From: Guillardia theta CCMP2712
Lineage: Eukaryota > Protista > Cryptophyta
DNA length: 59,273 nt
Assembly (NCBI RefSeq): GCF_000315625.1
Contig: NW_005434643.1
Span: 363,174 to 422,446, forward strand
Reading direction: 5' to 3'
Under the pieces are notes generated by a model. It did no database searches. It was given only the letters and a program-made list of their open reading frames with translations, and was not told the DNA's origin. Positions 1-59,273 of this stretch are shown here, piece by piece; position 1 is the stretch's first letter; each line of letters begins with the position of its first letter. A program made the position numbers and the translations under genes.

Positions 1-3000
1 TCTACGCGCGAAGCTGGCGAGGCGTCTCCGTCCCTCACTGTGACGTCGGGTGCCTCCGGAGCGCTCGACACCACTGGGGTGCTTGCTGCTGGTCCGAGCT
101 CGCCTGCTTCCTCCCCGGCATCGGTCGGGTCACGCCGGTCCTTGGGCATTGCCGCGGCGTCGCCGCCGCGCCCATCCCGGGCGGTGTTTGTCTCGGCTAC
201 CGCTGACTCGTTGAGGCACTTTTTACCTTCTGCCAGTAAATCCTATCTGTTCCGGAGGCTAGCGAGGAGGACTACCTCGAGCAGTACCGTGTTCCTGTGT
301 CCAGCCTCCCTCCGTCCGCTGCCCCTGGCGGACCCCCGGGCAACGCCGGCTCCTTGTCGGCGGCTGCCCTTTCTCCGTCCGCGGTCGCCCGCTTTGTGGC
401 GGCAGCGGACGTCTCGACTGACGAGGAATATGGATTTACTCTCGACTGACAGTGGTCAGTCGGCTGCTTCCAGGAAGAATATAGGATTTACTGGCAGAAG
501 ATAAAAAGTGCCTCAAGCAAGACAAAGCAGGAACAAGCTGAACCGGCAGGTACACAGTTCACAGCGAGAAGCTGCACAAACACACACAAAACACAAGCCC
601 GAAAAGAACCAGCACTGCTGGCACCCAGACGCGGCATCGCCAGCCCAAGCGAGAAGCCGCGCAGACAAGCAGCCTAAGGGTCAGGCAATCAAGCAACAAG
701 CAGCAGGAGCATGCAGGAGGAATAAAATCCCTTAGACGTCGGAGACGCCTCGCCAGCTCCGCGCCGATCGGTATATAGGATTTACTGGCAGAAGGTAAAA
801 AGTGCCTCAAGCAAAATAAAGCAGGAACAAGCTGAACCGGCAGGCACACAGTCCACAGCGAGAAGCTGCACAAACACACACAAAACACAAGCCCGCTATC
901 TTCTGCCAGTGAATCCTATGGCTCGCAAACGCGCCGCCACCTATCAGCGCCTCACTATGCAGCTGACGCTGGAGGCGCTCTTGTCTGGTGCGAGGCGCAT
1001 GACGCCCTTGCGGGCGCAAGCACTTCTCGAGCCAGAGGACAGCTCCTCCTCGGACTTTGTCGAGTCGCCCGAGGAGTCTTCGCCGGAGGTCTCCGACTCC
1101 GATGGGGGACACCCTTCGAGTGGCCTCGACGATCGGCGCGGAGCTGGCGAGGCGTCTGCAGGTACACAGTCCACAGCGTCGGGTGCCTCCGGAGAGCTCG
1201 ACACCACTGGGGTGCTTGCTGCTGGTCCGAGCTCGCCTGCTTCCTCCCCGGCATCGGTCGGGTCACGCCGGTCCTTGGGCATTGCTGCGGCGTCGCCGCC
1301 GTCACGGGCGGCTACCACTGACTCGGCTACCGCTGACTCGGAGAACCAGCACTGCTGGCTGTTGCTTGATTGCCTGACCGTTAGGCTGCATGTCTGCGCG
1401 GCTTCGCGAGGCATAAGATTTACTGGCAGAAGGTAAAAAGCGCTTGGGCTGGCGGTGCTGCGTCTGGGTGCCAGCTGCTCGAGGATTTACTGGCATAAGG
1501 TAAAAAGTGCCTCAAGCGAAACAAAGCAGGAACAAGCTGAACCGGCAGGCANNNNNNNNNNNNNNNNNNNNNNNNNNNNNNNNNNNNNNNNNNNNNNNNN
1601 NNNNNNNNNNNNNNNNNNNNNNNNNNNNNNNNNNNNNNNNNNNNNNNNNNNGCCCAAGCGCGAAGCCGCGCAGACATGCAGCCGAAGGGTCAAGCAATCA
1701 AGCAACAAGCAGCAGGAGCATGCAGGAGGAATAAAATCCCTTAGACGCGATACCCGGAGGCAGCCGACTGACCACTGTCAGTCGAGACGTCCGCTGCCGC
1801 AGTGCTGGTTGTTTTCGGGCTTGTGTTTTGTGTGTGCAAGTTGTGCAGCTTCTCGCTGTGCGCTGTGTGCCAGGAGGCTTAGCTTGTTACTGCTTTGTTT
1901 TGCTTCTAAATCACTGTGACGTCTGACAGTGGTCAGTCAGCTGCCTCCGGGACATCTCGTCTCTGCAAGTAAATCCTATACTACTCTCCGTCCCTCACTG
2001 TGACGTCGGGTGCCTCCGGAGAGCTCGACACCACTGGGGTGCTTGCTGCTGGTCCGAGCTCTGCTGCTGAGGTCTTGGCTCGCAACGCGCCGCCACCTAT
2101 CAGCGCCTCACTATGCAGCTGACGCTGGAGGCGCTCTTGTCTGGTGCGAGGCGCATGACGCCCTTGCGGGCGCAAGCACTCCTCGAGCCAGAGGACAGCT
2201 CCTCCTCGGACTTTGTCGAGTCGCCCGAGGAGTCTTCGCCGGAGGTCTCCGACTCCGATGGGGGAAACCCTTCGAGTGGCCCCGACGATGGGCGCGGAGC
2301 TGGCGACTCGGAGGCGTCTCCGTCCCTCACTGTGACGTCGGGTGCCTCCGGAGAGCTCGACACCACTGGGGTGCTTGCTGCTATGTATCGAGCTCGCCTG
2401 CTTCCTCCCCGGCATCGGTCGGGTCACGCCGGTCCTTGGGCATTGCCGCGGCGTCGCCGCCGTCACGGGCGGCTACCACTGACTCGGCTACCGCTGACTC
2501 GGAGGCTAGCGAGGAGGACTACCTCGAGCGGTACCGTGTTCCTGTGTCCAGCCTCCCTCCGTCCGCTGCCCCAGGCGGACCCCCGGGCAACGCCGGCTCC
2601 TTGTCGGCGGCTGCCCTTTCTCCGTCCGCGGCCGCCCGCTTTGTGGCGGCAGCGGACGTCTCGACTGACAGTGGTCAGTCGGCTGCCTCCGGGTATCGCG
2701 TCTAAGGGATTTTCTTCCTCCTGCATGCTCCTGCTGCTTGTTGCTTGATTGCTTGACCCTTCGGCTGCTTGTCTGCGCGGCTTCGCGCTTGGGCTGGCGG
2801 TGCCGCGTCTGGGTGCCAGCAGTGCTGGTTCTTTTCGGGCTTGTGTTTTGTGTGTGATTGTGCAGCTTCTCGCTGTGGACTGTGTGCCTGGAGGCTTAGC
2901 TTGATCCTGCTTTGTTTTGCTTGAGGCACTTTTTACCTTCTGCCAGTAAATTCACCTCACTCAGTGCGGCATCGGTCCGGGCAGGCGAGCTCGCCGGGAC

Positions 3001-3420
3001 TAGCAGCAAGCACCCCAGTGGTGTCGAGCTCTCCGGAGGCATCCGACGTCACAGTGGGCGCGTCGGCTCCACTCTGGATGTTTCCCCCATCGGAGTCGGA
3101 GATCTCGCACCCGAAAGGGCGTCATGCGCCTCGCACCAGATAGGAGCGCCTCCAGACGGTAAGCTGCATGGCGAGGCGCTGATAGGTGGCTGCTTGTTAA
3201 ACCTCCTTGTTCCTGCTTTGTTTTGCTTGAGGCACTTTTTACCTTCTGCGAGTAAAACTCTACCTCCGGTCCGCGGCCGCCAGCTTTGCGGCGGCGGCGG
3301 ACGTCTCGACTTACAGTGGTCACTCGGATTCCTCCGGCCCGGTATCGCGTCTAAGGGATTTTACTTCACTTTTGTCGGAACCCATTGTTTGAGGCACTTT
3401 TTACTTTCGGGGCTGAGTAA
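1..3420. repeat. Rearranged array of a ~870-bp repeat unit (best copy ~2078-2950), with fragments in both orientations; the unit carries a ~205-aa Ser/Ala/Asp-rich ORF (MARKRAATYQRLTMQ...SAASGYRV)
   Basis: Near-identical blocks recur: 20-160, 1180-1340, 1985-2060 and 2310-2500. The segments 478-900 and 1400-1800 are reverse complements of pieces of 2650-2950. A head-to-tail junction 'ttctgccagt(g/a)aatcctat|ggctcgc' lies at 901-927. An N gap interrupts the array at 1552-1651. Confidence 0.9.
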
Positions 3421-3459
3421 ACATTGTCCTCACACACCGAGACCAAAAAAAATCATCCG

Positions 3460-4340
3460 ATCACTGCTCAGGCGGCTGCCCACGCCCGGCCGCCGTGACG
3501 CGGCGCGCCGCCGGAAGCCGCGCAGATCGGACAAGCAGGGAGCCTGTAGTGGAACTCCCTTCAAGTTAGGCCGGCGCGACAGCGGACGCATGGGCGCGTG
3601 CTGACTCGGATGGCAAGCCTAGTAGTTAAATGAGTTTTCAGTGACTCGCAGAAGGTACGGCTCCGCTGAGGCTCCAAGTAACTTAAAGGCAAACCGTGTC
3701 CTCCTCACTGTCCTCAGCGGGCACAGCGGCTGCCGAGACCAAGATTGCCCGGGATTGACGGCCGCAGTCGGACGACGCTGTGGCTGATGGATCGCCGATC
3801 ATCGGATGATGCCCGGCAGCCTTGCCGGCGGCCAGTCAGATAGCGCCGAGTTAACAAAACTCTGAGGCTCCTGTAAACCAAGACGACTTACGTGTTTCAA
3901 GGCGGCCCATGTGAGAGTCGCGGCGCGTGGGACGGTGATATCGGCAGTGCGTGACTTTGGCATAGTATATCACGGTCCGGCGCCCGGCTAGTCTGCGGTC
4001 CCACAGCACTCCGGCCGCCACGGGCGGCCGCCCCGGCGGCCGCGTGAGGCCGCGGGCAATCATCATTTCCGGAATGCCATGATTCGGACGGTGAGTGACC
4101 GTCGGTCAGTGCCGCAGTGCGGCCGGCAGTCACTGAGCCTGCGGGAAGCCTGAGTCTCAATGTCCGATCTTTTCTCTTCAAGGCGCCGCTTCCTAGTCTC
4201 GCCCGTGCCGCCGCCGCACGCCCCGGGCCCCGCGGCTGGCGCTGAGCCTCCCGGCGCGGCAGGCCAGCGGGCCCGGTCACCATCCGCCTTCCGGCCGCCG
4301 CGTCGGACTCCGGGAGTCCGGGCCGGCCGGGTGTAGCTGA
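3460..4340. repeat. GC-rich low-complexity island built from short palindromic words
   Basis: Recurring words CCGGCCGG, GGGCCC, TGACTC/GAGTCA, CACTGAG, GATCATCGGA and AAGTT; no credible ORF. Confidence 0.7.
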
Positions 4341-4809
4341 GTGTTACAGATCTGTTACATATTCAAGCAGAGAAACATGGCGTACAAGGAAGCAGTAGTG
4401 GGAAGGAGAGTGAGCGGGAAGGGAGAAGGAGAAGTGGAAGTAAAGATGACACGCGAGTGACAAAGACGCACACAGAAGATGAATGTGCTGTGAGAAGAAG
4501 AACAAAAGGTTGCCAGGGTGTGGAGGAGGGAGTAAGATAGAATCGCGGCGTCAGCCCAAGGAGTAATTTGGTTTGAGAGCAAGCATACAAGTAGAGCATT
4601 GCAAGAAGATCGATTGAACACTTGCAGACGGTTGAGGCTGAGACCGTGCAGGTTGGACCTCCAAAAGTACTGCAGGGCAGATACTTCTGAAATGTCGTAT
4701 TTTTTCCTTGTCTTGTTTTCGAAAAGTTTGGTGTGCTGTTCTTGTGGAGTTCTTTGAAACTGCAGGGTGAGTCGTCTGCTGTCTAATCTCGTCCTTTCAA
4801 TTATTCAGG

Positions 4810-5516
4810 ATGATCGGATCAAGCTTATCGCGATTAGGATGCATCTTGGTAGGTCACCTTTACCCCCTTTACAAGACTTTCAAATGTTTCAAGAATTGTG
4901 AAAGCACGAGTGAAATAGAAGTGGAACATCTTTTAGACATGAGACGGATCTTGTCCTTTTGGGCCGTGAATGGAATATTCATGGTAATTTTTGTCTTGGC
5001 GAATGTTGCTCTGGACCTGACGATACGGTCATTCCCAAAATTTGCAGTTTTCGGAATATTTCTTGGATTTCTTCATCGCATGGATACCATTCTACTTCGA
5101 ATCAAAGATCCTCTTCCTCATTTGGCTAGTGCATGGAAATTTTACAGGTTCTCAGTTCGTCTACGACAACTTTGTAGAGGAAGTCTTCCATCACCACGAG
5201 AACGACATCGATCACGGTTTGGCAGTTTCCAAGGCGGCGTTCAAGACTACAGCTTCTCGTTGGTTTGCTTTCTTAGCGTCGCAGCTCGCAAACCTCTTTG
5301 CTCTGGCGATGCAGAAGGTGATGGGTAGACTTGCAATCTCCAACGCTGATCCCTGTTTGCATGCTGCAGTCGCACGAGACTATGATGAGCCGTATGAAGC
5401 AGGGAGACGCCTCGTCATCGACAGAAAGCAGGTTTGAAGAAATTGGAGCTGGGGACGAAGAACGAGTCCTATCAGCATCGAAGAGAACGAGATCGAAGAA
5501 GAAGATAGATCATTGA
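4810..5516 (+). CDS. HVA22/TB2/DP1 (REEP/Yop1 family) ER-shaping protein; exons 4810-4983, 5048-5317, 5370-5516
   Basis: Motifs GHLYPLYKTFK, LSFWAV, WIPFYFESKILFLIWL and GSQFVYDNFV join in frame across GT-AG introns of 64 and 52 nt. Confidence 0.9.
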
Positions 5517-5919
5517 GACAAGTTGGTGTCATACTGTATACCTGTCCCAGGACAGCGAGTCTGTTGTAATTTAATATACATACCAAGACATTGCGCAGAC
5601 ATGGTGTTACCTTTTCGTATGGACGGAGCTGTGTCTTAGCCTCGTTTGAATTCAGCTATGTTTTGAAGATTGGTATTCTATCGCTCATGTGGGTGGGGTC
5701 AAACAATTGCTAGAGCATTCAGTCGTACGAAATGTGCATTCAAGCAATGAATCCGTGGATTGCCTCAAGACACGGATATAAATCATTTCTTCATGATATG
5801 CTAACGTAAATCATGTCCTGGTACGTGTGGGTATGTGAGTATGTGGATCGTGGCTTGCAGTGAGACACTTTAATCACTCACGTTATTCACACACTTGGCA
5901 CTCTCACAATGACACAACA

Positions 5920-6405
5920 TCAATCAAACTCAGAAAGAACGTGCCTCAAGGCCTCGTCGAGTAGAGAGCTTGCTTCCCTTTCCCATATCTCTGCTATCTC
6001 GATCCTCCTCATCAACTTGGAGCCACGCGATCGTGTCGACTTTTTCTCAGGCTTCTCGGAGGACTCGTCGAATCCACCTTCCGAGGGAGGGAGTTCAGAG
6101 CATGTCAGCCCTTTGTTGACACATCTCGTGCAAGGTCTTGTTTCATCGCACTTGGTCTTGGCGCTTCTGCATACAAGGCAGGCGCTCTTAGTTGGATGCC
6201 GTCTTGACGATAGCCAGCGTCTCATGCGGTAGAGATTGCTGGGCGCGCAGGCAAATGGAAGCTTAGCACTCTGATCCTCGACGCCGAGATGAGAGGAATG
6301 ATCACCGAAGACACTGGTAGGAGAATTTTCCCGCTGTGAATTTTCTGAATCAAGAGGGATGGGGGAGGCACCAAAGTCGTGGGAAAGGGGCATCATAAAA
6401 TTCAT
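5920..6405 (-). CDS. Zn(II)2Cys6 (GAL4-type) binuclear cluster transcription factor
   Basis: ACLVCRSAKTKCDETRPCTRCVNKGLTC matches Cx2Cx6Cx5Cx2Cx6C. First ATG is at 6405; no intron. Confidence 0.9.
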   Translation of the reverse strand: MNFMMPLSHDFGASPIPLDSENSQRENSPTSVFGDHSSHLGVEDQSAKLPFACAPSNLYRMRRWLSSRRHPTKSACLVCRSAKTKCDETRPCTRCVNKGLTCSELPPSEGGFDESSEKPEKKSTRSRGSKLMRRIEIAEIWEREASSLLDEALRHVLSEFD

Positions 6406-6959
6406 CGCAATAGTACTCTGCTCTTGGAACAACTTGTATGTGGGAAAGAGGGCAAGTCTTGAGCTAGGGATACAGCAGAGGAAGAAGCGCGCACAGGAAG
6501 CAGTGGGATTCAGAGGTAGTGGGACGCCGGGTGCGGAGGAAGGTTTGAGAATGTGACAAGACACGGCCAAGGGAAAACCAGGGCAGCGACAGGGAGGCGC
6601 GTGACGAAAAGTTCTGGAGTGGGGCTTCTAGAGGAGTCGTAGACGTATTAAATAGCTCAAAAAGAGTCTTTTCGATCTTAAGAAATGGGATTGTTCTCAA
6701 GGAGTCGCTGTATCTAACCGCCGCCCTCTCCGGGGGGATGCGCGTGCGTGTAAAGGTCCCTATGCCCTCGTGATCGTTTGGACTCATAAACGCAATGATT
6801 CGAATTATTGCGAGGTTGAGATACAGCCAGGCTTCCATCCTGTCGCCAGAGAGTCGGAACAAACTGTTGAAGGGGTCCATTTCTCTTGAAATCTTGAGGG
6901 TGGGGTAGTATGGGGTCAAAATCATTCAGAAAGAAGGTCAGAGAGGTTTCGTTAGCAAG

Positions 6960-7870
6960 CGTCTGGAGTCCCGTGAGATCACCGTACGTTTGATCCGGTC
7001 GGCCGCTTGAACCTACTACCCTCTTGGCGGACTGGCACTCACGGCCCCCGTCGCCGGGCGGCGGGCCCGGGGGCCGCGCCGCGCCGCCGCCCGGCCGCGC
7101 GGCACTCAGGCACGGTGACGGCAGTGACCGTACGGTCGCCCGGGACAGTCAGTGGAATCGGAACGGTGGCACCGTCTGTGCGCGGGCGGCGCGGCGGTGA
7201 GGAGTAGCCTGTTCCGAAGTTCAATTGAACGGTTCGGCCAACCGGGCGGCCCTAGACGGGACGGTGTGCAATGCCGCGGCCGGCGCCCGGCAGTGCCGCG
7301 TCGGGCCCGCCCGGCGGCCGGGCGCCGATCGGACAGGCTCCCGGACCCGGTACCACATCACACCGCCGGAGTGAAGCCCGAGTTCAAGTTGGCTCGATAC
7401 CGGCGGCCGGCCGCCGGCCGGCCGCCGCGGCGCCCGGCCCCCGGCGGCCCCGGTCACGGGTCCCACGGAACGGACGGCCCGGACTAGGCAGTGATCCGAC
7501 TGAGGGCCGGATCATCGATAGTAGTCACGGTGAGCGGCCCTTGTTCCGAAGTCACGAGTCCGACGGTCGGAGCCACTGGCCGGGCACCGGGGCCCGCTCG
7601 TCACTAGTACTAGTACCGTACCGTAGCCCACCGTGCCACGGTACGGTACGGTCCCGATCCGGTCGGATCGGACTGAGTCCGGGCCGGCGGGCCGCCCCCG
7701 GGCCGGCCCCACCCCGGCCCGGGGGCGGCCCGGGCCCGGCTGGCGGGCCGCGTGACGGTGCCCGGCCCGCCGCAGTGCCCGGCGCCCCAGCTCAGGCTCG
7801 ACTCGGTCGGATCCGATGATCATCGCCGTCGCCGGGCCCGGGGAGCAGGGACGGATACTTCAACGGATCC
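6960..7870. repeat. GC-rich palindrome-word island between divergent genes
   Basis: Very high GC. Contains CCGTACGG, ACTAGTACTAGT, AAGTTCAAGTT and GATCCGATGATC, plus a hairpin accgtaccgt...acggtacggt at ~7614-7652. Confidence 0.8.
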
Positions 7871-8929
7871 TCACGGATACCCAAACTTTGATCAGTTGGA
7901 GCGATGAGTGGTATGAGGTAGCGAACCGAGATGAGCAGGTGGAAGCAGTCGGCGTGAAGGGTCGGAAGGAGCGGCAGCTAGAGAATGAAGAAGATGATCA
8001 CTTGGACAAGAATGAGTGGGAGACCATGGTGGTGGTGGTGGACGAGGAGGAAGAGAAAGCGAGATGTTCAGTACTGAAAACAATGACGAGCAGTCAAGAA
8101 ATAGCGTTGCCGACCGTGCAGTGGTAAGGAGGCGAGCAAAGAGAAGGGAAATGAAGTCGAAGATGAGATCAAGGATAAATGAGAGCCAGATGAACAAAGG
8201 AGAAGAATGGTCACGTTGATACTGTAAGGAAGAGTCGTGTCGAGGAGTCGTTATGCATCGATGCATTTGTGGAATGGTAGAGGAGTTGTAGGAAAACAAG
8301 GATGACAGTGGCGGAGATGGATTATACAAGAAATCAAGTGCGATAATATGAATCCAACAATCTCGCGAATGAAGGAGATTGTGTTATGACACTGAACTTG
8401 AAGAAGGCAGGTAGGATACATAGCAAGGATACATGTAGGATACATGTAGGAAACACAGAGGAGTGAACCCTGCTAATGGTGGGGTCTCAATATCACTACA
8501 ACCCAGTCACACATCTCTCACAAGAACAGCTTTCTTACCGACATGTTCTGATGCTCGTGTTGTGGCCCCTGTGCCCGTGCCATGTTTGCTCAATTTGTGC
8601 AACTGAGGAGTCATAGTTCTGTGGGCCTGCACCCTCCGTACCGCAACGTGTAACCTGACTGAATTCAGCAGAGCTGAGCCGGAGGTCAACACTTGCAGCA
8701 GACAGGAGGCGCGAGGTGAATGCTGCGAGGTAGAAACGTTGGTTTCTGCATTACCTGGAGCAGGGGAGGGAGGCGACTAGAGCATAGTAAGGTGGGGCTG
8801 CTGCTGAACCCTTGCGTCGCTCCTGTCTGGAGATGTTTGTGACTCGGAGCTACGGGCAGGCATGTGCGATGTGAAATCTGAGATTCAATCCCTTGCTGCT
8901 CGGTCGGTAGCAACCGGTACGTGCTGCAA

Positions 8930-11900
8930 ATGACCGTAGAGGATAGCGTCGACTCTGAGCCACCTCCTCCCTCCGCTGGAGGAGGCGGCGAAAACACGGG
9001 CAGGGAGCAAGGCACAGTCAAAGACCTGCAATCCTCTGCAGGGGAGGGCGTGGAGATCCAAGAAAGTGGCGAGGGAGTCACCTTACAAGAGCAGGGGACA
9101 GTGAGTCTGGCAGGGAAGGAAGAAGCAGGCGGCGGAGGGGAAGGGGGAGAAGAGACGAGGCTGTTGGAAGCAGCTACGGAGGAGCAAGGAGGCGGATCGG
9201 GGAGCGCTGCAGTAGCGTATGCTGTCGTAGAGCAAGCAGAGGGTGAGGATGGTGGTGGAGAAAGTGGAGGATCACATGGTAAGGACGCCAAGCAGGCGGA
9301 CGAGCTGGAGCAGATAGCAGTGGCGGGTGCGGGGAGTGAGGTGAAGGTCGAAGCAATGAAGGAGGAGGGAGCTGAACGGGCAGATGAAGGAACAGGAGTG
9401 GGGGAGCAACATGGCGACGACGATCGAGGGGCCGAGATAGAGGCAGGGTCTTCATCCCCTTCTGGGAAGGTTGAGGACGGGGAGGAAGGTGTTCAGCGGG
9501 CCTCGTCCATGGAGCAAGCTATCAGTGACGTCAACGACGAGTCAACGGAAGATGTTACGCAGCACGCGCTGGGCGACTTCATGGCGCTACTCGAGATGGC
9601 AGCGGACGAGATCGACCGCAAGGAGGTGGAGGAGGGTCGGGATGAGGAGGCGCCGGTTGATTTACACCTGGTGAAGAGTCTACTGCCTCCCAACGTGTCG
9701 CCGCAGGTCCTTTCGCGCGCCTCCTTCGCTGCTCATCGCTGCGAGGAGAAAATGCTGGAGGTGGCGAGGAAGGCGTGCCTCTCAGTGCAGCGAGAGGTCG
9801 ACCTCCTCCGCCAGTGTCTCTCCGCCATGTCCTCCCTCCTCGTCCAGTGCGGCATCCGAGCAGACACAGGGGAGGCTCCTGAGGGGGCGGGTAAGCCGCT
9901 GCCGGCCACGAGGAGGTCGATAGCGGAGGAGGCGGGGGCGAGGATTTCGGTTCCCATGTGGAGGGAGGAGGCAAGGAGGCGAGCGATGAGGAGGACGTCG
10001 AGCCGCTTGCTGGAAGTGAAGATCTCGGAGAGAGCGCGACTTATGCAGGCCCTGCTCGCAGCGCGCAAGGATGTGTCGATGGTGGACCCGAGGGAGCTGT
10101 CACGGAGGATTCCCAAAGCTCAGCTGCAAGAGCTGATCCAACTCTCCCGCCGGCTCCTCGTCGACGCCGAAAAGTCTTCTGCTGACCTCTCCTCCTCCTC
10201 CCTCCCTCCCCCGATCGACCTGCGAGCTGTACGCCCCAAGGAGCACGACGACGCCGTTCCGTCTGCGCGCAGCTCCTCGGAGGCTCCGAGTGGAGGCAGG
10301 AGCGGGAGGATGGAGAGATTTTCCTCTTCCCAGCTGTGGGTAGTGCAGCGGATAGGAGGGAACGTGCTGAATGTGAGAGCAAGGCCACAACTAGGCTCGA
10401 AGAAGGTGGGGGAGTGCAGGGAGGGAGACATACTGGAGGTGGAAGGAGTCGAGGGCGACTGGGTGAAACTCTCCCCGGACAACGACGTCTTCGTGTCTGG
10501 AGGAGGAGCAGAAGCAGGAGGGGGAGGGGGAGGTTGGGTCCTGCACTTTCACAGGAGGCTCAAGATGGTCCTGGTGGCGCCCATGCTGCGCAAAGACTCG
10601 ATGGAGAATCGCAAGCTGCTTGATAGCTCGCAGATGCCGAGTTCTAGGAGCAGACAGTCAATCCCGGAGCAGGAGGAAGCGCCGAGCCTGCAGCAGCTGA
10701 GTGCCGATCATGTCACGGGGAAGCGGACAGAGAGGATACAGAGGCTGCCGTCTGAGCTTTCGAGCAACGTGAGCTTCAGTAAGAGGAAGGCGATGAGGCT
10801 TCGAGCATGGGAGGAGGAGAAGCTGCAGGAGGAGGAAGAGAACCTGCGCAAGCAGCTTGAGAAGGAGCTGCTGAGAGAGAAGAGGAAGCAGTACAGCGCC
10901 ATCACCGACGCGATCAGAAAGAAGACGGAGATCAAGAGGAGGAAGGAGGAGCCCGAGCCCGACAAGGTTGAGGAGCAGGAGGAGCTGAGCAGGATCGAGC
11001 TGGAGAGCAGCAGGGACGCGTACTCCAACCACCTGCTGGAACCATCGGAGTTCTTCCAGCAGCAGAGGAGGATGATTGAGCTGAGGAGGGAGCAGAGGGA
11101 CCGGCGGGCAAAGCAGCAGGAGCTGGAGATGATTAGGGTGGAGGAGATGAAAAAGAAGCTCGAGATGCAAGAGGAGATGGCGAGGCAGCAGAAGCAGGTC
11201 AAAACTCTCTCTCTCCCTTCCCCCCTCACCTCCCTCTCTCCCTCACGTCCTGACCTCCTCTCTCCTCTCTCCTCTCTCCTCTCTCCTCTCTCCTCTCTCC
11301 TCTCTCCTCTCTCCTCTCTCCTCTCTCCTCTCTCCCCTCTCCTCTCTCCTCTCTCCTCTCTCCTCTCTCCTCTCTCCTCTCTCCTCTCTCCTCTCTCCTC
11401 CACAACCTTCCCTAGGATTGTTCTCTGCTCCGCATGCTTCTTGCTCCTGCCCTTCCCCTTGGGTCCTCTGTCTAACCCGCGCGTCCTCTAGATATGGTTG
11501 AAGCAGAAGGCGGAGCAGGCGGAGCAGAGGAGACTGCAGATCCATTTACGTGCCGAGGAGAGGAAGCAGATGCTGGACCAGATGAGGCAACATGAACAGC
11601 GCTACATCCAGCACATCCGAGAGGTCCTTCGTCCCCTCCTGTCCCCCACCTCCGCTCCTCCGACAACCCCATGCTCGCCCCAAACTCTTTCTGCTTCCCT
11701 GCCTCCCCTGCCTGCTTTCCTCTGTTTCCGTTCTTCTCTCAGTTCTTTCATTGTCTCCTCTCTTCCATCCTTCCCCCATCCCCCCCGCCCCTCCTTTTCC
11801 CGTCCTCTCAATCCTCCCTCTTCTCCTCCTTACGCTCTCTTTCTACCTCCCTCCATCCTTTGATTTTCCCCCGTCAGATGCGCGGTGTTGTCTCCTACCC

Positions 11901-13080
11901 TCTTGAGGACGCAGAGCCAATACAGGATCATGTAGAGCACAAAGTGGTGAACCTGAAGCCCATGGTGCTCGAGTCGCAAGTGAAGAGAGAGGAGGAGAAG
12001 CAAGCCGTGCTAGACAAGGTGAGCAGTCGAGGACGGGAAGGAGCACTTGGAGGAAGAGGAGGAGAAGGAGGAGGAGGAGGAGGAGGGGGTAGAGGGGGGA
12101 GGGGGAGGAGGTGGTGGTTGCAGAACTGACTGGGGTCATCAGGTGGCGAGAGGACGAGGGTATGCAGAAAAGGTCAAGAGGAAGCTGAAGCTCAAAAGCA
12201 AGCCCGTGGTGAGGTGGGAGGACGAAGTTGACCCTCTCCTCCTCCCTCTCTTCCAAGACGCCAAACTTCCTTCCAAGTAAGCCAACATGCCCTCCTGCTT
12301 TTGTTCCTCCCTCCTCCATCCCATTTCTCTCCTGTTGGCCTTTCCATCCCTCCCTCTACCCTCCTGCCCCGCCTTTCACCCTGTCTTTCATCACAGTTCA
12401 CTTTCCTTTCATTCCTCGCCTTTCCCTCCTCCGTCTGCCTCCTCTCTCTGTCTTTTCCTCTCCCTCTCACTGATCGCTCACTCTCCTCTCTCCTCGTCTC
12501 AGGTACCTCGAGGAGATGCATCGGGTCTTCAAGGTGTCTCATCCTCGAGCCCTCGCCTCCCTCTCCGACCAGCAGCTCAACATGCTCAACATGAAGCCGG
12601 CAGAAAAGAAGCGACTCAGACTCGTCCTCGTCCAACACGGCCTCGTCTCTCCTCCTCCTGCTCCTCCCTCCCTCCCTCCTCCTCCCTCCCGACCCCGGAA
12701 GCCTGCGTCCAAGGTCTGGAAGTCCGCTCCTCCCAGTGGCGGAGGAGGAGAGGAGGAGGGCTCCGGGAGTGCGAGAGCGCAAAAGTACAAGGGCAGGCAG
12801 GCAGGCAGGCCGTCGCGGAGCAGCTCAGATCGAGGTGGGGAGGAGGGGGAGGGAGGACAGGGAGAGGGAGGAGGAAGAGGAAAGGGGCGGAAAGGAGAAG
12901 GAGGAGGCGATGGTGCTTCTGCTGCTAGGAATACGAGGACGCAGGTAGAGGGAAAGAGCCGGAAGAGGACCAAGGACAAGGACAAGGACAAGGACGACAA
13001 GCAGGAGGATCAGGAGCGGGGGAATCAAGCTAAGGAGATGACAACTATTAATGAGGAGAGCATGGTTTCGAAGAAGGCCC

Positions 13081-13137
<57 letters not shown>

Positions 13138-13980
13138 TCCCAGCAAAGCTCTCCCCTCGCTCCTCCGCCACGGATCATTCCAATGTGGATGCTTATGAGC
13201 ATGACTTGGCTGAGTCAGAGGACGAGCAGGACAAGAACGAAGGGAGGATAGACAAGGAGGAGGAGGAGAAGGAGGACAAGACGGAATGGGAGGAAGCAGG
13301 ATTGAAACACCGTCAAGAGAAATCGAAGGAACAAGCGGCGCAAGAGGAGGAGAAGCACTCCCCATCCCCCAACCACTTGAAGGAGGAGGGAGAATACATC
13401 GGGGAAGAGGAATTTGAGGAGGACGAGGATGAGGATCAAGATGATTATGTAGAGGAGAAACCAAAAGAGGAGGCGAAGGAGGAGGAGAAGGAGGAGGAGG
13501 AGGAGGAGGAGGAGGAGGAGGAGGAGGAGGAGGAAGGAAAGGAGGAGAATCATACTTGGCGCAAGCTGCGGAACAAGGAGAACACAGAGGAGCCAGTCAA
13601 CATGGCAATGAGCACGCAAAAAGATCAGGACGAGGACGAGGACGAGGACGAGGAAGAAGAGGAAGAGGTGAGATCTCCTTTGCGACTGCTGTCGTGTGAC
13701 TTGCCTCTAGGAGGATGTGCTAGACCTGCTTGACAGTGCGAGAGGAAAAGAAAATAATCAGCGGCATAGGCAGAAAGAGGAGGAGGTGGTTGAAGAGGAG
13801 AGCTCAAGACGGCAGGAAGAGAAGCGGAGAAAAGAGGAGGACGAGGAGAGAAAAAGAGAGGAGGAGAGGAGGAGAGATGAGGCGAAACGAAAGGAGGAGG
13901 AGGAAGCTCCTGCTTCAACTTCCCTGCTCGCAACTGAATCCTCTGCGAAGAACCGAGGATGGGACGAGAGTCTCGTAACA
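8930..13980 (+). CDS. Large acidic coiled-coil protein with an SH3b-like domain and a SAM-like domain; multi-exon, 3' end runs into the N gap
   Basis: Exons 8930-11197, 11492-11623, 11878-12018, 12143-~12276, ~12503-13667 and 13711-13980 join in frame through GT-AG introns. SH3b-like: LNVRARPQLGSKKVGECREGDILEVEGVEGDWVKL. SAM-like: LFQDAKLPSKYLEEM...LASLSDQQLNMLNMKPAEKKRL. Confidence 0.75.
11236..11400. repeat. Intronic pyrimidine minisatellite, 21-nt period (ctcctctctcctctctcctct)n
   Basis: Direct inspection; lies in intron 11198-11491. Confidence 0.9.
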
Positions 13981-14350
13981 AGTAAGCTGAGGGCAGCAGA
14001 GATGGAAGAAGGGGAGGGAGGAGGGGGGCGGAGTGGGAAGGGAGGGAAGGAAGGACGAAAAGGGACGAAGGAGGAGGGAGGACCGAAGGACGAAAAGGAC
14101 CGAAGGACGAGGAGGAGGAGGNNNNNNNNNNNNNNNNNNNNNNNNNNNNNNNNNNNNNNNNNNNNNNNNNNNNNNNNNNNNNNNNNNNNNNNNNNNNNNN
14201 NNNNNNNNNNNNNNNNNNNNNACTTGGCACCCAACAGTGTCAAAGTGTAGAATTTATTACAAACAAGCACAAAACAAGTGAAGAACCTCATCTCAAGGTA
14301 AACCAGTATCTAAGTACTCCTCCTCCTCCTCCTCCTCCTCCTCCTCCTCC

Positions 14351-18357
<4,007 letters not shown>

Positions 18358-18899
18358 AGGGTCGAAGCGTAAGGTTGCATGCTGGTATCACTTGTATAAC
18401 AATCACACAGACGCAACTAGGCGACCATAACAATCGCAAGTGACCAACTAAGATCTCATGGGCACTGAAACAACAATCTAATATCCAGCAAGGCACATTC
18501 CATCAAGCCTTGCTATAGCATGCTTGTGCGTCCGGTCATAAAATATGATAACACGATCAAGTTCTACTGTTTGTCATGCTCATTGTATGTTCTATCATCG
18601 TCCTCTGCCGCTTCTTTCCGCCCCTTCGCTGCATCCTCACCGCTCATCGTGGCGCTGTTGGAGGCGGGACAGGCCAGTGAGGAAAGGGTCGGGTACTGCC
18701 CAAGATGGGGGTAGGGTTCAACTGTCAAATGTATGGGTGCAATTTATATCAGCAGAGGGGGTAATAAGGAAACGACACATGTTGAGGGGTAGGTGGTCAG
18801 AAACCTCCATAGGGTGGGGTATTAAGATACCTTCCGTTTTCGGAAAGCGCGGGATTCCTTATTGGGAAAGGGATCTGTAAAAGTAAAAAAGAAACCGAA

Positions 18900-19490
18900 C
18901 CCGGTAGTTCAAGTTAGAACTTGTTAGCCGCTAGTGAGTCAGGTCGACTCGGCCCGCCCCGGGCCCGGGCACTGAGGCGTACTGATTTTTCACTTAACTT
19001 TGAGTAAAGAGGCGAGTCGGTCCGAGCTTGTCTGAAGTTTGAACGCCGTGCCGCGCGCCGCCGGTCACCGGGATGATACAGTACTGTACTGTAGCCCCGC
19101 GGGTCGTGCCAGTCCCGCCGCCCGGCCGGCGCGGGGTACGCGGCAGTGCTGGGCAGCGGCGGCAGCAGTGCTGCACGGCGGCAGTCGCGGCGGCAACGGC
19201 AGGGCTCCGTCGGAACCGTCGCGGCCCTCAGGCAGCGGAACGGAACGCCGTTGAGCGCCGCAGTCACTGAGTGTCACGCCGCGGGTACCGCCCCCCGCCC
19301 CCCCCGGCCCGTTTGTCACCGTCCTTTGTGGTGACGGTGGCAATGGCCCGGCCCGTGATCCGATCGGTGACAGGTCAGATCGGTGGCAGGTCAGAGCCCC
19401 GGGCAGCAGTGTGGCCGGCGGTGACCGGCGGAAGGTGCCACGGGATTATTGAATTTACGATAATCAACTTCGGAAGTTCGTTTCAGTGAC
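18900..19490. repeat. GC-rich palindrome-word island
   Basis: Same vocabulary as the other islands: AAGTT/AACTT, CAGTCACTGAGT, CAGTACTG, GGGCCC, GATCCGATCGG. Confidence 0.75.
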
Positions 19491-19640
19491 ACAACTTTCG
19501 TGGAATGACAGATATATTTGGTACAAGGGGATACATAGTTTCTTTCTAGCGTAAGGGAATTGTAGAGCAGATCTCACTCGTGTTGGACAGAGCGGGATAC
19601 GAACGACTTGTAAGGTCGCTTGAACTTTTGTTGGTGCGAT

Positions 19641-20273
19641 TTACACGGAGTCGAGACCTGACTTATCTATGTTTCCACTGGTCGAGCATGCTTCTTGCTG
19701 AAAACAATCCTCAAAAGGTAGCTTGGCCGCCTTACTTTCAAAGAGACAGTCGCCTAGTGAACACAGGAGCGCTTCATTGCTCGAAATGCAACCCTCCTTG
19801 TCGAAACCCCAGAAGGCTCTTGCTTGACCGCAAACGTAGGCAAAAAGAACTTGAACTACATCTTCGTCGACGTCATCGTGTCTTTCACTCGTCTCGTTGA
19901 CAAGACTGAGAGGGCCATGCCGACCCACGTCGAAGGTCACGTGAGCATCCAACTCTTGAGTTATGCAGAACTTAGGGCAGTACCGCGCCCGAACGAGTGG
20001 ATCGGCAAAGCGGACACGAAGGCAGGATCGATCACGATGCCGGGGCCTGTCCGATGCATCCGTCTCCCCATCTTGAAGGTTGCTTTCCCTTTTGTTTCTA
20101 CGATACGCGTCTTGCATGCTGGTCCGAGGATGGGCTTCAGCGCCATGGACAGCCCTGTCGGGGCCAACGCTGTTGCAGTTCTGATGGCTTCCTCCGTTCC
20201 TCTCATCCACATACTTCGTGACAAAACGATCGCACCAGTACAAGAACTTCGTTCTCCCCGTCGACATGTCCAT
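19641..20273 (-). CDS. Hypothetical protein of 210 aa containing an RVRF (RVxF, PP1-docking-like) motif
   Basis: Uninterrupted ATG-initiated ORF with ordinary composition; LRVRFADPLV motif; no family recognised. Confidence 0.5.
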   Translation of the reverse strand: MDMSTGRTKFLYWCDRFVTKYVDERNGGSHQNCNSVGPDRAVHGAEAHPRTSMQDAYRRNKRESNLQDGETDASDRPRHRDRSCLRVRFADPLVRARYCPKFCITQELDAHVTFDVGRHGPLSLVNETSERHDDVDEDVVQVLFAYVCGQARAFWGFDKEGCISSNEALLCSLGDCLFESKAAKLPFEDCFQQEACSTSGNIDKSGLDSV

Positions 20274-22237
20274 GTCACTTATTGCTCTGTTTCGAACTGG
20301 AAAAGAAACGAATCAGTCTCTTTACAAAACAAAAATCGCGAACAAACGTTTATGCGTATTAATAAAAAAGCTTGATGCGTGCAAACCATCAAAGTGACAT
20401 CTCATACCAAATGTGGAGACAAGAATTCCAACGAGATCATTCGTCAAAGGTAGGATTGTGCAAAGAAAGCTTTCAAGCAGGTAACTGCCTTGAAAATGGA
20501 GCAACAAGACAGTGATTTCTTACAATCTAACATGCCAGAGCAACATTGAGTGCAGAAAATTCGATTGAAAATGATGGAACCGTTCTACCGCGACCCAACA
20601 TTCAACCAGCACACCAAACCAGGCCCTCAGAGGAGTTGAGTCCGCGGCAGAAAGAAACCCGCAATGGCAGCATAACAAGGAGACATGATCACGACAAGCC
20701 ATGAGGGAAAAAGCACAGAGGGAGGGATGGGTCAGAGAGGCATCGGACATTGAGGCAAGACGGCGGCACAGCGATCGGCAGCCAGCATCGGTGCCTCCTG
20801 GGCCGCTACAAGGACATGTAGCGTGCGCTATCTAAGCCCTCCATTATACAGCAGAAGTTCCCTGTTATATATAATTATACTTTCATGATTATTGGTTGGA
20901 CCTCTGACTCTCTATAATTATGCAAATTGGTGCGACTTGTTTTGTATAATTTGCATAATGATTTTCAGGTACCGATTCTATCCCCTGTCGACCACCCTAC
21001 CCCAGTTCCTCAAGAAACAAGTAAAGCTCCCCGAGACCCCCCGAAACAGTCCTACTCCGGAAGTACCCACCTTTGCAAGTGAAAATTCATTATCAAGAAG
21101 GGGTACATTTTCGAGTAGTACCCGTACAAAATCACCGAAGGGCAGCGGGCTAGTACCCCCACCCTCTCCGTTGAGAATGTGAAATACGACCCTGTGAGCT
21201 GTGGGGGAACAGGTTCTGCTCTGAGGCGAGTCCGCCATCTCTGCGATCGGGCCGGGCAGGTTATATGGTTATATATTTACAATATTTTGTATTGATATGT
21301 AATCATGCAACAAAACAACACTATTACAATAACTATATATGTCAACTAAGTCTTTAATTTTCCTACAACTTATAAAATCGTATAAGATGTTTTACAAATA
21401 ATTTGTATGAAGAATTAGGCTCGGTACGTTTTGCTCGTACAACACTGGGATCCTTGTTTTTATAGAGACAACTCGCATCCTCGCCCCCCATGCTTTCCCT
21501 CTCCTCCTAGAGTCCTCTTCCTTCCTCTCCCCTCTGCTCTGCCAGCTTCTGTCCTTCCATGCTCCTTTCCTCCATTCCATTTTCTCAGACTTTCTTCCTC
21601 TTCCCTTCCCCGCCCATCTCCTTGCCTCTCCTCGTTGCCCCTTTCCTCGCTTCCCTCGCCGCTCTATCTCTCCTCTGCGTGTCATGCGAACTCTATTCCA
21701 CACACAAAAACAGCTGTTCTTTCACCGCATCACATCACTTCTCATGTTTTCTCCTCTTCTGAATTGCACCATGTACGCTTCCTTTTCCAGCCCCTTCCAT
21801 CTGCACCGCCTTTGCATGCGCCCAAGGACACACACGCATCCCTTTGTTTAGCGTGTGTGTTTCTTCTCTTTCTTGTCACAGCCTTCCGCTGTATGTCTGA
21901 GTAAGGCTCTTGCGCCCCTGTGTTTTCCTTTCTCACATTGTATTTTCTCAATGTTTGTTTATGTTTGTTCAATTCCTTAACCTCGCATTCACTCCATGTT
22001 ATCTTGGTGCATTCGCTCCTGGCTGGTGGTCGAATCGTGAGATCACTCTTCAGCCTGTTTTCATGCTGCTATCTCTACTTTCTCTGTATGCGCGAGACTA
22101 TCTTCATATTGTCTCTGATCGCCTGCCCCTTTGTTCTACCTGATTTTCACCTGCAGTTTGAAATCTGTCAGAGCAGTAAAGTGAGGGAACATTGAGATGG
22201 AGGATGCTGTGCGGGAATGTGAGACATTGAGGTGACG

Positions 22238-23470
22238 ATGGAGCCTGCAGGACCCACGATGATGATGGCTGCCGCTTCTTCGTCCCGCATCCGCAAGTGC
22301 AACTACTCCAACTGCTCCAAGAGCGTCTTCATCGACCCCACCACCGGCATCGAGCACGACTTCTGTGGACGCACGCATGCCCGACTGGCGCTGGAGGCTG
22401 AGGGTTACTCCCTGGAGCCTCCTCACGGCCAGTGCCACATCTGCCAGCTTGAAGGCTGTAACAACCCGGTCTACTATGACGAGCGAGAGGACCGCGTGCA
22501 TGACTTCTGCTGCCTTGACCATGCGCACGCCGCGCAGGAGTGGGGGCAGTGGCCCGAATCGAATCGATCTTGCCAAGGGCATGGAGACCCCAGCAACCGC
22601 TGCGCTCTGCCCGGCTGCTCCGCTCCTCGCTATGTCGACCATAGGACCGGGCAGGTCCATGACTTCTGCGGCCGGACTCACGCCAAGCAGGCAGCAGCAA
22701 GAGGTCTCCTGTCGGCGACCGAGGCTGGTGTGCCCTTCCATTGGGTGGATCGTGTGTTTTCAGGACGCGACGGGCAGCCCAAATACACGATCTCGATGCT
22801 GACAAACCACCACGAGAGGTATCAGGGTATCAAAGAGCAGTTCCTGTCAAGCTGGACGCATGCTGGGCCGAAGCCACGAGTTTTGAGGATCTTTCAAGTA
22901 CGCAACCCTCAGGAAATCTATGAGAGATACTTGCGGTACCGCGACTTCCTGGATCGTAACGGAGGAGCGCATGAGAGGAGAAGGTTCCACGGGACCTCGA
23001 TGGCTCCGGACTGTATGTTCGGACACGACATCAACTGTGCTCCTTGCATGAACCCTAACTGCGCAGTCTGCACCATCTGCGAAACCTCCTTCGATCTGCG
23101 TCATGCGGGCAACGCCACGATGGGAGGAGGTGCAGCGAGGATGGCGCTGAGGTACGGCAATGGGCTCTACTTCTCCAGGGTGTCCTCTAAGTCCAACGAC
23201 TATGCCTCGGGCTCGGAGCGCAATGGCGTGAAGATAATCTTCCTGTGCAAGATTTGCCTGGGAAACAGTTACCTGGCGCAGCAGGAGCTAATTCCCTCCA
23301 ACCAAGTTGACTCCCTGATCCGATGCCGCGCTGGCGACGCGACCTTCGACTCCATCACTGGGCTCACAGTTGCCAAGGGAGGGAAGCTAAACTACGAGGA
23401 GAACGTGATCTACTGCAACGAAGCCGCCATTCCATCGTATCTGGTGGTGTACAAAGTTCCTGACCCTTGA
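22238..23470 (+). CDS. PARP-like ADP-ribosyltransferase with three N-terminal C-x4-C...C-x3-H Zn-binding repeats; coding region has no intron
   Basis: Three repeats ending HDFC(G/C)xxHA. ART core motifs IFQVRNP, RRFHGT (H), YGNGLYFS (Y), SSKSNDY and LNYEENVIY (E), ending AAIPSYLVVY. A probable 5'UTR intron spans ~21260-22156. Confidence 0.85.
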   Translation: MEPAGPTMMMAAASSSRIRKCNYSNCSKSVFIDPTTGIEHDFCGRTHARLALEAEGYSLEPPHGQCHICQLEGCNNPVYYDEREDRVHDFCCLDHAHAAQEWGQWPESNRSCQGHGDPSNRCALPGCSAPRYVDHRTGQVHDFCGRTHAKQAAARGLLSATEAGVPFHWVDRVFSGRDGQPKYTISMLTNHHERYQGIKEQFLSSWTHAGPKPRVLRIFQVRNPQEIYERYLRYRDFLDRNGGAHERRRFHGTSMAPDCMFGHDINCAPCMNPNCAVCTICETSFDLRHAGNATMGGGAARMALRYGNGLYFSRVSSKSNDYASGSERNGVKIIFLCKICLGNSYLAQQELIPSNQVDSLIRCRAGDATFDSITGLTVAKGGKLNYEENVIYCNEAAIPSYLVVYKVPDP

Positions 23471-24221
23471 TCATCAGCGAAAGTCGCCGTCAGCCAGTAG
23501 ATAGATTTTCAGGTTGAAGCAGATTAGGAACTTCTGCTGAACCTAATGTTGGCGAATAGATTTTCTCCTTTTGTCAAGCTTCTGGCGCTGAAACCGATCT
23601 CAATCTAGCTCTTCCAAGATCCTGTTTGCATTCTGCAAGTTTTATTCCCTCGTTCGATAACAAACTCGCCCGGATATGCTTGAACTGACTCAGTCTAGTG
23701 ATATAACTAGTTTGAGACAAGTTTCAAACCTCGAGGGCTATGTCAGTGCAGATGGAGCAGCAGTCCCATGAGGCGGTTGGCGTCGGAGTGATGCATCATA
23801 GGAGTAGAGACTTCTAGTTGAACACCGACTTCGAAGCAACTTTAACCTTGAGGGCGGAGGGATCCCACCAGGTAGCGCTGAATCAAATTCATTCTCCTTG
23901 TGGTTCGTTTTTCATCGGTAAAATCAGCTGACAGTTGTTCTGATGAGAAGAGAGAGCTGGATTAGGATTGATTCAATTCCAAGAAACATGTGCAAGAACA
24001 TGTCTCAACCTTTTGTGTGTTCCGCATGCTTGATCAAATATCACACAGTAAGTAAGGAATGGCTGCAAGCGCGAGTTCTTTGATGTCACATTTGTTTATC
24101 ATCACAATCCTTGTGTTTAGAATCGTTAAGTCTTACTGAAAATTGTTTATTATCAAAATCATTTAGAATCGTACGATGAAAGAACGTCAACACACAGCAC
24201 GCAATCATTTCTTGAATTTCT

Positions 24222-24980
24222 TCACTGGATGGATGAGACGTACATCTGGGGCTGGTAGCCCGCAACCGGTTGAATTGATGGGACTCCTGGGGTCGTCACC
24301 ACCGGCGAGAGCACTGGATAGGACGCGGCACTGACTGGAGCCAAGGAGTACATGGGCTGCGGAGAAAGGACAGGCGCAGGCTCTTCCACGGACTTGGGCT
24401 GGGAAACCTGGGCAACAGCAGGCAGCATTCTGTGAAGAGCATCGATAACTCCGTCGGGAAAGATGGACCTTGCTCCTGCGGTGTCGAGCATGGAGTGCAG
24501 CATGCCCTTGAGAGCCCCGATCAGGCAAGGGCTGAGGATCAGCAACAGAGCAAGCAGGCAGAGGATGAAGAAGTCCATCCAGCTGATGATGTGGTAGGCA
24601 GTGCAGGCCCAGCGGCTTGACGGAGCCTTCAAGCCAAGTTCAGCGCACGCGGTGGTCGGAAAAACAGCAGCGATGATCCAGATGCCCAAGATGACGACAG
24701 CCAAACCTCCGGACAAGTTGAGCAGGAACGCAATGGTCCTGGCCAGGTTCCTCTGGCCCTTGTCATCGCCAATGCCAATCAAAGGAGCAAAAATGTTGAC
24801 AACAGTGAGGAGCCAGAGCACGCCGACGTAAGTGGAGAACACCTTGTAGAGCGAGGTGTTCTGCAGACGGTCGTTGGCGTCCGATGCATCGATGTGTGCC
24901 CACGAGTACGCGTAATACATGGGAAAGGCCGACTGGAGAAGAGAGAAGCCAGCAAGCAAGTAGCAAGTAGAGTCAGGCAT
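24222..24980 (-). CDS. Four-TM membrane protein with a Pro-rich cytosolic tail
   Basis: ATG at 24980; four hydrophobic segments; Cys pair in the loop before TM4; C-terminal P/Y/V-rich tail. Confidence 0.75.
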   Translation of the reverse strand: MPDSTCYLLAGFSLLQSAFPMYYAYSWAHIDASDANDRLQNTSLYKVFSTYVGVLWLLTVVNIFAPLIGIGDDKGQRNLARTIAFLLNLSGGLAVVILGIWIIAAVFPTTACAELGLKAPSSRWACTAYHIISWMDFFILCLLALLLILSPCLIGALKGMLHSMLDTAGARSIFPDGVIDALHRMLPAVAQVSQPKSVEEPAPVLSPQPMYSLAPVSAASYPVLSPVVTTPGVPSIQPVAGYQPQMYVSSIQ

Positions 24981-25109
24981 GTCGAATGTTTCAGGAGTAA
25001 GCTGCTTCAGAGGGAGCACGCGACTGCAACGTGGAGGAGGAGGGCAAGGTGCTGTGCGTGTGAGGCAAAACTGGAGGAGAGGAGAGAAATATGCGTCGGG
25101 GCACAATGC

Positions 25110-25720
25110 AGTCAGACCCAGGGGTGGTAAACAGGAAGTTCCGTTCTACAGGGGTAGGGGTGGTGCGGTCAAACTGCGGACTTGGGTTAAGTTGTTAGGT
25201 TGGTAGGGGTCATATCTAGTTGTCCCAAAAGTGAGATGAGAGGGCAGGGGGTAGGGGTGCTACCGTTAACGATGGGAAGTGAGTGCTGTGGGGTGGGTAG
25301 AGGATGGAGGGGTATCTTTGACACTGAGAACAGCAGCGCGAATCTACATCAAATCGAGCAGGGGTAGCGATTGCAGAGCGTCAGTAGGGTGGTCTCAAAA
25401 CTGGGGTATGAACTCCATGTATAGTTGGGTAGTAATTTTGAAGGGTGGGTGGTTGTACTGATGACGGTGGGCGACTCGAGAGATGGGGGTGGCCCGAAAC
25501 TTAGTATCCACCCCACCCCTGGGTGGAACTGATCAATGGGGGAATAAGGTGGGTCACATAAGGGCAAGGTTACCGTTGCAGTAATCCCCAAGTGAACCCG
25601 AAAGGAGTCCCGGTGCTAATCAACTAGGGGAGGGGTAGCCCCAACTTACCGTACCGTACGGTAACCGGTCGGGTGGACGGTGGTGCAAATACTCTACAGG
25701 GGTGGGGAACGGCGGCCGCG
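25110..25720 (-). promoter_or_regulatory. GGGGTA/GGGTGG-rich upstream module (C-rich on the coding strand of the 4TM gene)
   Basis: Many ggggta/gggtgg words on the plus strand immediately 5' of a minus-strand gene. Regulatory function is inferred. Confidence 0.4.
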
Positions 25721-26660
25721 CCATACGGTAGGAGGAGTCAGTGACCGAGGCTTCGCCATTCATTTGTTGAGGGCTCGGAAGGGTGGGTGGTCGCACGCCG
25801 TGTCTGGTAGTCCGTAGTCGGCACTGAGGGTGGTGTCAGGTAGTACGGCGGTATTGGTACGGTATGATTCCGGGGCGGCGCGGGGAATTTCCGAAACAAA
25901 AAAGAGAGCTACCAAAAGTAGTGAGTTCAGGGTACTGGAAGGACCAGCGGTGTGCTAGTAGCCTAGCCATAGGGGGTGCTAGTGGTTAATCCACAACGAT
26001 GACTCATATTTTCAAATACGGTTTCAGAACTTCAAAATCTTTCACTCTATGTCGCCGGACTCATCACTCACATTGAAGGACGCCGTACGGTGGCGGTAAG
26101 TTTACTCAAAGTTAAGTTACTATACGGTACCGGTGACTCGGAGGCTGTGACCGGCGGTGGCGGCCGAGTCAGCGGGGGCCTCGGCCCGGCGCGGACTCCC
26201 GACGGTGGACCGTTGAAGAGTCCGGCGACCGTGAGGCTCGGCCATCTGCCGCGGACTCAGGAGCCTCCGAGGCTCGGAGTCAGCGGCCCCCGGGCCGCCG
26301 CCGCGGCCGCCGGGCCGGCCGGCGCTCGCGGCTCCGCTGATCGCCGAGTCTGGGCCCGGCGCGCCCGGCCGCCCTGCGGCGGCACACGGTGACTCCGGTG
26401 GCAGTGAGGCAGCTAACTTATTTCAACCGTGCATGATGATCTCAGTGGCTTGAGTCAGAGTTTTTCATGCCGTTCACAAGGCCATATGCAGGCTCTAGCA
26501 AAATTGGTCTTTTTTTTCTCCTTGGGACCGTGACTTGGCCGCCCGGCCGCCATGAGGCGGAGTCCCGGTACCGTACGGTCGGACATCACTGCTGCCGCTG
26601 ACTTGACAGACAGTGAGTCGGTGGCATGGCGGCATCCGAGTCTGCCCCGGCGAGTCATAG
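25720..26660. repeat. GC-rich palindrome-word island
   Basis: TACGGTACCGG, GACTCGGAG, CCGGCCGG, AAGTTAAGTT and CCGGTACCGTACGG. Confidence 0.7.
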
Positions 26661-29600
26661 CGTTGTCGCTCTCAACTGACCCCTCTGGTTTCCAATAGTT
26701 TTCTGTGGGGGTATCCTTCCACACATGTGAATAGCAAATGGCAGTTGGGGTCTGGGGTGGGTCAGACGGCTGGGAGCTGATTCAAATTGGTTGGGACGTG
26801 TTTAAGGGGGTAGGGTACTTCCTGGTAGCAAATAATTGTACCAACAGTACCAATTTTATGGTACATATTCGAGTACTGTTAGGAAAACTTGTACCAAAAT
26901 AGTTTATGCGGTACCTCCCCTGTTCAAACTATGATGCTTTGGACCCACCTGTTTCCCAGTGAAAGTCCCTTCTCCGATGGGGTCAACCCTGCCTCCGACC
27001 AACATAGACCACCCTTGTAGATCAGAGGGAGCTCTCAAGCCTTGCCCCTTCCCTTCCCTGGTTGCACTGGTTGCATATCCAAGGTTAGCAAGCGAACGTT
27101 ACTCATCTGCAGCAGGAGAGCTCAGACCAGGACAAGCAGAGGCAATCCCTGCAGAATCTGGTGTGAGCGCAGCAGTCTGAAAACATCTCTGTGATTGCAA
27201 ACACATGTAAAGAGGGTTGATCATCATAGATTTTAGCAGCTTGAATAAGGAGTACTCCGCACGGACCGTCCGCTAGTGGCGCTGTACGATGGATGACATT
27301 GACTCTCATGAGCAATAAGTAGGAAGTCATGAAGCATGTCACGGAGACAGCATGATCTATACTTATTTCATAGGAATCTGCTGCAAAGAGTCGGGCTTGA
27401 GGGCGGTCTGAGCAATATGCAAGAGTATTGCCAAGGCATGTAAAGAGTTTCAAGGAATACCAGTGCATTCATCAAATGGCAGTGATGAGGTACCACATGA
27501 AGGTATGACTTGCAAATTGATTGCATGTCGTGTTCTATTTCATGACTTACAATCAAGACGCTTTGAGCGACAAAACGATAACCCTTATAGCATTGTAAAT
27601 CATATTTCATTTCCTTCACCTCGAGTCGAAGCAAGAAATTTTCAAGGTGCTGATATCTTTGTTGTGACTAGACTGACATGGTATCAGGAGCAGTTAATTG
27701 ATGTTGGATCCGATTGAATCATGCAGACGAAAATGGACGTACCCTTTTGAATAAATCTTTCTTCTCGAGTCTCATACCAGAGCTTTCTTGCCTCTTTCTT
27801 TGTAACCTAACATGTACAAAGCATTGGCATTTTCTTACACAAAGAAACTGAGCCTGACCAGCTTCTCTTATTCGCTGCATTCTCGCCCTTTCATCATTCT
27901 GATCTTTTCCTCGCTTGACACCCTTGGGCCAAAGCGAGTTGCATGCTGCGATATCATCAATTGTTTGGAACCAAGCGATAAGTGGAACAAAGCGCTCAGG
28001 TGCTATGCAGGCTGCAATGCATCGCCGGCATTCCAACCATATGGATAAGTTTGCCAACTTTGCGCTGCTCATATTACTTGCAGCGAAAGTCAACCATTCC
28101 AGATGATAAGGACAATATATGAGACTTGCGCAGAAGAATGTGCAAACACTTCCACACGACGGTGAGTGTGCACGATTCCACATACACAAGGGCCGAATGC
28201 TGCGCAGAAGCATCTACCAATTTCTTGTCTAACCACTCTTTTGATGAATGAGCATCGACTTCTCTAACATGTACATCAGGTCATGCAGGCTCATGGAGAA
28301 ATGATGATGTTGTTAGCAACAACTTGGCTTTGTTTTATTGAAGTACGTTGAAAACATCACCTAGGCCGCTACATATTCCCATGTCCGCTTTGCAACAGTT
28401 CTAAACCACGTATCACCATAAAGTTGTACATCATTCGACTAGTCCGATAACATCTTCATGTAGAGTCTCAGTTTCAAGCACAACGCGGTTTGGAGCGATA
28501 CTGTGACTTGTTTGCCTGGTATGATTACATGTGACATGCTCTCTTACACAATTGAAGAGTATTGTAGAAAATTCAGTCAAGCGGTGCACAGTTCGGCCTT
28601 TCTTTCTTGCTATTCATCAAACATAGTGTATCAGACAGATGTCATCGTGTGGATCGACGCAAAATAAAGATGAACTCGAAGTTCTGTCTGAAAAATGACC
28701 CTTTGCAAGTACTGATGGATCGAGAGCAAGTTCTTGATGCTGTATCATTGAGAAGTAAAATGACAGTCATAAGCCAGTGCTATGCGACTCGAATCCATCA
28801 GCTTGAAATATGAACCACTGAGTTTCATTCCATGAATCATCTTTCCTCCCGCATTCAAACTGAGAAACTCAGTGCTTGTCAACTCATGGGCATGGTTTCA
28901 GAGTTTGAATTTCCAGCAAGTTGAGGAAGGACAAGGCAGACAGAAGCGTCAAAGAAAGTTGAGGGTCATCAGGGAAGGTCTGACGAGAGTCTGAGACTCA
29001 TGGACAGGGAAGGATAGGGATGCGCAAGTGCGGAGGGCAGGGAGATGGGGAGGGAGACCCCCTCTGCTAAATGTATTTTAAAAGGTACCCATTACAGTAC
29101 CAGACCAAGACCTGTACCCCCCACCCCCCTGTCGCGTCCGTTGGGTTCGAATCATTTGAAATACTACCACGCCTACCCATCAGGTTCTGGTACAAATCAT
29201 TACTCCACTATACAAGGGCCTAAGTGATCCTATGCAAAGGCAATAGGAACAACTGTTTACTTATCTAAGCTCTCAATTACCCCCGGTTGCCGTTGAACTT
29301 GCAGCGCTGGAAATGGATTTTCAAACCTTCCAATCCTTCGATTTTTTACTCACACACAATTTTGTACTGGAAAATGCCTGGATCTGGTACAAATCCCAAT
29401 TGTCAGCAAGTTCCTTGACCCGACAACGCTATGTCCCTCGGAGTCTTACCGCGGCACTCAGTCCGAACGGTTGTTGACTCAGTTTGACAGTGGCATAACA
29501 GTAATCATACTAGTCACAAGTTCTTGCCGCAGTGCGGTCCGTCAGTTGAGAGTCACGGGGCACCGTCACAGAGTCACGCCGGTTCCGGTTATCATCGGCG

Positions 29601-29682
29601 GATCCGGCGATCATGTGTCTCAGTGCCGGGCCCGGGCCGGAGTGCTGAGCAGGGGGCCGCTCCGAACGTGAGTCATAAAAGC

Positions 29683-30204
29683 ATGGCGCTCAAGGCGGCG
29701 GTGCTGCTCGGGTCGGCCGCTTCGTCCATGGCGTTCCTCGCGAGCCCTTGGCTGCCATGCACGAGCTTGAGAGGACGAACGACAGCCCATCCCGCTGCTG
29801 TGAGGATGCAGCTGGGAGGAGGAGGCCTGAAGGGTCTAGGGGGCGACCCGGACACTTACCGGTCAAGGCTGATGGAGAGAAAGAAGAAGCTGGAGGAGGG
29901 GAAGGGTGACATCAGATACAGCCCAGAGCTGTTGAGCATGATTCAAAAAGATGAGCAGACTCTGTTCAGCATGCTGGATACGCCGCTAGGGAACGAGGAG
30001 GTGGAGAGGCTGAAGGCGATCAACAGCGACGATGTGATGATCATGGAAGACGACGATGAAGACGACTGGGAGATGGAGCAGGTGACAGCAGCTGTTGTGT
30101 TAGCTCATGCCGTGTTGATGAACTTGCCACAGGCGTTGCTCGAAATGTTTGTTGAGCAGGGAGACGTCGATCCCACGAAGCTGCCCAAGACAGGGCAGGT
30201 GTGA
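29683..30204 (+). CDS. Small putative plastid-targeted protein with a bipartite presequence; probable 51-nt intron at 30082-30132
   Basis: MALKAAVLLGSAASSMA|FLASP reads as a signal peptide followed by Phe. An Arg/Ser/Thr-rich transit-like stretch ending VRM follows, then an acidic mature domain. Confidence 0.75.
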   Translation: MALKAAVLLGSAASSMAFLASPWLPCTSLRGRTTAHPAAVRMQLGGGGLKGLGGDPDTYRSRLMERKKKLEEGKGDIRYSPELLSMIQKDEQTLFSMLDTPLGNEEVERLKAINSDDVMIMEDDDEDDWEMEQVTAAVVLAHAVLMNLPQALLEMFVEQGDVDPTKLPKTGQV

Positions 30205-30244
30205 GGAGAAGAGGGCATGTTTTGAGCAATCATGGCGCTAGTCT

Positions 30245-31648
30245 TTATTTCGTGATCATGGAGAGCAGAGAGGGGTGCAATGAACATTCTAACTGTTGAG
30301 TTGTTTCCTCCATGCGTTCCGAATTTACATTCATAAAGGACTGCCTGGTTGTCAAGAAGCAAGTTGTTGTATACACTGACATGCAGGTTAGATGGAGTAG
30401 GCGCACTTTGAGAAGCACTTTCAGCCTGTCATGATGCGCCTTTTTGAGCTCAACCAAAGTTGCTTGCGGGCTGTGAGATGACGACAAGGATGAGCTGCAG
30501 AGGAGAGCAGATGAAGGGAGTCGAGGGCGGAGGCGGTGAAAGGGGGAATAGTGGAAGGGAGCAGATCAGAAATAAATGGAGAGAGAACGGCTGAAGGAGA
30601 GGAGAGAGACGGAGAATGGGCAGGTAGGAGGGAGGCTATTCGAAGAAGAGAAGGACGGGGACAAGGCGGAAGCGGAGGAGGACGAGGACGAGGAAGAGGA
30701 TGAGAACGAAGACGAGGGCGAGGGCGAGGGCGAGGGCGAGGGCGAGAACGGGGAGTAGGAGGAGGAGGAGGAGGAGGAGAACGAGGCTGGAGTACAGCAG
30801 CAACAATGGGTTCGGGGTCAAACAAGAGTTGATGAGAATGGGAGCAGAGAACTGGACTCATCGCCCTCACCTCCCCTCCTCAGCGATGGTCAGGTCCCAC
30901 CCTGAAGACTTCCTGATGTGGAGGATGCTTCCTTCAACTGCCAGGTACAGCGTCACTACATCACGCACGGTCGCCTGTCAAAGAGGAGGTGTACGGAGGT
31001 CAGGGAGGCCGAAATCTTGTGCAGCAAGTCAGGACTGAGAACTCGCAGCACAACTCACGTACACTCCTCGAACTGACGGAAACCTGCGAATAGGGTGAGG
31101 AGAAGAAGAGGGCAGGTGAGGGGAGGAGACGGGCGGGAGTTCAGTGGTTGGGGAGGGGTAGAAGCAGGTGACCGGCAAGGACCAAGGCGATGATCAGTAC
31201 AGGAATAAATGCGTTAGATCAGAAGGAGCTTACATTCGATAGCGAACTTTTCTGAGTTGAGAAAACGGACGAAGTCCCAACTGATCACGCTCATCATCAT
31301 CATCCTTCACCACCACCACCACCACCACCACCTCCTCCTCCTCCTCCCCATCATCATCATCCTCATCATCATCATCCTCATCCTCATCCTCATCCTCATC
31401 ATCCCCATCCTCATCATCCCCATCATCATCATCATCATCATCCAGTCGCACGTAGCAACGTCGTCCGAGATGTTCTTGCCCATTTCCTGACGGCAGCAGC
31501 TCAAACCCTCCAACTACAGGAGGAGGAGGCGCCTTGCCTTGTAGTTCTCCTTCAGGACTTCAAAGTAGGGCGCAAACCCGCCGCCTGGAAGCAACACCAA
31601 CCAACGTCATACCCCCCCCCCCTTCCCTTCCAACCCCAACCCCTCATC

Positions 31649-31708
<60 letters not shown>

Positions 31709-32200
31709 TCAACAGCAACACGATCTATTTCCTATGCGCAGCTACAACATCATTGCCAACATCAAAACCTCCTCGTGCTCTCTACCCTCCGTTGCTGCAA
31801 CAAACCTGTATCGAGTTCAGCCTCGTCTATCACCTAGCGCACGAGTCATGTTCCCCGCGACATTCATATCCCTCCCTCTACCCTTCCCCTCTCTACCCTC
31901 CCCTCCCTCTGCCGCTTCCCTCCCTCTCTCCATCCTGCACTCCATCTTCCACACCATGGGCGAGAAAGAGAGCGAGGAAGGGAAAAGCAGGCGAGAGAGG
32001 TCGAGGAGCCTGCGAGTAGTCAAACACGGGAGAAGGGGCAGCAGCACTGACATGGCACATGGATGGAGGTAGCGATAAGTCAGCCCCGCAGAGCCCCTTC
32101 GCTCCTGCTCGCAACTAAGGCAAGAAGGAAAGGAAATTTTGATATGCCTGCAGATAGCCCGCTATGAAAGGAGCAACGTCAGACTCTCCTCCATCACCAT

Positions 32201-32235
<35 letters not shown>

Positions 32236-34917
32236 GCTGAAACATCGAAGGTCTCTTGTGATTCTACTTCCCTCCCTCTTTTCTTATCCGGCAGCTTGCG
32301 GTCGTTTCTCACGAGCTCGCGGAGGCTGATTGCCTTGACCAGAAACACCTGGAGGAGGAGAGTAAGAGGAAGAGGAGAAGAAGGAGGAGAGAAAGTGTAT
32401 GGAATAGACAAGGGCGGGATAGGTCGGTAGGATGAGTAGGGAGGGCAGAAAGGTTGAAGGAGCGTAGCAGCAGGAAGGGAGAGGAAGAGAGGAGAGGAGA
32501 GGAAGGCAGAGAAGGAATCAGCGATAAAGAGGAGAGAGAACAGCTATTCAAGAAGGAGGCACAAAGAGTTTCGTGTGGCCTCACGTCTTGCTCAGTCAGC
32601 ATCACAAGTCCTGCCACATTGTCAGAGGTGGGAGGGTGCAAGCGAGCATGAGGAGCAGGGAAGGAGAAGTGAAAGCGGGAGGGACTAGGAGGGGCGGTGA
32701 ACTGTGGATAATGAAAAGGCAGAGTGCAGTAGGAGATGAAAGAGAATTGAAAAACAAGCAGGAAGGAACCAAAGAGAGTGGAAAGAAGGTAGAACTTCAA
32801 TGAGACGGACAAGGAATCAGATGAAAAGGATGAACAAGAGGAGCAGGAGGGGCAGGCGGAGCAGGCAGAGGAGGAGGATAATGAAAAGATCACTTGTTGA
32901 GAATTCCTCCAGAACGACATCATTCCACAACCAGTCCAAAAGCTAAACAACGATTGACGATCAGCTCCCAGTCGAAACAAGCCACCCTTGCTTGCTACCT
33001 CCCTCACTTCCACTCCCTCACTCCTTCACTCACTCCTTCACATTCCTCCATTTCTACCACTCTTTTGTCCTTATTCTTTATCAAACTTTGCCAATTTTCT
33101 TACCGCCCCATGAATCCAGGATGCCATATGCCTAGAATACAGGGTCACTCACTAGCACACTTCCCCCTCCGCTCCCGCCCCTGCCCCCCTGCCCCCCTCT
33201 CTTCCACCTCCCCCTCCTTCCTGCTCCTGATCTTACTTCTCAGCTTTCCTCCTCGAGGGCGATACCATGTACCGCACTCCCATCTCCTTGCAGACGTCCT
33301 CCAGTTGTGCTCCTGGCACTCTTTCAGAACCTTACCACCGCAAACTCGCACCAGCCCCACTCATGCTGTCATCTGACGCATCGATCACTACAAACAATTC
33401 CAGCTCGTCTAGCAAATGCTTCCTGAACGTGATAACCTGCGTCCTCAGCATCTCCGGCTGCCATTCAGGGTCAGTGTCTATCACAGATGCGACGTCGGGA
33501 CCTGACTGTAGACGACTGGGATGACTACCACCGCGTCCTCCCTCTTGCCGCATTTGCTACCGCGATCCCTACGTCTGTCTTCCACCTCCCTCGCGGCAAC
33601 GTCCCGCGTCCCATCAGACTCGTGCTGCTGGTACTTCCTTCGCTCCCTTCCAATCTTGTCCCAAAGTTGCGCCATAACTGTCGTTAAAATCACTCCCGCA
33701 GAGCAAGCTCACCGCGGCAAACACAACCTTGCTCTACATCGCCCCCTCCGTTTCCTATCGAGCATGCAGCAGCGTCAAAAGCATGCGCAATGCGGTTCAC
33801 CCGGCAGTTACCTCCCAGCCCCTTCAGCTCCTCTCGCGCTCCTGCTAGGCAAGCTCTCACTGCCCGGCAGACTCCCCCCGCAATGGCGGCCTCAGACCCC
33901 TGGATCGAACAACTTCAGGGCACTTTACAGCACTCAGGTAGCGTAAAAGTCACACCAAGGGCCTCAAGACAAGAGGACAGACCAGAGACGGCTCCTCCAT
34001 GCTCTGACTCGTCTCTAGAGAGCATCGACTGGTCCAGGGCATGAAGAAAATTCTCCTGCTGGATCCTTACGAGCTCGAACCCTCCAAGGCCTCTAGGAAC
34101 GTCGATCGAGAGTGTTCACCTTGGCAGGTAGTGCAGGAGCTGCTGGAAGCTTCTCTCAACTGACCTCATAATCTCTGCCCTGCACGGTGAGGAAACAGGC
34201 TGCGAGGCAATAATCCCAGTCCACTGTCCATCTACCTTGAGGTTCTGACATGTTGAGGTGTACTGTCTCGACGCTGATCTCCTTGTGCCTCATGAGCTTC
34301 TCAAGCTCGAATCCAACCACAGCACCATCCTCTGCCAGGATCCTGAAGACCACATCCTGCCTCTTGCAGGATTCCAGCAAGCCCAATACCATGCGCTCCT
34401 TTCCCCTCTGAGCACTCAAAGTCAGGGGCGATCATTGGTCGTATATTCCCGTGCATGCTCACAGGTGCAAACACCATGACGACTGGTCTCGTCGGCTCCC
34501 AGTGCGAGCCTGACTGCCTGCACTCCGAGGACTCCACGAAGCCTGTCATGGCAACAAGTGAGCAGCGGACGAGGCGTTGATGCGGGGCGCACATGCTTTC
34601 TTGGAACTGACTGGCTCCGAGATGAATGTGTCAGCTTGTTTGAGGTACAACTCAATGCCTGCATCCTGCAAGAACGTCGAGGTAAGTGGAGAGGTCGACT
34701 TCTACAGCAAGGTATCATTTCTTGCGCCCCAACGTTAATTGTTCTCCTGGATCTCACTCCGATCCCACCAGACATCAAGATGAGCAGCACAACAATGCTC
34801 ATCGCCATCACAAGCATCGCAGTCACGCGCGTCAGCAGCAGCGCCTACCTCTTCGCTGAGTCCTCCCGCCATTCCGACCACTAGAACAGCCAGCGCCCAT
34901 CTCGCCATGCCTGGCAT
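30245..34917 (-). CDS. Multi-exon secreted or type-II protein with a putative GT-A-like glycosyltransferase domain in its C-terminal half; ends uncertain
   Basis: Signal peptide MARWALAVLVVGMAGG. Spliced segments read VVVIPVVYSQ|PEMLRTQVITFRKHLLDELELFVVIDAS (intron 33458-33501), LLDWLWNDVV, LVMLTEQD|VFLVKAISL, YRYLHP and GFDVG. Confidence 0.5.
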
Positions 34918-35424
34918 GGCAGACCCCGACAGGCAAGGGCAGCAAGTACACAGCTATCATAAATATTTGCTGTCCTCTGAAACCTTCTATTCCGGAGCGA
35001 GCCTGGAAACTTGACTCACAGAAGGTTGCAGGACGTGAGCAAAAAGGGCACATGGGCATAACGGTACGTGACTTGACTGATGACGGTAACCTGACCTGAC
35101 CTAAAAACGAGTCGATTCGGCTCTCCGAGAAGCTTAAATAGAGATCTCCGTTAGAACGTGCCTTTAAGCCCACATAGTTCGATTACCCCACCTTCTCCCC
35201 TTTTTGTACCCCTACCCCCTTCCGCCCCTTGCTCCCCTTTATCAATCAGCCCTCGCCCGACCAGTCCTTCCACGCGCTCTCTGCCACGAGCAAGAAGTTC
35301 CCTCTACCACACGAAGCTCGAAGCCTCTCCCTGATAACTGACACTCCAAGAAGACCAAGACTTGATCTGAACCCATCCTCTCCTGAACTGAGCCATTGCG
35401 AGATCGAGGATCCAAATCCGAGAA

Positions 35425-36315
35425 ATGAGAAAACCTTCACAACAACAATCACTTGAAGAGGAACTGCAACTTTTGTTGCGGATGCAACAAGAAGGACAAG
35501 ATTACAGTCTTGACTCTGGCAAAGAGAATGATGCGAAGGAGGTGAAAAATCGTGTGAGAGCCTTGAAAAATAGGCTGGCTGCCAAGAAATCACGGGATCA
35601 AGCAAGATGCTACGTTCAGAAACTTGAGGCCCAAATCTCCACGCTTCATGCGCAGAACGATGGACTGTCTCAGCAGCTTTCGCTTGCAAACTTCAAGATC
35701 CAGTCTTTGGTTGCCGAGAACGAGAAGTTGAGACGAAGACAAAGAAGTGACACCAAACCAAGGCAAGATTCAATTGAGCGGAAATACAAGTACGAATCAA
35801 GATATGCTGGAGGTCTGATGGTCGAGACCAACGACGACGTCGACGGCTCTTCCGATAGTCAGTCGTATCACTCCTCCCCGGTCAACTTTCTAGCTTCAGA
35901 GCCGCCAGCAATGGGCGTTGGGCTGGTGACATTAGAGCAGTGGCGAAAGGAGAGGCGCCGTTTGCAGCACCGGAAAGCACAGCGGAAACAAGACCATGCT
36001 GCCAACCACAAGAGCAGAACGGAGAATCTCAAGACCGAACAGTCAACAGAGGTGCAGAGCATGGAGTACTCCCAAGCTGAGCCCGTTCCTGTCAGTCAAG
36101 AGTCACAGTCCGTCCAGATTGCATCCGGCTGGCAAGGGACTTTTACTTTCACAACGCCGTCTCAGGAGCCTAATGATTTTCCTCCCCCGTCCTTGTCCAG
36201 GAACTCTTCAAACGGTCTATCTCTCTCCCGACAGAACTCTTTTTTTCAAACTGCGCGGGAGGGAGAAGAGTTCTGGCTCAACCAGCTCTCTTATTGCGAG
36301 ATAACAACAATGTAG
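35425..36315 (+). CDS. bZIP transcription factor, no intron
   Basis: Basic region RVRALKNRLAAKKSR followed by the heptad zipper LEAQISTLHAQNDGLSQQL. Confidence 0.9.
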   Translation: MRKPSQQQSLEEELQLLLRMQQEGQDYSLDSGKENDAKEVKNRVRALKNRLAAKKSRDQARCYVQKLEAQISTLHAQNDGLSQQLSLANFKIQSLVAENEKLRRRQRSDTKPRQDSIERKYKYESRYAGGLMVETNDDVDGSSDSQSYHSSPVNFLASEPPAMGVGLVTLEQWRKERRRLQHRKAQRKQDHAANHKSRTENLKTEQSTEVQSMEYSQAEPVPVSQESQSVQIASGWQGTFTFTTPSQEPNDFPPPSLSRNSSNGLSLSRQNSFFQTAREGEEFWLNQLSYCEITTM

Positions 36316-36629
36316 AAATGCCTTGCAGGGTTTGAGTGCTTTCTCATTTTGTTTTTTTTTGTTTATTCAAATAAATATGAGTTTGATGTGATAGGTTTGT
36401 AGCATCACTCTACAGAATGCAAAAACACGTTAAAACATGAAATGAGCTTATCGCGGGATTTGACATCCCCTTCCTCGTCCTCTATTGCACAGACAAAATC
36501 CATGTGGTTATCGAGCACATCTCTGAGAACTGACTGAGATTTTTCTACCTGGGAAATACATCTGCGTCTTCAAGGTTCTGCGCCCTCCTCCCTGTCAAGT
36601 TGCGGAGCCCGTCTGATTCCATGCCAGAC

Positions 36630-36892
36630 GCACAGGACATGACCAGAGTGGTATAGGGGATGTGAGTTTTACTACTGGAACCCAAATTCACGGAATGGCG
36701 TCAAATCAGCAAGGGAGCAAAAAACGAAGGAGGGACATGGTCATTCAGCGACGGGGGGACATGACTTTACATATCCCCCAACGATGGGGGACGTGATCAG
36801 ATGATCCGGTCCCAATGGAAGGAGCGGGATGTGATCAGGGACATGATCTCGATCGTAGCATTTAAAATAGTTGTTGACCATGGGGACGTGAC
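36630..36892 (+). promoter_or_regulatory. Cluster of about 7 GGGA(C/T)(A/G)TGA motifs upstream of the gene at 37029
   Basis: agggacatgg, ggggacatga, ggggacgtga, gggatgtga, agggacatga and ggggacgtga, all on the same strand. Confidence 0.45.
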
Positions 36893-37028
36893 TGCTGAAT
36901 AACGGGCTCCGCGGGCCCGGGCCGGAGTAGTCACTGAGTAGTGCCAGGGCCCGGCGACTTTGGCGCCGCCAGGAGCAGTTTCAAATCAGTTACAAATCAC
37001 ACCGTTCTATTTCCGGAAGAGTGAAGAC

Positions 37029-38123
37029 ATGCCGGGAGGGGGGCGCAGCGTGGGAAGCGGAGGAATGGCAGCTCAAGGTCTCCTCCTCCTGCTCGTCCTC
37101 TTCGTCGAAGTTAATGCAAATCAACAAAAATCTCCCCAAGAGGTATGTGCCGTCTTGCTGTTGAGAAGGGAGGTCGGAACAGTCAGTCGAGTCCTTCCTT
37201 GTCGTGGATGAACTTCTGCCTCTGTTGCTGCATGCGAGAGTGTCGAGAGGGATTCAAGTGCAACTGATCTTTCTTCTGTAGGAGCTTAAAGCTAAGATTT
37301 CTGCGATTCACGCCTTGTCACAGACATATTTAAAGAAAGTTCCTCAAAGCGTAATGGCTGTTCACGCGAATCATGTACCGGGACAAGTGCATGCCACATC
37401 AATGCAAGCGTTTTCAAAAAATCAAGTGAACATCCAACCAAAAACTGGAATGAAGCTAGCGTCAGCGACACCTTCAAATGCTGATGCCAAGGATCCGAGG
37501 ATGAACAATGGGAAATTTGATTGGCTTCTCAAGGAAACAAGTCCCCTGTACACAGCCGCCAAGAAAGCTGTTTCAGTAGCTGCGAATAAGCTTAGTCTGA
37601 ATGCAGCTAACACACCGAAGGGTGCTTTACAGTTGCAGGCATCCAATGGAACTGATGCTAACACCACGGAGACGAACTCTCAGGGGGATAGGAGGCTTGA
37701 GAATGGGGGGGGGGATTCGGATGACATCACTTCGGAGTTCAAGATGACAAAGAAGAATGAGCTATATTTCTTTATCACGTACTGATCGCGTGCCCCATGC
37801 TTGCAAGTGCCAACTCTGACGCTGTCGTCCGTAGGTGGATCATTGTCCTCTTTCTGGTGATTGGCGTGTTACTCTTGTGCATTGCCTACGCTCGAACCAT
37901 GTTGGGCGCGGATAATCAGAAAGTTCCTCCCTCAAATGTAAATGTCGTTTGTGTCTTCATTGCGTGTGCTCTCCTGCAGTGTTTAATGTGCTCACTCCTG
38001 ACTGCAGGCCAAGAATGGTTTGGGAGCACCAGGATATGGAGCAGCAGGAAGGATTCATTAAGAGCTTGGTTAAAGCTCCCTATGTGTGTAACTATTTTCA
38101 ACCTCTTTTGCGAAGGAATTTGA
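37029..38123 (+). CDS. Type-I membrane protein (signal peptide, low-complexity ectodomain, single TM); multi-exon, 3' end uncertain
   Basis: Signal peptide GLLLLLVLFVEVNA; exon ~37282-37779; TM segment WIIVLFLVIGVLLLCIAY after a GT-AG intron. Confidence 0.65.
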
Positions 38124-38329
38124 TGAGAGGATTGATCAAAACTTGGCTGATTCATATTAATGATCAGTCCGACAGAACAGTGGCATGTTGTATCATTGAA
38201 TTTTTATCAGTTCGGAATACATTAGACAGAATGATTTGGGCGGCAGGCGACTACAGGCCTGTACATAGTACCAATAGCAGTCCACAAAGATTCAACAGAT
38301 GTTAATCGGTTCAAAGATTCAACAGATGT

Positions 38330-38720
38330 TAATCAGCCGGGCGATCTGGGGAAGGGCCGGCGGCGGGCCCGGGCGGCCGGCCGAGTCCGATCGCCGGCGG
38401 GGAGGATGGGACCTTGCTGATCGGCGGAGCCGGCCCCAATCCGATCACACTGGCAGCCGCTGGCTTAGTCTCGCCACTGAGTCGGGCCTGCGTGGCGGCC
38501 GCCGCCGGGCCCTAGACAACAGGCTTGAGTTTCCGCCGCCCGGCGCTGCGCCGCTGGCCCGGCCCTGAGGCCGCCCGGCCGCAGTGGCAACCAGTAAGCC
38601 TGCCTCACTCCCCTGGCGATTCAAGAATGTGAACTTGAAGCGGGCCCGGGTAATCGGGGTGATCATCGGATAGTAAGCCTCAGAACTCATGACAACTTTC
38701 AACGGTTGGCCGGGCATCAG
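38330..38720. repeat. GC-rich palindrome-word island between convergent genes
   Basis: CCGGCCG, GGGCCCGGG, GATCATCGGA, CACTGAGTC and AACTTGAA. Confidence 0.7.
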
Positions 38721-38770
38721 CCAACTGGCAAGGCCATGCTACAGTTGCTACTAAGAGGATTCCCACTGGC

Positions 38771-41700
38771 TCATTGACATAGAACGTTGCGGAAGTTGAC
38801 ATACTGCTTGTGAAGGTGCTGCTTCACGTTGTACATCTCATCGAGCAACACCTGCTCCTCCCCATCATCTCTCCGCGTCTGCCCCCCCACTCAGCCTCTC
38901 TACACTCACCTGAACCTCGCAGATGTGCCGCCGCAGGCCCTGCGTCTCGTCCCACTGCTTGAGCGGAATGAAAGTGCATGCCCCACTCTTGGCGTTCACC
39001 GTCCACCCCACCTGACCTCTTCACATCAGACTACCTCCTCCCACTCCCCCCTTTTCTCCCTTCACCACCCCCTTGTTCACCCCGAGCTCTGTTCACCCCA
39101 CTCCGTTTCTTCTCCTCCTCTTCCCCCCTGCTCTCACCTCAAAGCACACGCAAAGATCCCTGTACCCCCCGCAAGATTGAAAGTCGTACTTGCGGTCATA
39201 CCTGCAGCCCCCATAACTCTATCGCCTCCCTTGCTACCTCCACTCACCTGTTCTTGATGCTTGTGATGTTCAAGTACACATCTCCTTGCACCCCGCTTCC
39301 TGACTGCACAGCGAAAGTCCATCAGGCGCCTTTCACCTCACCCTCTTCCCTCACCTCGAGGTCACCTTGGCACGTCTGCTCCAGCTCCTCCAACATCGAC
39401 CTGCCCAGTCCTGCTGCTACCGCCGACATCGACCGTACTTGCCGCACCCACTCCAGCACCTCCTCAATCGACTTGACCACAACGGTGCATCGCACGAGGT
39501 CCGTCAAGCAGGAGGGGTCGCGGTGGTACGACCTCACCGTCTTCTGGATGGCTCGCTCGCATGACTTCACCTTCCCGTACTCCACCCTCCCCATTGGGTT
39601 CCACTGGCCCACCCACAGCTGGAACGCCGCGCTGATCTCGTGCGCTTCCTCAAACAGCTTCTCCAGACTCTTGCTGTGCTGCCGGATCTTATTGCTCCTC
39701 ACCGAGTACCGCGATGCTTGCCTGCCCATCAACCTCGACCACACCCTTTCCCACAAACTCGCTTCCCTTGTTGTCCACGCCTTGAGCTTCAGGGAGATCA
39801 CCAGGACTTCATTGCTGATTTCATCCAACTTGGTTGATGACTTTGACACAACCCTGTCCCAGGTCTTTTCGAATCCTTCCATTGCAATATGGAGCTCTTT
39901 GAATGTCTGCCGATAGGATAACGAGTACCTGACCACAATGACGATGACAATCAGCCAAGAAAGAACTCCCAGCACCAGGAACACGTGCTTTGTGTTCTCC
40001 TCGATCGTCAGCCCGTCTCTCAAGCAGTAAGCTCCATGAAGCAGAAACACCACAATCCAGGCATAGTGCTGCACGAAGTGAACAAAAAAAATCACAATCA
40101 GGATGCATGCAATCAGCACAAAGGAAGAAAGTCCGCTGCACGACGACACAAAACCCGCATCGTCAGGATCGCACTGAATGAAATCCGACGCCGATGCAAC
40201 GATCTTCAACCACAGGATAAGATGCATGGAACCTACCAAGACGCGCTTCGCGTTCAAGGGTGTGCTGTACTTGCTCACTGCGATCGCTGAAAGATACAGC
40301 ACACCCCACAAAAACGCCAAGAACGAGTCGATCACTCTTGACACCTGAACAGTCTTCGGATGCTTCAACTCTTTGGAATTAGCGTCCACCATGAAGACAG
40401 AATTGGTAGCCAACATTCGTTGGACCATCACTGCCCCGAAGAACATCTGATCCAGGCCTCCAAACGCAATGCAGCACTGCGCAGGAGTCTTGAGCAGTGC
40501 CGTTTCGAGCGAGTTGCTCGATCTCAGCGCAAGTATCCCGTCCACATCATCGTCCCGGTACAGGCTCAGTCTGGTGTTCAACGGCAGGAAACGCTGATCC
40601 TGAGCACAATTCTTGACTATCTCCCCTATTGCCTCCACTGCCTCGTCGTAAAATTCTTCCTTCGCCTTGTTGATCCGCTCGCACGGGTTCTCGCTGTCCT
40701 CGCACGCCTTTGTCCTCCCCGTTGACGTCGTCGTGCTCACGGCAGACAGCCGATCCAGAGAGTCGATGCTCCGCAGGGCGAAGAACTCGTGCAGCAGCTG
40801 GTACTTGTTCGTCGCTTGTAGCACCTGCAGCATCTCCATCCCCCGCGGGTTGTGCTTCTCAAAGTGCCAAACCTTCTCCACCACCTGCTCCCTCAGTTCC
40901 TTCACGAGATGGTTCGATATCATCTCCACAGCTCCCTTCGCAGCTCCCTTCGCTCCCATGTCCCTCTCAACCATGTACCATCCGCATGCCCCGCTCACTG
41001 CCCCAGGACAAGCGTCCAGCCCCAGATCCCCCCTGCTGGAGTTTGACAGAAGTTTCATCACCGCCAGTCTTACCGATATCCCGCTCAAATACTTCACTAT
41101 CTTCTCAGGCTCCTCCTTCACTCCTGCTCCCTGTAGAATGCAACTCGCACTCTCGCTATTCAGCTTCGAGCCTGCCGAGCTCAGCCTCTCTATGGCGTCT
41201 CTCAGCGACACACGCCCTCCTCCCTCGTCTCGAAGGATCGGCAGCACTAGCCTCACCCTACCCGCTTTCGTCTCCAGCAGGTAGATCATCGCCAGTGCAA
41301 CCTGCAGAAAGTCGTTCTCTGTGTCCGCCTCCTCCCGCACTTGTTCCAGCGTCCCCAACACACTCGTCGCCCTCCCCCACGTGACCACCGGAACGAACAT
41401 GGTGCAGTTGCAGACAAACTTCTCCTTGCTGAAGGCGTGCCGGTTCAGCGACAGGTATGATATGCAGTCAGCGTCCAGGTAGGTCTTATGAGCGTAGATT
41501 TTGAAAAGCCATGATGACTCTTCCTCTAGCCGCTCGTGCGTCAGCCGATGAAGCTCGTCGGCAAACTCCTGCTCATTGAACCCTCCCAGCAGCTTCTTGC
41601 CTGACTCTTCGGGGAGCGTTGGGGCAACTCCATCGGGTCTCTTGATGGGGTGCCAGCGGAAGATGAAGAAGTGAACGTTGTCATCCGAGTACCGCAGAGA

Positions 41701-41772
41701 GCTTTGAGACTTGCGGTGGAGGACGTTAAGTCGGGAGGGCTGCTTGAAGAGCACAAGCAGCTTTGAGCTCAT
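38771..41772 (-). CDS. TIR-like + SAM-like + 6TM + RelA/SpoT-type (Rel/Spo nucleotidyltransferase) synthetase-domain protein; exons 41772(or further 5')-39355, 39303-39248, 39201-39138, 39011-38910, 38851-38771
   Basis: Four GT-AG introns splice in frame to give KVKSCERAIQK...DLVRC...IKNR...GGYRDL...HICEVQ...HKQY*, which are synthetase motifs Syn1-5 in the correct order. The N-terminal HFFIFRW...FADEL...YLD...MFVPVV...VLPIL is a TIR_2-like pattern. Six hydrophobic helices lie at ~39925-40480. Confidence 0.8.
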
Positions 41773-42100
41773 TCGAAATCCGCAAGATCCTTGATCAGGG
41801 TATACCCGAACTATCGTGGAACAGTAGCTGTGTCGAGGTCCAGATCCGTCACGTTCCAATTCCTTTCAACATGTGAACATGATAGACACGCCACACATGA
41901 GAGGCATTCTCGGGACGCGGAGATGAACGAGACCGGTAAGGGGTGCAGGGATAAGCAGAAACAAGGAAAGCGCTTGCGGGGAAAGGGAGGTATGCGACTG
42001 GCAGGAAAGGGCGGAAAAGCAGAATAGAGCTACGAGCTGAGGGAGGAGAGGAGGGTGAGGAGGGAGAAGTGGGGGAGGAGACAGAAAGCAGAGAGAAAGC

Positions 42101-42134
<34 letters not shown>

Positions 42135-42559
42135 AGAGAAGGACTGTGTATGTGCGTGTTGGGGATGCTGAACGAAGGTTGTCTTGAGACAGAAGTGATT
42201 TCCGGAATGTTCGATTTCTCACCTCTTGATTTCAAATTATCACCTCTCATCATTCGAAAATCTTCCACTGATGGTCTTTTAGTCAACAGCGATCAATGGT
42301 CATTCTTGCCGGAGTTGCTTTTTTTTTTTTTTAATGCTTTGTAGGTTTTCGTGAGTTGTTCAAGATTTGAAATGCGTTGTTTTTATTCCAAAATAAAGAA
42401 CTAAATATAGTACCCCCGGTGAAATTATTCGGACTAGGCTAGGGGAGTTTTCATATCATCCGCACTTCACCATAACGCGGATAATATTAACAAGAAAATG
42501 TTTAGAGGTAAGTTGTTTGTTGCCCTCAAAAATAAAAAAAAACCAGAAAATCGCTTCAT

Positions 42560-43105
42560 CCAAAGTGGGGTAGGAGCACGGGCATTTAGCAGGGTAGGGT
42601 ACTGTATTCCATTTTAGAAATCGCAGGGGTTAAAATGGCCTATCGATGACGGGTGGGTGGACCTGCCAAGTGCAAAGCTGTCAGAATATCACAACGGCTC
42701 GCTGGAGATCGAAATCTTGAAACTTAAAAACAGAACGGTTCGTGTTTATTTTGATTGATTACACCACCCCACCCGTAGTTGCTCTGGCTAGATACTACCC
42801 CAACATTTATACCCACCAACAAACACCATGTACCCTTGAAACCCCTTGCAAGTACCCCCTTACATAAGAATTCAAAACACTACCCCCACCCTCAATCTTT
42901 TGCTCATCCTCTCACATCACTTGTGCCTACCCGGCCTCCGAGCAACAAATTACCACCCCATATCTACCGACAACCCCCCTAGACTAAGTGTAACATACGG
43001 GTAGTCCTCTACAACCTGGTGTACCTTTTTGTAGGTACCTACACTACCCCTACTCCTTATCCTACCCCTACCCCCTTCGTATGAAGAGCGCAACCCACTC
43101 CCCTA
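42560..43105. promoter_or_regulatory. Putative bidirectional promoter: GGGGTA-rich left half, TACCCC-rich right half
   Basis: G-rich words at 42565-42660 switch to C-rich words at 42760-43105 between a minus-strand gene and a plus-strand gene. Confidence 0.45.
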
Positions 43106-43943
43106 CATAGCAGGACATAGGCTAGGTGGCCTGAGATAGGTGATCCGAAGTCCTAGGTTGGATATGACTCGGGTCTATCCGAGTCTCGGAACGAGTTGTT
43201 TTAATCCTATGGCGAAAGCGAACAGAAGCGAAAGGGAGGAGATGAGAGGGCGGGAAAGGGAGGATGTAGGAGGCACACATGGGGTCTATAGGGAGATATA
43301 CGAGGATGCCAGATAGGATAATTGAAAGAGGGAGAGGAGACGAGTGATCGAGCGGAGGAGAAGAATAGTCCGTGGGGTTCAAATGCAATAAGCAAGAGAG
43401 AAGTTAGGGAGAGGGATAGAGGGCAAGAGCTCTCGTGATGTGCACAACGAAAGGAGGGATAGCGAATCGGATGAAGCATTCAGCCCAAGAATGCCAGGGG
43501 AAGGAAAAGTTTGGCGTGCAGGAGCAGGCAAAGTGCTCCGCACAAAGTGATACAAATACAAAGGATTCTTGCGGAAAGTCCTAAAAACATCACGGAGAGT
43601 GCAGAAAACTGGTGCTCTAGGTAGAAAGAAGAAACATAGTTGGCAGGGATTTCTGGTTTAAATTTAGTCTGTTGACCATGGGGAAAATGGCCTGACCATT
43701 TCATAGGCTCAAGAAGATCGGGACTGTTTTGTGAGCTAGAAAAGCAAATGCCATGATTTGATGAGCGCCTGTTGATTCATGACAGCCGAACATTGAAAAG
43801 CATTGGATCAATTGGGACGTTGACATCTTGTCGTAACTTGTTGTATGGACAGAGAATAGTGTAGGAAGAAGCGTGAAGAAAACATCAGCACAAGAAATTT
43901 GGTTGGAAGTCTTCTGGGTTGTGACGAACATCGAAGGAAGGAA

Positions 43944-44501
43944 ATGACTCTTGTATCCCCTTCATCGACGCTTCCAGATGAATGGCAGGAGCGGTCGACA
44001 TCGAGGATCTCACTCAAACGGAACAAACCTCCGACTCTCACCTGCTACATACCTCTTGTCAAGGTCGATGACCCGCTGGTGGGGAGCTCGGAGACTGGCG
44101 ACAATGGCAAAGAGCAGGAAGAATGGCCGGTGTTTCATCGGAACAGCATAGGAAGGAGCGAGAGCAGCTCGTCGTCAACGAGCTCCAGGACCAACACTGT
44201 GTCCTACTTTGCCAGGTGGGATGAAGACAGAGGGCCGGGGTCGTTCAACCGGATCACAGGAGTCCTTGAGAACGGAAGGGTCTTGATAGAAGGTCACGAG
44301 TACGAGAGCCTGAAGGACTTCGTGGATGACATCCGCAATGGTCAGCTCGCCTTCAGCCATGGCGGCCATGGCGAAGGGGAAGAGGGGCCAAGTTCTCTTG
44401 CCTGCACTCCCTCCCATGGCCATGGCGTCCCTCCAACCCCGAAGCGCATGACGAGCTATGCTGAGGCGCATGCGAACAAGTTCTCCCTCGTCTTCTCGTG
44501 A
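43944..44501 (+). CDS. Hypothetical protein with a short RAMA-like beta-rich segment
   Basis: ATG ORF of 185 aa. ITGVLENGRVLIEGHEYESLKDFV resembles the RAMA pattern 'G.I...G..y.S'; the domain call is weak. Confidence 0.55.
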   Translation: MTLVSPSSTLPDEWQERSTSRISLKRNKPPTLTCYIPLVKVDDPLVGSSETGDNGKEQEEWPVFHRNSIGRSESSSSSTSSRTNTVSYFARWDEDRGPGSFNRITGVLENGRVLIEGHEYESLKDFVDDIRNGQLAFSHGGHGEGEEGPSSLACTPSHGHGVPPTPKRMTSYAEAHANKFSLVFS

Positions 44502-44630
44502 GCGGGGGTGTGAATAGTGTGCAAACTGAATCTACATGAACATCTGGTACATAGAAAGACTGTGTGATGATCTGTACAGTAAAGACTTCAATCCAAGACA
44601 AGCATGCGATCGCTGCCAGAGGTTTCTAGA

Positions 44631-45129
44631 TTACATCCCGTCATCAACGGCCTTGTTCCTCACTTCCCAGTGACATGGTCCCCGAGCTCTAGCGGTGAGG
44701 CCTCCTCCACTAGCTCGGCTTGTTGCTGCGGTTTCATGAGTCTGGCTAAAAGCAAGCAGACGGAGAAAGAGGGGACAGAGGGGACAGTACCTTAAGCCAT
44801 AGGGCAAGATCGTTCTCCGAGTGAACTCGCGACCCATTTCTCTTTCCGCCAGCTCGCTTCACAGCTATACAAACATGAGCGTCCTCCGCTTCCTCTCCCT
44901 GAGACCCTGCCCCATCCTCCCTCTTCCTGCTCTTCTTCTCTCCCTGCACTCTCCTCTCCTTCTTCATCACACACGTACCTGTAGGATGGAGCGATGGAAG
45001 GGGAGCGAGCACGTCAAGGGACTCCGCACTCTCCTTGCCAGGCAATTCAAACTTCCTCCTCTCGGCGTCTGCCTCGAACTCCGCCTAGAGGAGGAGGATG
45101 CACGTCAGAAGCGTTTCTCCCTCTCTTTC

Positions 45130-45196
<67 letters not shown>

Positions 45197-48100
45197 ACTC
45201 AATCTCACCTGCTGCGCAACAACTTCCTTAAGGATCGCTTGCGCCTCTGACTCGAAGGCCTCCAGTACTGTGCAGTTGCAAGAGCTCTTGGAGCCCTGGG
45301 GAAGAAAGGAGAAAGGGGGTGGGGTGAGGGACAGGAAGAGGAAGGAAGGGAGGAAGACAAAAAGGGGAGGGAGAGAAAGGGAAACGCAAGGAGGATGCGA
45401 CAAAGAGCAGCGAGGAGGAGACCAGTATGGTAAGACCGGGCAGCGGGATGAAAGCACTCAGCAGGAGGAGATGCTGTGAGGAAGCACTGCTGGAGGAAGA
45501 GAAAGGGACGAGTCACACACCTGCGACGAGGTTCGCACCCTGACAGCTCCGACTGAGGAAAGGCTCTCTTCATCCTCGCTGCCCTGGCTCTGCAAAGAGC
45601 CGCAGAGCTCCTTCCTCTTGTCGTCCAGCCTCAAGCAGATCTTCTGGAACGCTTCTCGCAGTTCCTTGAGCCGCTGCTGCTCCCGCGCCACGTGCTCGGC
45701 TCCTTTGGGAGTGAAGCAGTTCTGTGAAGGAATGGTGAGGACGAAGAGCTTGCGGAGGTAAGCAGATGGAGGGAACGCACGCAGGCTTGTAGGAAGGCAT
45801 GATACGAAAGATGACAGGAGGTGGAGGAGGAAGGAAAGGCATGGAGGGAGAGCATCGGGGGAGGGCATGGAGGGAGTAGAGGGAGGGAGGAGTTTGAGGA
45901 ATAGAGGGAGGGGAAGGAGGGAGATTGTTCGATACATCGATGTTGTCCTTCTCTGCTACTGAGTCGCAGATCAAGTTCGCCACCAGCCGCATGTCCCACT
46001 TGCATTCGAAGCAGAGCTCCGTCGCCTTGGCCGTCATGGCACGGAAGGCAGGGTCCGCCATCTCCTTGCCGATATGCTGGTAGAGAAGCTTGTTTTTCTG
46101 ATCATAACATGTGAGGAAGAGACAACGAGGGCTCTTGTTGTGTGTGATGATTGCACAAGTAGGTAATTCAGCGAAGGAGGAAGTGGAGAGGAGGAACAGG
46201 AACAAGGCTGGGAAGCATCGGGTGTGAAGATCATCGTATGATGGAAGGGGATGGCTGATAGGCTAGAAGAACACAAAGAATGACGGTGAACAACATGCAC
46301 ATCTCATGTTTGTATCATGACTTTCTCGTATGTCTGTTCGTCACCTCCATGAGTTTGTTGAGTTGGTCTGACACCGTCTTGGGCACCTCCGACATGGCCT
46401 GTTCCCCAACGTTAGTCTCGACCAGCCCTGAGCTCTCAAGCTCCCACCTCCCTCCCTGTCGCCAGCTTGCAGAACTTGACGTCTTTGAGCTGAAGCTGAC
46501 TGTCAACAATCTCTCCTCGCCGACACCCGTGACCTCACCTTCGCTGCTCCTGCTCCTCCTGCTCCCCCCTCGCTCGGCTTTGTCGAACTCTCACTTAATG
46601 TCGACCGGTTGTCAAGATCCAGGGAAGGAGGCATGAAGTCATCGTGCTGAGTACCAGGAGACGAAGCCTCCGAGAAGAACTTGAGTGGGAGCGTCAGGCA
46701 CCAGCAACGAGGAGAAAGACACAAGGATGACGATGAGAGGGGAGGAGGACGACGAAGACTCTTGTCGGGTTACAGTAACAAGACAACAGGGAGGATGTAG
46801 GAGCGCCAGCGGAAGAGGAGGAGGAAGATGCAGTTGAGCAGCAGGAAAAATAGGAACAAGAGCACTCGACAGAAAATCTTCAAGTCAACAGCAGAACAGT
46901 GTTCATCCAGCAGAGGAGAAAGGGGACGTTTGAGCAGGCAGAAAAGCAAGAAAGAAACAACAAGTCAAACAAAGGCATCACGTCACCTTGTTGACAGGCG
47001 GGTGGAGCTCAGGGGAGGACAAGACAGTCCAGACTGGAGCGACGTACTGGAAGTCAGAGAAGACATCGTTGGCCTTGGGGACTGCAAAGGGGACAGCAGT
47101 CACTGCCATCATCATCGCTTCCTCCTCGTCATTGTTCTTTCGTACCAGTCTTGATCTCTGCGTCAGCGCTGATGTGCGAGAAATCGACCTGCAAAATAGG
47201 GTTTGAGAAAGACATGCTGATGGAATGAAAGCGAGAATGGCAGGAAAGAAAAAGGATGGGAGGGAGGGAGGGAGGGAGGGAAGGAAAAGAAACCATTCAT
47301 GCAGCGAGCAAACGCGTTACACAGAGTGGCCTCCCCCCCCCTCCCCCCCCGCCTTTGTTGTCAATAAGCTTCAATTCCTTCCTCTCATCCCACACATCAC
47401 GGTCACCGTGAAATTTGGCGAAAAATTCTTCACGTCTGTGATGTCTCGAACTCTTGGCTTGAAGGGTGGCTCCTCCTTCTCAATCGTCACTTCCACTTCC
47501 CAATGAATGTTATTCTCAACATCCACTCCCTCTCCGTCCCTAGTCCTCAGTGTTTCCCTCCTCCTGCTCCAAATCTCTTCTGCTTTCTTGTACTCTGCTC
47601 CCTGCATCATCATCCTTCATCCTCTCCACTTCTCTTCCCGCCCCTCCCTCTCTTCCTGCTCTTCCACTCTCCTGTCTCCTTCTGACCGTCTCACCTCCAT
47701 GGCGAGCAGTTTGTGCCATCGGACTGGCTCTAGCCAGGAAACATTCTTCCATTTCTTCTCGATGCTTGTTGCGTCGTAACCCTGCTCACCGAGTATCACC
47801 CCCCCGAAGGCTCCTGCCCTTTTCTCTGTCTCCTCATCATAAACTCGCCCTCCCAACCACCCTCGCTCCCACCCTCTCACCCACCCTCCCTCCCACCCCT
47901 TCTCTTTCTCTACTCCCTTCCTCTCTCTCTCCGCCCCCACCCCCCTCCCCCTCCTCCTAGTCTTGCCCAGCTCTTCCATTTCTTGTCTATCTCACCACTT
48001 GTTCATCCGTCACGTCTTCCCGCCCAAGTCTCTTGGAGCTGTCAACGTTCAACTGCACAGCACAAAGTCAGCTCTCCTCCTTCCTCTCCGTCCTACTCCT

Positions 48101-50313
48101 CTCCGTCCTACTCCTCCTCTCCTCCCATCCTCCCATCCTCCCATCCTCTTTGTCCTAGCTTCCAATCCTCCACCATCACTCCCATTCCTGCTCCTCACCA
48201 GCCCTCGAACCATCCGTCGCGCCTCGCTGGAGATGTTGGAAGGAAACTCGATTGGCTGAGTCAGCAGCGCCTCATACGCCTTCTTTGTGTTCTCCTGGTA
48301 GAAGGGCGGAAGACCCACGAGCATCTCGTAGATAAGGATCCCAAGCGACCACCAGTCTGCCTCCTTGCCATGCCCCTGCTTCAGCAGAATCTCCGGCGCC
48401 ATGTAGTAGGGAGAGCCAACCTGTGAATGGCTGGTAAGATCGGAGGGATCAGGGAGAGAGGAGGGAGGAGGGAGGAGGGAGGGGTTTCAGGGAAAGAAGA
48501 AGAAGAAGAAGAGAGGAGGGAGAGAGGAGGGAGGGAGGAAGCGGGTGAGAGGAAGAAAGGAGGAAAAGAAGAGTAGGAAGAAAGTGAGACGACAGAAAGA
48601 GCGACGAGAGAGGCAAGGTCTGAGCAACAGGGGAAGATGCCAGGGGAGAGGAGGAGATATCAGAGAAGGCTCTCGTCTTACCATACTGAACGCACGATCA
48701 TCGTCGCTCTGGTCGTCTTTGCTGTGTCCGAAGTCGGTGAGGCGGATGTGGCCCTTCTCGTCGAGCAGAATGTTCTCAGGTTTCAGGTCCCTATAGATGA
48801 TATTCATCTTGTGTAGATACTCCAGCGCCAAGATAATCTCAGCTGCGTAGAAGCGAGCTCGCGGTTCGGAGAAGTGTTTTTCCCTTGTAATGTAAGAGAA
48901 GAGCTCACCCCCGTTGATGAAGTCCATCACAAAACAGAGCCGGTTGGCAGTCTGGAACGCATAATGCAGCTGGACAATAAAGGGGTGGTTGACGACTTCC
49001 AGTATCCTCCTCTCGGCTTTTGTGGACTCAACGAGCCACCGCTTGTAGACTGACTTGTCGATGTTGATGATGCCCCGAAGATGCTCTCTGTCCTGAAGCT
49101 CCTTCTCAAACTCTGCCCGAGTCTGCTCCTTCTTCTTTAGCGTGTCTTTCCGGATGATCTTCATGGCGTATATCTTGCCAGTATCAAGCTTCTTTACCTT
49201 TGAACGCATCATTCGACAGAGAGAAAAATACTAGTCCGCAACCTGCAGGACTTTCCCATATGCTCCCTTCCCAACAATGTTGAGGAGTTCAAAATCGGAT
49301 ATACAGACTCCCTCCCTCCCTACTCCCAGAAATCCTTCGATCTTCTTGACCCATTCAAGCAGCTGCAATCCAAGTCACTTTGTGTTGAGCTCACTCACAG
49401 GAGGAAGAGAAGAGGAGGACGGAAAGAGCAATCGAATGAGTCCACAAGCATAGATGACACAGCAAGCAGGTCAGGCATCTATACAGCGGGATACAGGCAT
49501 TCGCATCAGAAGGACTCGAGTCACTGAGTCTCACTGATGATCGGTTGGGAGCTTCGAGGAAATATTCCCTCCGATGAGGGTGAAAGATGCCTGACATCAG
49601 CAAGTCAACAGAGGCTCATGTCGTAAGAGCGTGAGGGAAACCGATCGTGTTAAGTTTCTTGGTGTGCTGCAAACAAACAATCACACGAGAAACGACAACA
49701 AAACAGGCAAGACCTGTTCCGCCGTAGCTAGGGAGCAACCGGCAAGATCGATGACACCTTTGGGCCTGACATCATTGATCGCGTTATATGGTTTTCACAA
49801 AAGTATGGGTTCAACTTCTTCTGTGAAAGGAAATCCTTCTCGTCCGCCCAGTACATGATCTTCCCTTCGTAAAGAACAAAATACCTCTGCTAGCATGTCA
49901 TCATCACAAGACCTCTAATCACAGCATTCCTGCTGCCAGCGCTTGACAAGCCTGCGAACCACAAGTCACGAGAGGACGGCAACAGCACTTCTGAAAGACC
50001 TGCTCTTCCCTTGCTTCGCGAGGTAACCCCTTCGGCGCAGTCAGCAACAACGGACGACAGAGAAAGATGTCACACTTTTGCAGTGGAGTCTTGCCATGTG
50101 GAAAATCCTCTTCCTGCGATCTCTTGGACCCTGGAGACGACAGATGCATCGCTGAGATCTACGTTTGCCACGTCAACCGCACGCGGGCCATCCCTTGAGG
50201 AGGAACGCACCTTGGGTGAAGACGAAATCCAACGGCTGTGTGCCTACTAACATGTCACGATTGCTGACACAGTGACGATACATCTGTACATGGCTGCCGT
50301 CCATCGAGTCATG
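44631..50313 (-). CDS. PH domain + AGC Ser/Thr kinase (Akt/PKB-like) with an AGC C-tail and a long C-terminal extension; both ends approximate
   Basis: PH domain: KGYLAKQGKSR...RYFVLYEGKIMYW...KGVIDLAGC...YFLEA...WVKKI. Kinase: GKGAYGKV, YAMK, YRDLKPEN, DFG, GSPYYMAPE, DWWSLG. C-tail: PPFKP and FSDFQY. Confidence 0.9.
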
Positions 50314-52227
50314 GCTCCTCCTCTGTCAGCGAAGGGCACCGTGAGTTTGTGACTAACAAAGGGGAGCGGGAGGTAATCTAGCCTTACCTCAACCCCTCCG
50401 TCATGGTTTGGGCTGCTATGGAAGCCAAACCCCCATCCTGTGCATCTGTCAGCTGCAACCTCAATAACACAAGGGTGCGATCTATTGCCTGCATGGAAAT
50501 CCATCTCCTGGAAATGGATTCACTTGACCAATGATGCTTTCCCGAATGATTCTTGCGTTTGCTGAACAATGTACTCTGTTTGAAAATGAGGCATCGACAA
50601 GCAGGGCATGAAAGTGTTTTCTATGGGTATGACCCTGTCTCCAACTTCCTTTGTTTGCACACATCCGCAATGACTATGCTTTCGCATCTCTCCACTTTCA
50701 TTCTACCTCGCAGCACCCATTCCCCTTTTTGTGGATACGTCCTTCACTGCAATTCTGTTTGATATCCAATTTCTAGCTCTAGTTCATCTACAATGTCCAT
50801 ATGGAAATACTGGATGCATTCTCCACTACCCCCAGTCTGCCCAACCTTGATGCCCTGCATGTGAGCGTAATCGTTCTGCCTTTGCATCCTTCTTACTCGT
50901 GTCCTAGATGGCAGGCGTTTCTTACACCACATGAAGAAATCCCTCCTATGATTCAGCTCGCATCTGATTTCCCTCCTTGCATTCTAGTCCATTCATCTTC
51001 CCCTGCTTCTTCCCTGCTGACTCGCTCGCTGTCTCACGAAGTACCACAATGCCTCCACCCCCCCCCCCCCCCTTCCCCCCAGCTCACTCTCATTCCGCCT
51101 CTACCTACTTTCTCTGCCAACATATCCTTCGCAATTTTGACTCTACTCCCTCCCTCCCTCCTCTCCTCCCTCCTCCTCCTCTCCTGCTTCATTCGCCTTT
51201 GTAGTTTTCGCCATGAGGCCAACCATCTCGAAATGTCCCCCACATCCCCTAAAGTTCCGTCCACCCCCATTATAGCCACCACCCCCCAAATCCCCCGCAA
51301 AACTCGTGGAAATACCACCACTACCCCCCTTTAGTTGATGACAAGTATTGAGCCGACTTCTTCGACAGGCTTCATCTTCTTTTGGGTCTTGGTTATCAAA
51401 TAGTTTATTAAAGTTTAAAATATCATGATAATTTTTCGCTGTGATGGAAAATCTTCGAGGAGCAAACACGACAAACTCGCGGGGTCCTGACTCCCTTGGG
51501 CTGACGGACAGCAAGTTGCAAGGAGCCTCATCCCCAGTACCACAATAATATTACTCAACTCCATTATCTCGTACTGCGGCCTCTGTCGATTTGGTACAAA
51601 ATCAGGTGTACTGATTATTTTACTTAGTAACAATAACGGTTCAAGTAACGGTTGACGAGTCCTGTACCCGGGCCCGGTCGTCACGGGCAGCAAGTCCGGG
51701 GAGTACAGGCAACTCAAATGTCCGCTTATATCTGCGGGAGGGGGTGGTGTGTAAAGGAAAAACAGGGGTGAAAGTAGGTGGGGGTAGTCCGCTGGAATCC
51801 CGCTTTGAAGTGGGGCGGATACGAGTCCCTGCCAAGATCTTTCAACGGAAGTGTTTCACTAATGTTTCAAATTTGAGATGAAAATATGAAATTATCTTTG
51901 CAATTTGGAATTATACACTGAACTTGAAGAATGGATGACCCTCCTGCGCAACGAAGGTCGGAACTCACTTCTAAAGAGCGTGAGATATTAGATCTCGGGC
52001 GATCAACCACAACAACAAGCAATCGTCGGCCTTGGTTGTAACACTCCTCAACACTCACAAGTTGATCCTAGACAGAACAAGAAAAAGTTCCAAGTTGTTG
52101 AAATCTTCATCAACAGATTGATTCAAACAGAACTGTGCAGATTGACTGTCTTTGCACCAAGCAGCCGCAGCATCCACAAGTTGCCCTCACACATAAGATA
52201 GCTAAGGGATCATAATCTGCAAACTGC

Positions 52228-52990
52228 ATGACTGGTCTCCTTCAATTCAGTCTTTTCATCTCCCTCTTTTGCTCGGCCTTTTCTTTCAGTGTCAGTCCCT
52301 CCACACTGAACTCGCCACGGTTGGAAGCCTCTGCTGTAAAGAGCATGTTCTGCGAGAAAGTTGCCTCCAGGCATGGATCATCGCGGGCAAGCGGAGTATG
52401 CGTGCAGCACATGAAACCCGAACGACTCAAGGAGGAGGTTGCTGGTTTCGTGACCAGTGGTGAGATGAACATAGAGGACCTGCTGAGGGAAACCGACTCC
52501 GACCTCAAGATCTCAGAAACCGACCTGAAGAAGCTCAGGTTCGTAGGACTGTCCTTTGCCCGTGCGATGAAGCGTGGTCACTTGCTGGCTTGCAGGGCGC
52601 TGCGACTGCAGAGAGAGGCACAGGATGCGATCAACGAAGCCAAGGCTGCCAGGCACAGAGCCGACATTATGAAGCAGAAACTTCCCAAGGAAGATAGGCC
52701 CTTCTCGAACGGTGATAACCCTGCATCTTCTTACAGTGCCCACATGAGCGTGTTAATGGCATGCATCAATCGTGTGTTACATCTCTGATTCTCCTCCATT
52801 TTCGCTCCTCTAAGTGCGTCTTGCGGAACAGGACTCAGCGATCGGTTGAGCCCCTTGTCAATGCAGATGCACCAACAATCCTTCGAATACTTGTCAAAGT
52901 GCCCCATCAGAGAACTTCGGGTTCGTTCGTTTTGTACCCTCAAAACTTCTTGACAGCAGCTTCTGGTTCAGGCGGCTCTAGAAGAGACAA
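52228..52990 (+). CDS. Putative plastid-targeted coiled-coil hypothetical protein; multi-exon, 3' end uncertain
   Basis: MTGLLQFSLFISLFCSA|FSFSV reads as a signal peptide plus Phe, followed by a Ser-rich transit-like region and the heptad stretch LRLQREAQDAINEAKAA. Confidence 0.6.
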
Positions 52991-53243
52991 GATGTGTCTT
53001 GTTTCAAAAGATAGCTTCTATAGAGCCCCGCGACTTGCTGGTAAGTTTACAATCATTCTTCCTCCGATCTTATGCGCACATGGCAGATTTTGGCAATTGT
53101 ATTCTATCTTATTTCTGTACTCCAGCTTCAATGAACATAATCATTTTCATCACCAAAACCTGGCTAAACAGTTGTGTGTCATATGGAGTCAGTTTTGATC
53201 TCGAGAACACCTGACCTATTAGAATTTACTATGACAGTTTATT

Positions 53244-53941
53244 TCAGGAACTAGTAGGCAATGGTTTAAAGCGCTTAAAGGAATTTCTTCTTTCCATCAC
53301 AACCGAGCTTGAATCGTCGCATTGCATGTACCATGATATCCATTGGCTGTCGACCATCTCGGTGTCAGAAATCGGTTGAGTGATTTGAATGTCATCAAAG
53401 TCGTCACTGTTGTCTTCCGCATCATCTCCATCCACAGTCCCCTCATCTGTATGCATGCTTTCGCTCCTCATGAAGCAGCTCAGGTCCGAAGAGGAAGCGC
53501 TGGATGTGGCACTAAAGTCGTGAAGTCCGTTCCTTGATGTTTGACTAGTTTCGTGGAAAGAAGACTCCTCTGTTGGATCAATTTTTCGATCCGTTGGCTG
53601 TTCTATATCGGGCCGGCCTTGCGACGGCTCTCCTTTCCCTCCTCCAGTACTTGGTGTCCCGCTGCTCTTGTTTCCCTTGCAGTATGGCCATCGGGTTATT
53701 CCGAGCCGCCTGCATGTGAACTTCAAGCAAGACAAGGAGATTTCCTGTCAGAATTGTGTCAGTATTTCCCACACTGCAATGCAAAACGAGTTCGTACCAG
53801 CTGGTTTGCAGCGTCCTCTTGGCGCAGGTGGAAGAGACCAGAGACAGTCTCATAGTCCAGTGTTATCGTCTTGAGTTTCTGTAGCAGGCCTTGTCGTGTT
53901 CTAGTCGTCACAGTAACGGTTCTTCTCTCTTGCGACATCAT
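53244..53941 (-). CDS. RWP-RK transcription factor, paralog A; intron 53745-53797
   Basis: Spliced sequence: LDYETVSGLFHLRQEDAANQL|EISLSCLKFTCRRLGITRWPY. Confidence 0.9.
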
Positions 53942-54604
53942 CAAGAGTCCAACAGGGGATAAGATCACAAATGCTTCGAAGACAACACCTTGCAACGATG
54001 CTGACAGACAAGACGGAATCTGGTTTACAAGGGATGGGATGACCGCAGGTGTAAGGCAGGGAAGGGGTTGGGTTCTCGGAGGGAGGGAGGGGGGCTAAGG
54101 AGTTGGTGCAAAGGGGCCCGGGAGGAGGGGTGGGGTCTTGGCAGGTGCATTCAGGGGTTGCTCTTTTGGTTCCCGTGGAATGGTTCGCATCAAGGACTGC
54201 TGGCACGTCAACAACCCCTTTATAACTGATGAAACGTTGCGGTATAAGAGAGTGGCATGATTCCTGTCACGATCCTGGCATGCAAAGAACCATTCAGGGC
54301 GTGACTCGGAGGTCCGAGGGAGGTGCATGCCGACGGATCATACATTCCTCGTGACTTGTTGTATCCGCAGATTGAAATACCCCTAGTTCCAACGGAGCAG
54401 ACCCCCTCATTTGAAAGGTCCTTTTGAAAGAGTCAACCAATGCGTTTTTCGATGTTGCATGAACCGACCTGTTCCTGATCCTTCGGAGTAAACTTCCTCG
54501 TGAGTGACTGTCAGCATGGTCAGCAACTTCTTTATCCGTAACGGCCCCGCCGCCCCCTTCGTAAAATCAAGAACTGCAAGGAGTGTCTCCACCGCACGCT
54601 AAAC

Positions 54605-55485
54605 ATGAGTATCAGAAACACAGGCTCCGAAAGACAGACAGACAAAACGAAGAATGATCAAGCAAGACCGAGTACAAAACTTCAGACAGTTGTGATCCAG
54701 TCCAGAACCAAGAGCGGTCTCATCCGCAAGGATAAGCCCGTCCATGTCACCAACCAACTGCTGCAAGACCTCTTCCACATGAAGCAAGAAGACGCTGCCT
54801 CCTTCCTGGTACCCCTTCCTCTCCCTCCTCTCCTCCAGTGCATCCGCTCATCTCCCTCTCCCTATCATCTCCCCCTCGCTCCTCCCCTCCCCCCCCCCTC
54901 TCGGAGGCCTGCTCCGCCTTGCGTACTTACGTGCACCTTCCCCAGGGCGTGGCCTTGACCAGCTTGAAGATCGCTTGCAGGAAGCTCGGTATCATCCGCT
55001 GGCCCTACAAGCGAGGATGCCGCCAGTCCTCCCACAGCCCAGCTGGCTCCCCCGTCGACTACATCAGCTCCCCCTCAGACATCGTCGGCTCGCATGGCAG
55101 CTCGCCTGTAGGAGACGAGCTCGACGGCATCGAGCTCGACCATGTCGACACCAGCACAAGGCCAAGCAGCGAGATGGAGGCGTCGGAGGACACAGGAGCA
55201 TCGACGGCTATGCACGTGGAGGAGGACAACGCGGGGTCGGCGGCTGGAAGCCTCAGCTCTGGCAGTGTCGAGCCGGGACCATCACAGGGTCAGGAAGGAG
55301 GAGGAGAGAAGCGACGGGAGACGGGAGACGGATGGTGCAGCATGTCAGACTGGCAGCCGGGAGAGGGGGCGTTTGTGGACATGACGGAGTCAGGGGAGGG
55401 GATGGGCTTGGGGTGGCTGGAGGAGTACATGCCAGGGGGAGGGAACGAGTACCTTATGGGGGGAGTTTATGACTACGTTATATAG
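54605..55485 (+). CDS. RWP-RK transcription factor, paralog B; intron 54809-54945
   Basis: Spliced sequence: VTNQLLQDLFHMKQEDAASFL|GVALTSLKIACRKLGIIRWPYKR. Confidence 0.92.
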
Positions 55486-55589
55486 AGCACTTGTAGGGCA
55501 TTTTTTGGAGTTCTTGTTAAATTGTAAAGTTAGGATCGCCCATTGATTGGGTCCTCGTTTGAGGTGACTGAGGGGTAACTTGTGACTTG

Positions 55590-56300
55590 AGCCCCGGCCC
55601 AAAATCAGTGCCGCTGTCCGGTCAGTGTGCTCAGCCGGAGGCTGGCACATCTGATGATCTGCAACACTGAGGCTTTCAAGTTTACTAGTACACCGTCATC
55701 CTGGCTCTCTGTGTCAGTCGGACTCACAGACTGAGAGTCACCGTCTTCCGGCCTGAACGGTTCGCAGGCCGCGGGCGCCGGAGGGCCAAGCCGCTGCCCT
55801 TAACGGTTACTGGCCGGGCCGTCACAGCGGCACGTCGGGGCCCATGTCGCCGCCGCAGTACGGTAGGGCCCCCGCCTGGCACTGTGTCACTGATGTCTCG
55901 GAGTACGACCGGGACTCCGGAGTCACTGAGGCTCGGCCTAGTACGGTCCGTCTGGCGGCCGCCCGGCGGCAATCCGATGCCCGGTGACTGAGTGATCAGG
56001 AGTCCGTTACTACCGTAGTACGGTGCCACCGGCACCCGGCGGCGGGGGCCCGCCGTACGGTACCGTACGCCGGCCGGGGTGACTCCCGGGAGTCCTCCTG
56101 ATCGGACCGTACTCGCCGGCAGTGACGGGGTGTCAGGGTCAGCCTGACTCAGCCTAGTCAAGGCCTCCTCAGTACGGTCGTCTCTCCTGATTGTCCTCGT
56201 ACTGCTTTTTAACTTAACTTTGAGTCACTGAGTAAACTTCGCGACGGTACGGTAGTACCAGTGCTACGGTCCTGGGAGTCATAGCGTTGCCGTTCCGTAT
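55590..56300. repeat. GC-rich palindrome-word island
   Basis: CCGTACGGTACCGTACG, TGACTCAG, GAGTCACTGAG, AACTTAACTT and GGGCCC. Confidence 0.75.
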
Positions 56301-56664
56301 CCTTGTCGGATCAGTTAACCAGGGTGGTTCTCATAGTAGTTTTAGGCAAATTAAAGCGGCAAGAGAAAATTGACCTAAAAATGTTGGCTCCGTCAATTTA
56401 TGTACCTTTTTCGTTGCCAGGGGCTGCCGGGCCATCCAAGAGAAGAAGGGCAATGTTGAGCAAAACCTTCCTCTATTTGATATGAATAGGCGTGTATAGT
56501 TGACTAAATAATCATGAGGAGGCTCGGGGTAGGTATTCAAATGATTTGAATCTTTCCAACGGCCTCCAGCCCGTGTTGAGGGGTAGGGGGTAGTGCAAAC
56601 TTCTCGTATCAATCTAAAACACTTGTAAACGACCTCCCACTACTCCCAATGTACTCAGGGACTA

Positions 56665-57719
56665 GAGGTCTTATGGATGTCCTTCTGAATAGCGTTGCGT
56701 AGTGTGCCCACTTTAGTTAACCTGGAGAAAGGGGTTAAGATCTAGGTTAAATCCATAGATGACCCTAGCTAAAGATTCCAGTTATCAATTTGTACCACAA
56801 CCATTGCTTTTTTTAAACTGTCAACAACTTGTTCCATCGATGCATTCATGCGGTTGCCATGCTATGCGGAAAGAATGCAGATCTGATGCGCATGCGAAGG
56901 TTGCGTTGCACTCATATGAGATTCCAGCAACAGAGATATTGCATGAGCCGCTCATGCAATATCCCTGATGCTGTCAATGCAGGAAATCAACAACATGAAA
57001 CGTACAGTATGAAATCATTTATTGCATGAACTTCCTAAATTCAAGCGAAAGCTCACGATATTTGTGTCCCCTTCAGGATTCATGTCTCCAATCCTTGGTG
57101 ACTACAGATGAACTCACTGGAATCTGTATAGCTTGACACATGCACAGGAAGCGGTGACGTTAGCCCGTTGAAATATCCTTCGAAGTTTACCTCTGCCTGT
57201 TCTTGAACATATGCATGTTACTATGAAAAGATGCTGTATGTTAATCATATGTACCGTTGAACATTACATTTGGATTCGTTATCATTGTCCTCGTTGAACA
57301 CACAACAGGAAAGCTTTCAGCAACACAATCTTGCTGTCTCAGAGATGTTCAACAGCGAGCAACAAGAGCTAATAAAGAGTGAGGGTGAGCTAGGTGTGCA
57401 GGCTGCCATGAGTCTAAGCTGACAGGATGATAGTTGATGTTATGTTGTCAGTCAGATGGAGAGGCAGAGGTTCACGAGAAGGAAGTCGGACGAGGCTGCG
57501 CACGCCATGTGTACGCTGTGTGGAACGCCCTGCCAGGGCGCCGCTCGTCGGCTTTTACCGAGATGTCGAACCGTTGCGATTTAGCTATTCAAACGCTATT
57601 CAGGCCCTGAATAGTGACATAGGAAACTATTCAGAGCCTGAATAGTGTCTGAATTCAGAGCCAATTTAAGTAAAACTTTAGTACCTACGCTACGCAATTC
57701 AGCGCTTCCATAAGACCTC
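56665..57719. mobile_element. Non-autonomous DNA transposon (MITE-like) with 13-bp TIR GAGGTCTTATGGA and a putative TA target-site duplication
   Basis: tagaggtcttatgga (56663-56677) is the perfect reverse complement of tccataagacctcta (57707-57721). Subterminal CTGAAT and TTGCGTAG words are shared by both ends. The interior is AT-richer and has no long ORF. Confidence 0.7.
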
Positions 57720-58364
57720 TACTGTTTGCTCAGCTGCTGAGCGCAGTCAAGGACCATGGCCCCTCAATGCTAACTCCTGAAACTGCCAGGCAAGTACTGA
57801 GATCAAACAGCTCAATTCTTGGCTGAGAATCACACCTATAGTAGGTTGAATGTGTAAGGTATGCATCTCATCGAAATTTGCACTTGCGTACCAAAGCACT
57901 CATCAGCTATAGGTGATGGTTGTTCACTTCCAGAAGAAGGGAAACATGAAGGGAACCGATCAGAGAAGCAACCTTCGAAGACATGAAGGAAATTCGATTC
58001 TCCTTGTTGTGTTGACGCCCTAGCTTCCTTTACCTGAATGCTTCGTCGGTTGAATAAGAAACATATTTCAAGAGACTTCCTGTTGCTTTGCCATGATTGC
58101 GTTTTTTGAGGCTTCTCCCAACCTATTGTAATATGGCGGTGTCATTTGTGAGGAGGTGAGGAGTTTGAGAGGCTGGGGGAAGGAGAGGGGAGGGGTTGGA
58201 AGGGAAATGGACGCCTGGGAGGCCAGGCTAGTTGATATGCCTGATCGCTGCGAGAGGAGATGCCGGAGGAGAGACCGTGTTTACTCAAGACCACTAGCGA
58301 GGAAGGCAGGAGGGCGAGGAGGACATGAGAGGAGAGGAAGGAGAAAGCTACGGGTAGAGACGGT

Positions 58365-59273
58365 TTACTTGACAGCACTAATGAGGAAGGGATGCTTCAG
58401 AGCCTCCAGTGCTGTAATCCTCGTGCGGGGATCGATGTTGAGGCAGCAGTTGAGGAAGTCCCAGATCGCATGTTTCTCATCCACCTCCAGCCAGTCCTTG
58501 CATCCCGCATGCGCGCCCAGGGAGCTTGACAAGGTCCGCCATGTTTGCTTGAAACCGCGGGCATAGCTGAGATGCAGTTCCAATGGTGGAATCTGAATGA
58601 CATCAAGTTAGCAACCTCAGGCCTCCCGCCACCATATCACCCTCATCCTCATCCTCTTGATACAACAACGCCGACGACAACAATTTTACCTTAACGTCGA
58701 GGAGCTTCCACACAGCATCCATGCTCTTGATGTACATGCGCAAGCTGCTCAGACAGTCAGACAAGCGCACTTCCAAGGTACACAAAGAGCGTACCCGTAG
58801 ATCTCCATCGTTGCCGTGACTATGTCGTTATACTGGAACCATTGGAACTGTGTCGTGCGGCACAGCAGGGTAAGCAGTACTACCCCAGCAGCCCACACGT
58901 CCACTGCTGTGGTCTGGCACTGCATGCCCATGAGCACTTCGGGCGCTCGGTATCCCCGAGTTCCCGCGCGTTTGACTGGACGTTCGAATTTGACCCCTGA
59001 GTTCCTCACTGTCACCGATGCGTTCGTCTTGCTGACGCCCAACATGATCCGCCTCTTCGCCATCTGCTGCGCCATCTCTAGCTTCTCCTGCTCCTTTTGA
59101 TTCCGCGAGGAGCGAGAGCTGGCCGTAGAAACCTCACAGGGCAAGATGTTGCCGATGCTGCGGCCTGATGACTGCATTTGTTTCTCTGCCAGCCCAAAGT
59201 CCACAAGCAAGTACTTCTTATTCCTTCTGTCGTAGAGGAAGTTATTCAATTTCACGTCTCGATGTATAATAAA
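58365..59273 (-). CDS. CDC7: CDC7 (DDK catalytic subunit) kinase, 3' part; the 5' end lies outside the window
   Basis: IIHRDVKLNNFLY, LLVDFGLA, a long kinase insert, RAGTRGYRAPEVL, QTTAVDVWAAGVVLL and RITALEALKHPF. Confidence 0.88.

Follow-up and report, generated by a model that had tools for sequence, protein, structure and literature searches.

A candidate membrane receptor carrying a Tas1-like RelA/SpoT-fold synthetase in the cryptophyte Guillardia theta

The RSH synthetases so far characterised in eukaryotes are soluble, reside in the plastid and make ppGpp. What, then, is encoded by a gene of Guillardia theta CCMP2712 in which an RSH-fold synthetase appears to be joined to a TIR fold and to membrane helices, and what might such a protein do? 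The gene occupies positions 38771..41772 on the minus strand of the window, that is, the whole 59,273-nucleotide stretch of contig NW_005434643.1 that was analysed. In a model based on splicing and on exon-wise comparison with paralogs, five exons encode a 906-aa protein predicted to consist of a TIR fold, a SAM domain, six transmembrane (TM) helices, a helical linker and a Tas1-like RSH synthetase. All coordinates below are those of the window, on the minus strand.

Gene structure and family

Exon 1 (39355..41772; 2418 nt, 806 codons) begins with an ATG at 41772. This is the likely start, since the MSSKL N-terminus is common to this gene and four paralogs and the DNA upstream of it is not conserved; the TTG at 41859 proposed by the ORF program is an artefact of the bacterial code. 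The rest of the coding sequence is made up of exon 2 (39248..39303, 56 nt), which ends in the IKN of the KNR motif, exon 3 (39138..39201, 64 nt), with the GGYRD motif at 39170, exon 4 (38910..39011, 102 nt), with the catalytic Glu of EVQ at 38918, and exon 5 (38771..38851, 81 nt), which carries the HxxY helix and the TGA stop codon at 38773-38771. The introns, all GT-AG, measure 51 nt (39304..39354, phase 0), 46 nt (39202..39247, phase 2), 126 nt (39012..39137, phase 0) and 58 nt (38852..38909, phase 0). The exons sum to 2721 nt, corresponding to 906 aa and the stop codon, with no internal stop.

Four in-frame introns had been proposed in the preliminary description of this DNA, and they are borne out by the uninterrupted frame and by paralog introns at the same positions. 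All the synthetase motifs named there are present in the spliced model. In the assembly searched for paralogs (87.1 Mb, 669 contigs), tblastn with each exon in turn recovered the downstream exons, correctly ordered, at about 10 of 15 paralogous loci; wherever a match reaches an exon edge, AG and GT are found at the same positions, and intron lengths vary. Most of the synthetase is in one open frame in the paralogs L042-L045. The whole architecture is found in a single frame in apparently transcript-derived relatives, namely P0167, which clusters with Hanusia phi, and P0016 and P0165, which are single-ORF contigs of 3.0-3.4 kb. As for this copy, word sampling gives a weak hint that it is transcribed in ordinary cultures in several studies: runs guessed to be RNA contain up to 0.89 of the words sampled from it, and by hand count a spliced transcript is expected to contain about 0.87 of them.

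Might the protein nevertheless be an artefact, its exons not being spliced as modelled, or the gene being a plastid RSH or a pseudogene? Such a view could draw on the lack of Pfam matches and on a splice model that rests on sequence comparison, but it is at odds with the conserved intron positions, the intronless and transcript-derived homologs, a dN/dS of 0.2-0.3 relative to the nearest paralog in the cytosolic parts, indicative of purifying selection, and the presence of canonical RSHs elsewhere. We give it hardly any credence. A pseudogene was rejected in view of the intact frame, the purifying selection and the conserved intron positions, and a chance ORF was also rejected. The neighbouring genes are of the housekeeping type.

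When 1.84 billion representatives were searched with a family profile, 1373 matches were returned, 104 of them at E<1e-30, including many full-length TIR-SAM-TM-synthetase proteins with about 20-25% identity. In this genome, the synthetase profile yields at least 183 match segments, with several per gene, and the N-terminus of our protein is common to at least 11 loci. The family is large and tandem-duplicated, with shuffled N-termini of the TIR, Cys-rich and HEPN-kinase types: the genome contains Cys-rich-SAM-TM-synthetase proteins and doubled TM-synthetase forms, and HEPN-kinase-SAM-TM-synthetase proteins are found in metagenomes. The named members belong to the cryptophytes G. theta, Hanusia phi and Rhodomonas salina, and atlas clusters point to other eukaryotes, e.g. 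diatoms. No prokaryotic protein with this architecture was present among the results of the profile search and of the phage, plasmid and prokaryote searches.

The synthetase and its phage relatives

The preliminary description placed a RelA/SpoT-type synthetase without an HD hydrolase domain at the C-terminus. To assign the fold, the annotated paralog P0003 (identity over exon 1, 73%) was taken as a stand-in. The AF2 model of its C-terminal 500 residues (pLDDT 92) comprises six membrane helices, a long TM6 helix and an RSH synthetase, the latter matched by Foldseek to SAS1, SAS2, Tas1 and RelSeq with a probability of 1.0. The VIA fold scores of the P0003 synthetase were highest with SAS2 (Z 11.6, rmsd 2.9, 149 aligned residues), followed by SAS1 (11.4) and Tas1 (9.6), and lower with CapRel (7ztb) and FaRel2 (8pu1), neither of which gave a sequence match. 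Both parts of the initial reading hold, as no HD domain was detected by Pfam search or in the P0003 fold. Nevertheless, Pfam, NCBIfam and the defence-system profiles of PADLOC gave no significant match for any domain of the protein, and Pfam RelA_SpoT matches neither its exons nor its annotated paralogs; the homolog P0143 scores 23.2 bits. As the library models return nothing significant, the domain calls rest on family profiles and predicted folds.

Identity in the structural alignments is highest with Tas1 (26% over 141 residues, against 12-17% for the others). Furthermore, three independent family profiles have Tas1 as their sole significant PDB match (E 4.2e-8 to 1.6e-6), even though the PDB also contains SAS1, SAS2, RelSeq, CapRel and FaRel2. 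The synthetase domain lies at about aa 691-906. Its first half (39355..39702) contains K736, R740, K744, D758 and R761, identified from the family alignment and profiles. Together with the Glu of EVQ, they correspond to K284, R288, K292, D306, R309 and E361 of Tas1, counted on the 439-residue chain; E361 is presumably the published catalytic E382. These K-R-K-D-R...E-Q residues are invariant in the family and all kept in this copy, the catalytic columns being 95-100% conserved among the members that cover them in a 69-row alignment. In the second half of the domain, KNR..GYRD is found here and KVID..GYSG in Tas1, and GGYRDLC and DLVR stand in place of the ppGpp-type motifs NGYxSxH and DxxGxR.

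By sequence, the synthetase belongs with the Tas1/Apk-type (p)ppApp synthetases and their phage relatives, and not with CapRel/FaRel or the plastid RSHs. This refines the earlier comparison with toxic synthetases such as CapRel and FaRel. The fold is shared with the plastid RSH1 and RSH4 and with bacterial RelA, SpoT, SAS1 and SAS2. Unlike plastid RSH1/RSH4 and RelA/SpoT, however, the algal protein has no HD, TGS or ACT domain, and the GRxK..S, DxxGxR and NGYxSxH motifs of RelA/SpoT and plastid RSHs are absent. Hydropathy alone, used here in place of a dedicated plastid-presequence predictor, reveals no hydrophobic signal core at the N-terminus. A plastid RSH was rejected as there is no HD domain, the ppGpp motifs are missing, and the two canonical, plastid-type RSH genes of this genome are separate genes located elsewhere.

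When phage genomes were searched blind, with a compact member of the family as query, a single protein emerged, from Bordetella phage PHB04. Its gene directly follows the portal gene and precedes a small ORF and then an HD hydrolase gene, and this layout recurs on a second phage contig. It is that of the Apk2-Tis-Aph arrangement, in which a toxin is encoded with its immunity protein and a hydrolase (PMC10083569). As judged by sequence, these phage proteins in Apk2-like loci are the nearest non-eukaryotic kin of the synthetase. The PHB04 protein passes the cut-off of Pfam RelA_SpoT (30.6 bits), matches both Tas1 and RelSeq and displays the family motifs, so that it links the algal proteins with the RSH superfamily. 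With a eukaryote-only profile, the median score of the phage proteins is 47 bits, against at most 3.4 bits for RelA and SpoT of E. coli and for the pieces of the plastid-type RSHs of this genome; because the phage set was partly gathered with a mixed profile, the PDB and blind phage results weigh more than this test. In viral contigs and in bacterial and archaeal genomes, pattern scans detected no relative, the strictness of the patterns making this weak evidence of absence, and a plasmid search detected none.

The algal protein has in common with Tas1/Apk1, a type VI secretion effector of P. aeruginosa (PDB 6OX6), and with the phage MuF-fused Apk2 (PMC10083569) an RSH fold without HD domain, the K-x3-R-A-x2-K, D-x2-R signature and the catalytic Glu. 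In contrast to these toxins, it is eukaryotic, intron-containing and, by prediction, membrane-anchored, with TIR-SAM-6TM in place of the PAAR or MuF domain, and its KNR and GYRD motifs differ from those of Tas1. No adjacent hydrolase gene was seen in a search of this contig for HD_4.

Our best single guess for the product is (p)ppApp; as Tas1 has other motifs in the second half of its domain, this is a guess and not a result. If the enzyme is active, we would put the chances of an adenosine nucleotide as the acceptor, yielding (p)ppApp, at about even, those of another acceptor such as an RNA end clearly lower, and those of a guanosine nucleotide lowest. Given the kinship with (p)ppApp synthetases, complementation of a ppGpp0 strain may be negative even with an active enzyme.

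Within the same receptor, the synthetase might instead modify the CCA end of tRNA or another RNA 3' end and block translation, with no diffusible nucleotide being made. CapRel and FaRel2 modify tRNA. The absence of the guanine-binding Asn and His of NGYxSxH indicates that the acceptor is not the usual GDP or GTP, and the domain also has an additional beta-hairpin and a further conserved Arg (in GYR), which go in the same direction. However, it is Tas1 that the sequence matches, and not the tRNA-modifying enzymes, which are also inferior by fold. We therefore consider RNA modification improbable relative to the synthesis of a pyrophosphorylated nucleotide.

Membrane module and N-terminal domains

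The six TM helices predicted initially are seen in the AF2 model of P0003 and by hydropathy, and they form a membrane module spanning aa 429-618 (39919..40488). This module has no specific match in the PDB (best VIA Z about 7-9, generic bundles only); in the ESM Atlas, one eukaryotic cluster spans the whole P0003 model (TM 0.68). In that model, TM6 extends as one long helix into the linker (aa 619-690; 39703..39918), which continues with a second helix.

Loops 3 and 5 are acidic, whereas loop 2 is basic, as is the segment that follows TM6. Loop 3 (aa 533-547; 40132..40176), which is hypervariable among paralogs, contains a pair of Cys residues retained throughout the closer paralogs with the exception of one, from which both have been lost together; this makes a disulfide likely. 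Loop 1 (aa 455-476; 40345..40410) is also hypervariable, and in P0028 and P0046 its place is taken by a 300-residue ectodomain that includes a discoidin (F5/8 C) domain. From the loop charges, the Cys pair and the discoidin insert, we infer that both termini are inside (N-in, C-in) and that loops 1, 3 and 5 lie outside or in a lumen. The same features uphold the earlier proposal that TIR/SAM and the synthetase face the same side.

Relative to the nearest paralog, identity is 45% in the loops and 72-89% in the TIR, SAM, TM helices and synthetase. Constraint is strongest in the exon-1 part of the synthetase (89% identity to C37a, pN/pS 0.21). The split is sharper in the tandem pair C37a/b of contig 37. 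The cytosolic domains of these paralogs are 99-100% identical (TIR 175/175, SAM region 123/124, linker 72/72, synthetase 79/80) and their TM helices 92%, against 64% (28/44) for the outer loops, with 21 non-synonymous and 2 synonymous changes in the latter (pN 0.21, pS 0.07). A second, independent paralog pair shows the same division between loops and cytosolic parts. The change ratio of the loops differs from that of the rest of the gene (p 0.0003), in a test defined after the loop differences had been seen, but their amino-acid changes do not significantly exceed local synonymous change (p 0.06 with loop sites, 0.14 with TM-region sites). For this reason we call the loops hypervariable and reject the claim that positive selection has been proven. 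The outer loops seem to behave like a sensor; a constant output with a variable sensor is the pattern of receptor families under conflict. Relaxed constraint together with patchy gene conversion could also have generated it.

As for the N-terminus, the AF2 model of residues 25-405 (pLDDT 86) contains a TIR-fold domain with a helical insertion at aa 32-292 (40897..41679). Its VIA Z scores are 10.4 with RPS4 and 11.4 with RPV1, with TIR-type domains filling the top nine and the top nineteen rows, respectively. Foldseek returned no match at E<0.001 for the N-terminal model, and the xylose-isomerase rows in its list are noise. Distant family members have canonical TIRs, P0028 and P0035 scoring above the TIR_2 cut-off. 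The TIR fold claimed initially is thus confirmed, and its extent is revised, as the domain is longer than the segment at 41225-41676 first delimited. The position of the TIR catalytic Glu, a column conserved in 39 of 51 aligned family members, is occupied by Val158 in this copy (codon at 41301), and the Glu is replaced in most of the closer paralogs too. As it is absent, the TIR of this copy is probably a catalytically dead scaffold; an active NADase was rejected on the same grounds.

The TIR is followed by a degenerate SAM domain (aa 309-392; 40597..40848), with five helices in the model, placed by the family profile and alignment. That profile matches the SAMs of EphA2, SHIP2 and Caskin (best E 3.7e-5), SAM_2 is matched by 7 of 51 family members, and the UniRef name of the paralog P0010 is 'SAM domain-containing'. 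For this copy, the sole SAM evidence is a weak alignment with the SAM region of P0021 (E 2e-4), and the identity is supported at the level of the family. A SAM-like segment had been noted at about 40740-40843; its nature is thus plausible for the family, and its limits were too narrow. A TIR fold beside an oligomerisation domain is also a feature of SARM1, plant TNLs and TLRs, and plant TIRs are the best matches here. Unlike in those proteins, the order is TIR-SAM instead of SAM-TIR, there are no ARM, NB-ARC or LRR domains, the TIR of this copy lacks its catalytic Glu, and a second enzyme is present at the C-terminus.

The loss of the TIR catalytic Glu and the degenerate SAM could mean that this copy is a pseudo-enzyme, or a decoy or helper subunit that binds the nucleotide or hetero-oligomerises with active paralogs. 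Yet all catalytic positions of the synthetase are kept, in the region of the gene under the strongest constraint, and we find this very improbable.

A putative defence receptor and its precedents

With TIR, SAM, six-helix membrane module and RSH-fold synthetase all predicted in one frame, the initial idea of a receptor coupled to an effector stands; the antiviral and second-messenger roles also envisaged there are conjectural. We think it somewhat likelier than not that this is a receptor-enzyme of the membrane that serves defence or the sensing of non-self, gated by oligomerisation, which would make a pyrophosphorylated nucleotide. With the N-terminus and the synthetase facing the cytosol, a ligand, such as a microbial or viral surface molecule, a glycan or a protein of a non-self cell, might bind the outer loops or the TM module. 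The receptor would then cluster through its SAM and its catalytically dead TIR, and the long TM6-linker helix would release the synthetase, which would transfer pyrophosphate from ATP to a 3'-OH acceptor. The outcome might be ATP drain with growth arrest or cell death, or else an alarm signal. Tas1 and Apk2 act by depleting ATP (PMC8118318, PMC10083569).

This reading is favoured by the kinship with Tas1 and phage Apk2 and the conserved catalytic columns, by the variable outer loops and discoidin ectodomains, and by the tandem duplication of a family with shuffled TIR, Cys-rich and HEPN-kinase N-termini. Several points count against it. The loop excess is not significant, and relaxed constraint with gene conversion could match the pattern. 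The second-half motifs differ from those of Tas1, which SAS2 and SAS1 outscore by fold. The gene appears to be transcribed in ordinary cultures and sits among housekeeping-type genes, and the Apk2-like role of the phage relatives is itself predicted.

Some of these points would be better accounted for by an everyday sensory receptor for chemical, nutrient or mating cues, in which the pyrophosphorylated nucleotide is a low-level second messenger with no role in defence or death, much as 6TM adenylyl cyclases use cAMP. The many TM-synthetase-TM-synthetase proteins of this genome are laid out like animal adenylyl cyclases, and, by analogy only, the two groups share six TM helices, a helical linker and a cytosolic nucleotide-using domain; the catalytic fold is nevertheless RSH and not that of class III cyclases. 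A sensory role would also fit the apparent expression in several studies and the near one-to-one conservation with Hanusia phi, C4a and P0167 being 76-93% identical in their cytosolic domains. The TIR and HEPN-kinase partners, the toxin ancestry of the enzyme and the rapid duplication with variable outer faces are harder to reconcile with it. Such a messenger would also call for an off-switch, and no stand-alone HD_4 hydrolase was found in the genome beyond the two plastid-type RSHs, a search in which an intron-rich gene could be missed. On balance we consider a sensory role rather unlikely, and favour defence.

Are there precedents for such a protein? RelA_SpoT domains occur as toxin domains of bacteria, phages and plant pathogens (PMC3482391), and they are predicted effectors of fungal NLRs (PMC4986451, PMC10197012). 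The preliminary description considered the receptor as undescribed in eukaryotes. This is consistent with our search of the open-access literature, which found no description of this family, as regards the membrane-receptor design; it does not extend to RelA/SpoT immune effectors, which have been predicted in fungal NLRs (PMC4986451). In their logic, these NLRs are the nearest precedent: they too are eukaryotic and receptor-like, with an RSH output domain and a proposed immune role. They are, however, soluble STAND proteins (NACHT and repeats) with an N-terminal RelA_SpoT domain recognised by Pfam, whereas the algal protein has no STAND, NACHT or NB-ARC domain, a predicted 6TM sensor and a C-terminal Tas1-like domain. 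A 2021 review mentions ppGpp in eukaryotic cell lines without a known cognate synthetase, and gives only bacterial makers of (p)ppApp (PMC8118318). Algal RSH surveys, in the accessible part of their text, deal with plastid enzymes and with a small number of gained domains, among which there is no TIR and no membrane helix (PMC6881373). Judging from sequence and models, the architecture is new, as it falls outside every known family against which it was compared.

It is also conceivable, if somewhat less probable than a defence role for this one protein, that cryptophytes and other protists possess a large, modular class of surface receptors in which ligand binding by a new 6TM module triggers cytosolic (p)ppApp-like synthesis by a toxin-related enzyme. 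In some members a TIR NADase would be active too, so that one receptor would have two nucleotide outputs, and protist innate immunity would have a new arm. If the proposal is correct, a receptor-coupled, nuclear-encoded Tas1-like synthetase would represent a new eukaryotic nucleotide signal or suicide mechanism, and work on protist immunity would gain a tangible family of receptors, open to assay in an alga that is kept in culture. At about 200 aa, the enzyme domain is amenable to direct testing.

Exchange and pairing of paralogues

The exon-1 synthetase segments of two G. theta paralogues located on different contigs (L036 on G000:C117 and L037 on G000:C339) are 95% identical, with synonymous changes per site (pS) of 0.03, whereas outside this segment identity is 60-66% and pS about 0.5. 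This discrepancy indicates that the enzyme part was recently gene-converted between distant paralogues. On contigs C4, C117 and C100, family genes are frequently found as near-identical pairs on opposite strands, with a few kb between them. In one contig-37 copy (L031, about 3650-3830), the 5' end reads in a different frame near a repeated Gly-rich stretch, which might reflect a frameshift, a small intron or an assembly error.

Diversity of architectures

Many intronless ORFs of 1000-1150 aa (G. theta loci L046-L049) comprise two synthetase domains each, and the first TM of their second module is followed by an ectodomain. This layout is like that of membrane adenylyl cyclases. Other genes (L044, L045) encode a Cys-rich N-terminus followed by SAM, TM and synthetase regions. 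In these the GYRD motif is changed to TLKT and AYRN, and such substitutions suggest that the enzymes are possibly inactive or of altered specificity. An intronless metagenomic gene (L059:2743-7074, protein P0027) combines HEPN_DZIP3, kinase, SAM, the TM module and the synthetase. As for the first outer loop of the 6TM module, it holds an ectodomain of ~300 aa in the P0028 cluster (L078:5001-8735), P0035, P0046 and P0054, with a discoidin match in P0028, P0046 and P0054 and a canonical TIR in P0028 and P0035.

Among the first 29 residues of the window gene (41686-41772, minus strand), K, R, S and L are abundant and none is acidic. Judging from this composition, they would somewhat resemble a mitochondrial presequence, a feature found in close paralogues but not in distant family members.

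Phage relatives, giant-virus matches and hydrolases

A large phage family, with mostly unnamed members of ~480 aa, has the gene order portal, Tas1-like synthetase, small ORF and HD hydrolase (L060:3077-5342; L077:2244-6287), likely representing a further Apk-type toxin-immunity set. In the BFVD, proteins of the giant viruses Hyperionvirus (A0A3G5A8M0) and Fadolivirus (A0A7D3R1N1) were matched, with weak E-values, as putative RSH-like folds. An HD_4 search of the G. theta genome yielded only two matches, each within a canonical RSH gene, and detected no stand-alone Mesh1-type hydrolase, although an intron-rich gene could escape it.

Surroundings of the window gene

The window also harbours a PARP catalytic domain (22232-23470, plus strand; PF00644, E 4e-13) and SH3_3 (8921-11491), MCM (15597-17318), bZIP (35425-36315), kinase (48487-49212) and RWP-RK (54838-55485) regions. 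Downstream of the window gene, two nearly tandem copies of a 23-nt sequence (about 38285-38335) adjoin a GC-rich stretch (38340-38640).
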